A stretch of DNA of 40,783 bases from Thermoleophilaceae bacterium. Its GTDB lineage: Bacteria > Actinomycetota > Thermoleophilia > Solirubrobacterales > Thermoleophilaceae. Positions 1 through 40,783 of the stretch are shown piece by piece (position 1 is the first letter of the stretch; every line of letters begins with the position of its first letter). Both the position numbers and the translations under genes were made by a program. The notes beneath the pieces were generated by a model. It saw only the letters and a program-made list of their open reading frames with translations. It did not search any database and was not told the DNA's origin. The stretch spans positions 1 to 40,783 of the forward strand of contig JBOGXS010000050.1 of NCBI GenBank assembly GCA_050693815.1, written 5' to 3'.

Positions 1-885
1 GCTTCCCTCCCAGATCGGGTCGATCAGGTCCGAGACCTTCTCGGGGTCGCCCCCCGTGGTCACGTAGATGCCGTCACGGTCCATGAAGTAGACGCCGTTG
101 GGAGAGGCGCAGATCGCCCGCGGCGCGGCCAGGCCGACCCCGGTGTCGACGGTGCGGTAGTTGAAGACCGGGTTTCCCGCGGAGTCCGCGGTGGTCCCGT
201 AGACGACGAAGAACTTCGACTCCTTGAACACGAACACGAACTCGCGCCAGACGAGCAGGTGCTGGATCTTCTCCCCGTCGCCGGGAGTGAGGCTGATGAA
301 GCTCTGAGCGTTGAAGGTTTCGGGAAGGCCGGGGGCCGAGAACCACACGTAATCGGTCTGCGCCTGGGCCGCAGACGGCCCGTTGGCGCCGTCATCGAAG
401 CCCGCGACGACCATCCGGTTTCCCTGGTCGACGGCCATCACGGCGAGGTAGCGCGCCTTCGGCGAGTTGGCGACCGAGGCCCAGGTGGCGCCGTTCCACT
501 TGCGAAGCAGGTTCTTGCCGTTGCCCGCATAGGCGACCTCCGAGCCGGGGGAGCCGAAGCGACAGAAGTCCCACTCGCTGTCGGTGAGCGCGGTGGCCGA
601 GGCGACCACCGCCCCCGCGGTCGAGAGCGCTTCGAGGCGGCTGCCGCAGCCGGCCAGCAGCTGGCGGGTGCCCGTCGTCGTGTAGAAGGGATGCAGGGTC
701 TTCGGCGGGTTGGTGAGCGCGGTCGGGGTGAGCTTCGCCCAGCCGGGGCGCTGCTTGACCACGCCGCGCTCGGTGAACTCGACGTTGAGGCAGTCGATCG
801 CCTCGGCCGAGTTCACGGCATCCGCCTTGTCGCGGAGGTTCAGCCCCGCCCCGAAACCATCGAAGGGGACGGTCTGGTAGGCCAT
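1..885 (-). CDS. putative tail (nozzle/tubular-like) protein, N-terminal part; runs off the left edge
   Basis: Absent from the ORF track because it has no stop in the window. ATG at 885-883 overlaps the adaptor gene stop (TGATG). I checked all 295 plus-strand triplets from position 1 and found no in-frame tta/cta/tca. Translation starts MAYQTVPFDGFGAGLNLRDKADAVNSAEAIDCLNV and ends TTGGDPEKVSDLIDPIWEGS. It sits directly after the adaptor gene. Confidence 0.6.
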   Translation of the reverse strand, partial: MAYQTVPFDGFGAGLNLRDKADAVNSAEAIDCLNVEFTERGVVKQRPGWAKLTPTALTNPPKTLHPFYTTTGTRQLLAGCGSRLEALSTAGAVVASATALTDSEWDFCRFGSPGSEVAYAGNGKNLLRKWNGATWASVANSPKARYLAVMAVDQGNRMVVAGFDDGANGPSAAQAQTDYVWFSAPGLPETFNAQSFISLTPGDGEKIQHLLVWREFVFVFKESKFFVVYGTTADSAGNPVFNYRTVDTGVGLAAPRAICASPNGVYFMDRDGIYVTTGGDPEKVSDLIDPIWEGS

Positions 886-1475
886 CACCAGTCCCAGGAG
901 CCGGTTATCAGGGTGTCGGCGGGAGTGTCGTAGTGGACGACCAGCAGGTCGTCGGCCATCTCGCGCAGACGGCGCTCGAACTCCAACTCGTTTGCCTCGG
1001 CGGCCTCGAAGTTGTCGGAGTCGCGGTAGGCGAGCGCCACCGCCCCGTCCACGAGCATGTAGTGATAGCGGGCGTCGAACAGCGGCACGTCGTCTGCGCC
1101 GAGCTCGACCGCCACCTTCAAATAGCGCACCGAGAGGTCGTGGGCGGAGGTCGGGTAGGCGGTGAGCGCGCCAGCGTCCATGAACCACGCCCACGGGTCG
1201 CCGGTCTGGGTGAGCAGCGGGTCCGCTTCTGCCAGCGTGCGCCGGTCCTGCCAGAAAAGCTGGCGCTCGGCGCTCGTGTCCACAACCGTGAGCACCGCGC
1301 GCAGGTCTGAGATCGAAAGCGGGGAGGGGCCGACCTGCGTGGCCTCCAGGAAGGGCCACGGATCGCGGTCGGTGACCCGCTGGTAGGCGCGGTTGAGCCA
1401 CAGGTCGATGCGTCCGGAGGCCTTGTGGTCGAAGCCCCGCGCCTGGACCTCGGAGCGCATCTCGGCGAGGTTCAT
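885..1475 (-). CDS. head-tail adaptor/connector-like protein (196 aa)
   Basis: The internal ATG at 1475 forms an ATGA overlap with the stop of the upstream gene. The N-terminus MNLAEMRSEVQARGFD...RIDLWLNRAYQRVTDRDPWPFLEA resembles phage adaptor proteins. It lies downstream of the capsid gene. Confidence 0.45.
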   Translation of the reverse strand: MNLAEMRSEVQARGFDHKASGRIDLWLNRAYQRVTDRDPWPFLEATQVGPSPLSISDLRAVLTVVDTSAERQLFWQDRRTLAEADPLLTQTGDPWAWFMDAGALTAYPTSAHDLSVRYLKVAVELGADDVPLFDARYHYMLVDGAVALAYRDSDNFEAAEANELEFERRLREMADDLLVVHYDTPADTLITGSWDW

Positions 1476-1954
1476 CCGATCGACCTCGACACCCGCACGC
1501 CCGGAGACCACGCCGCCTTCGCGCGGTCATGAAGCTCTGAGATCCGCTCCGCCTGCTCTGCGGCCTGCGCCTGGCGCTCGGCGTCAAGCGCGGTTCGCTT
1601 CAGCTTCTCGCGCTGCGCGCGGGCGCGGTCGGACCACATATCGCTCTCGGCGAGCTCGCGAAACAACCCGGAGTCGGGCTCGCGAAACTCGCCGTCTCGA
1701 CCCTCATGGACCTTGATCGAGGACGGGGCGCCGGGGTTGTGACGGATGATGTGGTAGTAGCCGGGCCTGAGGCCGGGCAGCTCGGTGTCGAGGCGAGCCT
1801 TGACCAGTTGCAGGTAGGGGTCGATCCGGCGAAGCTCGGCGTTGAAGCGCTCGAGCGCGTCGCGGACCTCGACGTGGCGGCGAAGGTCGGCGGCGTGGCG
1901 TTGGCGCTCTTCGACAAGCTCGGCCGCGACCTGCGGCGGGACATACAGGGACAC
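1472..1954 (-). CDS. hypothetical virion-module protein (160 aa)
   Basis: ORF-track entry. It is coupled to the downstream gene by an ATGA overlap and has a coiled-coil-like C-terminus. I recognise no motif. Confidence 0.5.
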   Translation of the reverse strand: MSLYVPPQVAAELVEERQRHAADLRRHVEVRDALERFNAELRRIDPYLQLVKARLDTELPGLRPGYYHIIRHNPGAPSSIKVHEGRDGEFREPDSGLFRELAESDMWSDRARAQREKLKRTALDAERQAQAAEQAERISELHDRAKAAWSPGVRVSRSIG

Positions 1955-2002
1955 TCGTATCTCGCTCTCGATCGGACGGCTTTCGCCGCGAGGGAAGGCT
2001 CA

Positions 2003-2034
2003 GGGCCGGCTCCGGCTGCCTACGGAGCCGGCCC
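2003..2034 (-). terminator. strong hairpin just after the capsid gene (attenuator/terminator candidate)
   Basis: Perfect 12-bp stem, GGGCCGGCTCCG (2003-2014) with CGGAGCCGGCCC (2023-2034), and an 8-nt loop. It lies 7 nt downstream of the capsid gene stop. There is no clear U-tract. Confidence 0.5.
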
Positions 2035-2040
2035 CGCAGA

Positions 2041-3279
2041 TCAGCCGGTGAGGCCGATCGCCGACGCGTGCGAGCTGCGGCGCTTGGCCGCGAGCTGGCA
2101 CGGGTAGGTGAGGGCGTCCACGAACGAGGTGAAGCCCTGCTTGTAGAGCATCCCACGACTCGCTCCCTGGACCTCGGAGGCCCAGGTCGGCTTGCCGAAC
2201 TTCCCGCCGGTGACGACGAAGAAGTCAGACAGCGTGAGCATGTAGAGCTCACGGTCGGGGATGTCGGGATCGACGGCGATCTCCATGCCGTTCCACTTGA
2301 ACCCGTGCGCGTTGCCGGCGGCGGTCTTGTCGTCGGAGAAACGCACCTGGCTCTGGAACTGCGAGTAGAGCTGCGCCGCCTGGTATGGGCTGGTGGTCAC
2401 GTACGTCGGCCACTTGCCCGTCTTCTGGAACACCTTGCGCTGCAACGTCAACAGCAGGTCCAGGGAGACGAGGGTGGTCGCGGTGTCGACGTGAGCCGGC
2501 ACCCATTGTCCGACCGAGGCCGGGTCGATGGTGCCGACCACCGTGGTCTCCGAGCCGGCCATCTGGCGCAGCCCGTTGGCCTCGTTGGAGGTCGTGCCCG
2601 CCCGCGCGTTGGCAACCGATACGAAGTGGCCGGTGGCGGTGGTGGTCACGGTTGCGCCGTCGATCACGATCGAGGGCGCGGTGTCGGACTCGTTCACGGA
2701 CACGATCGAGCGATCCGCCGCCACCGATGACTCGGAGGCGGTCGTGCCGATGTCGATCAGCATCCCGGGCCGCAGCCAGCCTCGCTCGATCGCGCCGAAC
2801 CCGTACCCCGTGGGGCGCAGGCTCACCGTGTTCGAGGTGGTGGTCGTGGCGCACTCGGCGATCAGCGCGTCCTGGTTGGAGACGAACTGGCGTCCGAGGT
2901 TGCGGCGCATTGCCCCCACGTTGGAGGCGATGGTCTGATCGGCGGCGTCGATCGTGGAGCGCTCGCCGACCGTGTCGGCCTGGTTGAGCGCGCCGGCCTC
3001 GATCTCGACCTGCTGCCATTCGTAGACGAGCGTGTAGTCGGCTCGATCGACGTGCAGGGCGTCGGCGGGGTTGAGCGCACCGCCCGCGGCCGTGTGCGTG
3101 GTGGAGCCACCGGGCAGGCTCAGCTCGACGGGGACCTGAGCCTGGCGGCCGATGGTGTACTTGTTGGTCTTCTCGACCTTGTCCAGCCAGCGGTTCTCGT
3201 TGTAGAACTGGCCTTCGAGGCGGTCCTGAGTCCAGACCTCCTTCAGGAGATCGAGAAGGTTGGCGACTGTCTCTGCCAT
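2041..3279 (-). CDS. major capsid protein (412 aa; HK97-fold inferred, no delta domain)
   Basis: Its size and the portal-scaffold-capsid order support the call. The sequence has no low-complexity regions (MAETVANLLDLLKEVWTQDRLEGQFYNENRWLDKVEKT...) and is followed by a strong hairpin. Confidence 0.8.
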   Translation of the reverse strand: MAETVANLLDLLKEVWTQDRLEGQFYNENRWLDKVEKTNKYTIGRQAQVPVELSLPGGSTTHTAAGGALNPADALHVDRADYTLVYEWQQVEIEAGALNQADTVGERSTIDAADQTIASNVGAMRRNLGRQFVSNQDALIAECATTTTSNTVSLRPTGYGFGAIERGWLRPGMLIDIGTTASESSVAADRSIVSVNESDTAPSIVIDGATVTTTATGHFVSVANARAGTTSNEANGLRQMAGSETTVVGTIDPASVGQWVPAHVDTATTLVSLDLLLTLQRKVFQKTGKWPTYVTTSPYQAAQLYSQFQSQVRFSDDKTAAGNAHGFKWNGMEIAVDPDIPDRELYMLTLSDFFVVTGGKFGKPTWASEVQGASRGMLYKQGFTSFVDALTYPCQLAAKRRSSHASAIGLTG

Positions 3280-3310
3280 GAGGCGTACCTTTCTCGGCCC
3301 TCAACGGCTC

Positions 3311-3970
3311 CTAGCCGGCCGCGAGTTGATCTGCGATCCACTCGCGCCGCTGCTCGGGGTCATCGAGGTTGGGTTGATGGGAGGGACTCGAACCCGTGGG
3401 CGCCTGGGGAGCTCGGCGCTTGCCGGCGACGTAGTCCGAGATCACGTGATCTCGCACGCCCGTGACCTTCTTGAAGGCGGTTTCGACTTCATCGGGGTCA
3501 GAGAGGGCACCGAAGATCAGGTCCACTTCGTCGTCTGAGAGCTCGATGCCCGCCGCTTCGGACAGGCGCTCGATCTCGTCCTCGACGTGATCCTCGATCG
3601 CATCGAGCTCGCGCTCGTGCTCGACTTCGAGCAGCTCATCGACGCGAGGGTCGTAAAGCTCCTCGGGCTCGTCGTCTGCGTACTCGTCGTCGTCGTCTGC
3701 GTACTCGTCGTCCTCGGTCTCCGCAAGGTCGAGGCCCAGGATTTCGAGGGCCTCGGGGTCTCCCTGGCGGGCGAGATCGATGACTTGGCGAAGCTCGGAG
3801 TTCTGCTGAGTGACCCGAGTGAACTCGGGCTGCAGGCTCTCGTAGCGGTTCTGCCAGTCGGTGGGTTCGGGTGAGCCCTCGGCGGGCTCGGGGGCGGGTG
3901 TCCCATCTTCGGGGCCGCTGGGCTCGGGAGGTGGCGTCTCCTGGTTCTCAGGGACCGGCTCGTCGGGCAT
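3311..3970 (-). CDS. scaffolding protein (219 aa, highly acidic)
   Basis: It lies between portal and capsid. The N-terminus is Pro/Glu-rich, and there are acidic runs (ETEDDEYADDDDEYADDEPEELYD) with a helical character. Confidence 0.65.
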   Translation of the reverse strand: MPDEPVPENQETPPPEPSGPEDGTPAPEPAEGSPEPTDWQNRYESLQPEFTRVTQQNSELRQVIDLARQGDPEALEILGLDLAETEDDEYADDDDEYADDEPEELYDPRVDELLEVEHERELDAIEDHVEDEIERLSEAAGIELSDDEVDLIFGALSDPDEVETAFKKVTGVRDHVISDYVAGKRRAPQAPTGSSPSHQPNLDDPEQRREWIADQLAAG

Positions 3971-4039
3971 CGGATGCTCCTATGGGTAGGGCGGGGCCGC
4001 GGGGGCGTGTCCGCCGGTTTGGGTGGGTGCCGGGCCGCT

Positions 4040-6025
4040 CTAGGCGGGTGTCGGCGGGGGGGCGTCGCCGTTTGGCGACGGCAAGCTTGGGGTGCCCTTC
4101 TCCTGGGGCTTGGCGGCGTTTTGCATGCCGTAGCGCTCCGCCTGGGCCTCCTGGGCCATCTGCGCTTCCTGGGCCTTCTGAGCCTCCATCTGCAAGACGC
4201 CGGCATAGATCACCGCCGCCACGTTTTGCATCGACGGGGGCAGTTGCTCGAACTCCTCCGTCTTCATCCATTGCTCGAAGCGGTCGCGAAAGACGGCCAG
4301 GTTGTCGGAGTAGCGGGGCATCCACCCGGGGGCGAACTCGGGGCTTCCGTCCGGCGCCGTGCGCCCGGAGGGCAGATTCGGCATCTCGCCGACCGTGCCC
4401 TGCTTGATTCGCTGAATGATCCGCCCCGCGCGGGCCTCATCACGGGCGAAGTTGTTGATCACGGCCTCCCCGGCGCCGGTCTCGATCGCCGTCATCGCCT
4501 CCTGCGGGCCGATCCACCCCATCTGCGCGTAGGTCATCAACCGCTGCTCGATCGCCTGCTTGGTCCGCGGCTCGATCGAATCGGTGAACACCCGCACGTC
4601 CACCTGCCCGCGCAGGTCCGCGCCCTTGAAGTCGTGGATCGACTCCCACCCCCAATCCCCCTTGATCTGCAAGAGGCGCGGCTCGGTGTAGTTGTCCTGC
4701 ACCTGCACGAGGCAGTCGTGGGCGAGGCGGCCGTGGAAGTCGGCAAGCTCTGCGATGAACAGCGCCGAGCGGGCCTGGTTCTTGTCGAGCAGCGCCTGGA
4801 TCGCCTTCCCCGACTCCACCCCGGAAGGGAGGTCGTTCTGCCCCGCGATCCGCAGCAGGTCTTCTCGGGCGCGGTCTGCCATCGAGAACAGCTCGGGCGG
4901 GATCGAGGGCGTCTCGATCACCTTGAAGTTGCGGTCGGGGTCGGGGATCTCATACACCTTCCCCGGCTCGTCCGACCATCGCTGGCGGCCCATCAGCCCC
5001 GGCGGCACGACCACCCGCGGGATCAGGCAATGGTTCTTCCACTCCACCGCCTTGGATTCGGCGTCGTTGACGGTGCGGTTGGCGTCGAGGAGCTGCGAGA
5101 CGAGGCCGAGGTCTCGATCCGAGTCGGGGTCGGGCGCGTAGGAGAGCTTTCGCAGCACCGGCTGCTCGCCCTGAGAGGGGTAGAGGCGCTCGGGCACGAT
5201 CTGACGCCCGTTGGCGATCGTCAGCCACCGCCCGTAGGGGTATTTGGGGCAGGGGCGCTCGAGGTAGTCGGTGACGAGGACGAGGGAGGCACGGTCACCC
5301 TGGTTTCGCCCCCGCGAGGACAGCGAGCGGGCGGCGGCGTCGGGGGTGAGCTTGCCGCCGAAATAGCCCTCGCCCTGCATCACCTGGTCGATCGGGCGGG
5401 CCTGCTCCACGGCGTGCCACGGCGAGCGGTCGAAGCGAAGCCCCGGCTCCCAATAGCACTCGTTGGAGCCGAAGATGCGCACCCGCACATCGCCCTGACC
5501 TACCGTGCCCTGCTCGTCGGAGAGAAACGGCCCGATGGTGGTGTCGAAGAAGGGCCAAGCGAACGCCTCGCCTCCGATCACGGCGTGGATCACCGCGTCC
5601 GCGAGCGCCCGGCGAAGCTCCCAGCGGTGATAGCCGTACAGCGCCACCTTCTCGGCCAGCGACGCCGCCGCCACGTCGGAAGGGTCCGAGGTCGAGGGCA
5701 CGACCTGATAGGAGGGCACGCGCTGGGTCGCCTGCGCTGCCTCTCGCAGGACCACGTCGAAGATGAAGTTGCGCGACTGGCGGGCGCGCCAGGTGGGCTT
5801 CCCCGGCCCGCGCACGCCCACCGCGCCGTCAGCGAGCGTCTGCAGCTTGCCCCGCGGGTCGACGTAGACGAAGTGGTTGCCGCGGTAGAACTCGAACGCC
5901 TCGTCGCGGGCGGGGGCGATCGATTGAAGGCGCTCGCGGCCTCGGTTGAGCTTCGCCAGGAACGCCTTGTCGAGCTGGGTCGGGTCCTCGATGACCGCGC
6001 GCCTTGCCCGATCGAGCACCGCCAT
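4040..6025 (-). CDS. portal protein (661 aa)
   Basis: Its size and its position upstream of scaffold and capsid support the call. The C-terminal tail is Q/A-rich (EAQKAQEAQMAQEAQAE). Confidence 0.75.
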   Translation of the reverse strand: MAVLDRARRAVIEDPTQLDKAFLAKLNRGRERLQSIAPARDEAFEFYRGNHFVYVDPRGKLQTLADGAVGVRGPGKPTWRARQSRNFIFDVVLREAAQATQRVPSYQVVPSTSDPSDVAAASLAEKVALYGYHRWELRRALADAVIHAVIGGEAFAWPFFDTTIGPFLSDEQGTVGQGDVRVRIFGSNECYWEPGLRFDRSPWHAVEQARPIDQVMQGEGYFGGKLTPDAAARSLSSRGRNQGDRASLVLVTDYLERPCPKYPYGRWLTIANGRQIVPERLYPSQGEQPVLRKLSYAPDPDSDRDLGLVSQLLDANRTVNDAESKAVEWKNHCLIPRVVVPPGLMGRQRWSDEPGKVYEIPDPDRNFKVIETPSIPPELFSMADRAREDLLRIAGQNDLPSGVESGKAIQALLDKNQARSALFIAELADFHGRLAHDCLVQVQDNYTEPRLLQIKGDWGWESIHDFKGADLRGQVDVRVFTDSIEPRTKQAIEQRLMTYAQMGWIGPQEAMTAIETGAGEAVINNFARDEARAGRIIQRIKQGTVGEMPNLPSGRTAPDGSPEFAPGWMPRYSDNLAVFRDRFEQWMKTEEFEQLPPSMQNVAAVIYAGVLQMEAQKAQEAQMAQEAQAERYGMQNAAKPQEKGTPSLPSPNGDAPPPTPA

Positions 6026-6295
6026 CTAGACGACCTCCCCGGCGCGCTGGCGCTCTGCGTATGCCTCGTATGCGTCGTCGTCGTCCACGGGCAGGTGGAG
6101 CAGCTCGCCCGAGGGCTCGACATCCGACTCATAGGCCGCCGCCTGGGGAGCCTGGATGCGGTTCAGGAGCTTTCGGCGCTCTGCGGAGAAGCTCTCGATC
6201 AGGCGGTCGATCTGGCGCAACTGGGCGCGATGAGTCAGATATTGGGCGGTCAGCGCAGCGGCGCTGATCGCCACGAGGCAGAGGAGTTCGAGCAT
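6026..6295 (-). CDS. small membrane-anchored protein (89 aa)
   Basis: I prefer the internal ATG at 6295, 5 nt after the TAA of the upstream gene. The N-terminus is hydrophobic (MLELLCLVAISAAALTAQYL) and the C-terminus is acidic. Confidence 0.45.
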   Translation of the reverse strand: MLELLCLVAISAAALTAQYLTHRAQLRQIDRLIESFSAERRKLLNRIQAPQAAAYESDVEPSGELLHLPVDDDDAYEAYAERQRAGEVV

Positions 6296-6300
6296 GGGGG

Positions 6301-6867
6301 TTACCGAATCGCGGGGTAGGTGATCATTGGAGGGACAGGGACGTGACGCACGATGCATGGTGTGCCATGCTGGGTGTAGTGCACCGTCAGCTCGATGTGA
6401 TCAACGGCTGCGTTGGTGGCGCTGCCGACTTCATACGAGCACGCCACCACAGCGCCGAAATTGGCGCTGTTCACGTCTGACGCGGTCCACGTCTCCCCCC
6501 ACAGATCCGCGTCCCCTCCGTAATTCACGACCGAATCCACCGTCGGCCAAATAGTCACCAGATCAGCCTTATCGACGGTTCCGATGAAGCCGTCTGCCTT
6601 GACGACTCTGATCCTCTGATCGTGAATGTCCGCGCCTGTGCTCGCACGTCGACGCTCGACCGAGACCACGATTCCCGTGATGACAGCATCACTCGGAACT
6701 CTGAAACCAAAGCTCTGTGCCTTGAGGTAGTTGCTGCCCAGCGAGCCCGGGTCAACGAAAGAGGTTGAGTCGTCGGAAGCCACGATTCTTTCCGGACTCG
6801 ACCACGCAACCGAGCCAAAGCCAACGTCGTTTGTGCCCAGTCCGGCGGGACGGGTCTGCTTAGCCAT
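6301..6867 (-). CDS. hypothetical virion protein (188 aa)
   Basis: ORF-track entry with a non-repetitive, beta-rich-looking sequence. It lies between terL and the portal gene. Confidence 0.5.
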   Translation of the reverse strand: MAKQTRPAGLGTNDVGFGSVAWSSPERIVASDDSTSFVDPGSLGSNYLKAQSFGFRVPSDAVITGIVVSVERRRASTGADIHDQRIRVVKADGFIGTVDKADLVTIWPTVDSVVNYGGDADLWGETWTASDVNSANFGAVVACSYEVGSATNAAVDHIELTVHYTQHGTPCIVRHVPVPPMITYPAIR

Positions 6868-6895
6868 CGCCTCAGTCCCGCAAGCCAGCCATGAC

Positions 6896-7204
6896 CTACA
6901 TCCCCAAAGCGAGGAAGCTCACTCCGTCCCCGGAGACCGTCGCGTCGCAGAAGATCGTGGAGAGCTGGGCGATGTTGAGGGTGATCGCCTGTCCGGCTTC
7001 CAGGAGCACGCCGCGCTCGGCGCCCACAGCGGCGTCCACGTTGGCGTCGCCAATCGCGATCACGCCGGTGTTGTCGGACTCGGCCTGGATCGTCACCGAG
7101 ATGATCCGGCCCACGTTGCCCGAGAGCACCCCGGGGGTACCGGCGGTGGCGACGACCTTGCGCCCGGTGGTGATCGTGGAGGCGGGGTTTTCGAGCAGGC
7201 CCAT
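6896..7204 (-). CDS. hypothetical small virion protein (102 aa)
   Basis: Only the C-terminal 102 codons of track ORF 6896..7687 look coding (MGLLENPASTITTGRKVVATAGTPGV...). The ATG at 7204-7202 shares one base (7204) with the TGA (7206-7204) of the upstream gene, a TGATG junction. Confidence 0.55.
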   Translation of the reverse strand: MGLLENPASTITTGRKVVATAGTPGVLSGNVGRIISVTIQAESDNTGVIAIGDANVDAAVGAERGVLLEAGQAITLNIAQLSTIFCDATVSGDGVSFLALGM

Positions 7205-7509
7205 CAGACGGCCCCCGCGAGCTCGGCCTCGAGCTCGCGATAGGTGGCGAGCTTGTCCACACGCGCTCTCAGCGCTTCGATCTCCGTCTCCATCTCGGCG
7301 AGGCGGGCGAGGTGGCCTTCGACCTCCTCGCGTGAGACCCAGCCGAGCAGACGGGCGATCTCCTTCGCGGCGGCGATCGAGAGGTCGACCGGCTGATCCC
7401 AGCCGGTGAGCACACGGCCCGTGGAGACGAAGCCCTCGGGGTCGGTGGTGCGATCGGTGATCGCGCAGCGCAGGCTGCCGTTCAGTTGGGAGGGGGGCAC
7501 GATGCGCAT
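7204..7509 (-). CDS. hypothetical protein (101 aa), coiled-coil C-terminus
   Basis: ORF-track entry immediately downstream of terL. Confidence 0.5.
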   Translation of the reverse strand: MRIVPPSQLNGSLRCAITDRTTDPEGFVSTGRVLTGWDQPVDLSIAAAKEIARLLGWVSREEVEGHLARLAEMETEIEALRARVDKLATYRELEAELAGAV

Positions 7510-7521
7510 TGGTTCCTTTCG

Positions 7522-9963
7522 TCAGGTGAGAGAGCCGAGCGGCGGCACCGAAGCGGGACCGGCCCGGTCGAGCCAATCGGCAGGGGGGGCGTGGCCGGGG
7601 CGCCATTCCGAGCGGTGCCCGGACGCAGGCCCGCTCGGGACGTTCCACGCTCGGCCGAGCAGGACATAGCGGAGGGCGTCGAGACAATTGCGGACGAGAA
7701 CGCCGTTCGCCAGGTACTCGGGGCGCCCGTAGACGGTGAGCGCGTAAACGTCAGCGCTGGGCGCGGGCGAGCTTCCCGCCACACGAACGGGAACAAGTCT
7801 GAATCCGGGCATAGCGGTTGACGCGGAAGATCGCTTCACACCAAGCGCAGGTGCGGTCTTTATCGTCAACTCCGCCGGCGCGGCGCCACGCCGCCTTGCA
7901 TGCGTTCGAGCAGAAGCGGTTTGAGTCGCGACGGACGATGGAGTCGAACTCCGCTCCGCATTCCTCGCAGACGTGGCGAACAGGCTCACGCTTGGCCCAT
8001 GCCGCCTGGCCGTGTTGACGATGCCATTCACGGCCTTCCGGCGAGCGGTGCCATGCTTTCGTGAGCGATCGAATCGACGCCGCGTGGTCGCGCGATGCCG
8101 CTGCACGCTCCTCGGTCCAATGCTCGGCGGCGTGCTCTGCGGGCGACAGGCAGACGAGGTTGGGGAGGTCGTTGTTGAGGGGGTTACCGTCGCGGTGGTG
8201 GACGTGGTGGCGGTCGGGGATCGCCCCGTTGTGCGCCTTCCAAATCTCGCGGTGAAGGTAGTCCACGCCCTGCTTGCGATCCGCAATCCCCGGCGTGTAG
8301 TAGACCCGGTTCGTTCGGTGCGGAGAATCGGGGTAGCGGTAGAAGCGCTTGCCGTTGAAGATGACGACTTCGGCCATGTGAGGACCATATCACCGTAACG
8401 AAGAGCATCCAAGCGTCTAAAGCCCTGGCCCTGGACCCAAACCGGGTGGTCGTCGGTGCCTCTGAGCGTTCGGCCGTCTTCGAGGCGCAGCACGCGCGTG
8501 GGCGCGGTTCGCGTCCTTGCGGCTGCGATCACGGGCGCGTAGCCATCCCGAGTCCACACTCGATCGGCGAGCTTCACGTCCTCGACCGGAACTTCTCCCC
8601 GCTCCGTGCGGATCAGGGTGCCAGCGACGAAGCAATGGTCGTCGCGCTTCACCGCCGCGAACTCGTCGGAGGAGCTGGGGTCCTTGCGATAGCGACCGAA
8701 CTCCCAAATCAGGGTGGGGCAGTCGCGGGAGACCGCGAGGCCCTTGTGCTGAAGGCGGCGCTTGACCTCGAAGATGCCGGCGGCGCGGTCGTTTTGGCCG
8801 GGGATCGTCGGCACGCCCGCGCGCAGGTAGGCCGACTCGATCGCCTCGGCGTTGATCGTCTGGCGGTTGCGGGCCGAGGGGTCGATGACCGCGTAGGCGG
8901 GCTGGATGCCCCAGGCGGCGTTCACCGCCTTGATCTTGCGCGCCACCTCCTCGACGGTCTCCTGGGCGGGGTAGAGCTCGCAGAAGACGAGCCCTGTGTT
9001 GTCCTGGTCGAAGGCCACCCACACGACCCCGGTGCGGTTGAGGCCGGGGTCAATGCCGAGCACGATCGTCTGCTCGCGGACGTGCTCGGGGCTCGGCGGC
9101 TCGATCAGATGGTCGTCTGAGAACTCGGGGTAAAACAGCCCCGAGAAGTGGACGAAACGCCCTTCCTTTCGCGCCTGGCGCTCCTCATTGGAGAGCGAGG
9201 CGAAGAACTCGGCCAGCGCCTGCTGGTTGATGTGGGGGTTCTCGGTCGAATCGACTTGGACGATCGCGATCTCGGGGTCGAGGCGGTGCTCCCAGATCAC
9301 GTCGTAAGACCACGAGAGCCCGAACAGCGGCGTCCAGGTCATCTTGAAGTCGCCGTCGTAGTCGACCAGGCGGGCGAGGTTCTCGTGAAAGAGCGCCAGC
9401 CCCTTCTCGCCCTCCGGCTCCTCATCGAAGTGACAGAAGTGAAGCGCGGCGCCGGAATGGGAGTCGAGGTCTTGATCGAACGAAAGGAACTGCAGGGTCG
9501 AGCCGTTGGCGAACTCCAGTATCCGCCGCTGCTTGGAGAACGCCGACTCCCAGGAGCCGTCGCGCAACTGCGCCTTGGGCACCCACTCACGGATCGCGGG
9601 GAAGATCACCTGCTCGATGTTCTCGTTGAACTTCGGCGCCACAATCCGCCCGAAGGTCGGCGGCTCCCACTTCTTGTAGGGGCGCAGGTGGGCGGGGAGG
9701 CAGTCCTCGTCCACGAGCTGGATCAAGTCATCGACCACGCCGCCCGCGGTCTTGCCCGAGCGGTTGCCCCCGACCAGGCCCTTGATCTTCGCCCTCTGCG
9801 CGTGGAAGGTGAGCTGCTTGGGGTGGCGTCGGGGGGAGTCGGGGTGGTTGTAGCGAAGCAGCGGGTTGAGCTCGTGGGCGTGGCGGTACTCGGCCAACAG
9901 CTCCTCGGCTTCCTTTCGCTGCTCGTCGGGGAGGGCGGCGAGGCGCCGCAGGTCGATGTTCAT
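7522..9963 (-). CDS. terL: terminase large subunit precursor (813 aa; about 497 aa after intein removal)
   Basis: The true start is the ATG at 9963, in an ATGA overlap with the upstream gene. The 69-codon extension in the track is Arg-rich junk. Motifs present: Walker A VGGNRSGKT, Walker B HFCHFDEEP, and nuclease motifs IDPGLNR and DDH / CLDALRY. The gene is interrupted by an intein at 7687..8634. Confidence 0.95.
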   Translation of the reverse strand: MNIDLRRLAALPDEQRKEAEELLAEYRHAHELNPLLRYNHPDSPRRHPKQLTFHAQRAKIKGLVGGNRSGKTAGGVVDDLIQLVDEDCLPAHLRPYKKWEPPTFGRIVAPKFNENIEQVIFPAIREWVPKAQLRDGSWESAFSKQRRILEFANGSTLQFLSFDQDLDSHSGAALHFCHFDEEPEGEKGLALFHENLARLVDYDGDFKMTWTPLFGLSWSYDVIWEHRLDPEIAIVQVDSTENPHINQQALAEFFASLSNEERQARKEGRFVHFSGLFYPEFSDDHLIEPPSPEHVREQTIVLGIDPGLNRTGVVWVAFDQDNTGLVFCELYPAQETVEEVARKIKAVNAAWGIQPAYAVIDPSARNRQTINAEAIESAYLRAGVPTIPGQNDRAAGIFEVKRRLQHKGLAVSRDCPTLIWEFGRYRKDPSSSDEFAAVKRDDHCFVAGTLIRTERGEVPVEDVKLADRVWTRDGYAPVIAAARTRTAPTRVLRLEDGRTLRGTDDHPVWVQGQGFRRLDALRYGDMVLTWPKSSSSTASASTATPILRTERTGSTTRRGLRIASRAWTTFTARFGRRTTGRSPTATTSTTATVTPSTTTSPTSSACRPQSTPPSIGPRSVQRHRATTRRRFDRSRKHGTARRKAVNGIVNTARRHGPSVSLFATSARNAERSSTPSSVATQTASARTHARRRGAAPAELTIKTAPALGVKRSSASTAMPGFRLVPVRVAGSSPAPSADVYALTVYGRPEYLANGVLVRNCLDALRYVLLGRAWNVPSGPASGHRSEWRPGHAPPADWLDRAGPASVPPLGSLT
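7687..8634 (-). mobile_element. intein (316 codons) in the TerL nuclease domain
   Basis: Cys1 is TGC at 8634-8632. Block A is CFVAGTLIRTERGEVPVEDV and block B is GTDDHPVWV. Blocks F/G read DVYALTVYGRPEYLANGVLVRN. Asn is at 7689-7687 and Cys+1 is TGT at 7686-7684. The exteins join as ...AVKRDDH|CLDALRYVL. Confidence 0.9.
7751..8377 (-). CDS. HNH endonuclease (208 aa), nested inside the intein in a different reading frame
   Basis: It has its own ATG and TGA. The HNH core is HHVHHRDGNPLNNDLPNLVCLSPAEH, followed by two CxxC...CxxxC zinc modules. (8377-7522+1) is not divisible by 3, so the gene is out of frame with terL. Confidence 0.85.
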   Translation of the reverse strand: MAEVVIFNGKRFYRYPDSPHRTNRVYYTPGIADRKQGVDYLHREIWKAHNGAIPDRHHVHHRDGNPLNNDLPNLVCLSPAEHAAEHWTEERAAASRDHAASIRSLTKAWHRSPEGREWHRQHGQAAWAKREPVRHVCEECGAEFDSIVRRDSNRFCSNACKAAWRRAGGVDDKDRTCAWCEAIFRVNRYARIQTCSRSCGGKLARAQR

Positions 9964-10427
9964 GAGCACACCCAGTTGCTCGCCCCGGCGCCGCCGTCGT
10001 ATAGCCGCGCCGCGATCCGATGGTGAGCGCGCTTGTCGACGACGTCGGCGATAGGGAACGGCCTCCCCCACATCGGCATGAGCTGGTACGGCCCGGCAGC
10101 CCCCGAGCCGTTGTAGGCGCCCCACGAGCCGCCCGACTCGCAGGCGACGATGTAGGCGGGGATCGCCCAACAGCCCCCGAGCCCGCTGTAGACGGTGACG
10201 CCCGCGATGCAGTCCGAGCGCTGTTGGCGACGGTGGCGCTCGAAGCGGCGCTCTCGGCGGTCGCGGTAGCGCCCGATCGCAAGCCGCACCGGGCGGTGGA
10301 GGATCGCTCGCCGGTGAGCCTGCCAGCGGCGCTTCTCGCCTGGGCGCACCGGGGTCGGGTCGCGCCAGCGGTCGAGGTCGTGCGCGCGGCGGATCAGCGC
10401 CTTCGCCCGGTGGCGGTGGTGGGCCAT
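9960..10427 (-). CDS. Rpf/transglycosylase-like domain protein with a basic N-terminus (155 aa from the ATG; possibly longer)
   Basis: The segment IPAYIVACESGGSWGAYNGSGAAGPYQLMPMW matches the CESGG...Q transglycosylase-like (Rpf) signature. The stop overlaps the terL ATG (ATGA). A signal-peptide-like segment lies upstream in frame but has no canonical start codon (see findings). Confidence 0.65.
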   Translation of the reverse strand: MAHHRHRAKALIRRAHDLDRWRDPTPVRPGEKRRWQAHRRAILHRPVRLAIGRYRDRRERRFERHRRQQRSDCIAGVTVYSGLGGCWAIPAYIVACESGGSWGAYNGSGAAGPYQLMPMWGRPFPIADVVDKRAHHRIAARLYDGGAGASNWVCS

Positions 10428-10553
10428 CGGCTTGGCGTCGCGGGTGTAAGGGGTCTTGTCGGTATCGAGGTGGGCGCTCGCGGGCGCGCCTGAGAGCGCA
10501 GTCGCAAGCGCCGCTATGACGAGCGGCGTCGGTTGGATTGCGTTCCCTTCTGG

Positions 10554-12290
10554 CTAGAGCCCGAGAGAGACCCTGCGGGCTTCGGGCTCGGAGAGGTCGA
10601 GCGAGTAGTCGCCGAGGTCGGCGGGGGCGTTCCTGCGCCGGACGGAGAGCAGCTTCGCGTGGCGCTGGGCGGGGGTCGGCCCTCGGCTTCGGCGGCGCTT
10701 GGGCCTGCGCGCGGGCGCCTTTCGCTTACGCTTCGCCGCGGTCGCGGTCGCCTCGTCGGTGAGCGCGGTCGAGGCGGAGGCGGCGCTTGTGGCTGTGGTA
10801 GCGGCGGGCGCGGCACCGCCGGTGAAGACGGCGGGGACGGACGCCGCGGCAGCGGCGCCGACCCACTCAGCGCCCAGGTGGATGTGGTCGTAGTGGCCCT
10901 CGTCCTGCCAGATGAGCTGATAGCGGTAGCCGTCCTTGACGACCTCGTTGGTGCCAGTGTGCGAGGCCATCCCGAGCCGCTTCGCGATCCGCCGGGCGGT
11001 CTTGTCTTCGGGGGGGAGGTCGGCGGCGTAAGAGGACGTGCGCGTGGTCAGGTGGTCGGATGAGATCGAGCCACCGACCGAGGTGTTCTCCTCGGGGGTG
11101 CGCTTGTCGTCTCTGCCCTCCGCGCGGGCTCCCTTCGGAACCACCTCGAGGACCGCCCGCTTGGAGCCCTTCCAGCTTCCAGGCTTGGGCTTCGGGGCCT
11201 TCGGAGCCTTCTGGCCCCGCATGTAGGCCTTGACGATCGGCTTCGCCTCCGTCTTGCGCTCGTCATAGCGTTCGGGGAAGGCCGACCCCTGGATCGCCTG
11301 GGCGAGCTCGCCCGCGGTCATCCCCTTACCGCGCCCGCCGCCCGTGTCGGTGACCGACTCGGCGAAGAAGCGCTTCGCCGACTGGCGCACGTTGCGCGGT
11401 CCCTGCGGCCCGCTGCCGTAGATCGAGGAGCGCTCCTGGCGCCATCCGGTGGAGTCCGCGTCGCCGTAGGCGAGGTTGCGAAACCCCGACTCCACCAGCC
11501 CGGTCTCGGCGGCGGCGAGCAGCTCCTTTCGGGTCGCGCCCGCCTTCTCGCCCTGTTCGAGCACCTTCGCCGCCACCTTGGTCTGCTCGGGGTCGAGCCC
11601 CGGGAGCAGGCGATCCGCGCGGCGATAGGAGCGCTGGGTGCGCTCGACCTTGCGGGCCTTGACCTTCGGCTTCGACGGCGTCTTCGACTTGGCCTTCGCG
11701 GGCTTCGACGGCGCCTTGCGCTTCTGCTTCGGCTTGGCCTTCGGCTTCGGGAGCTTCTGCGGTGAGAGCTTGCGAAGCCGGGCAGGCTTTCGGGCGGCCT
11801 CGGGGGAGACCCTGATCTGGGTGGCGGTGATCTTCACCGGGGGCTTCCGGGTGGAGAGCTTCGGCGAGACGACGACCTTTCGCTTGCGTTCCGCCTTTCG
11901 CCCCAAGTCCAGGTGGCGCTTGACCTTGACCTCGGTCTTTCGCTTCGCCTCATAGGTGTGCTTGACGCGCTTGAAGTCGCGCACTCGCCGACGCTCTCGG
12001 CGTGCCCGGCGGCGCTTCGAGCGAGCGCGGAGGGTGGAGCGCTGCGAAGCAGCCTGCCGGGCACGGCTTCCGCTCAACCCCACGGGGGCTGGGGGCGCGG
12101 AAGTGTCATAGACGGTGGAGGTCCGGGGAGCCCGAAGTGCGCGAGCCTTCTGGCGCTCGGCGCGCTGGGTCGGAGGGACCGTCTGGCCGATCTCGGTCGG
12201 GGTGCGGGTGGCGCGGGGAGTGCGAGTCTGGCGGCGGACCTTGCGCACGTCCTTGCCGCCGAGCGTGGCGCGCAGCGAGGAGTAGGCCAT
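10554..12290 (-). CDS. virion-associated peptidoglycan hydrolase (578 aa): hyper-basic N-terminus, glycosidase-like domain and LAS-type peptidase-like domain
   Basis: The first ~250 aa are K/R-rich. GLVESGFRNLAYGDADSTGWRQERSS...AQAIQGSAFPERY resembles the actinobacterial ES...GD.DS.G..QQR hydrolase family. SSDHLTTRTSSYAADL ... GHYDHIHLG resembles the S-x-H...D / H-x-H zinc-peptidase motifs. It shares the N-terminal motif MAYSSLRATLGGKDVRK with the 1466-aa protein. Confidence 0.6.
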   Translation of the reverse strand: MAYSSLRATLGGKDVRKVRRQTRTPRATRTPTEIGQTVPPTQRAERQKARALRAPRTSTVYDTSAPPAPVGLSGSRARQAASQRSTLRARSKRRRARRERRRVRDFKRVKHTYEAKRKTEVKVKRHLDLGRKAERKRKVVVSPKLSTRKPPVKITATQIRVSPEAARKPARLRKLSPQKLPKPKAKPKQKRKAPSKPAKAKSKTPSKPKVKARKVERTQRSYRRADRLLPGLDPEQTKVAAKVLEQGEKAGATRKELLAAAETGLVESGFRNLAYGDADSTGWRQERSSIYGSGPQGPRNVRQSAKRFFAESVTDTGGGRGKGMTAGELAQAIQGSAFPERYDERKTEAKPIVKAYMRGQKAPKAPKPKPGSWKGSKRAVLEVVPKGARAEGRDDKRTPEENTSVGGSISSDHLTTRTSSYAADLPPEDKTARRIAKRLGMASHTGTNEVVKDGYRYQLIWQDEGHYDHIHLGAEWVGAAAAASVPAVFTGGAAPAATTATSAASASTALTDEATATAAKRKRKAPARRPKRRRSRGPTPAQRHAKLLSVRRRNAPADLGDYSLDLSEPEARRVSLGL

Positions 12291-12413
12291 CTAGCGCCGC
12301 CTGACCTTCACCTTCGGTCTCGTCCTTCGCCCGTAGCGATCAGACCACCGACGCGCCGTCTGCGGGTGAAACTTCCACAAGTAGCGCCGCTGGCGCTCGG
12401 AGCGGAAGGGCAT
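12291..12413 (-). CDS. small basic protein (40 aa)
   Basis: Below the track cutoff. I translated it by hand as MPFRSERQRRYLWKFHPQTARRWSDRYGRRTRPKVKVRRR. Its ATG is 6 nt after the upstream stop, and its TAG abuts the next ATG. The (K/R)S.(A/R)Q.R pattern resembles a small phage protein family. Confidence 0.45.
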   Translation of the reverse strand: MPFRSERQRRYLWKFHPQTARRWSDRYGRRTRPKVKVRRR

Positions 12414-12419
12414 GGCGGC

Positions 12420-13145
12420 TCAGCGAGGCTCGAAGGAGGCGGAGACCCGCCTGCGCCCGCGACGCCGCCGTCGACGGCCTCTCGTGACCATCTGGCGGCC
12501 CTCATCCTTGCCTCCGCGGCGCTTGGGACGCCCGTGACGTGGCACGAACTCGCCGGTTCCCGAGTCATAGCGCTGGCCGGGGCTGTAGGAGCGACGGCGC
12601 TTCCGAAGCTCAGCGAATGCTTCGCGCATGGAGGAGAGCTTCTCCTCGTCGGGGGCCTCGGAGCCCTTCTCGGCGCCGATCCGGTCGGCGAGGCCGGGCT
12701 TGTAGCCGGAGATGTCGCCGTAGGCCTTCTGGCGCCAGTCGGAGCCGAACTGCCCGCGGAGGGAGCGGTTTCTGAGCACCGCGGCGATCTGCTTTCGGCG
12801 CTTGTCCTCGGTGCCCTCCGCGAGCTCAGGGAACTTCGACTTGTTGCCCAGCTCCCGGTGGCGGGCTCTGAGCCGCTTGGTCGAGCGCTCGTTGTAGCGC
12901 GACAGCGGCCCGCCCTGCTCGAAGCTCGCCTGGATGTCACCCTGAGGCTTGCGCTTGCGGCGGGGCCGGCGGGTGTCCGACATCGGACGCAGGGGCCGAC
13001 GTGGCCCGGCGTAGGGGCCGGGCTGGCGGTCGGGGACCGGGCGCCGAGGGCCGGTGTAGGACGGGGGCTGGCGGTCATTGAGCGGGTTGGGGCCGCCGCC
13101 ACGGCCACGAGGGCGCTTGCGGCGGGCGGAGGAGAAGTAAGCCAT
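12420..13145 (-). CDS. hyper-basic virion protein (241 aa)
   Basis: Internal ATG at 13145 (MAYFSSARRKRPRGRGGG...). The upstream part of track ORF 12420..13469 runs through non-coding-looking sequence. Both termini are Arg-rich (C-terminus GRRRRRRGRRR). Confidence 0.55.
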   Translation of the reverse strand: MAYFSSARRKRPRGRGGGPNPLNDRQPPSYTGPRRPVPDRQPGPYAGPRRPLRPMSDTRRPRRKRKPQGDIQASFEQGGPLSRYNERSTKRLRARHRELGNKSKFPELAEGTEDKRRKQIAAVLRNRSLRGQFGSDWRQKAYGDISGYKPGLADRIGAEKGSEAPDEEKLSSMREAFAELRKRRRSYSPGQRYDSGTGEFVPRHGRPKRRGGKDEGRQMVTRGRRRRRRGRRRVSASFEPR

Positions 13146-13295
13146 CGGTCTCTCTCTCTGAATCGAAGGGGCTTTAGGGGGGTTCGTGGTCAGATTTGGC
13201 TCAGGAAGGCGTAAAACGGCATTAGGGGGCGGTGGAGCTGTGAGGGAGGGGTGTATTGATGATTGAAGGGACGAGCGCCCAGACCACGCCCCCGC

Positions 13296-13332
13296 CCCCC
13301 TATGGGTATCCGCATGCCCCCTATGGGTGTCC
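13296..13332 (+). repeat. two 16-bp direct repeats CCCCCTATGGGT(A/G)TCC spaced 21 bp apart
   Basis: Copies at 13296-13311 and 13317-13332, about 150-190 bp upstream of the first gene of the virion operon (start 13145). Confidence 0.6.
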
Positions 13333-13524
13333 AGTCGGACGGGATTCGCACGAGAGTGTGCCCTCGTTGTGCCCTCATGCCTACATCGCCTCACTCGCAG
13401 GGCGCATAGACAAGCGGCGAAGGGAGGAGGTGAACCCCAGCGGTGAACGCTGGCCGGGGTAAAGCTCAAGTGAGGTTGAGGTTCTTTTCAAAGAGGGTCA
13501 GCCTCAGCACGCGGACCCTTCCTC

Positions 13525-13850
13525 GTCTACGCCTCTACGCCTACGCGCCTACGCGCCTACGCGCCTACGCGCCTGCGCGCCTACGCGCCTACGCCCACGC
13601 CTACGCCCAGCGTCTACATGCCTACGTCTACGCGCCTAAGCGCCTACGCCTACGTCAACGCCTACATGCCCAACGCCATGCCACGCCTCGTCTACGCCTA
13701 TGCGTCTACGTCTACGCCTAGCGTCAACGCGTCTATGCGTCTATGCGCAGCGCCTACGCCAACCGTCGACGCCTACGTCGCGCCAACCGTCTGTGCCTCA
13801 CGCCTCACGTCGCGTCGTCGTGTTCCGCGTTGCGTTCCCCGTCTACGTCT
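13525..13850 (+). repeat. strand-specific CTACG-core repeat array, including seven head-to-tail 8-mers
   Basis: CCTACGCG units sit at 13540, 13548, 13556, 13564, (CCTGCGCG at 13572), 13580 and 13588. Degenerate (C/T)CTACG(C/T) copies continue to about 13849. By hand count there are about 19 exact CTACG plus several one-mismatch copies, all on the same strand. Confidence 0.9.
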
Positions 13851-13946
13851 TGATCCCTCTTGCGCCTGATCCCTTCTTGCCTTGTCTCTCTCTTGTCCAG
13901 TCGGAGGGATAGGGAGAAAGGGGCTGGGGGGAAGGGGAGCAGGTAC

Positions 13947-13975
13947 TTGACAAGTAGAGGGAAGGCAGCTAGATT
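13947..13975 (+). promoter_or_regulatory. sigma70-type promoter for the plus-strand island
   Basis: TTGACA (13947-13952), a 17-bp spacer, then TAGATT (13970-13975). It shares the extended TACTTGACA context with two other promoters in the window. Confidence 0.7.
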
Positions 13976-14042
13976 CCCGGCGCGATGAACGAAAGAGGCG
14001 CCGCGCGGCCAGAACCGCCGGCGCCGTGATCCATACGAGGGG

Positions 14043-14540
14043 ATGATCCGCATGGACACCGAGACAGTAGCGCACGCGATGGAACGTGATGAGCGAACGG
14101 CGGCGCGGGAGCGTTGGCGGGCGGCGGGGGGATCGCGGCGTCGACCGCTTCACTCGTTCTCAACCACGCGTGAGCGGGGCGAGCGGCGGGCGGAGCTCAA
14201 GCTCGAGCGGGATGCTGCCTTGGCGCTGCTCGATGATCCCGAATGCCACGCGGCATGGGTCGAAGCCTGCATCCTGAATCCGCACTTGGGGGCGAACAAC
14301 GCCGCGATCGTGGCGGCGAGACTACCGGGCAAGGTGGTCGGCACGGCGCGTTACTGGCGGCGCGTTGGCGCCCGTGTCCACAAGGGCGAGCGGACGGCGT
14401 TGTACTTGACGGGCGGGCCGAACACGCGCTTCGCGCCAGTCGCCGCGTTCGCCGCATGCCAGACATCGGCAGGGCCGGAGCTGGCCGCGATCGAAACCGA
14501 CGATGAGCGGACAGTCTCCAACGACGACATCCCGTTCTGA
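14043..14540 (+). CDS. ArdC_N-like ssDNA-binding domain protein ending in an SSB-type DDIPF tip (165 aa)
   Basis: NNAAIVAARLPGKVVGTARYWRRVGARVHKGERTALYL resembles the N..LI..Q.P....V..F..W...GR.V.KGEK pattern of ArdC N-terminal (DUF1738) domains. The last codons, gac gac atc ccg ttc tga, encode DDIPF. The start could alternatively be the ATG at 14052. Confidence 0.45.
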   Translation: MIRMDTETVAHAMERDERTAARERWRAAGGSRRRPLHSFSTTRERGERRAELKLERDAALALLDDPECHAAWVEACILNPHLGANNAAIVAARLPGKVVGTARYWRRVGARVHKGERTALYLTGGPNTRFAPVAAFAACQTSAGPELAAIETDDERTVSNDDIPF

Positions 14541-14547
14541 AAGCTAC

Positions 14548-14576
14548 TTGACAATCCCTGCGATCTACTGTAAAGT
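14548..14576 (+). promoter_or_regulatory. second sigma70-type promoter inside the island
   Basis: TTGACA (14548-14553), a 17-bp spacer, then TAAAGT (14571-14576), with the same TACTTGACAA context. Confidence 0.65.
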
Positions 14577-14611
14577 CGTTGCCAACGATGAACCCAACGC
14601 AAGGAGGAAGC

Positions 14612-15007
14612 ATGAGCACCATCACGACCGAGCCGCAGCTGCGTGAGCTGATCGGGGCGGAGCGTTTCGCCGACGCCGTCCACGCGCTGCAAGCTCAAGA
14701 CCTCTCCGGATTCGGCCCCTACCTGATCGACCTCACGAACGCGGTGTTGACCCAGGTGGATGAGATCGACCTCACCGACCCGGACTCAAAGGACCGCTGC
14801 CATGAGATCGCAGACAACGTCGTGCCCGTCTACACGCACGAGATCATGGCGACCATCTCAGAGTCGATCGAGCTGGCGGCGGTAGAGCCGGAGCTTGGCC
14901 CGGCGTTCGACGGCTCGGCCACGCCCGTGAACGTCGCCGCCGCCAACATCTACGAGCTCGTATCCAACATCGCCCACCAGCGACTGTACGACCGGAAGGA
15001 AGCGTGA
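14612..15007 (+). CDS. acidic hypothetical protein (131 aa)
   Basis: I prefer the ATG at 14612 because AAGGAGG (14601-14607) precedes it; the track start at 14579 is a TTG. The sequence is rich in D/E. Confidence 0.55.
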   Translation: MSTITTEPQLRELIGAERFADAVHALQAQDLSGFGPYLIDLTNAVLTQVDEIDLTDPDSKDRCHEIADNVVPVYTHEIMATISESIELAAVEPELGPAFDGSATPVNVAAANIYELVSNIAHQRLYDRKEA

Positions 15008-15201
15008 ACACCACGGCCTGCCGCGACGGGCTGCGCAAGGCCGGCGCTCAGCGAGCGGATGCTGAGCGTCGGCGTGCGAAGACGATGGCGGACCTCGCCG
15101 ACTGGACACGCGCCGCCGCCGAGCAGGGAATCTCGATCGTGGAGATTGCCAAGCTCTCAGGAGTCAGCCGGCCGACAATCTATGAATGGCTGGGGCGATG
15201 A
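15004..15201 (+). CDS. helix-turn-helix DNA-binding protein (65 aa)
   Basis: GTG start in a GTGA overlap. The HTH is GISIVEIAKLSGVSRPTIYEWL. Confidence 0.6.
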   Translation: MNTTACRDGLRKAGAQRADAERRRAKTMADLADWTRAAAEQGISIVEIAKLSGVSRPTIYEWLGR

Positions 15202-15848
15202 GGCAGGGCAGCGGAGTAACCCTCGCGGTCGCGTTCTGCCTGCTGACGCCTGCGTCGGCGAGCGCTCATCTGCCCGAGAAGTTCGCAGACTGGCAGCAGG
15301 TCGCACGATCGGTCTTTCCGGCCGCCTGCGAGCCGGAGATCGACGCTGCGCATACAGAGGCGCCGCCTACACCCCACGCGAGAGCGTGGGCGAGGTCGCC
15401 TCTCCTGGGCCACGACCGATGCGAGATCGTGCTCGGGCCTCGCTTCCATCCGTTGACGCCGGACATGCAATGTGATGTCGTCGTCCATGAGTACGGCCAC
15501 TTGGCGGGGCTCCCGCACTCCGACGACCCAGCCTCGGTCATGCGCCCTGGCCGAGACACGGTGACGGTGCCCGCATGCAAGACCCCACCTTGGGAGCGAC
15601 GCTTCAGGGTCGGGCCTGAGGAGCGCATTTGGAGGCTCGAGCGCGAATACCGACCGCAGGAGATCACGGTGCGGCGGGCAGGGCGTGAGCTGGTGAGAAG
15701 GGATGGCTTGGGTTGTTTGCTGGCCTTCCGCGATCGACACGCGATGGTGCGCGTCTCGACCTGCGGGCCGACGCCGCGGCTCAAGGTTCAGACACGCTCG
15801 CGGACCGGCAAGCGCGTGCGCGTGCGCGTCGAGGTCTACGATGGTTGA
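15198..15848 (+). CDS. secreted matrixin-like (M10-type) zinc metalloprotease (216 aa)
   Basis: The ATG at 15198 forms an ATGA overlap. The signal peptide is MRQGSGVTLAVAFCLLTPASASA. The zinc site HEYGHLAGLPHSDDPASVMRP matches HExGHxLGLxHS....M.P, including the Met-turn. Confidence 0.75.
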   Translation: MRQGSGVTLAVAFCLLTPASASAHLPEKFADWQQVARSVFPAACEPEIDAAHTEAPPTPHARAWARSPLLGHDRCEIVLGPRFHPLTPDMQCDVVVHEYGHLAGLPHSDDPASVMRPGRDTVTVPACKTPPWERRFRVGPEERIWRLEREYRPQEITVRRAGRELVRRDGLGCLLAFRDRHAMVRVSTCGPTPRLKVQTRSRTGKRVRVRVEVYDG

Positions 15849-15862
15849 GGCGATGCAGCAGA

Positions 15863-15878
15863 GGGGCTGGCTAGCCCC
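15863..15878. terminator. hairpin between convergent genes (bidirectional terminator candidate)
   Basis: GGGGCT (15863-15868), loop ggct, AGCCCC (15873-15878). It overlaps the stop of the minus-strand HNH gene. Confidence 0.4.
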
Positions 15879-16083
15879 GTAGGCCGTCGAGGTTGTCGCG
15901 GCGGGTGTGGCAGGCGCGGCACAGCGCCATCGTCCGACTGGACAAGCTCGGTGAGGCGTGCGCCCAATCGGTGGCGAGGCGCCCGCAGCGCCGGCACGTC
16001 CCTCGCTTCGGGTGGGCGCGCTGGTTTCGCTTCCAGGTGCGCTGCTGGGCCTTGGAGTAGGTCGTGTGCTTGCCGCCGGGCAC
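15871..16083 (-). CDS. small HNH-type endonuclease (70 aa), terminase-associated position
   Basis: CRRCGRLATDWAH...LCRACHTRRD fits the CxxC...H...CxxCH zinc/HNH pattern. It lies directly downstream of the TerS-like gene. Confidence 0.55.
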   Translation of the reverse strand: MPGGKHTTYSKAQQRTWKRNQRAHPKRGTCRRCGRLATDWAHASPSLSSRTMALCRACHTRRDNLDGLRG

Positions 16084-16085
16084 GG

Positions 16086-16763
16086 CTACTCGCTCTTCCC
16101 CGGCTCGAGCTGCTTGTCGGGGACGACCTCGCGGGCGGTGCCCTCGACGGTGAGCCCGAACTTGCGAAGCCCCGCTTCGAGCTCCTCGACGCTTCGCTCA
16201 TGGCGTACCACGGTGATCGTCTCGTCTCCTCTGAGCTTCGATGCCTTGTCGCGGAAGATCCCGTGGGTGGTTGCGAGGGTGAGCAGGGAGGCGGCGATCT
16301 GGTTCGGCTTCAGCTCCCCGCCCTCGATCGCCTGTTTGGTCTTCTCCAGGGCGGTGTCATAGACCGAGGCGGCCTCGTCTGCGATCGCCTCCGCGGCCTC
16401 CGCGCGACGGGACTTGAGCTCGGGGCCGACCTCCTCTCTGAGCTGCGCATAACGACGAGACTGCTTTCGCATGAACCCTCGCAGCACCACCGGCGAGAAG
16501 GTGTAACCGACCTCCGCAAGTGCCTTGGAAGCGCGAGCGGCCGAGCCGCCTGCGAGAGCGAGGGCACGCAGGGCGAACTCGCGATCCTCCTCAGGGTAAA
16601 CGCTGGTCGACCGCTTCGAGGGCATCGCTGCGAGCATCCTCGCATCGGCGCGCTTGCGGGCCTTGTAGCGGCGGCTTTCTGCTCGCTTGGCGCAGGGCTT
16701 CGAGCAGTAGGTCTGGTGGGGAGCCTTTGGTTCGAAGGACTCGCTGCACTCGGGGCAGGTCAT
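16086..16763 (-). CDS. terminase small subunit-like DNA-binding protein (225 aa)
   Basis: ATG at 16763 (MTCPECSESFEPKAPHQTYCSKPCAKR, a zinc ribbon), then an HTH-like segment REFALRALALAGGSAARASKALAEVG and a helical C-terminus. An alternative GTG start at 16868 would form a GTGA overlap with the upstream gene. Confidence 0.45.
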   Translation of the reverse strand: MTCPECSESFEPKAPHQTYCSKPCAKRAESRRYKARKRADARMLAAMPSKRSTSVYPEEDREFALRALALAGGSAARASKALAEVGYTFSPVVLRGFMRKQSRRYAQLREEVGPELKSRRAEAAEAIADEAASVYDTALEKTKQAIEGGELKPNQIAASLLTLATTHGIFRDKASKLRGDETITVVRHERSVEELEAGLRKFGLTVEGTAREVVPDKQLEPGKSE

Positions 16764-16864
16764 GGGGGAGATCAACCTTGCAGCGTCAGGCGGGCCGATC
16801 CGCAGGACGTATAGGGCGGATCGCAAAGCCGGGCTGATGGCAATGTAGCAGGAATCGGCGACAT

Positions 16865-17362
16865 TCACGCCACCCTTCGCAGTCGATCCACCTTCGCCTC
16901 GGCTGCTTGGATTCGTCGCTCGATCGAAGCCCTCTGGCGGGTGAGGTCGACGGCGAAGGTGACTTCGTTTCGCTCGAGGATGGCGAGGCGCTGGGCGAGA
17001 GAGAGGCGGTCGCGGTCGGCGGCCCTCTCTGCTCGACGCTGAGCGTCACATCTGCCGGCGGCGAGGGCGAGCTGGTCGACGTACTCCTTCGAGGGGGCCT
17101 CGATCAGCTCCCCTCTCATCGCGAGCCAGGGCTTGTCGGTGTAGCCGCGGGTCGAGTCTCGGTGGGGGAGCCGGGGAGGGTCGCCGGCCTCGATCGCCTT
17201 TCGCACCCGCTGCAGGAACGCTTCGGCGCTGGCCGTCCGGTTCATCTCGGCGGCGAGCTTGCGCTTGTTCCACCCCAGGCGCTTGACGACCTTGGCTATC
17301 CCGAGGTGCTCGGCTTCGGCGAGCGGATCGGCGGGAGGCCAGGTCGGAGGGCCGTCAGTCAT
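16865..17362 (-). CDS. hypothetical protein (165 aa)
   Basis: ORF-track entry and the first gene downstream of the attP-like gap. The C-terminus is coiled-coil. Confidence 0.5.
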   Translation of the reverse strand: MTDGPPTWPPADPLAEAEHLGIAKVVKRLGWNKRKLAAEMNRTASAEAFLQRVRKAIEAGDPPRLPHRDSTRGYTDKPWLAMRGELIEAPSKEYVDQLALAAGRCDAQRRAERAADRDRLSLAQRLAILERNEVTFAVDLTRQRASIERRIQAAEAKVDRLRRVA

Positions 17363-17494
17363 TCCCCGCTCCGAGGCACATCTGGGGCACGTCGCCGCTT
17401 GTCATCGCGTGTCGCCAATCGCCACCCGTCACCATCGCCATGCCTGATCGACGGTATTCTAGCGGCACCGGCGGTCATTCTCGACCATCCGGCG

Positions 17495-17541
17495 CCAGCT
17501 CGACAAGCTGGAGGTCGCTGGTTCGAGCCCAGCAGCGCCCA
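17495..17541 (+). other. tRNA 3' half-like segment (anticodon arm to acceptor 3' strand); candidate attP core
   Basis: The elements in order: CCAGC/tcgacaa/GCTGG (anticodon arm, GAC in the anticodon position), aggtc (variable loop), GCTGG/ttcgagc/CCAGC (T arm with GGTTCGAGCCC), agcgccc+a (acceptor 3' strand and discriminator). No D arm or 5' acceptor strand (gggcgct) lies upstream. Confidence 0.65.
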
Positions 17542-17542
17542 T

Positions 17543-17570
17543 CCGCAGAGTCGGCTTGATTCTGCGGTTT
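17543..17570 (+). terminator. rho-independent terminator-like hairpin after the tRNA fragment
   Basis: CCGCAGA (17543-17549), an 11-nt loop, TCTGCGG (17561-17567), followed by TTT. Confidence 0.5.
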
Positions 17571-17692
17571 GGGTACGCCGGAGTCTGGAGGTCACCCTCC
17601 GTTGGCTCGGAGTCGGGTACAAATAGGGCACATCGGACGCCCGCCCTGAGACCTCCAGCTTCGGTGTGCCCTGGTCGCTCACCGCCTCCAGC

Positions 17693-18796
17693 TCAGCCAT
17701 CACGCTCTCCCTCAAGGGCCAGCTCCATCAGCCGCTCTCCGAGGAAGTGCCCGGCCTGGACGAGAACTCCGTCGCCGAGAGCAGACAATCGGGATCGCTC
17801 CAGCCCTGCGGCGCGCCGAGCATCCACTCCGCGAAACGCGCAGAGAGGCTCGGGCGGTTGGCCGTGTAGCGCGGCCCAGCGTTCGATCGCCCCGCCGAAG
17901 CGTCCCCATTCCACCGGTACTCCAAGTCGCTCAGCGTCGGGCTGGGATCGCGAGGGTTCGGCGCGGTCGCCTGCCTCGCTCCTTGGCCGTCTCCCTTGAC
18001 GGGCGTTGGCAGCAGAGCTATCGCCTCGGCCAGCATCGGCCCGCCGGTCCTGCTCGCCCCGCTGACCTCCGTTCCCGACCTCGCCCGCGCCATCGGGGTC
18101 GGAAGCAGCTCGACCACCCCCGGCAGCGACGGTCGAACCGCCGCCACCTCGCTCGGCGAGCGGTTGTGGCCGTTCGGCGTTGCGCTGGGCGTCGGCAGCA
18201 GCTCCTCCGTCTGCTGGGTGAGCATGATCCCTCCGCCCCGCTCTCTCGCCCCCCGACCCGTGGCCGCGTCTCGCTTCGCCACCGGCGTCGGCAGCAACGC
18301 AGAAGAGACGGTCGCGAAGGTGCGGGGCGCCGAAGGCGGCAGCGGGGAGACAGTCCCATGCGCACACATAGCCGAGCGAGGCCAGATCGCCGAGAACCTC
18401 TCCCCATGCCCGTCCAGGCTCCTCAGTAGGGACAGCGAGTAGGTTCGCCACGTTCTCGACGCAGACGAGCGGGGGCCGAAGTAGGCCAACGACTCGGGCC
18501 ATCTCCCGCCACAGCGCAGTCTCTGGATGGTCGAGGCCCGTTCTGCGACCGGCCGTGCTTGCCCCGCGGCAGGGGAAGCCCCCGGCGAGAAGATCGACGC
18601 GAGGCGCAGCGCCATCGACCTCTCGCACGTCCCCGAAGATCGGCACTCCGGGCCAGCGCAAAGACAGGATCTCTCGGCGCTCGGCCTCGGACTCGCAGAA
18701 GAAGGAGTGCTCCCAGCCTGCGAGGGAGAGGCCGTAGTCGAGCAGCCCGATTCCGCTGAACAGCGAGCCGACGATGGGCGTCGAGCGGTCATTCAT
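17693..18796 (-). CDS. DNA (cytosine-5) methyltransferase; conserved blocks are split between two reading frames (disrupted or recoded)
   Basis: This frame carries FSGIGLLD (motif I), GGFPCRG (IV), VCVENV (VI), GAPHLRDRLF (VIII) and LSALGDGVLVQ (X-like). The overlapping ORF 17728..18792 carries four LLPTP repeats and FAEWMLGAPQGW. Confidence 0.7.
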   Translation of the reverse strand: MNDRSTPIVGSLFSGIGLLDYGLSLAGWEHSFFCESEAERREILSLRWPGVPIFGDVREVDGAAPRVDLLAGGFPCRGASTAGRRTGLDHPETALWREMARVVGLLRPPLVCVENVANLLAVPTEEPGRAWGEVLGDLASLGYVCAWDCLPAAAFGAPHLRDRLFCVAADAGGEARRGHGSGGERAGRRDHAHPADGGAAADAQRNAERPQPLAERGGGGSTVAAGGGRAASDPDGAGEVGNGGQRGEQDRRADAGRGDSSAANARQGRRPRSEAGDRAEPSRSQPDAERLGVPVEWGRFGGAIERWAALHGQPPEPLCAFRGVDARRAAGLERSRLSALGDGVLVQAGHFLGERLMELALEGERDG

Positions 18797-19320
18797 GCCC
18801 CGCCATCACGCTCTCCCTCGCCCAGCGCCGCTCGGCCCGCTTCGGTGAGCACCCACAAGTGAGCCTCAGCGTTGTACTCGACCAGCCCGCGCCGGATCAG
18901 GGGACCCCAGCATGTCCCGTGAATGCCGCGGAGGCCGCTGAGAGGACGCCAGGCGACCTCCCTCCGGTCGATGGCTTCGAGGCTCGAGGCAAAGTTCCAT
19001 GATTTTCCAAATCCGCTTCCGTAGAGCCAGAGCAGCGAGTCGCGAATCTCGAAGCCCGCGTCCTCAATCCCCGAGGCAAGCCGGTGATAGGTGCGGGTGC
19101 CGCCGAAGGCGAGCAGGTGCCCGCCGGGCTTGAGCACTCGTAGGGCTTCGGTGGCCCACTCGCGACACCACTCCTGAAAGGCGTGCTGCGAGCGGTGGGA
19201 ATCCCAGCTCGCACCCATGAGTCTCAGCGAGTACGGCGGGTCGCAGACGACGGCGTCGATCGACGCGGCCTCCATCCCCTGCATCTGCTCGATGCAGTCG
19301 CCTTCGCGCATCGCGCTCAT
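18793..19320 (-). CDS. truncated N6A/N4C DNA methyltransferase-like protein (175 aa) with an unrelated C-terminus
   Basis: Present: VVCDPPYSL (motif IV), LKPGGHLLAFGG and LWLYGSGFGKS. There is no FxGxG SAM-binding motif. The C-terminal 60 aa (LIRRGLVEYNAEAHLWVLTEAGRAAL) look winged-helix-like. Confidence 0.6.
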   Translation of the reverse strand: MSAMREGDCIEQMQGMEAASIDAVVCDPPYSLRLMGASWDSHRSQHAFQEWCREWATEALRVLKPGGHLLAFGGTRTYHRLASGIEDAGFEIRDSLLWLYGSGFGKSWNFASSLEAIDRREVAWRPLSGLRGIHGTCWGPLIRRGLVEYNAEAHLWVLTEAGRAALGEGERDGGA

Positions 19321-19910
19321 CCCATCCCCCCGTGCCGATGCCAGTACCAGGTCTCGGGGTCGCGGCGCTGGCCCGACTTCAGCGGCTCGAGCCCGGCGGC
19401 GCGCAGCCCGGCGGACCAGGAGCCGAAGTGGTTGGCGACGTGCGAGGGACCCGGCCAGGCGCGGTCGCGATGGGCGGCGCGGACGCGGCGGGCGGTCTCG
19501 GGGCTAAGCCTCGCGAGCGTGGACGGAGCGGGGCACCAGTCGTACGCGCAGGGGGGTTGGCCGTAGAGCTCCACCCACTCGGCGAAGCCATCGAGAATCC
19601 ATTGACGCGAGAGGCTGCACCTGTAGGCGGCGTCGCAGGCAAGGCAGCGCTTGCCGGGTACCGAGCCTGCGTTGTAGATGCGCTTCTGACAGCCGACGCA
19701 GAGGGCGTAGACCTTCCGCTTTCGCGCCTTGGTCTTGGCCCCGGTGGGGTCGGCGAGCAGACCGTACGCATAGCTGCGAGAGATCCCCATGCGCTCGGCG
19801 ATCTCGACCCCGTTGAGGCCCTGGCGCCACAGCTCGACCGCCTCGGTGACCCGGCCGTTGGCCTCGCCTGCGGCCACGAGTCGGATCGCCTCGGCGTAGC
19901 GGCCGGTCAT
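19317..19910 (-). CDS. HTH protein with a homing-endonuclease-associated-repeat-like C-terminus (197 aa)
   Basis: The ATG at 19910 forms an ATGA overlap. The HTH is GLNGVEIAERMGISRSYAYGLL. There is a CxxC...CxxC segment, and WILDGFAEWVELYGQPPCAYDW...HVANHFGSWSAGLRAAG resembles the HNH-associated repeat. Confidence 0.45.
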   Translation of the reverse strand: MTGRYAEAIRLVAAGEANGRVTEAVELWRQGLNGVEIAERMGISRSYAYGLLADPTGAKTKARKRKVYALCVGCQKRIYNAGSVPGKRCLACDAAYRCSLSRQWILDGFAEWVELYGQPPCAYDWCPAPSTLARLSPETARRVRAAHRDRAWPGPSHVANHFGSWSAGLRAAGLEPLKSGQRRDPETWYWHRHGGMG

Positions 19911-20182
19911 TCGCGATCCTCTGGCGTGGCGAGTAGACCATCGAGTCGATCGACAGCGTCCTGCTCGACCGTCCAATGTTCGTACTCGACGTCGTCGTAG
20001 CTGAGGGCTGAGCGAATCGCCCGTAGACCCTCCCGCGCTCGGAGCAGGTCACCCGCCACCCGGTCGGCGGGCACGGTGGATGAGTAGGCGCCGTTGAGAG
20101 GGCAGTACGTCGGGCGATCCCACACGGCGCCGCATTCGAGGCAGATGTGGGCGTTGATCAGCTTCGGGGCGGACTCGGTCAT
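19907..20182 (-). CDS. hypothetical Zn-ribbon-like protein (91 aa)
   Basis: ORF-track entry. It has CLECG...YCP and an acidic C-terminus. Confidence 0.45.
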   Translation of the reverse strand: MTESAPKLINAHICLECGAVWDRPTYCPLNGAYSSTVPADRVAGDLLRAREGLRAIRSALSYDDVEYEHWTVEQDAVDRLDGLLATPEDRE

Positions 20183-20210
20183 GCTCCTAGATCGTCCTTT
20201 GCGGACTCGC

Positions 20211-20909
20211 TCACGTCGCCTCCCCTCGCCACGGCGCTGCGCGCAGCTCCTCGATCAGGGCCTCGGCCTCGGCGAGCCATGCCGCCGCCGCCGACTCCGC
20301 CGACTCCGCCGCCGACTCCGCCGCCGACCCCACCGCCGACCACACCGCCGACTCCGCCGACTCCGCCGCCGACCACACCGCCGACCATGCCGTCCACCGA
20401 GCCGTCGAGCACGCCGCCGACCTCGCCGCCAACGTCGCCGCCGACCGCGCCACGAAGTGCGCTCTCATGCGCTGCTTATGGTCACCGCGCTCGATGGCCG
20501 TGATTACGTCCTCGATTGCGTCAACAGCCTGCGCTCGATGCTCGTCGGACCAATGCGGAGCCAGCGGCAGCACCCGCTCGCGCAAGCGCCTGATCGCGAG
20601 CCGATCCAACAAGGCACCGACTTCATCCTCACGGTCAGCCGTATCCCCCAGGAGCATGTAGAGCGGCGAGAGCATTCGCGTGCGTTCGGCCTGATCGAGG
20701 AGTCCGTCGTTGATCTTGATTCCAAGGTCAGCCAAACGGCGGTCCATGCACGCAGGATGGTCGGGGTACTTGCCGACCTCGCCGGGCTCCCCGTGGATGT
20801 AGGCGATGCGAGCCGTCAGGCAGGCGTTCTCGAGGCCGCGCCCATTGCCCGCCGGGATCGGCAGGGCCTCGACTTCGGCGAGGCGTCCGGGGATCAGGGT
20901 TGTGTTCAT
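20211..20909 (-). CDS. hypothetical protein with a C-terminal S/A/W/E short-repeat region (232 aa)
   Basis: The ATG at 20909 forms an ATGA overlap. The C-terminus is ARWTAWSAVWSAAESAESAVWSAVGSAAESAAESAESAAAAW. Confidence 0.5.
   Translation of the reverse strand: MNTTLIPGRLAEVEALPIPAGNGRGLENACLTARIAYIHGEPGEVGKYPDHPACMDRRLADLGIKINDGLLDQAERTRMLSPLYMLLGDTADREDEVGALLDRLAIRRLRERVLPLAPHWSDEHRAQAVDAIEDVITAIERGDHKQRMRAHFVARSAATLAARSAACSTARWTAWSAVWSAAESAESAVWSAVGSAAESAAESAESAAAAWLAEAEALIEELRAAPWRGEAT
20284..20392 (-). repeat. imperfect 9-15 nt tandem repeats (GCCGCCGACTCC-like) within a coding region
   Basis: Visible run: ccgccgactccgccgactccgccgccgactccgccgccgaccccaccgccgaccacaccgccgactcc... It encodes the SAxxSA repeats of the 232-aa protein. 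Confidence 0.8.
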
Positions 20910-21118
20910 TCGACGGCCTCTCTCTCCGCGAAGCTCGCGATCACGGCTTCGACTGCTTCCAACACCCGTTCGGAGGGGAAGACGTAACCGGGGTTGTCGG
21001 CCAACAGCGGTACCGTTGCTGCTTCCGCCGCTTGATGGACGACCTCTTGGAGGCACTCGGCACCGCCCTCGCCGATCCATCGTGCGACCGCTTGCCAGTG
21101 CTCGGGGTTCTCACTCAT
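20906..21118 (-). CDS. hypothetical acidic protein (70 aa)
   Basis: ORF-track entry, ATGA-coupled to the downstream gene. Confidence 0.45.
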   Translation of the reverse strand: MSENPEHWQAVARWIGEGGAECLQEVVHQAAEAATVPLLADNPGYVFPSERVLEAVEAVIASFAEREAVE

Positions 21119-21147
21119 CGTCGGTTCCTCTCATTGACGTGTGCCCC

Positions 21148-21441
21148 TCAGCTCGGAGCCGTCAGGGCGTTCGGCCCTTCACCACACTCCAATCGCCAGC
21201 CAGCCTGAGCTTCCGGGTGATCCTGCGGGCACGCAATCGCGCAGATCCCGCAGGCACCGAAGCCGCGCTCCTGCTTCTCCTCGTCGGTCATGGCACGCAG
21301 GTAGACGCGATCGGCGCGAATCCTCACAGTCCTACCCCAAAATCCCGCCGCCACGGCTCTCGCCTGATTGCGGGTTCCGCCGGGGTAGCAGGCCACGTCG
21401 CCATCGTCATCGCCGTAGAGATCGGGCGGTAGCCTCTTCAT
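21148..21441 (-). CDS. hypothetical protein (97 aa)
   Basis: The internal ATG at 21441 forms an ATGA overlap (MKRLPPDLYGDDDGDVACYPGG...). Confidence 0.45.
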   Translation of the reverse strand: MKRLPPDLYGDDDGDVACYPGGTRNQARAVAAGFWGRTVRIRADRVYLRAMTDEEKQERGFGACGICAIACPQDHPEAQAGWRLECGEGPNALTAPS

Positions 21442-21839
21442 CGCGCCGTCTCCCGATCGCGCACCCGTCCGAGCGCCTTGCAGCGGGGGCAGGCTCCATA
21501 GACGTCCGCCACCGTGCCGTCGCCGAGCTGTTGGAGATCGCACTCGCACGGCTGGCGCTCGATGCAGTCGGCTGCCCTCTCGATCGCCTCGGCGCAGGTC
21601 GCTGCCTCGGCGTCGAGTGGAAGGTTGAAGGCCGCGATCAGCGTGCCGCGCAGGTGGCGGTAGGAGTCCTCAGCGCGCTCAGCGCGGGTGCGCCCAACCT
21701 CGACGTGGCGAGCATCTACGACATCGAGGGCCGTGTACCTGGCTTCCCCGCAGACCAGGCAGGGTTTCCCTTCCCTGGCGTATAGGCCGCGTGCATGGTG
21801 GTCGGGGCAGACGTAGATCGTGTAGTGCTGCTCAGCCAT
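21438..21839 (-). CDS. hypothetical Cys-rich (zinc-binding?) protein (133 aa)
   Basis: Internal ATG at 21839 (MAEQHYTIYVCPDHH...CLVCG...CECD...CPRC). It has an 8-nt overlap, ATGGCTGA, with the upstream gene. Confidence 0.45.
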   Translation of the reverse strand: MAEQHYTIYVCPDHHARGLYAREGKPCLVCGEARYTALDVVDARHVEVGRTRAERAEDSYRHLRGTLIAAFNLPLDAEAATCAEAIERAADCIERQPCECDLQQLGDGTVADVYGACPRCKALGRVRDRETAR

Positions 21840-22377
21840 CGTCGCCCGTCGTTGAGGGCTCCGCATCCAACAGCCGCTCGACGTCGGTGCCCCAGTTGAG
21901 GACGAACTCGCCGCCACGCTTCCACGCTTCCCAGTCGAGGAGCTGGGCGAGGGGGTAGCTCGGCGCAGTCGCACGATCCTCGCGGACGGCGAGGAGACCA
22001 CCGCGCCCCCGGAAGGCGCTGTAGCTGTGGGTGCCTTCCTCGGAGGCTGCCCATCTTTCCGCGAGGGCCTCTCGGCGATCGACCTCGATCTGAACGTCAT
22101 TGAGCTTGGCCCTGACGAAGCTGCCCTTGGCCGCCGGAAGATCGCCATCGGCGATGTCTTCTAAGTCGCGCCGGAGCCGCTTGACGGCCCGGCGCAGCAT
22201 GTCGTCGGCGTAGCCGGTGACGGGGTGGCCGAGGGCCTCATCCGCCAGTGCAAGTTGGGTGTGCCGCTGGCTGTTGAAGCGGGCCTCCATGCGACCAGCA
22301 GCTTCGCGCTGACCGGCGCTCCACGTCGCGTAGACGGAGTCAGGCGCGAAGCCGCAGGGCCGGACGGTGTCAGCCAT
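21832..22377 (-). CDS. hypothetical protein (181 aa)
   Basis: Internal ATG at 22377 (MADTVRPCGF...), with the same ATGGCTGA 8-nt overlap to the upstream gene. Confidence 0.45.
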   Translation of the reverse strand: MADTVRPCGFAPDSVYATWSAGQREAAGRMEARFNSQRHTQLALADEALGHPVTGYADDMLRRAVKRLRRDLEDIADGDLPAAKGSFVRAKLNDVQIEVDRREALAERWAASEEGTHSYSAFRGRGGLLAVREDRATAPSYPLAQLLDWEAWKRGGEFVLNWGTDVERLLDAEPSTTGDDG

Positions 22378-22576
22378 CGTGGCGCAGCGCCTTTCGCCCC
22401 GCATCCGTGACCCAACCCTCACCATCGAGCCAACCAGCGTCCTGCGCGGCTAAGAACACCTGCCGAGAAGTTGCACCTGGCTTCAGGGCCAAGATGCCCT
22501 CAGGGGAAACGCGGCCACCGGCGTCGTGTCCGAACCGCACCAACAACAGCGCCATCCACCTTTCTTTGCTGCTCAT
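22370..22576 (-). CDS. hypothetical small protein (68 aa), winged-helix-like
   Basis: The ATG at 22576 is preceded by GGGAGGGG. The C-terminus reads AAQDAGWLDGEGWVTDAGRKAL. Confidence 0.45.
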   Translation of the reverse strand: MSSKERWMALLLVRFGHDAGGRVSPEGILALKPGATSRQVFLAAQDAGWLDGEGWVTDAGRKALRHDG

Positions 22577-22679
22577 CGCCCCTCCCTCGACCGCATCCAC
22601 CGCCAGTGAAGTCGCAGCGCACGGACAAGCTCCGCGAGCGGTGAGCGGTGGCCTCGGGGCAGGGGGCAGCGGTAGGCCA

Positions 22680-23315
22680 TCACGGCTTCTCGCTGTCGGG
22701 CGGGTCGAGCCTCAGCCACTCGCGAATCTGCTCGGGCGGGATTTCGCGGACTACCTTGGCCTTGCCCACGCGGAACTTCCCGTCGCCGATCGGGATCGCG
22801 GCGATGTCGCGCGCCGTGAACTCGCAGACGAAGATCCGATAGCCCTCCCGCCACGCGCGCAGACACCACGGCAGAATGGCGAGATTGATCCCTGCGCCGC
22901 AGTCGCGCCGCGGGTTGGTGTCGGGGTCGGTGACCTCGTACGTCTGCCCGACCTCGTAGGTGATGCCGCCGGCGTAGGGGCCGTTGGCGTCGGCGTCGGT
23001 GAGCTTGTAGGCGCGGATCTTGCCGACCTGGTCGCGCAGCCACAGCAGATCGTTGACACGCTCGGGCGCAAGTCCCTTGGCGCCCGCGAGGTTGGCGTTC
23101 GCGAGGTAGACGTTCGCGAGGTTGGCGCGCGCGAGGTTGGCGCCCGCGAGGTTGGCGCCCACGAGGTTGGCGCCCACGAGGTTGGCGCCCACGAGGTTGG
23201 CGCGCGCGAGGTTGGCGCGCGCCCGTGTCGCCTCTTCCACCGCCTGTCGCACGTCGAAGGCGTCCTGTGCCGTGTAGAGGACTCGGCCTGCGCTGGTCTT
23301 GATCTCGATCATCAC
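22680..23315 (-). CDS. pentapeptide-repeat protein with a C-terminal globular domain (211 aa)
   Basis: The repeat run [46 protein letters not shown] is followed by a domain ending ...[19 protein letters not shown]. Confidence 0.8.
23086..23220 (-). repeat. nine tandem 15-bp units (GCGAGGTTGGCGCCC-like) encoding pentapeptide repeats
   Basis: Units start at 23086, 23101, 23116, 23131, 23146, 23161, 23176, 23191 and 23206. Each has 0-4 mismatches. Confidence 0.9.
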
Positions 23316-23515
23316 TCTCCCTCTCGGTCATAGGGCTTCGGTCGCGCCGGCCAGGACCAGTCGATCGCGTCGAGGGCGGCGTGCATCGCATTGAGGGGAG
23401 CGAGGTGGGCGCGCGTAAGATCGACACCCGCGAAATTGGCACGCGCGATATTGGCGCTCGTGAGGTTGGCGTTCGCGAGCGCGTCGAGGCGAGCGATCAC
23501 CGCGGGACTCCTCAT
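23312..23515 (-). CDS. short pentapeptide-repeat protein (67 aa)
   Basis: The repeat segment is [27 protein letters not shown]. Its ATG overlaps the integrase stop (ATGA). Confidence 0.65.
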
Positions 23516-24567
23516 ACGACGACCTCCTCAACAACGCCGAAGACCTCGGCCCTGGCCGCGCGGATCGCGTCCTCGAAGCGGCCCCTCGACTCCATGACGA
23601 GGTGGGCGTAGGTCCGGTCTTGCACCTGAAGGGAGTGGCCCGCCTGCTCTGCCGCCTCGACCCGGGAGACCTCGGGGTCGCGGAGCATCATCGAGACGTA
23701 GAAGTGGCGCAGGTCATAGGGGCGCATCCCCGGCGGGGCAACCGCCCCCCATACGCGCCGACGCCAATTGGCCCAGTTCGCGCGGGTGAGCGCGAGCTCG
23801 CCTTGGGTCACGAAGACGTTGGGGCGAGGGGGGCAGGCGCTCTTGTGGTCGGCCAGGTCGGCGACCAGCGGCGCGAGCATCTTCACGGCCCGATGGCGCC
23901 CGGTCTTCTGAGAGCGGACGAGGATGGTCTGCCCGCGAACGTCCTCCCAAGTGAGAATCCACGCCTCCTGGGGCCGAAGCCCGGCGTAGGCGAGCGCCGA
24001 GATCAGGTGAGCGTCGGCGGGACGCCGGCAGTCGAACAGGGCCTTGCGGATGCCCTCGACCTGCGCCGGTGTCGGCGGGTTGATCGGCTCGGCGTCGGGC
24101 AGCTTGGGCTTTCGGGCGAGCTGAGCGGGGTTTCCCTGCGTGTAGCCGGCACGCATCGCGTGACAGAAGACCTGGCTGAGAATCCCGAGTGCCTTTCGCT
24201 TCGCAGTCGGCCCCGTGTCCAGTCGGGCGAGCCACAGCTCCACGTCGGCGACCGTGACTTCGCCGAGACGGCGAGCGTCGAAGGTGGGCAGCACATGGCA
24301 GCGAAGAAGCTGCTCGTAGAGCTGCGCGGTGCGCGGGGCGGTGTTTCGCCCGTGGCTTGCCCACCATTCCGCGGCGACCTCGCCGATCGTGCGGCTCGAC
24401 GCCTGCAACTGGGGCAGGTAGCCGAGGCGCTTGGCGCGACGGACCTCATCCTCGTAAGCGCGGGCGAGGGTGATCTCTCCCCGCTCGAACGTCTTCGCCC
24501 GGTGAACGCCCGCGCCGTCGCGGTAGCGCACCTTCAACCTGCCTCCCGGCAGCCGTTGCAAGCTCAT
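23512..24567 (-). CDS. int: tyrosine integrase (351 aa)
   Basis: The N-terminus is SAM-like. The catalytic region has RPQEAWILTWEDV..., YDLRHFYVSMML and GHSLQVQDRTYAH (the R...HxxR...Y pattern). It lies directly downstream of xis. Confidence 0.9.
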   Translation of the reverse strand: MSLQRLPGGRLKVRYRDGAGVHRAKTFERGEITLARAYEDEVRRAKRLGYLPQLQASSRTIGEVAAEWWASHGRNTAPRTAQLYEQLLRCHVLPTFDARRLGEVTVADVELWLARLDTGPTAKRKALGILSQVFCHAMRAGYTQGNPAQLARKPKLPDAEPINPPTPAQVEGIRKALFDCRRPADAHLISALAYAGLRPQEAWILTWEDVRGQTILVRSQKTGRHRAVKMLAPLVADLADHKSACPPRPNVFVTQGELALTRANWANWRRRVWGAVAPPGMRPYDLRHFYVSMMLRDPEVSRVEAAEQAGHSLQVQDRTYAHLVMESRGRFEDAIRAARAEVFGVVEEVVV

Positions 24568-24830
24568 GGTCCCTCCGTATTCGATTCGATGGCTCGAAGT
24601 CTGCGACCGAAGTTGGCCGCTATGGCGACCCTAGCCTGCGGGAGATGGAGGCGCAAGGCGGGGGGCTCGGGGCGGGAGCGGTGAAGCCACTCCGAGACCG
24701 CCTGCTCGGGGATGCGCCAGTTGCGCGCGGGGCGGTATGCCTCGAGCTCGCCTTCGCGACAGGCCCGGCGCACGAGAGCAGGGGAGAGGCGCACCTGAGC
24801 GGCCACCTCATCGCAGGTGAGAAGGGTCAT
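24564..24830 (-). CDS. xis: excisionase / MerR-type HTH protein (88 aa)
   Basis: The internal ATG at 24830 forms an ATGA overlap. MTLLTCDEVAAQVRLSPALVRRACREGELEAYRPARNWRIPEQAVSEWL fits the excisionase-family HTH pattern. Confidence 0.7.
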   Translation of the reverse strand: MTLLTCDEVAAQVRLSPALVRRACREGELEAYRPARNWRIPEQAVSEWLHRSRPEPPALRLHLPQARVAIAANFGRRLRAIESNTEGP

Positions 24831-25252
24831 CGCGCCGCCTCCTGCTTTCGCCAGCTGCGCACGGTGCGCTGGTCGACGCCGAGCGCCTGCGCTGCGACGA
24901 ACGCGCGCTGCCCATCGTATTCGGGAAGCCGCTTTCGCCGTTTCTGGTAATAGCTCGATCCCCTGCCCAAGCGGGCGCCCGCACGCTTGGAGGGTCGCTG
25001 AGGGACCCACAGGTCGTCGGGCACGTTGGAGAGGTGGCCTCCATGGGCGGTCAGAATGCGATCGAGCGTATGCACACTGGGGACGACGTCCTCGTGGCGC
25101 CACCGCCACATCGTCCGCATGACGCTGTCGCCGAACGTCTCGCCGATCGGCTCGTCGGGGTGAAGGTCATAGCGGCAGCGCAGCCATCCTTCCAGCCAGT
25201 CGGCGAGGCGCTCGCTGTCGAGCCACTCGCCGTTTTGCCAGTTCAGCTTCAT
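24827..25252 (-). CDS. hypothetical protein with a C-terminal HTH (141 aa)
   Basis: The internal ATG at 25252 forms an ATGA overlap. The C-terminus is RAFVAAQALGVDQRTVRSWRKQ. Confidence 0.45.
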   Translation of the reverse strand: MKLNWQNGEWLDSERLADWLEGWLRCRYDLHPDEPIGETFGDSVMRTMWRWRHEDVVPSVHTLDRILTAHGGHLSNVPDDLWVPQRPSKRAGARLGRGSSYYQKRRKRLPEYDGQRAFVAAQALGVDQRTVRSWRKQEAAR

Positions 25253-25572
25253 GCGGCCTCCTTCGGATGCTCGGCGATCCAGCCTTCCCGGGGGCGGAAG
25301 TGAAAGTCGACCTCGGCGCAGAACTCGCGCAGCCCCTCGGGGTACTGGTCTTCTTGCAAGCGGATCACCCGCTGATCGAGCAGGTGGTGGTGGCGGGAGC
25401 AGACCCAATCCCAGGCGCGGCGGTCCCAGAGAGCTTCCGCCAGGCGCTCGGCGGACCACTTGCGAGTCTGCGCGGCGTGCTTGAGACGCTGGCGAGGGAC
25501 CCAATGGGCACGCTGCAAGCGCCCTTCGCAGCCCGCGAAGCCCATCCGTCCGAGGGCGCAGAGCAGGGTCAT
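25249..25572 (-). CDS. hypothetical protein (107 aa)
   Basis: The internal ATG at 25572 forms an ATGA overlap (MTLLCALGRMGFAGCEGRLQRAHWVPRQ...). I could not secure a motif. Confidence 0.4.
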   Translation of the reverse strand: MTLLCALGRMGFAGCEGRLQRAHWVPRQRLKHAAQTRKWSAERLAEALWDRRAWDWVCSRHHHLLDQRVIRLQEDQYPEGLREFCAEVDFHFRPREGWIAEHPKEAA

Positions 25573-25679
25573 GGCGCAAGCTCTCGCCCGCACTTGACGC
25601 AGCGGACCTCGACGTTGCCGTCCAGGTCGTCCTCCTGGATGGGGATCGGGCGCTCGCACTCACAGGGCTTCGGCCTCAT
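25569..25679 (-). CDS. tiny Zn-ribbon protein (36 aa)
   Basis: MRPKPCECERPIPIQEDDLDGNVEVRCVKCGRELAP. It has ATGA overlaps at both ends and is below the track cutoff. Confidence 0.4.
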   Translation of the reverse strand: MRPKPCECERPIPIQEDDLDGNVEVRCVKCGRELAP

Positions 25680-26041
25680 CCCGCGCTCCCCAGCGCCTTG
25701 AGCAGGCTCTGCCGGGCGGACACGGCGGCGGCCAGCGCCCGGTAGCGAGTCGCCAAGGCCTCCTTCTCTGCCTTCGCGGCCAGGTACTCGCCGTAGACCT
25801 TGGAGTCGAGCTTCTGGTGGGCCTCGGCCGAGCGCAGATCCCCGGCGGGCACACGCTCGCCGGCCTTGCGCGCTCTGTCTGCGATCACAAGCAGCTGCTT
25901 CTGGAAGTCGCGCTCGTAGTCGTTCTGCGCGTCCTCGAAGCGCTTCACGGCATCCGAGTAGGCGTCGGCGGCCTTCTCCAGCCTGTCGGCGCCATCCTCG
26001 ACGGCGTTCATCACCTCGCCGGGATCGAAGCTCATCGTCAC
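25676..26041 (-). CDS. hypothetical coiled-coil protein (121 aa)
   Basis: ORF-track entry, coupled to its neighbours by overlaps. Confidence 0.45.
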   Translation of the reverse strand: MTMSFDPGEVMNAVEDGADRLEKAADAYSDAVKRFEDAQNDYERDFQKQLLVIADRARKAGERVPAGDLRSAEAHQKLDSKVYGEYLAAKAEKEALATRYRALAAAVSARQSLLKALGSAG

Positions 26042-26226
26042 TTACTCTCGTAGCGATGGGATTCAACGTGCTCGGCCGGCAGATGGAGCTCGACCGCCTT
26101 GGCGAGGCGGTGAAAGGCGTCGCCCTGATAGAGAAGCGCCCACACTCGCGCCGTGGTGAGATCGTCACCATCCATCGCCTCTCGGGCTCGGAGGCGAGGG
26201 TCGCTCACCTTGTCACGCGGGCTCAT
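26038..26226 (-). CDS. hypothetical protein (62 aa)
   Basis: ORF-track entry with ATGA overlaps on both sides. Confidence 0.4.
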   Translation of the reverse strand: MSPRDKVSDPRLRAREAMDGDDLTTARVWALLYQGDAFHRLAKAVELHLPAEHVESHRYESK

Positions 26227-26816
26227 GCGGCGTTCCCCTTGAGCGCCTTCTTGAACTGACGCTCATACGACGTGAAGGCGCTGTACCACTTGCGGGCGTG
26301 AACGAAAGCGCTCGGGTCGAAGGGCGGGACCTCGAAGTAGGTGTAGTCGCCGTCGCGGGTCAGGTGGACGAGGGCGAGGAACTCGGCGGGCTGGGAGCCC
26401 ATCTCCTGCGCGGCGAGGTCGTAGGCGTGAAGCTGCACGCCGTAGGTGGGGCGAAGGCTCTTGGAGGTCTTCCAGTCCAGGAGGCCGATGCGCCCCGCGA
26501 TCTCAGCCCGGGCGTCGAAGGTGCCCGCGAAGCCGTGCTCCGCGGAGCCGACGACGACCTCGGTGGCGAGGAAGGCGGGGCGGTAATCGGTGAGAAAGAG
26601 GGCGGCGGCGCGGATCAGTCCCGCGACCTCGGCCGGGTAGTCGGCCGGGTTGGGGATCACCCCTTCGCGGGCGTAGAGCTCAAGCGCGTCGTGGACGTGG
26701 GCGCCCTCTCCGCCGGCTGTGTCGCGCACGTCGTTGGGCGTGCGCTTTCGCTCGCGCAGCAGCGCCAGCAGGCCGTCGTAGTCGCCCGCCTCGATCAACT
26801 CGACCACGCGGCTCAC
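26223..26816 (-). CDS. PD-(D/E)XK (RecB/Cas4-type) nuclease, C-terminal 197-aa portion
   Basis: GTG at 26816 in a GTGA overlap with the stop of the 57-aa ORF. Motifs: GAHVHDALE, TFDA...LLDWKTSK (D...D-x-K) and QLHAY. Confidence 0.65.
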   Translation of the reverse strand: MSRVVELIEAGDYDGLLALLRERKRTPNDVRDTAGGEGAHVHDALELYAREGVIPNPADYPAEVAGLIRAAALFLTDYRPAFLATEVVVGSAEHGFAGTFDARAEIAGRIGLLDWKTSKSLRPTYGVQLHAYDLAAQEMGSQPAEFLALVHLTRDGDYTYFEVPPFDPSAFVHARKWYSAFTSYERQFKKALKGNAA

Positions 26817-26986
26817 GACTCTTCCTCCGCATGCAGGGCGATCAGGGCTTCGAGCGTGGTCGTCATCCCCCACCACGGCGGCGGGCCGTTGGTGACCGAG
26901 CCGAGCACGGTGGTCACCGAGGGCACCCGCTTGCCGTCGACGCGATAGCCGCGGGGCGAGGCGGTGAACTCCACGGTCGGGGTCAC
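26813..26986 (-). CDS. N-terminal 57-aa fragment of the same nuclease family (separate frame)
   Basis: GTG at 26986 in a GTGA overlap with the upstream stop. I translated it by hand as MTPTVEFTASPRGYRVDGKRVPSVTTVLGSVTNGPPPWWGMTTTLEALIALHAEEES. Y..DG...PSVT.vL is the usual N-terminus of phage RecB-like exonucleases. Confidence 0.5.
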   Translation of the reverse strand: MTPTVEFTASPRGYRVDGKRVPSVTTVLGSVTNGPPPWWGMTTTLEALIALHAEEES

Positions 26987-27234
26987 GGCAGGATTCCGTT
27001 TTCGCGATAGACGCGGCTCATATCCCGGCAGGTGGGGCAGATCGGGACGCCGCAGGCGCAGCTCGCCCGCTCGGGACCGAAGTCGTGGCCCAAGTGCTCG
27101 CCCCCTGGCGCCCCGCAGTAGGCGGACCTGCCCTTGTCGGAGGACAGGTGCGCAACCTGATCGCCGGGCGGCTCCAGGGAGGGCAGCTTGTGGGTGTCCG
27201 TCGCCACGTCCGCCATCTCAAAACGGCGGCTCAT
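26983..27234 (-). CDS. small Cys-rich protein (83 aa)
   Basis: ORF-track entry with CGAPGG...CACGVPICPTC. Confidence 0.4.
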   Translation of the reverse strand: MSRRFEMADVATDTHKLPSLEPPGDQVAHLSSDKGRSAYCGAPGGEHLGHDFGPERASCACGVPICPTCRDMSRVYRENGILP

Positions 27235-27928
27235 CGAAGGCGTCGGTCAGCGGAGGCTGGCGCTCGGCGGCGAGGCGCTTCAACGCGGAGGCGAACTTGC
27301 GCTGGTCGGTGACGCCGGCCACCGCCGACTCCAGCGAGGACACGTCGCGCGACCCCGAGGCGACGGCCTCCAAGAGCACCTGCTCCAGCGGCAACTGCTT
27401 CGCCTCTTCGAGCACGGAGGGCGGAGCATCGCCAGGGGTCTCCGTCTGAGGCTCGACCGCCTCCGACTGCGAGGTGGGTGAAATGGCGTTGTCGATGTCC
27501 GAGACGAAGAAGTCCGTCCACACGCGGATCGTCTGGACGGTGATCTCACCGTCGAGCAGGTCGAGCGTCCGCAGGGCCATCTCCTGGGAGTGCTGGCGCT
27601 CGATCCGCGCCCCCCGAGAGTCGACCGGGAGCTCGGGCTGGCCGACGGCGCCGCGTGCGTCGAGGCGGTGCGGACGGTCGGGGCGCTGCTCCTTGGAGAG
27701 CTTGTGCTTTTGGAAGGGCTTGCCGTCGCGGGTCGTCAAGTTGTAGACCGTGATTGAGCCGTAGATCGAGTCGCCGACATCCGGCGGCGGCGTGTCGGGC
27801 TTCTGCGTCAACACCACCCGATCGCCATAGCCAGCCAGGGTCAGGTAGTAGTCGACCATCGGCCCGTGGCGCGGGTTGACCCACTCGCTTCGACCGTGCT
27901 CGCTGGTGATCGTGAACTCCTGTGACAT
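27218..27928 (-). CDS. SSB-like protein (236 aa) with an acidic C-terminal tip FDEPPF
   Basis: The N-terminal half is beta-rich, the linker is acidic and P/E/S-rich, and the last codons read ttc gat gag ccg ccg ttt tga. It lies in the early module next to the nuclease. Confidence 0.5.
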   Translation of the reverse strand: MSQEFTITSEHGRSEWVNPRHGPMVDYYLTLAGYGDRVVLTQKPDTPPPDVGDSIYGSITVYNLTTRDGKPFQKHKLSKEQRPDRPHRLDARGAVGQPELPVDSRGARIERQHSQEMALRTLDLLDGEITVQTIRVWTDFFVSDIDNAISPTSQSEAVEPQTETPGDAPPSVLEEAKQLPLEQVLLEAVASGSRDVSSLESAVAGVTDQRKFASALKRLAAERQPPLTDAFDEPPF

Positions 27929-28228
27929 CTACGATGCTCCCTCCCGTGAAGCTCGGCGCTCGCCGCCCTTCACGTATTCGCGCAGTTCATCCTCGGCCTG
28001 CTGGGTGCGGGCCTCGGCCTTCTTCAAGTCGTCTTGCAGCCGGTTGATCTCCGCGAGCAGGTCGATCGCGAAGGCACGCCATACGTCCATCAACTGCTTC
28101 TGGCAGGCGCGGATCGAGGCCATCTGCGAGGCGAGATCCTGAGAGGCGGCGCGCAGCTTGTGGTTCGTCTGCTTGGTGTGCGTGGCGAGCTTCTTCTGCA
28201 CGTCACGCTCGGAGTGGGTCATCGCCAC
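27929..28228 (-). CDS. hypothetical coiled-coil protein (99 aa)
   Basis: ORF-track entry. Its TAG abuts the next ATG. Confidence 0.45.
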   Translation of the reverse strand: MAMTHSERDVQKKLATHTKQTNHKLRAASQDLASQMASIRACQKQLMDVWRAFAIDLLAEINRLQDDLKKAEARTQQAEDELREYVKGGERRASREGAS

Positions 28229-28461
28229 GCCTCTGCCCCGGGCGCGTCTTGGATGCAGAACTCCTGCGCCACGGCGACGGCGTCCTCGAGCTCGAGCTCC
28301 GTGCGCCGCACGCGCTCGTAGGAGAGGTCGTTAGGCCAAAGCGCGAAGTCGTCGCGAGCGAGGGCGGCGCAGCGGCGGGCCTTGGCGAGGCGGTCGGCGG
28401 CGGGGTGGCGACCCCTGGGCGGCGCGACCGAGAGCATCCGGTGCAGGTCCTGAATCCTCAT
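28219..28461 (-). CDS. first early-leftward gene (80 aa), probably translated from a leaderless mRNA
   Basis: The ATG at 28461 lies only 8 nt downstream of the -10 hexamer of the minus-strand promoter. It occupies a Cro-like position, but I recognise no HTH. Confidence 0.5.
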   Translation of the reverse strand: MRIQDLHRMLSVAPPRGRHPAADRLAKARRCAALARDDFALWPNDLSYERVRRTELELEDAVAVAQEFCIQDAPGAEAWR

Positions 28462-28469
28462 TGGCAGGG

Positions 28470-28498
28470 ACTCTAGCCGTAGCGTTGCTCCCTGTCAA
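28470..28498 (-). promoter_or_regulatory. sigma70-type early promoter (minus strand), leaderless
   Basis: On the minus strand: TACTTGACA, a 17-bp spacer, then TAGAGT. In plus-strand coordinates these are tgtcaa at 28493-28498 and actcta at 28470-28475. It is divergent from the repressor gene. Confidence 0.7.
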
Positions 28499-28571
28499 GT
28501 ACGAGTGCAACGGATCTTGTCGCAGTTTGCGCGTATTCCTGATACCGTTGGCGCAACGAGGAGGATTGCGA

Positions 28572-28952
28572 ATGGCTGGCACAGACCCCGAGATTCGCCA
28601 TCGGCTCGCCCAACGGCTGCGCACCCGTCGCAAGCAACTGGGGCTGAGGCAGGTCGACGCCGCCAAGCACGTCGGGGTGAAGCCCGACACCTACATCCAT
28701 TGGGAGCGGGCGATCTCCTTCCCCGAGGTCCACCATCTGCGCCAAGCGCAGGAGGCGTTCGACATCGAGCTCATGGACCTGGCGATCGACGGCGCGGTGG
28801 GCGAGGACGCCTCTACGCTCTCCGATGCGCTCGAGCCGCTCGAGCAGGAGATCGCTCGTCTGCGTTTACAGCTCGAAGATGAGGCCGGTCGTCTTCGCTC
28901 ACAGTTCGAAGATGTGCGCGCGGGCTTGCGCCGTCTGTCAGGCGACGAGTAG
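28572..28952 (+). CDS. XRE-family HTH repressor (CI-like, 126 aa)
   Basis: The ATG at 28572 is preceded by GAGGAGG. LRTRRKQLGLRQVDAAKHVGVKPDTYIHWERAISFP is a classic XRE HTH, and the C-terminus is coiled-coil. It is the only plus-strand gene in this region. Confidence 0.8.
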   Translation: MAGTDPEIRHRLAQRLRTRRKQLGLRQVDAAKHVGVKPDTYIHWERAISFPEVHHLRQAQEAFDIELMDLAIDGAVGEDASTLSDALEPLEQEIARLRLQLEDEAGRLRSQFEDVRAGLRRLSGDE

Positions 28953-28959
28953 CGTCGCC
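28941..28959 (+). terminator. hairpin spanning the repressor stop codon
   Basis: GGCGACG (28941-28947), loop agtag, CGTCGCC (28953-28959). There is no U-tract. Confidence 0.35.
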
Positions 28960-29188
28960 GAAGGCTGCCGCCGCGTCGGCGAGCACCGCCTCGACTCCGC
29001 GATCCGAGGCGTGGTCGGCGAGCAGCCCGAGTCCGAGCGCGGCGGCGTGAAACAGCCTCTCCGCCTCGCTTCGTGCGCTTGCCTGCATCGTCTGCTCCCC
29101 GCTCGGAGTACCCTGTCGAAGCTAGCAGCGAATGTGACTTGACGCGAGTCGAACATTCGTTTAGCCGAAGGCAGGGGGAAGGGGTTGA

Positions 29189-29251
29189 TTTCCTTTCCTT
29201 CCTTTCTTCTTTCCTTTCTTCATCTTTCGTCTTCATCGTCTTACCTTTCCC
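29189..29251 (+). repeat. polypyrimidine (C/T) tract, AT-rich for this genome
   Basis: A 33-nt pure pyrimidine run at 29189-29221 (tttcctttccttcctttcttctttcctttcttc), staying about 90 percent pyrimidine to 29251. It is preceded by the purine block gcagggggaagggg. Confidence 0.85.
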
Positions 29252-29277
29252 CATGCCCCCTGGTTAGATTCGAGCAG

Positions 29278-29313
29278 GAACCGGCTAGCCCCTTGGTGGA
29301 GATAGGCCGGTTC
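29278..29313. terminator. long hairpin in the convergent intergenic region
   Basis: GAACCGGCTA (29278-29287) pairs with TAGGCCGGTTC (29303-29313), with one bulged G and a 15-nt loop. Confidence 0.4.
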
Positions 29314-29585
29314 GCAAGGCTGGACGCCCCCGCTTGAGTTCATCGCAGTCTGCCGGCTATCGCTGTCTGCGTGCTACGCCCGTCCCCGGTCCTGATCGTC
29401 GCCGGGTACAACCTCCACGCTTCATCCAGCTACATCGCCCCTCGCCCCCATCGACGTTCAGGGGGGGCGGCATCGTAGTAGGCCCGTCCTCTTCAAAGAG
29501 TCGGCCTGCGGGCAACGGTTGCTTGGGCTCCGCGCCGCTGCCAGGGACGCGGTCAGGGCCGGGCTACCGGGCGTGCGCGGGCGAG

Positions 29586-29780
29586 CTAGCTGTCCTCCTT
29601 GCAGTTGCTGGGAGGCTCCACAGGCATCCCCTCACGGTCGTAGGCGCGAAGAACGTCCGCGCCGCCGATGACGGGGTATCCGTGGGCGATCAGCCTCTCG
29701 ATCGCTCTCACGGCCTGTGGGGTGCAATAGCGGCGCAGGACGTTGCCGCTTCGGTCTTCGACCTCGATCCACTCGATCAC
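29586..29780 (-). CDS. hypothetical protein (64 aa)
   Basis: GTG at 29780 in a GTGA overlap with the resolvase-like gene (MIEWIEVEDRSGNVLRRYCTPQAVRAIERLIAHGYPV...). Confidence 0.45.
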   Translation of the reverse strand: MIEWIEVEDRSGNVLRRYCTPQAVRAIERLIAHGYPVIGGADVLRAYDREGMPVEPPSNCKEDS

Positions 29781-30082
29781 GTCGGCCAGTCCTCTGCGGG
29801 CAGCCAGATCGGCCCACACTTGAGTCCGGGGGGCCACCAGGCCATCAGGGGCTCGGCGCCGAAGGCGTCGGCGGTCTGCGTGAGCGCCTGACGAGCCAGG
29901 GGGCCGAAGGTCGAGCGCCACGGCAGGTCGCCGGTGCCCTTGGTCTCCACCAGGAGCGGAGAGTGGACAGGGTGGATGGCGAGGTGGTCGCCGGCTCCCC
30001 CCTCGTGGCGGCGAGAGGCGACGAGGTAGCCCGCTGCGCGAAGCACCGAGGCTACCCTGCGTTCACGTTCGAGGCCATTCAA
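29777..30082 (-). CDS. PD-(D/E)XK nuclease, Holliday-junction-resolvase-like (101 aa)
   Basis: TTG start. GLERERRVASVLRAAGYLV...GAGDHLAIHP...LLVETKG fits the E...D...E-x-K pattern of Hjc/RecU-like resolvases. Confidence 0.55.
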   Translation of the reverse strand: MNGLERERRVASVLRAAGYLVASRRHEGGAGDHLAIHPVHSPLLVETKGTGDLPWRSTFGPLARQALTQTADAFGAEPLMAWWPPGLKCGPIWLPAEDWPT

Positions 30083-30084
30083 CC

Positions 30085-30156
30085 TCAGATGCGGTCGGCG
30101 ACGACGAGGATCAGCACGACCAGAAGAACGATCACAAGAATGCTGACGGCGTTCAT
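30085..30156 (-). CDS. 23-aa hydrophobic peptide (lysis-cassette associated)
   Basis: I translated it by hand as MNAVSILVIVLLVVLILVVADRI. The ATG at 30156 is 2 nt after the upstream TGA. Confidence 0.35.
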   Translation of the reverse strand: MNAVSILVIVLLVVLILVVADRI

Positions 30157-30158
30157 AT

Positions 30159-30374
30159 TCAGCCTTCTAGGGCATCGCGGTACAGGCCAACGGTCCAGGT
30201 CACGATCGTGGGCAGCAGGCCGATCACCGCGAACACGGCGACGACGAGACCGCCCGAGAGCTCGAAGCCGAACTCGGCCGCGATCGCAACGAGAGCGGCG
30301 ATGAAGGTGGTGAGTTCGGCGGGGTGGCGTTGGGGCAGGGTGGGGTGGTCTGCTTGATCGCCTTCGGCGGTCAC
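30159..30374 (-). CDS. holin-like two-TM protein (71 aa)
   Basis: GTG at 30374 in a GTGA overlap with the amidase stop. The hydrophobic segments are LTTFIAALVAIAAEFGF and GGLVVAVFAVIGLLPTIV. Confidence 0.5.
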   Translation of the reverse strand: MTAEGDQADHPTLPQRHPAELTTFIAALVAIAAEFGFELSGGLVVAVFAVIGLLPTIVTWTVGLYRDALEG

Positions 30375-31141
30375 TTGTGGCCTCCTTCGAGGTACATGGG
30401 CTTGTGGGTTGCGGGGCAGGCGTTCCACTCGTGTCCTGACCAGTCGTTGTGGCCGCGGCGCGGCAGGCCCGAGAGGCGCACCGGCGAGCGGTGTGCGGCG
30501 GGCATCGCGGCCGTGTGGGCGTTGTCGAGCAGCCAGCGAAGGCTTCGCTGCTGAGCGTCGGTCGGGCGGTCGCCGGTGGTCCCGTGGCACATCACCCCGA
30601 CGTTGTTGGAGTTGTGGTTGCCGACGTGCGCGCCCTTCTGCACGATCGGGCGCAGACAGAGGATCGCTCCCGAGCGGGCGAGGCAGTAGTGGTAGCCGAT
30701 CCCGCCCCAGCCCTGAGAGCGGTGGTAGTCGTCGTAGGAGCGGTTGAGGGCGATCGCGTGGTCGTCGGATTGATCGGTGGCCCCCGCCGTGTGGTGGCCG
30801 GTGACGTAGTGGGGGGTGCCCAGCCCGCCGAAGATCGCTGAGGGACGGATGGCCTGCATGGCGGCGGTGACGATCTTGGGCTTGCCCGACCCGCCTGGCG
30901 CGAGCTGCTTCTCGAGCCGGCGGACCTTGCGTTCGTAGGCCTCTTGGCGCTTCGCCCAGACCTTGCGCTTGGCGCTCTGAGCGGGCGAGTGGCGGCGGCG
31001 GCGCTTCGCCATCTTCGCCAACGCCTGCCAGCGGCGAAGGCGGCGGCGGGGCTTCGAGGGGCGCTTCGCCCAGCGCCAGAGGTCTCCTGACCTCTCCCGG
31101 CGGCGGAAGATTCTGTTGGCAATTCTCAAGAGGCGTTTCAT
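30371..31141 (-). CDS. N-acetylmuramoyl-L-alanine amidase (Amidase_2/PGRP-type endolysin) with a polycationic N-terminus (256 aa)
   Basis: Amidase_2 signatures are present: VTGHHTAG, GWGGIGYHYCL and GAHVGNHNSNNVGVMCHG. The first ~90 aa are about one-third R/K. Confidence 0.85.
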   Translation of the reverse strand: MKRLLRIANRIFRRRERSGDLWRWAKRPSKPRRRLRRWQALAKMAKRRRRHSPAQSAKRKVWAKRQEAYERKVRRLEKQLAPGGSGKPKIVTAAMQAIRPSAIFGGLGTPHYVTGHHTAGATDQSDDHAIALNRSYDDYHRSQGWGGIGYHYCLARSGAILCLRPIVQKGAHVGNHNSNNVGVMCHGTTGDRPTDAQQRSLRWLLDNAHTAAMPAAHRSPVRLSGLPRRGHNDWSGHEWNACPATHKPMYLEGGHK

Positions 31142-31185
31142 CCCCGGAGACGCAGAGTATCACCGCTACCCGTCAACTACCACTT

Positions 31186-31220
31186 GAACGACAAACGGCC
31201 GCCCCGTGAGGAGCGGCCGT
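31186..31220 (-). terminator. rho-independent terminator upstream of the amidase gene
   Basis: On the minus strand: ACGGCCGC-tcctcacggg-GCGGCCGT, followed by TTTGTCGTT. The stem spans plus-strand 31195-31202 and 31213-31220. Confidence 0.55.
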
Positions 31221-31249
31221 CAGAGGATGCGCTTGGATTGTCGGGGGGC

Positions 31250-31876
31250 TCAGCAGAGGAGCGGCGCGGTCAGCTCGCACACCGGGCCGAGCAGGGAGGG
31301 CTCGTCGGGGGGCGGCTGGCCGGGGTCCGACCCTCCGCCGCCTTGCCCTCCGTCTCCACCGTCCCCGGACGGATCGCCTCCGTCCGGGGAAGGGTCGGCG
31401 GAGATCGCCGGGGGTTCGCTTGGGGGATCGCTCGGCGCCGGAGCGCTGTCGCCGGTGCCGGACGGTGCTGTCGGGGCGGCGGGAGCGGTGGGGTCGCCGG
31501 AGGTCGGAGGGGCCGTGCCACGGTCGCGCGCCGGAGTCGGCTCGTCCTCGGTCTCGCCGGCCGTGATCCGCTGGGCGATCCGGCGCAGGATCTCCAGGCA
31601 TTCTCGGTCGCGGGCGCAGGCGGCGAGCGTCCGGGCGGCCCGGCGCTTGCACGCCTCCGAGCGCGAGCCGAGGCGAAGGCACGGCCCCTGCACGCGCTCC
31701 ACCCGCGTCACCCGCTGCTCGATCACCTGGCGCTCCGAGGCGCCCGTCTCCGCGCGGACGATCGCGTAGCCCGCCGCCGCGAAGGCGAGCGTCGCCATTC
31801 CGCCGAGCAGCATCGTGCCGCCGCGCGAAGTCGCGATCCAGCGCCCAAACCGGGTGTAGACGCGCTCTGCCATCAA
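31250..31876 (-). CDS. membrane-anchored protein with a P/G/D/S-rich C-terminus (208 aa)
   Basis: One N-terminal TM segment (MLLGGMATLAFAAAGYAIV) and a low-complexity tail ending in Cys. Confidence 0.45.
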   Translation of the reverse strand: MMAERVYTRFGRWIATSRGGTMLLGGMATLAFAAAGYAIVRAETGASERQVIEQRVTRVERVQGPCLRLGSRSEACKRRAARTLAACARDRECLEILRRIAQRITAGETEDEPTPARDRGTAPPTSGDPTAPAAPTAPSGTGDSAPAPSDPPSEPPAISADPSPDGGDPSGDGGDGGQGGGGSDPGQPPPDEPSLLGPVCELTAPLLC

Positions 31877-32136
31877 GCCGAGCCCGCCGTGATCAGCAGG
31901 GTGCCGATGATCCCCAGCGTCCCGGCGACCAGGGTGAGCGCCGTGGTGGCGAGCATCCGGTAGATCGCAGACATGCGGCGCTCCTGTTCGAGTTTGATTT
32001 CGTCCAGTCGGTCCTCGAGGCGCTCGATGCGCTCGGAGTTTCGTTCCTGGCGGCCGACCACGCCGCTTCGGCGGTCCCAGCCGAACAGCGCCGATTCGAC
32101 GTCTCCGAGGCGCTTGTCTTGACCCTCGGACATCAT
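31873..32136 (-). CDS. small protein with a C-terminal TM helix (87 aa)
   Basis: Coiled-coil N-terminus. The TM segment is MLATTALTLVAGTLGIIGTLLITAG. It is ATGA-coupled to the next gene. Confidence 0.45.
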   Translation of the reverse strand: MMSEGQDKRLGDVESALFGWDRRSGVVGRQERNSERIERLEDRLDEIKLEQERRMSAIYRMLATTALTLVAGTLGIIGTLLITAGSA

Positions 32137-32201
32137 CGAACTATGGTGAGGATCATGGACATCTTGATCTGGCTCCTGCTCTTGGGCTTGTTCGGGGTCG
32201 G

Positions 32202-35200
32202 CTAGTCGCCGAACACCTGCTCGAAGGCGCCGCCGGAGCGTGAGCGGGAGGAACGCCCTTCGCCGTTGAACACTTCCTCGAAGGCGCCGCTGCGCTCGCG
32301 TGAGCGCTCCCCGCCACCGAACACCTCGTCGTAGGCGCCAGCGCCGTCCTCCTTCTCCGCCGGCTCCTGGCCGAACTGCGCCGGGGTCACGAGGGAGAAG
32401 AACTCATCGATCGCCTGCTGGGTCGCGGGATCGTCTGCGAGCCCCTCCGCGCGGAGGATGCGCTGAAGCTCGTCGCTTGCCTCCTGAGCATCGCGTATCT
32501 GCGACGCGGCCCTTCGCCCCTGGCGCCGGCCGGTGCGCTTGGCGTCGGCGCCCGCCTCGACCGCGGGAACGATCTGCTCGCGGATGATCCCGGAGATCTC
32601 CGGCTTCTCCGAGGCGTCGAGCAGGCGGCCCAGCGCCGCCGACTGGCGCTCTCGACGCAGGTCGCGCACCACCACCGGGAGCGTTGATTCGGCGAGCGAG
32701 AGGTCTTGGTCTGCGATCTTGCGAAAAAGCTTTGCCACCGCGGAGTCCGAGCGCAGCCCGAGCTCGTCCTGATAAGCGCGGCTGATCGGCGAGAGGCCGA
32801 GGAGCTGGCGGGCGATCAACGTCGTCGCGGGCTCGGAGGTCGGCTCCCCGGTGAACGGGTCATAGCCGCCGACCGCCGCCAGAGCGGTGCCGATGGCGGG
32901 TTGCAGCGGACGGGCGAGGGTCGCGAGGTTCATGTCTCGCGAGCCGCCGCCAATCGCCTCGATGAGCGCGTTCGCGCCGGGGTTGAAGCGGGCGGTGTCG
33001 ATGGCCTTGATCGGCTCGCCTTCTTGACCCGAGTGGGTGACCGCGAGGCCGTACTTGGTGAACAGGCTCGGCGGGCCGCCGAGCAGCTCCTCCAGCTCCT
33101 GGGCGTTCTGCTGGGCGAGGTTCAACAAGATCATCGCCTTGATCGGATGACGGCGGGGCAGGCTGACGAAAGCCCAGCGAAGCGAGAAGCGAAGGAACGG
33201 GTAGAAGACGGTGACGGCGGCGAGGCCGCGCTCGCGCGAGGAGAGCGTCACCCAATCGCCGAGCGTGTCGCGTACGCCCCGAGCGATCTCCTCGGCTGCC
33301 TCGGGGTGGCGGGCGTAGTAGCTCACCTGCTCGGGGAAGGAGAGCTTGCGAAGGCGCTCGGTGTGCAGGGAGGTCTTTCGGTCCAGCCCGGCGAGGTCGG
33401 CGAGGAAGCTCTTCACGCGAGGCTGGCGAAGCGCCTTCTGATTCTCGACCAGGGCAGTCATCGTCCGCACCCATCCCTCGTACTCGCGGTTTGCCTTCAT
33501 CAGCGGCCCGCCGCGCTTCACCTGCTCGCCGACCGCGCGAAGCGCTCGTCCCGCCGGTGTCTTCTGCGCGACCTCGGCGGCGCGGGAGAAGTTGCGAACC
33601 GTGTCGGGCTCCAGCCCGGTCGCCGTCTGGCGGCGCATGAGCACGTCGGTCGAGGTGCCGCCGAAGTGGGCGCGAAAGGCGGCGCGGTGGGTGCGCGGCA
33701 CTTGGCGCCAGTCGGTCAGCACCTGCTTCGCGGCCCGCGCCCACAGGATCGGGTTCGGGTGGGCGACAAGGGCGGCGAAGGGGGAGGCGACCAGCTGGAA
33801 GGCAAACCAGGCGGGGGAGGTGGCGAGGATCAGGGCGGACTGGATGTGGCCGAGGACGCGCAGGCGGCGGACGGCGGTACGCGGCGGCGCCATCTGCGCC
33901 CCGATCTCGCGCAGGGCCTCCTCGGGCACGACGATGTACTTCTTGCCCTTCTCCTGCTTCGCGTCGTGAAGCTCCCGACGCATGGCGGCGATCCCCTCGT
34001 CGGTGGTCATCCCGGCGAGCTGCTCCCACTTGCCGCGTGCCAGCGTGCGCTCGAACTGCTGCACCGGCATCACCGTGTAACCGCGCGGGATCGCGCCGCC
34101 GCGTTCGAGCTTTCGCGCCTGCGGGCCGGTGAAGACCGTCTTCGAGTTGATCTTCAACCGCTCGCGGTTTGCGAAGTCGCGCCACATCCGCCGAAGCTCC
34201 ATCGCCCTGCGGGTGGCGTAGAGGTTGTGAAACAGCGCTGCGGCCGACTCGTCTATGCGCCCCTGCTCGGCGAGGACGCCCCGGCGGCGCTTGATCTTCG
34301 CCGGCACCTTGCCGCCGGGGAAGTCGCCGAGGACGTTGAGGCGGCCCTGGTCGGACACGTCGATCTCGCGGGCGAATGTCGGTTGGGTGACGGCGGGGTC
34401 GCGCTCGATCGCCTGCAGGGTCTCCTCGATGAAGGCCGCGTTGGCCCGCTCGTTGGTCGCGATCTGCTTGCGGCGGGTCGCCATCGCCTGCTGGCGCAGG
34501 TCTTGGGCTTCGGCGCGAAGGCCCTCCCCTTCGAGGCGGGTCGCCTCTCGCTCCAGTCCCTCTGCCTTGCGAAACACCTGCTGGCCCTCTCGGCGTGCCT
34601 CACGCTGGGCATTCTCCCGTGAGGCTGCGCGGGAGGCGCGAGAGAACGCCTCGGTGGCGGGCATCCCTCGGCCGCGCAGCTTGCGATAGCGCGTGCGCCG
34701 CGCCTGGCGCTCCTCGGGGAGCAGGATCTCCTTCTCGCGGGCGACGTGCATGAGCCGGGCGCGTTCGAGCTGGGGGTCCGGTCCCTTCGCCTCGGGGCCG
34801 AGGCGCTCGCGGTGAAGCTCCTCCGAGCGCCCGCGCTCGAGCTGGGCCAGCCCGGCGAGAGCCTCCCTGAGATCGGTGTCTGCGAGCACGTCGGGGTCGC
34901 GCTCGACCTTGCGAATCAGCGCGTCGAGGACGACCCTGGTGGCGAGGTCGTCGGGGTCGATCTCGGCCGTCGAGGCACGCAGGCCCGCTCGGTGCGCGCG
35001 CAGGCGCTTGAGCGTGCCCTCGGGGTCGTCGGGATTGTGCCCCCGGCGCATGAGGATCTGAAGCGTGTCCGCCAGGGAGACGTCGTCGGCGATCTTCTTT
35101 CGGCCCAGCTTGGCGATGGTCTTGTCGAGGCGTGCCTCTCGCATCTCGGCGGCGCCGACAGCGCGCTCTCGCTCTCCCGTCATCCCCACCTCCTCGGCCG

Positions 35201-36602
35201 TGCCCTTCCTCTCGCGGTGGCGGCGAAGCGCTGGGGCGGGCCTTTGCGTCTCGCGCTTCACCTTCGCCTTCGCCCGGCGGCGCTTGGCGGGGTCGGGGCT
35301 TTCGATGTCGCGGGCGGCGCGGGGGGCCTTCGGCGCCTTCGCGGCGCCCTTGAACGGCTTCGCGAACGCCAAGCCGGTGAGCCCGCCCGAGATCACCGGG
35401 ATCAGCCCAACGTCCTCCTGCACGGCCTTTGTGTCGCCCTCCGCGACCCGGGCGACGGTCTCCCAATAGTGCTTCTGGGCTTCGAGCTCCCCTTCCAGGG
35501 GTTCGAGGCTTCCCGTGCGCGCGGCGTCGACCACGTCCTTCGCCGTGCCGACCACACCCGCCGCGATCGACGGCAACACCCGCCCGGTGGTCTTGATCGT
35601 GCGAAGCGGCTTGCCCTCCTGCACGTCCTCCTTGATCGCTGTCGCGGTGGTGGCGCCGACGGCGGCGGCGGTGCCGGCGACGGCGGGAGCGCCGGCACCG
35701 ATCTGCGCGACGGTCTGCGCGCGGCGCACGCGGCGGTTGGAACGCCCCGCCCGTGAGTAGCGTGCCTTGGTCTCGGCCTTCGCGCGCCGGACCTTGACCT
35801 TCGCCTCCGCCTTGGAGCGGGGCACCTTGCGGGTGCGGCCCTCACGCTTGGCGCGAGCCTTCTTGGCGGCCTTTCGCCTCGGCCTCCCCTTCTGGCCCTT
35901 TGTGACCGGCTTCACCTTCTGGCCGGCGGAGCGCTTGGCGGCGCGGGCCTCTGTCTTCGCTACCCCGGTGGTCGCCTTGGCGGCCTTGGAGCCGCGGGTG
36001 ACGGCCTTGACCACGCGAAGCGGGGCGAGTGCCCTGCCCGTTGGCAGGATGCCCAAAGCAACCTGCGTGGCGGAGGGGTCCTCGGAGCCGTAGAGGGCCT
36101 TGCGGGCGGCGGCTGACGCCTCCTCGTCCACGAGGCCGACGACGCCGCCCGCCAGCAGGCGCTCGGCGAAGCTCGACTCGTCCTCGTCGGGAGGCTCGAT
36201 CTCCCCGCGCTCGATGCCCTTTCGCTTCTGGCGCTCGGCACGAACGCGAAACTGCTTCGCGGCGGGCTCTTCGAGGCGCTTGACGAGCGCCCGGCTCTGG
36301 CGCCGGTGCTTTCGCTCCCGAGCGCTTCGCTTCGCCTTGCGTGCCGCCTTCTTCTCCTTGGCGACGCCCTCGCCCCCGAGGATCGCGCGAGCTGAGGTCG
36401 AGGCGCGCTTCGCCGCGCGCTCTGCCTCTCGCTCTGCCTTCTTTGCCCGCTTGGCGGCGGCCTGCGCCTTTCTGACGCCCTCTCCCCCAAGCACCGCGTT
36501 CGGGGTCTGGACCTTCGGCTTCTTGCGCCGGACCTTCGGGCGCTTGGAGGTCTTGCGAACGTCCTTGCCTCCGAGGGTGGCTCGGGGGGTCGAGTAGGCC
36601 AT
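32202..36602 (-). CDS. giant internal virion / ejection protein (1466 aa)
   Basis: The longest ORF in the window. The first ~480 aa are hyper-basic. It has predicted TM-like segments (ALILATSPAWFAFQLVASPFAALV, GLAAVTVFYPFLRF) and motif triplets at both termini. Its position is analogous to the large core proteins of podoviruses. Confidence 0.6.
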   Translation of the reverse strand: MAYSTPRATLGGKDVRKTSKRPKVRRKKPKVQTPNAVLGGEGVRKAQAAAKRAKKAEREAERAAKRASTSARAILGGEGVAKEKKAARKAKRSARERKHRRQSRALVKRLEEPAAKQFRVRAERQKRKGIERGEIEPPDEDESSFAERLLAGGVVGLVDEEASAAARKALYGSEDPSATQVALGILPTGRALAPLRVVKAVTRGSKAAKATTGVAKTEARAAKRSAGQKVKPVTKGQKGRPRRKAAKKARAKREGRTRKVPRSKAEAKVKVRRAKAETKARYSRAGRSNRRVRRAQTVAQIGAGAPAVAGTAAAVGATTATAIKEDVQEGKPLRTIKTTGRVLPSIAAGVVGTAKDVVDAARTGSLEPLEGELEAQKHYWETVARVAEGDTKAVQEDVGLIPVISGGLTGLAFAKPFKGAAKAPKAPRAARDIESPDPAKRRRAKAKVKRETQRPAPALRRHRERKGTAEEVGMTGERERAVGAAEMREARLDKTIAKLGRKKIADDVSLADTLQILMRRGHNPDDPEGTLKRLRAHRAGLRASTAEIDPDDLATRVVLDALIRKVERDPDVLADTDLREALAGLAQLERGRSEELHRERLGPEAKGPDPQLERARLMHVAREKEILLPEERQARRTRYRKLRGRGMPATEAFSRASRAASRENAQREARREGQQVFRKAEGLEREATRLEGEGLRAEAQDLRQQAMATRRKQIATNERANAAFIEETLQAIERDPAVTQPTFAREIDVSDQGRLNVLGDFPGGKVPAKIKRRRGVLAEQGRIDESAAALFHNLYATRRAMELRRMWRDFANRERLKINSKTVFTGPQARKLERGGAIPRGYTVMPVQQFERTLARGKWEQLAGMTTDEGIAAMRRELHDAKQEKGKKYIVVPEEALREIGAQMAPPRTAVRRLRVLGHIQSALILATSPAWFAFQLVASPFAALVAHPNPILWARAAKQVLTDWRQVPRTHRAAFRAHFGGTSTDVLMRRQTATGLEPDTVRNFSRAAEVAQKTPAGRALRAVGEQVKRGGPLMKANREYEGWVRTMTALVENQKALRQPRVKSFLADLAGLDRKTSLHTERLRKLSFPEQVSYYARHPEAAEEIARGVRDTLGDWVTLSSRERGLAAVTVFYPFLRFSLRWAFVSLPRRHPIKAMILLNLAQQNAQELEELLGGPPSLFTKYGLAVTHSGQEGEPIKAIDTARFNPGANALIEAIGGGSRDMNLATLARPLQPAIGTALAAVGGYDPFTGEPTSEPATTLIARQLLGLSPISRAYQDELGLRSDSAVAKLFRKIADQDLSLAESTLPVVVRDLRRERQSAALGRLLDASEKPEISGIIREQIVPAVEAGADAKRTGRRQGRRAASQIRDAQEASDELQRILRAEGLADDPATQQAIDEFFSLVTPAQFGQEPAEKEDGAGAYDEVFGGGERSRERSGAFEEVFNGEGRSSRSRSGGAFEQVFGD

Positions 36603-36605
36603 CTG

Positions 36606-37769
36606 TCAATCGTTGAGCGCCGCGTTCGCGGTCACGTCCCGGCCGCCGCCTCCACCCCCGGCGGCACGGCGCACGGCGGCACGGGCGGCGGACGGGGAGA
36701 CGCCGCGGTTGATGAGGTAGTCGATCGCCTCTCGCTTGGAGCGATAGTCGCCCCTGTTCGCCTGTCGCAGATAGCCCAGCGCTCGACGGACCTCGCCCTT
36801 CGACGGTCCCCGTCCGCCCCTGCCCTGGCCCTGGCCTTGGCGCTGGGCGTAACGGCGTGAGCGGCGATCGTCGCGGCGCTCGTTGCGCGCGTGGCCGGCC
36901 GAGATCGCGGCCTGGCTGCGATGGGAGCGGCGCTGCTCGGCGGCCCGGTTTCGGGCGTGCAACTTGGCGACCTTGCGCTGACCCTTGAGCGAGCGCTTCT
37001 GCTCGCGCTTGGTGTTGAGGCCGTAGCGGCGGGCGAGCTTCAATTGAGTCTTGTCGCCTCGGGCATCGCCCGTGAGGGCCATCTGCTCCAACAGATACTG
37101 GCGCTCTGTGTCGCGGGCGCGGGTGCGGTAGTCGCGGCGGTAGTCGCGCTTCTCTCGCGCCAGGGCGCGCTTGTCCTTCTTGATCGTCCGGCTGCGAGCG
37201 TGCGAGCGCAGCAGCTGGTTGACCCGCTCGCCCTCTCCGACGCGGCCCTTGTCGATCAGGTAGGCGGCCTGCCCCGCGCCCTGGGTGGCGACGAGGCCGC
37301 CGAAGGTGTCGGATGCGGCGCGGCGAGAGCTCGAGCCCGCGGCCGACTTCTGAGACTGAGAGGGGTCGTAGGTGACCCCACGCGCCTTCGCGTCGGCGCG
37401 GGCCTCGGCGTCTGCCTTCGCCCGCGTGGCGGTGTCGGATGCGGTCGAGGAGGCGGTCAGGTCTCGGAGCGTCTTCTGCGCGTTCTCATACGCGCTCTGG
37501 GTGGCGCGGTTGGCGCCTTGGGTCGCCTCGCCATAAGCGTCGAAGTAGTCGGAGATGCGCTCGCGCTGGCCGCGCTCGGCGCGTGCCTCTCGGCGGATCG
37601 CCTGCTTCTCGGGGCGAAACTCCATTCGTTCCGCCGCCTTCATCTCACGCTTGAAGCGCTTGCGGGTCAGCGGCTTGGTGAAGTAGCCCTGGTCTCGCCG
37701 GCTGCGCCGGTTGCGAGTGCGGCTGGGCCTGCGGTTACGGCTGGGCTTTCGGCGGCGGTCTCGTGGCAT
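36606..37769 (-). CDS. hyper-basic internal virion protein candidate (387 aa)
   Basis: ORF-track entry. R/K-rich throughout (MPRDRRRKPSRNRRPSRTRNRRSRRD...). It abuts its neighbours. Confidence 0.5.
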   Translation of the reverse strand: MPRDRRRKPSRNRRPSRTRNRRSRRDQGYFTKPLTRKRFKREMKAAERMEFRPEKQAIRREARAERGQRERISDYFDAYGEATQGANRATQSAYENAQKTLRDLTASSTASDTATRAKADAEARADAKARGVTYDPSQSQKSAAGSSSRRAASDTFGGLVATQGAGQAAYLIDKGRVGEGERVNQLLRSHARSRTIKKDKRALAREKRDYRRDYRTRARDTERQYLLEQMALTGDARGDKTQLKLARRYGLNTKREQKRSLKGQRKVAKLHARNRAAEQRRSHRSQAAISAGHARNERRDDRRSRRYAQRQGQGQGRGGRGPSKGEVRRALGYLRQANRGDYRSKREAIDYLINRGVSPSAARAAVRRAAGGGGGGRDVTANAALND

Positions 37770-38696
37770 CTATCTGCGTCCTCTGCCTCTGCCTCCGCCG
37801 CGTCCTCCGCCTCCGCCTCTGCGGGGTGGCGGCTTGCGTGGTGGGGGCCTGCGGCGTGGGGGCTTTCGGTTGGGGGGTCTGCGTTGGCGCGGCGGCTTTC
37901 GACGGGGTGGCTTTCGACGGGGTGGCTTTCGACGGGGCGGCTTTCGACGGGGCGGCTTTCGACGGGGTGGCTTTCGGCCTGGGCGGCGTCCTGGACGGCG
38001 AGGGGGTCGGCGGCCGGGGCGGCGCGGGGGCTTTCTGCCGGGACGCCCGCCTCCGCCCCCGCCCCCGTACTCGTCGGGGTCGACCGGTTCTTCGAGCGCA
38101 TCCTCCACCCGTCCCGCCTGAGCTTCGAGCACGCCTTCCTGATAGTCGCGCTTCGCCTGTAGGCGACGGGAGGCGAGGTCGCGCAGCATCGTGTCGTATT
38201 CGGTCCTGAGCTGGTTGTGGGAGGTCTCGTAGTTGGAGCGGTCGATGGTGCGCGCGTTGGAGAGCGAGCCCGAGTAGAGCTGGCCCCCGGCGGCGTAGTT
38301 GGTCATCGTGCCGCGCTTGGCGGTGTCGAAGCCCTCCTGCAGCTTGCGGGCGCGGGAGAAGGGGTTGGTCGGATCATCGAAGCCGTACTCGCGGCGCACG
38401 CCCGACTCGTCGGCGGCGAGCTGGGCGAGCGTCTGATCGCGGTCTCGGCGAAGTCGCCCGACCGAGGTCTCATAGCTCGCGTTCCAGGGCATCTGCGCGG
38501 GCGCCTGCGGACGCTGAGGCTGTTGAGGCTGTTGAGGCTGGCGTGGAGGGCGGCGTCCGGGCCGTGGCGGCCTTCTGCCGGGACGCGGAGGTCTGCGCCC
38601 CGGGGGCCTTCTGCCGGGAGGCCTGCGACCGGGACGCCCACGCCCCGGAGGCCTGCGCCCGGGATGTCTGCGGAAGCGAGAGTTGAAGGCCATCAT
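37770..38696 (-). CDS. protein with protamine-like Arg/Pro-repeat termini (308 aa)
   Basis: The N-terminus is PGRRPPGRGRPGRRPPGRRPPGRRPPRPGRRPP. The C-terminus has RRKPP six times and ends GGGGGRGGGRGRGRR. The central ~150 aa are globular. Confidence 0.6.
   Translation of the reverse strand: MMAFNSRFRRHPGRRPPGRGRPGRRPPGRRPPGRRPPRPGRRPPRPGRRPPRQPQQPQQPQRPQAPAQMPWNASYETSVGRLRRDRDQTLAQLAADESGVRREYGFDDPTNPFSRARKLQEGFDTAKRGTMTNYAAGGQLYSGSLSNARTIDRSNYETSHNQLRTEYDTMLRDLASRRLQAKRDYQEGVLEAQAGRVEDALEEPVDPDEYGGGGGGGRPGRKPPRRPGRRPPRRPGRRPGRKPPRRKPPRRKPPRRKPPRRKPPRRKPPRQRRPPNRKPPRRRPPPRKPPPRRGGGGGRGGGRGRGRR
37894..37976 (-). repeat. about 5.5 tandem 15-bp units GGCTTTCGACGGGG(T/C), encoding PPRRK repeats
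   Basis: Units start at 37894, 37909, 37924, 37939 and 37954, with a partial unit at 37969. Confidence 0.9.
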
Positions 38697-39166
38697 GCCT
38701 CCGCTCGGAAGCTGATCCCGTAGAGGGAGAAGTAGGCGTTTGAACCCGTGTTCAGGGTCACCGCGCCTGAGTCGAAGATCCGCAGATCACCGAGCCCACC
38801 GTTCGAGTTGACCAGGAACAGCGCGCCGAATGAACTCGACCCAACAATCCGGTATCCGAGTGGAAGCGTGAACGCCGGCTGCCCAACGACGCCATTCTTG
38901 GCTAGCCCTTTCAAATGAACAGTCTCAAACGGGTCCTTGTAGAAGGCCGGAAGACGAGCCGTAGCCTCGAAAGCCACCCATCCATTCTCGAATACAGGAT
39001 TGGGCAGAACACCGATCACATGCCATGCCTCGGGTGTCTCGAACACGGTCAGGCGCTGGTCGATTGCCGTCTGGTCCGTCTCGGTCGTGGTCAGGCGCTG
39101 GTCGATTTCGCGGAAGTTGCGCTCGGTCGCGGGATCGGGGATGTAGGGGTCGGGAAGGGGCATCAT
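38693..39166 (-). CDS. tail fibre tip / receptor-binding-like protein (157 aa)
   Basis: Internal ATG-ATG at 39166. AWHVIG...NGW...FYKDPFETVHLKGL...PAFTLPLGYR...SLYGISF resembles the W..v...f.kd..g.V.l.G...ftLP.GyR C-terminal domains of actinophage minor tail proteins. Confidence 0.55.
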   Translation of the reverse strand: MMPLPDPYIPDPATERNFREIDQRLTTTETDQTAIDQRLTVFETPEAWHVIGVLPNPVFENGWVAFEATARLPAFYKDPFETVHLKGLAKNGVVGQPAFTLPLGYRIVGSSSFGALFLVNSNGGLGDLRIFDSGAVTLNTGSNAYFSLYGISFRAEA

Positions 39167-39168
39167 TC

Positions 39169-39744
39169 TCAGAATCCGCCGAAGGCGATCACCCAGAGCT
39201 TGCGGTTCTTGAAGGTCGTGGTGCCACCGGCCGAGGAGGCGAACTTCAACGTCACGCCTCTTGAGCCGCCCGTGACGCCGAAGGCGGTGATCGCGGTGAA
39301 GGCATTGTCGGTGTAGGCGGTCGCGGATGTGGAGAGGAGGATCTCGGGCTCGACCGGCGTGCCCGAGAGCGAGTGATCGGTGGGGACGTGAAGTCCGAGC
39401 CGTGCCTCTCCGCTCGTCGTCTTCATCTCGCACGAGAGCATGCAAACGATGATGCCTCCGGCAACCGTGCTCACGGTGCCGGAGGGGCCGAAGGTCGTGA
39501 GGTTGGTCCACAGAGTCGAAGTCGTGCTCTCCTCGATGAGCACCTCGACGTAGTCGCGCTGGACGCCAATCGTCTGCTGCGCGGTGGTGGAGAGCTGGGA
39601 CAGCTTCAAGTTGGCCGTCGCCGAGAGGTTGGCGGCGTCGAGATTCCCGTTGACGACATCGCGGATGGCGCGGTCGTTGTCCTCTGCGTCGGTCCATTCG
39701 TTGGTGCCGGTTTGATTCAGCTTCGGGAGAGTGATGTTGGTCAT
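39169..39744 (-). CDS. tail fibre/spike paralog B (191 aa)
   Basis: It begins MTNITLPKLNQTGTNEWTDAEDND and ends FKNRKLWVIAFGGF. It is a paralog of the upstream gene. Confidence 0.5.
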   Translation of the reverse strand: MTNITLPKLNQTGTNEWTDAEDNDRAIRDVVNGNLDAANLSATANLKLSQLSTTAQQTIGVQRDYVEVLIEESTTSTLWTNLTTFGPSGTVSTVAGGIIVCMLSCEMKTTSGEARLGLHVPTDHSLSGTPVEPEILLSTSATAYTDNAFTAITAFGVTGGSRGVTLKFASSAGGTTTFKNRKLWVIAFGGF

Positions 39745-39747
39745 GGT

Positions 39748-40344
39748 CTAGAACCCTCCGAAGGCGATCACCCAGAGCTTGCGGTTCTTGAAGGTCGCCG
39801 AGTCGGTGCTTGGGTCTGCGGCGTACTTCAATACCACCGTTCGAGAGCCGCCCGTGACGCCGAAGGCGGCTACGGCGGTGAAGGGGTTGTCGGTGAAAGC
39901 GGTGAGGGACGTGGAGAGGAGGATCTCGGGCTCGACCGGCGTGCCCGAGAGCACATGGTCGGTGGAGACTTCGACGCCGAGCTGCGCTGTTACGAACTTC
40001 CCCTTCATCTCGCACGACACCACGCAGACCACGACGCCTCCGGCAACCGTGCTCACGGTGACCAAGGGGCCGGCGACTTCGGGGAAACGCAGGGGTCCGA
40101 GGTCCGTCCACCCCGAGGAGTTCGTGCTCTCTTCAGCGAGCACCTCCGCGTAGCCGCGATCCGTGCCGATCGTCTGGCGGGCGGTGGTGGAGAGCTGCGA
40201 GAGGACGATGGCGGCGACGGCGGAGAAGTTGGCGGTGTCGAGGCTGGCGTTGATGACATCGCGCATCGCGACATCGTTGTCCTCGACATCCGCCCATTCG
40301 TTGGTGCCGGTTTGATTGAGCTTCGGGAGGGTGATGTTGGTCAT
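39748..40344 (-). CDS. tail fibre/spike paralog A (198 aa)
   Basis: The internal ATG at 40344 forms an ATGA overlap. It begins MTNITLPKLNQTGTNEWADVEDND and ends FKNRKLWVIAFGGF. Confidence 0.5.
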   Translation of the reverse strand: MTNITLPKLNQTGTNEWADVEDNDVAMRDVINASLDTANFSAVAAIVLSQLSTTARQTIGTDRGYAEVLAEESTNSSGWTDLGPLRFPEVAGPLVTVSTVAGGVVVCVVSCEMKGKFVTAQLGVEVSTDHVLSGTPVEPEILLSTSLTAFTDNPFTAVAAFGVTGGSRTVVLKYAADPSTDSATFKNRKLWVIAFGGF

Positions 40345-40783
40345 GCCACGGAGGGAACCCTTGTGTCGCGTTGATGGTGGACGAGGCGGTGAGCTGCCCA
40401 CGTCTGGTCGAGGACGTTGTTTTGGAAGTGGGTCGAGAACACCGTGCCCTCGATCGAATGGGAGTGAAAGCGCGGGCGAAGCGCGGCGGGCGACTCCCAC
40501 AGACCGCCGCCCCAGGTGCTGCCGCCCCAGGTGGTGACGGAGCCTTCGGAGAAGTCCATCTGCGTCAGCGAGCCGGCCGCCTCGGAGAAGTCGGCGGAGA
40601 CGGCCATCTGACAGGCGCCCGCCCCCCAGACCTTGGTCTCTCGGAGTGTCTTCACGACCGAGAGCCCGTGGTCGAACCAGCCCGAGCGCCAATGGCTTTC
40701 GATCGCCGCCCCGTCGTCGTTGGCATAGGCGAGCGAGTGGCGCCCGACGAGCGAGCCGGTGGCGAAGACCAGCTCCTCCTCGG
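40341..40783 (-). CDS. tail protein, C-terminal part; enters from the right edge
   Basis: The frame is open from 40781 (EEELVFATGSLVGRHSLAYANDDGAAIESHWRSGWFDHGLSVVKTLRETKVW...) to the TGA at 40341. The track start at 40655 is only an internal GTG. Confidence 0.55.
   Translation of the reverse strand, partial: EEELVFATGSLVGRHSLAYANDDGAAIESHWRSGWFDHGLSVVKTLRETKVWGAGACQMAVSADFSEAAGSLTQMDFSEGSVTTWGGSTWGGGLWESPAALRPRFHSHSIEGTVFSTHFQNNVLDQTWAAHRLVHHQRDTRVPSVA

Follow-up and report, generated by a model that had tools for sequence, protein, structure and literature searches.

Does the large terminase gene (terL) of a temperate-type phage of about 41 kb really carry, inside one uninterrupted reading frame, an intein whose endonuclease slot is occupied by a complete HNH endonuclease gene read in another frame, and if so, how could two proteins be obtained from the same DNA? 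We examined this question in the window, that is, the whole stretch of 40,783 nucleotides that was analysed, and in relatives of the terL gene, the intein and the endonuclease gene (Table 1).

The terL insertion and its splicing elements

The terL frame is unbroken on the minus strand from its ATG at 9963 to its stop codon at 7522. Its 813-aa product matches the terminase large subunit family phrog_2 (E 1.1e-20), and the Walker A motif GNRSGKT can be read from the translation of the N-extein. The majority of the approximately 260 TerL homologues that we collected are ~490-510 aa long and lack an intein. The junctions (DDH/C...N/CLDALRY, slashes marking the splice sites) were set by alignment with 14 intein-free relatives (~490-500 aa, ...KKDDH/LLDALRYV...) and four intein-bearing ones. 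Once 316 residues are taken out, colinearity with the 14 intein-free TerL proteins (DDH/LLDALRY) is regained, the Cys+1 of the C-extein standing where intein-free alleles have Leu. The 316-codon insertion after DDH that the initial annotation had claimed is thereby borne out, with exact coordinates. A longer terL ORF, starting at TTG 10170, can also be read; it is probably spurious, because it overlaps a 155-aa gene (9960..10427).

The landmark codons of the insertion are Cys1 (TGC, 8634..8632), Asn316 (7689..7687) and Cys+1 (7686..7684). Its N-terminal half matches the Pfam family Hint_2 (E 1.2e-9), and Intein_splicing bridges both halves with a score under the curated cut-off. Block B reads T60-D-D-H63 (GTDDHP), of which H63 and P64 are invariant in alignment A3. 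Cys1 and the terminal Asn were each found in all 71 inteins of the family that nest an HNH gene, the +1 residue being Cys in 65 and Ser in six. The insertion is therefore confirmed as a class-1 intein with blocks A, B, F and G; these blocks and the penultimate Arg had been recognised at the outset, and sequence, Pfam and alignment all agree with that assignment. Arg is found at the penultimate position in one of the 71 family members sampled, His or Ser being usual, so that splicing of this particular member could be slow or impaired.

The two Hint halves are predicted to fold as a single Hint domain. Foldseek matched the AlphaFold model of the intein to the gp41-1, Mtu RecA, Ssp DnaB and Npu DnaB mini-inteins, with TM scores of up to 0.85 (target), the matched crystal structures including 6QAZ (E 1.3e-6) and 3IFJ (TM 0.84). 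The linker between the halves has a pLDDT of ~28 throughout and is predicted to be disordered. No endonuclease or other domain was matched by Pfam in the terL frame of the slot, and the intein is consequently not of the canonical bifunctional kind.

Table 1. Features of the terL locus, with positions counted from the first letter of the window
Feature	Position	Strand	Basis or remark
terL precursor ORF (813 aa + stop)	7522..9963	(-)	N-extein, intein and C-extein share one frame; ORF list
N-extein (443 aa; ATPase and most of nuclease domain), C-terminus ...AVKRDDH	8635..9963	(-)	Alignment to intein-free relatives
Intein, 316 codons in terL frame, Cys1 ... Arg315-Asn316	7687..8634	(-)	Junctions from sequence, set by alignment; Hint_2; AlphaFold
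N-terminal Hint half, intein residues 1-90, block A CFVAGT, block B TDDH	8365..8634	(-)	pLDDT 85-94; in-house Hint-N HMM E 5e-38
Weak Shine-Dalgarno-like GGTGA, 12 nt upstream of HNH ATG	8390..8394	(-)	From conserved Y-G-D codons of Hint half
HNH endonuclease gene, 208 aa + TGA, frame +2 (−1) to terL	7751..8377	(-)	HNH_3 core, then two Cys4 zinc ribbons
terL-frame linker, intein residues 91-277, S/T/R/A-rich read-through of HNH DNA	7804..8364	(-)	Stop-free; protein not conserved
Dual-coding stretch: last ~17 HNH codons (final zinc ribbon and helix) versus first beta-strand of C-terminal Hint half	7754..7803	(-)	Both models confident
C-terminal Hint half, intein residues 278-316, blocks F and G, DVYALTV...GVLVRN	7687..7803	(-)	pLDDT 85-93; in-house Hint-C HMM E 4e-19
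C-extein (54 aa): Cys+1, then LDALRY, a conserved nuclease-domain motif	7525..7686	(-)	Alignment

The nested HNH gene, its selection and its translation signals

The sole Pfam match of the HNH ORF is to HNH_3 (PF13392; E 3.9e-15, above the cut-off) and is obtained in the +2 frame only, whereas phrog_15471 covers the ORF from end to end (E 4.9e-40). The ATG begins within intein codon 86 and the TGA ends 21 codons ahead of the C-terminal junction. A complete 208-aa HNH protein in a different frame within the endonuclease slot, as originally described, is thus upheld by both profile matches and by the coordinates. The core residues H60, H61, D63, N68, N69, N73, H82 and H86 are invariant across 35 sequences, and all family-invariant residues are kept in the window, including the two Cys4 clusters (C137/140/156/160 and C177/180/195/199). 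The AlphaFold model of the product has a mean pLDDT of 95.4. Where the last HNH codons double as Hint codons, HNH residues 190-208 reach a pLDDT of ~97 and intein residues 278-295 exceed 85.

The distribution of substitutions among codon positions bears on whether the nested gene is still in use. Relative to L086, the closest relative, the N-terminal Hint half has 29, 19 and 49 substitutions at terL codon positions 1, 2 and 3, peaking at position 3, and in the C-terminal Hint half 10 of 11 differences fall at that position. Across the linker/HNH slot the figures are 40, 105 and 57, with the peak at terL position 2, which is HNH position 3. The same switch of phase between Hint halves and HNH slot is seen family-wide and, for the window, against L088 as well as L086. 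The HNH frame is under purifying selection. A dead HNH relic, in which a fixed and vertically inherited mini-intein would carry a long junk loop and no endonuclease would be made, might have been suggested by the weak Shine-Dalgarno-like sequence, by the lack of any promoter-like site seen near the HNH start of the window, by the atypical penultimate Arg, which hints at relaxed constraint, and by the mini-inteins of the same Hint type found at the same site (P0242 and P0244), which imply that HNH loss does occur. Against this stand the concentration of substitutions at HNH third positions in comparisons with the nearest relatives, the intact catalytic and zinc-binding residues with their confidently modelled fold, and the 208-codon ORF, which is open in all members though the third frame has many stops; we regard the relic as very unlikely.

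Whether the terL frame could be open over the HNH gene by chance depends on the scale considered. For the window alone the open frame is not significant (P about 0.6), the terL frame across its HNH gene (68% GC) remaining open in 59.5% of synonymous-codon shuffles of HNH. Across the family it is far beyond chance: the 71 nested loci, which were selected for an open frame, contain no stops in the terL frame against 128 expected from shuffles, and 1146 stops in the third frame against 1198 expected. Free-standing relatives of the HNH gene have 1.9 stops per 100 codons in the frame equivalent to that of terL. The proposal that the terminase precursor is translated straight through the overprinted gene is supported by terL being a single open ORF.

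Two routes to the HNH protein can be compared. Internal initiation would have to make do, in the window, with the GGTGA upstream of the ATG, a weak signal at long spacing. Across the family, an SD-like match of at least 4 nt was found at 55 of 71 HNH starts and at 45 of 232 internal control codons, and one of at least 5 nt at 33 of 71 starts and 12 of 232 controls; the start codons comprise 56 ATG, 12 GTG and three TTG. The other route is programmed −1 ribosomal frameshifting, by which the HNH would be made as a fusion to the N-terminal part of TerL and the N-terminal Hint half. The HNH does lie in the −1 frame, the direction of many phage frameshift signals, and at certain loci, TJE1 being an example, its frame remains open for a long distance before the ATG; in the window, however, it opens just four codons ahead of the ATG, slippery heptamers occur near four of the 71 HNH starts and not at that of the window, and no special RNA structure or stable fold was seen near the start (z = 0.84). 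Together with the preponderance of ATG starts and the enrichment of SD-like sequences, this renders frameshifting extremely improbable.

Recurrence, probable mobility and possible origin of the layout

The family to which the window's HNH belongs is large (more than 540 viral matches) and extends to many bacterial phyla and some archaeal MAGs. We examined viral loci picked by similarity to the window's HNH (the best 80 of the more than 540 viral matches), a few near-duplicates among the sampled loci included, and located the Hint halves with in-house HMMs that rested on just five seeds. In 72 of 86 viral loci both Hint halves sit one base downstream of the HNH frame, giving the same nested layout and the same frame offset with an open spanning ORF; 73 viral loci have their two Hint halves in that frame, and it is open in 72 of them. 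The same layout was found in 28 of 59 bacterial or archaeal genome loci, to which seven with a weaker C-terminal match may be added (28-35). The loci with this layout range in GC content from 0.28 to 0.70, the ORFs spanning the HNH genes are TerLs of several different Pfam families, and five GenBank phages share it: TJE1, Highwayman, phiCDHM19, LS06-2018-MD07 and the window's relatives. Comparison of the HNH frame among related TerL inteins, a check proposed in the initial annotation, revealed a constant +2 offset and no HNH in frame with terL among the ~145 loci examined. A search of 5.8 billion proteins listed 120 of 153 matches, all of 168-301 aa, with no in-frame HNH fusion among the matches listed. 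The layout is not a one-off accident, since it recurs in ~100 related phage and prophage sequences examined.

This recurrence also disposes of a technical explanation, namely that two compensating indels disguise an ordinary in-frame HNH intein. In principle indels near 8377 and 7751 would suffice, and the window does come from an assembled contig. Such a pair of indels, named beforehand as one possible refutation, is excluded by the constant offset in ~100 independent loci from isolates, viromes and MAGs and by the gapless 948-nt alignment of the intein with L086; the ATG and TGA of the HNH gene lie exactly at the slot borders, the protein matches listed include no in-frame fusion, and a Logan contig (L089), which may share its sample with the window, is 100% identical over 8.4 kb. 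An artefact is effectively refuted.

The distribution of the element is patchy. The window's extein is nearest to intein-free alleles (67-60% identity), the intein-bearing ones being farther away (55% and 53%), and no HNH of this family was found near the intein-free relatives L171 and L172 within the ~9-11 kb fetched on each side. Members of the HNH family also occur free-standing, directly upstream of terS in Acinetobacter phage BP10, directly after terL (L035), next to the portal gene in PAE1 and near the start of the record in CL2, as well as between the split-intein halves of a broken terL. The latter, fractured layout was found in 9-10 genome loci, for example in Peptococcus simiae (L118), and also in L126. 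The packaging-gene neighbours of the BP10, L035 and PAE1 copies raise the alternative that the HNH mainly serves the phage, as a terminase-associated nuclease that cleaves cos or aids packaging, or as a means of attacking co-infecting phages, its nesting coupling expression to packaging; zinc-ribbon HNH nickases next to terminase genes are indeed common and have been proposed as packaging aids (PMC3592412). The close intein-free relatives, with no family member in the ~9-11 kb fetched on either side, imply, however, that the HNH is dispensable for this terminase lineage, its presence is patchy among closely related TerL alleles, and it travels with the intein into several unrelated TerL families. 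Moreover, its core appears to be of the HNH_3 / I-HmuI homing type and not of the HK97 gp74 type, which would be a separate small HNH gene beside terS/terL that the terminase needs, whereas the window's HNH is nested and matches HNH_3 (PF13392) only. A primary role in the service of the phage is accordingly unlikely.

The explanation that we consider likely as a whole is that of a composite selfish element in terL, consisting of a class-1 intein and a separately translated, overprinted HNH gene, with the window as one ordinary member of a large family that stably keeps its HNH out of frame, and with the HNH probably homing into intein-less terL alleles. Judging from the open frame and the structure model, ribosomes would read terL through, yielding the 813-aa precursor with a disordered loop of ~187 residues. 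Hint residues 1-90 and 278-316 would fold around this loop and splice in the usual class-1 manner, by an acyl shift at Cys1, transfer to Cys+1 and cyclisation of Asn316, and the conserved residues and predicted fold suggest that the product would be a 497-aa TerL with the nuclease motif ...DDH-C-LDALRY restored. Other ribosomes would initiate internally at ATG 8377 to make the 208-aa HNH, in amounts governed by the weak start signals of the gene itself, as suggested by selection on the HNH frame and by the family-wide start and Shine-Dalgarno signals. In a mixed infection, or when phage and prophage meet, the HNH could nick or cut an intein-less terL near the DDH/LLDALRY coding site, and repair might then copy intein and HNH into that allele, as the patchy distribution and the example of I-HmuI-type enzymes suggest.

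[quoted passage not shown] An ongoing invasion finds no support: the layout is old, stable and widespread (72/86 viral and 28-35/59 genome loci, over the GC range and TerL families given above), the HNH frame is under purifying selection, and the divergence of the HNH tracks that of Hint, if only moderately (Mantel r 0.47), so that some reshuffling is possible. Origin of the family by capture of a free-standing HEG into a mini-intein is reasonable and still fits, because the family includes free-standing copies and fractured terL genes carrying this HNH, and mini-inteins of the type in question are found as well. It is also possible, if somewhat short of probable, that the overprinting is a selected end state rather than a transitional accident. 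The family would then be a large and old one of TerL inteins, perhaps crossing the bacterial-archaeal divide, in which the slot gives the HNH, translated independently, a protected place for expression and in-frame fusion is selected against. Such selection would explain why no in-frame member appeared among the ~145 loci or the protein matches listed, and the family would offer living examples of all the other stages of intein evolution in the "splicing-first" model: free-standing beside terL, continuous and nested, split intein, and mini-intein after loss.

Comparison with known systems

Among solved structures, the HNH core is closest to I-HmuI (1U3E; profile E 0.01, residues 41-117 against 54-130), the similarity of the overall folds being weak (Foldseek E 0.73). 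I-HmuI, from Bacillus phage SPO1, is a phage-encoded, site-specific nicking homing enzyme. Its gene lies in a group I intron and its DNA-binding modules are of other kinds, whereas the window's HNH has two C-terminal zinc ribbons of the FCS/YacG-like kind.

An HNH_3-type nuclease interrupts a Hint domain at the same structural position in the dCTP deaminase intein of cyanophage CL131, which consists of HintN and HNH_3 and self-excises in E. coli (PMC6293099). In CL131 the intein polypeptide includes the nuclease as one of its domains, whereas in the window the nuclease has a gene to itself, read in a different frame and with its own start and stop codons; the CL131 intein is not among the tblastn matches of the window's HNH. 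A hidden, out-of-frame HNH has been described in the ShiLan domain of mycobacteriophage DNA methylase genes (Arsenault et al. 2025, PMC11855218). The two cases share an HNH in the third frame, a stop-free host frame and a patchy, homing-like distribution. ShiLan is devoid of Hint and splicing motifs, so that its read-through peptide apparently stays in the methylase, whereas in the window a complete intein surrounds the read-through and should splice it out.

Free-standing HEGs that separate the two halves of split inteins were reported by Dassa et al. (2009, PMC2677866), one of their loci being a terminase, and the model of these authors starts from HEG invasion of a mini-intein. As in those fractured genes, the HEG lies between an N half (~88-105 aa) and a C half (~33-54 aa) of the Hint domain. 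Their HEGs are of the GIY-YIG and Vsr-like types (PMC2677866), the window's an HNH, and the window's terL is unbroken, the broken form occurring in the related loci L118 and L126. With a continuous host ORF, splicing would be in cis and would need no association of two polypeptides in trans.

The closest parallel is a preprint by Gosselin et al. (2025, 10.1101/2025.01.02.630785) reporting inteins with the endonuclease in another frame or on the opposite strand, so that the view that only in-frame and split arrangements are known, from which the initial annotation had started, no longer holds. Here as there, the Hint halves share the frame of the exteins, the slot holds an entire endonuclease ORF encoded on the same strand, and the host frame is stop-free. 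In that study the predicted structure of the host frame over the endonuclease stretch is unrecognisable, the terminase large subunit is among four host-protein types with non-canonical endonucleases, an endonuclease VII-like gene lies "in frame 3" of TerL inteins, and capture of a free-standing HEG is proposed (10.1101/2025.01.02.630785). The nucleases differ: that of the preprint is endonuclease VII-like (IPR004211), with a DHDH...GLLCNDCN motif in inteins of ~265 aa, whereas the present one combines HNH_3 with two zinc ribbons in an intein of 316 aa, and none of the endonuclease VII-like sequences is among the tblastn matches of the window's HNH. The preprint also has in-frame HNH inteins of ~255 aa, with the HNH assigned to IPR002711, unlike the separate out-of-frame gene described here. 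Its cases come from actinophages in PhagesDB and are called rare, whereas the window's family has hundreds of viral matches and reaches many phyla; and where drift into frame or decay is expected there, no in-frame member was found here among the loci examined. Out-of-frame intein endonucleases had thus already been described; what appears to be new, as judged from sequence, is an HNH_3 nuclease in this position and the presence of the layout in ~100 of the sequences examined.

Anatomy of the TerL intein and its nested HNH gene

The element carried by terL is best explained as a cis-splicing class-1 TerL intein containing an independently translated HNH homing endonuclease gene in the −1 frame. 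The window itself, ~41 kb at 68% GC, resembles the genome of a temperate-type phage, with most genes, terL among them, on the minus strand. Blastn against 50,697 phage records returned no DNA-level relatives of the terL region, relatives being found through protein searches only. Within the terL ORF, the intein begins with Cys and ends with Asn, a Cys codon following directly. Hint_2 is matched on its N-terminal part (Pfam, E 1.2e-9) and Intein_splicing spans both ends with a score under its cut-off. The nested ORF has an HNH_3 match (E 3.9e-15) and aligns over its full length with the HNH endonuclease family PHROG 15471 (E 4.9e-40). The initial annotation had described a TerL intein with a complete HNH gene in another frame, the Hint halves lying around this separately framed ORF; the observation is confirmed and its structural interpretation is right.

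A search of 5.8 billion proteins yielded ~260 relatives of the TerL precursor, mostly 486-520 aa long and without the insert; a word-indexed search with the 316-aa intein gave 5 matches, the low-complexity linker having swamped the candidates. With the slash marking the junction, all 14 intein-free relatives aligned read ...KKDDH/LLDALRYV..., whereas the window and the insert-bearing relatives P0002, P0003, P0017 and P0023 read DDH/C...N/CLDALRY. This alignment places the insert at the junction proposed initially, which is therefore correct, Cys+1 standing where intein-free TerL has Leu.

When the intein is modelled in the terL frame, the Hint strands are confident (residues 1-90 and 278-316, pLDDT 85-94) and superpose on mini-intein crystal structures (gp41-1, 6QAZ, E 1.3e-6; Mtu RecA, 3IFJ, TM 0.84). 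Residues 91-277 have a pLDDT of ~28, and the intein is predicted to accommodate a disordered insert of ~190 residues. The HNH product was modelled as several small domains (mean pLDDT 95.4, pTM 0.56). Foldseek found no significant PDB match to this model (best E 0.17). A sequence-profile search told more, placing I-HmuI nearest to the nuclease core among solved structures (profile E 0.01); the C-terminal modules resemble FCS/YacG-type zinc ribbons. According to the models, ~17 codons encode confidently predicted parts of both proteins. Such a dual-coding stretch and the disordered insert would be relevant to intein engineering and to the study of overlapping genes.

Elsewhere in the window, a gene whose 155-aa product bears a lytic-transglycosylase/Rpf-like motif (YNGSGAAGPYQLMPMW) overlaps terL by 4 nt (ATGA) at the start codon of the latter, and an extension of terL running through this gene is probably not real. 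The largest phage gene, a 1466-aa ORF, has no PHROG match at E <= 0.001. Another ORF, starting MTCPECSESFEPKAPHQTYCSKPCAKRAESRRYKARKR, encodes a zinc ribbon resembling the first Cys4 module of the HNH protein (HMM E 0.0097).

Coordinates of features in the window and in retrieved homologous loci (L numbers)
Feature	Sequence	Position	Strand	Remark
Major head protein	window	2041..3279		
P22-type portal	window	4040..6025		
terL ORF	window	ATG 9963 to stop 7522	minus	813 aa
terL extension, probably not real	window	7522..10170	minus	start TTG 10170
Intein	window	7687..8634	minus	316 codons
First intein codon (Cys)	window	8634..8632	minus	TGC
Last intein codon (Asn)	window	7689..7687	minus	AAT
Nested HNH ORF	window	7751..8377	minus	208 codons, offset +2 vs terL
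Dual-coding stretch, predicted	window	7754..7803	minus	
SD-like GGTGA	window	8390..8394	minus	12 nt upstream of HNH start
155-aa gene	window	9960..10427	minus	
Zinc-ribbon ORF	window	~16.7-17.0 kb	minus	
Tyrosine integrase	window	23512..24567		
1466-aa ORF	window	32202..36602	minus	
DNA methyltransferase	window			
Broken Hint pair, usual frame	L053	2252..3220		IMG/VR contig
Broken Hint pair, other offset	L085	2668..3645		IMG/VR contig
TerL with mini-intein (P0244)	L090	4001..5650		549 aa
Free-standing HNH	L035	1260..1862		
Free-standing HNH	L082	~3900..4760		
Uncalled HNH-like ORF	L171	6808..7350		~1.5-2 kb upstream of terL
Fractured terL	L118	2024..4266		Peptococcus simiae
Fractured terL	L126	1916..4185		
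Fractured terL	L103, L120, L121, L124, L127, L129, L131			

Recurrence of the nested layout

Homologues of the window HNH (31-44% identity) were detected by tblastn under annotated single-ORF terL genes of Tetrasphaera phage TJE1, Acinetobacter phage Highwayman, Clostridium phage phiCDHM19 and Rhodobacteraceae phage LS06-2018-MD07. In all four phages terL carries Hint blocks A and B, then F and G, with the HNH ORF between them at an offset of +2, which is unchanged even at 31% GC. A profile scan of IMG/VR gave at least 540 confirmed relatives, of which the best 80 were retained, and 86 loci were classed using HMMs of both Hint halves built from five seeds. Both halves lie one base downstream of the HNH frame, with the host frame open across the HNH, in 72 of the 86, the open stop-to-stop stretches being mostly 700-900 codons long. 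Contig ends cut the nested layout in 2 further loci, 10 hold free-standing HNH genes and 2 have Hint halves with a broken host frame; an in-frame HNH was found in none of the 86. In the IMG/VR contig L053 the Hint halves are both in the usual frame, with 5 stops in the linker frame; the Hint pair of L085 has diverged further, takes the other frame offset and is likewise broken. Natural splitting of the intein, decay of the copy or faulty assembly could account for either case.

Scanning one genome per prokaryotic species produced 59 long matches. The layout is nested and continuous in 28 of these, and 7 more have a weaker C-terminal match. The nested loci come from Streptomyces, Nocardiopsis, Corynebacterium, Glycomyces, Chloroflexota, Nitrospiraceae, Bacteroidota and Patescibacteria, and also from four archaeal MAGs, into which, however, phage contigs may have been binned. 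The four contigs concerned (L109, L136, L137 and L140; continuous layout, 28-34% GC) are assigned to Thermoplasmatales, Methanosarcinales and Woesearchaeota; given correct binning, archaeal viruses would carry the element as well.

Nine of ten sampled spanning ORFs match the terminase large-subunit families Terminase_6N, Terminase_3/3C or T7-type in Pfam, the tenth (L081) matching intein and LAGLIDADG domains only. All 71 complete nested inteins (270-364 aa) possess Cys1, a terminal Asn and Cys or Ser at +1, and their insertion sites fall at three adjacent registers of the TerL nuclease motif D-x-H-x-x-D-A-x-R-Y. Gene callers that report the long terL ORF overlook the HNH nested in it, so that the family is largely invisible in protein databases; in the loci retrieved with gene calls, no nested HNH was annotated. 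Since the cultured phages TJE1, Highwayman and phiCDHM19 (a C. difficile phage) carry the arrangement, it is open to bench testing.

Maintenance of the host frame and probable expression of the HNH

The terL frame of the window stays open in 59.5% of synonymous-codon shuffles of its HNH, and taken alone this open frame is no more than chance. Family-wide, the open host frame is more than chance. The 71 nested loci, which were chosen for an open frame, contain 0 host-frame stops against 128 expected from shuffles, compared with 1146 observed and 1198 expected in the third frame. Counted more fairly, the host frame is open in 72 of the 73 viral loci that have both Hint halves in it. Free-standing members of this HNH family, a natural control, show 1.9 stops per 100 codons in the corresponding frame, and the low-GC members phiCDHM19 and L081 are individually significant (P <= 0.001).

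Substitutions were counted by terL codon position (1/2/3) in ten moderately related intein pairs. Differences peak at position 3 in both Hint halves (207/168/391 in Hint-N, 27/12/54 in Hint-C), whereas the HNH slot has its peak at position 2, equivalent to the third position of the HNH codons (329/656/426). Because the peak moves in this way, the slot evolves as an HNH gene, the terL frame there being merely kept stop-free. The peak shifts likewise between the window and its closest relative, L086, where the counts for Hint-N, the HNH slot and Hint-C are 29/19/49, 40/105/57 and 0/1/10. That alignment is gapless over 948 nt, which together with the constant offset across loci rules out artefactual indels as the origin of the layout.

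ATG is the start codon of the HNH ORF in 56 of 71 loci, the remainder using GTG or TTG. Shine-Dalgarno (SD)-like matches of 5 nt or more stand ahead of 33 of the 71 starts, versus 12 of 232 internal control codons. Programmed frameshifting, by which the HNH would be reached from the terL frame, is unlikely, as slippery heptamers occur near just 4 of the 71 starts. Given these three observations, internal initiation is the best reading of how the HNH is made. The SD-like signal of the window is weak (GGTGA). It arises from the conserved Tyr/Trp-Gly-Asp codons that close the Hint N-half (RYGD here), so that the same bases code for Hint and may also bind ribosomes. GGTGA derived from the same codons occurs at the equivalent position in L012, L022, L023, L024, L044, L071 and L080. 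Scanning and RNA folding around the window HNH start revealed no promoter, terminator or special RNA fold beyond chance.

Probable mobility, related arrangements and known inteins

With the intein removed, the window TerL has its nearest relatives among intein-free alleles (67-60% identity), the intein-bearing ones standing at 55% and 53%. In the ~9-11 kb of flanking DNA retrieved to either side of terL, the intein-free relatives L171 and L172, whose intein-less site reads GACGACCAC/CTTCTCGACGCA, have no HNH of the window's family. Divergence of the HNH is correlated with that of Hint (Mantel r 0.47, reached by 0 of 2000 permutations), a pattern that fits transmission as a unit with some reshuffling. 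Judged from sequence comparison, the TerL identities, HNH absence and co-divergence are consistent with a homing element.

An uncalled ORF of L171 carries a small HNH-like motif (HVHHIVPL...CVACH) and a similar zinc ribbon; its position recalls terminase-associated HNH genes, and its family differs from that of the window HNH. P0019, an 829-aa protein of the window's TerL lineage (59% extein identity), lacks an intein at the DDH site and has a different one, with LAGLIDADG-like motifs, at TPLFGL/C...GN/SWSY, where the window reads TPLFGLSWSY. As L081 combines a LAGLIDADG-type insert with an HNH-bearing intein, TerL is a multi-site intein target.

The same parts also occur in other arrangements. 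The TerL proteins P0242 (525 aa) and P0244 contain mini-inteins of ~125-130 aa, of the same Hint type and without HNH, in the same nuclease motif one register later than in the window; they may be ancestors or HNH-loss derivatives. A free-standing HNH lies directly upstream of terS in BP10, and in L035 it begins immediately after the stop of an intein-free terL. In L082 it lies between duplicated terL 3' ends, with RYDLCNFEYTTFK[S/N]LGHYQK on both sides; the would-be terL frame is stop-free across the HNH in L082 and L035. Finally, terL is broken into two ORFs in 9-10 genome loci, with carriers including two Peptococcus simiae isolates and a Limosilactobacillus. There, TerL-N and the Hint-N half run to a stop, the homologous HNH ORF follows, and a short ORF for Hint-C and TerL-C overlaps the HNH 3' end. 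[quoted passage not shown] The element in the window, however, is no snapshot of such an invasion; it is mature and best explained as one member of a large, stable family.

The usual teaching recognises bifunctional inteins, which combine splicing with an in-frame endonuclease, besides mini and split ones. This picture would change with a large natural family in which the endonuclease is without exception a separate, overprinted gene: an intein could then act as a splice-out "landing pad" on which a free-standing homing gene settles and never fuses with it. The family offers concrete, testable material on the long-standing question of how inteins acquire endonucleases.

Contrary to the initial claim, the arrangement is not unknown: a 2025 bioRxiv preprint (Gosselin et al., 10.1101/2025.01.02.630785) reported antisense-strand endonucleases in actinobacteriophage inteins and an endonuclease VII-like gene in intein "frame 3", arguing for capture of a free-standing HEG. 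Its supplementary alignments reject identity with the present element, the endonuclease VII-like inteins having a different nuclease and a shorter intein and the in-frame HNH inteins being unrelated. An HNH concealed in the third frame of methylase genes, without a splicing domain, was also described by this group (PMC11855218). In-frame HNH_3 inteins also exist, that of the CL131 dCTP deaminase splicing in E. coli (PMC6293099). A nested HNH in terL is not described in PMC5418858, PMC3592412 or PMC6293099, and we found no paper in the open-access and bioRxiv literature on the present HNH/intein family or its occurrence in TJE1, phiCDHM19 or Highwayman. What appears new is the nuclease family, its breadth, its unvarying phase and the lack of in-frame forms, the kind itself having first been reported in 2025. 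The fractured terL loci follow the layout that Dassa et al. 2009 (PMC2677866) described for fractured genes, but their pairing of a split intein with an HNH-type HEG falls outside the GIY-YIG and Vsr-like cases of that study.
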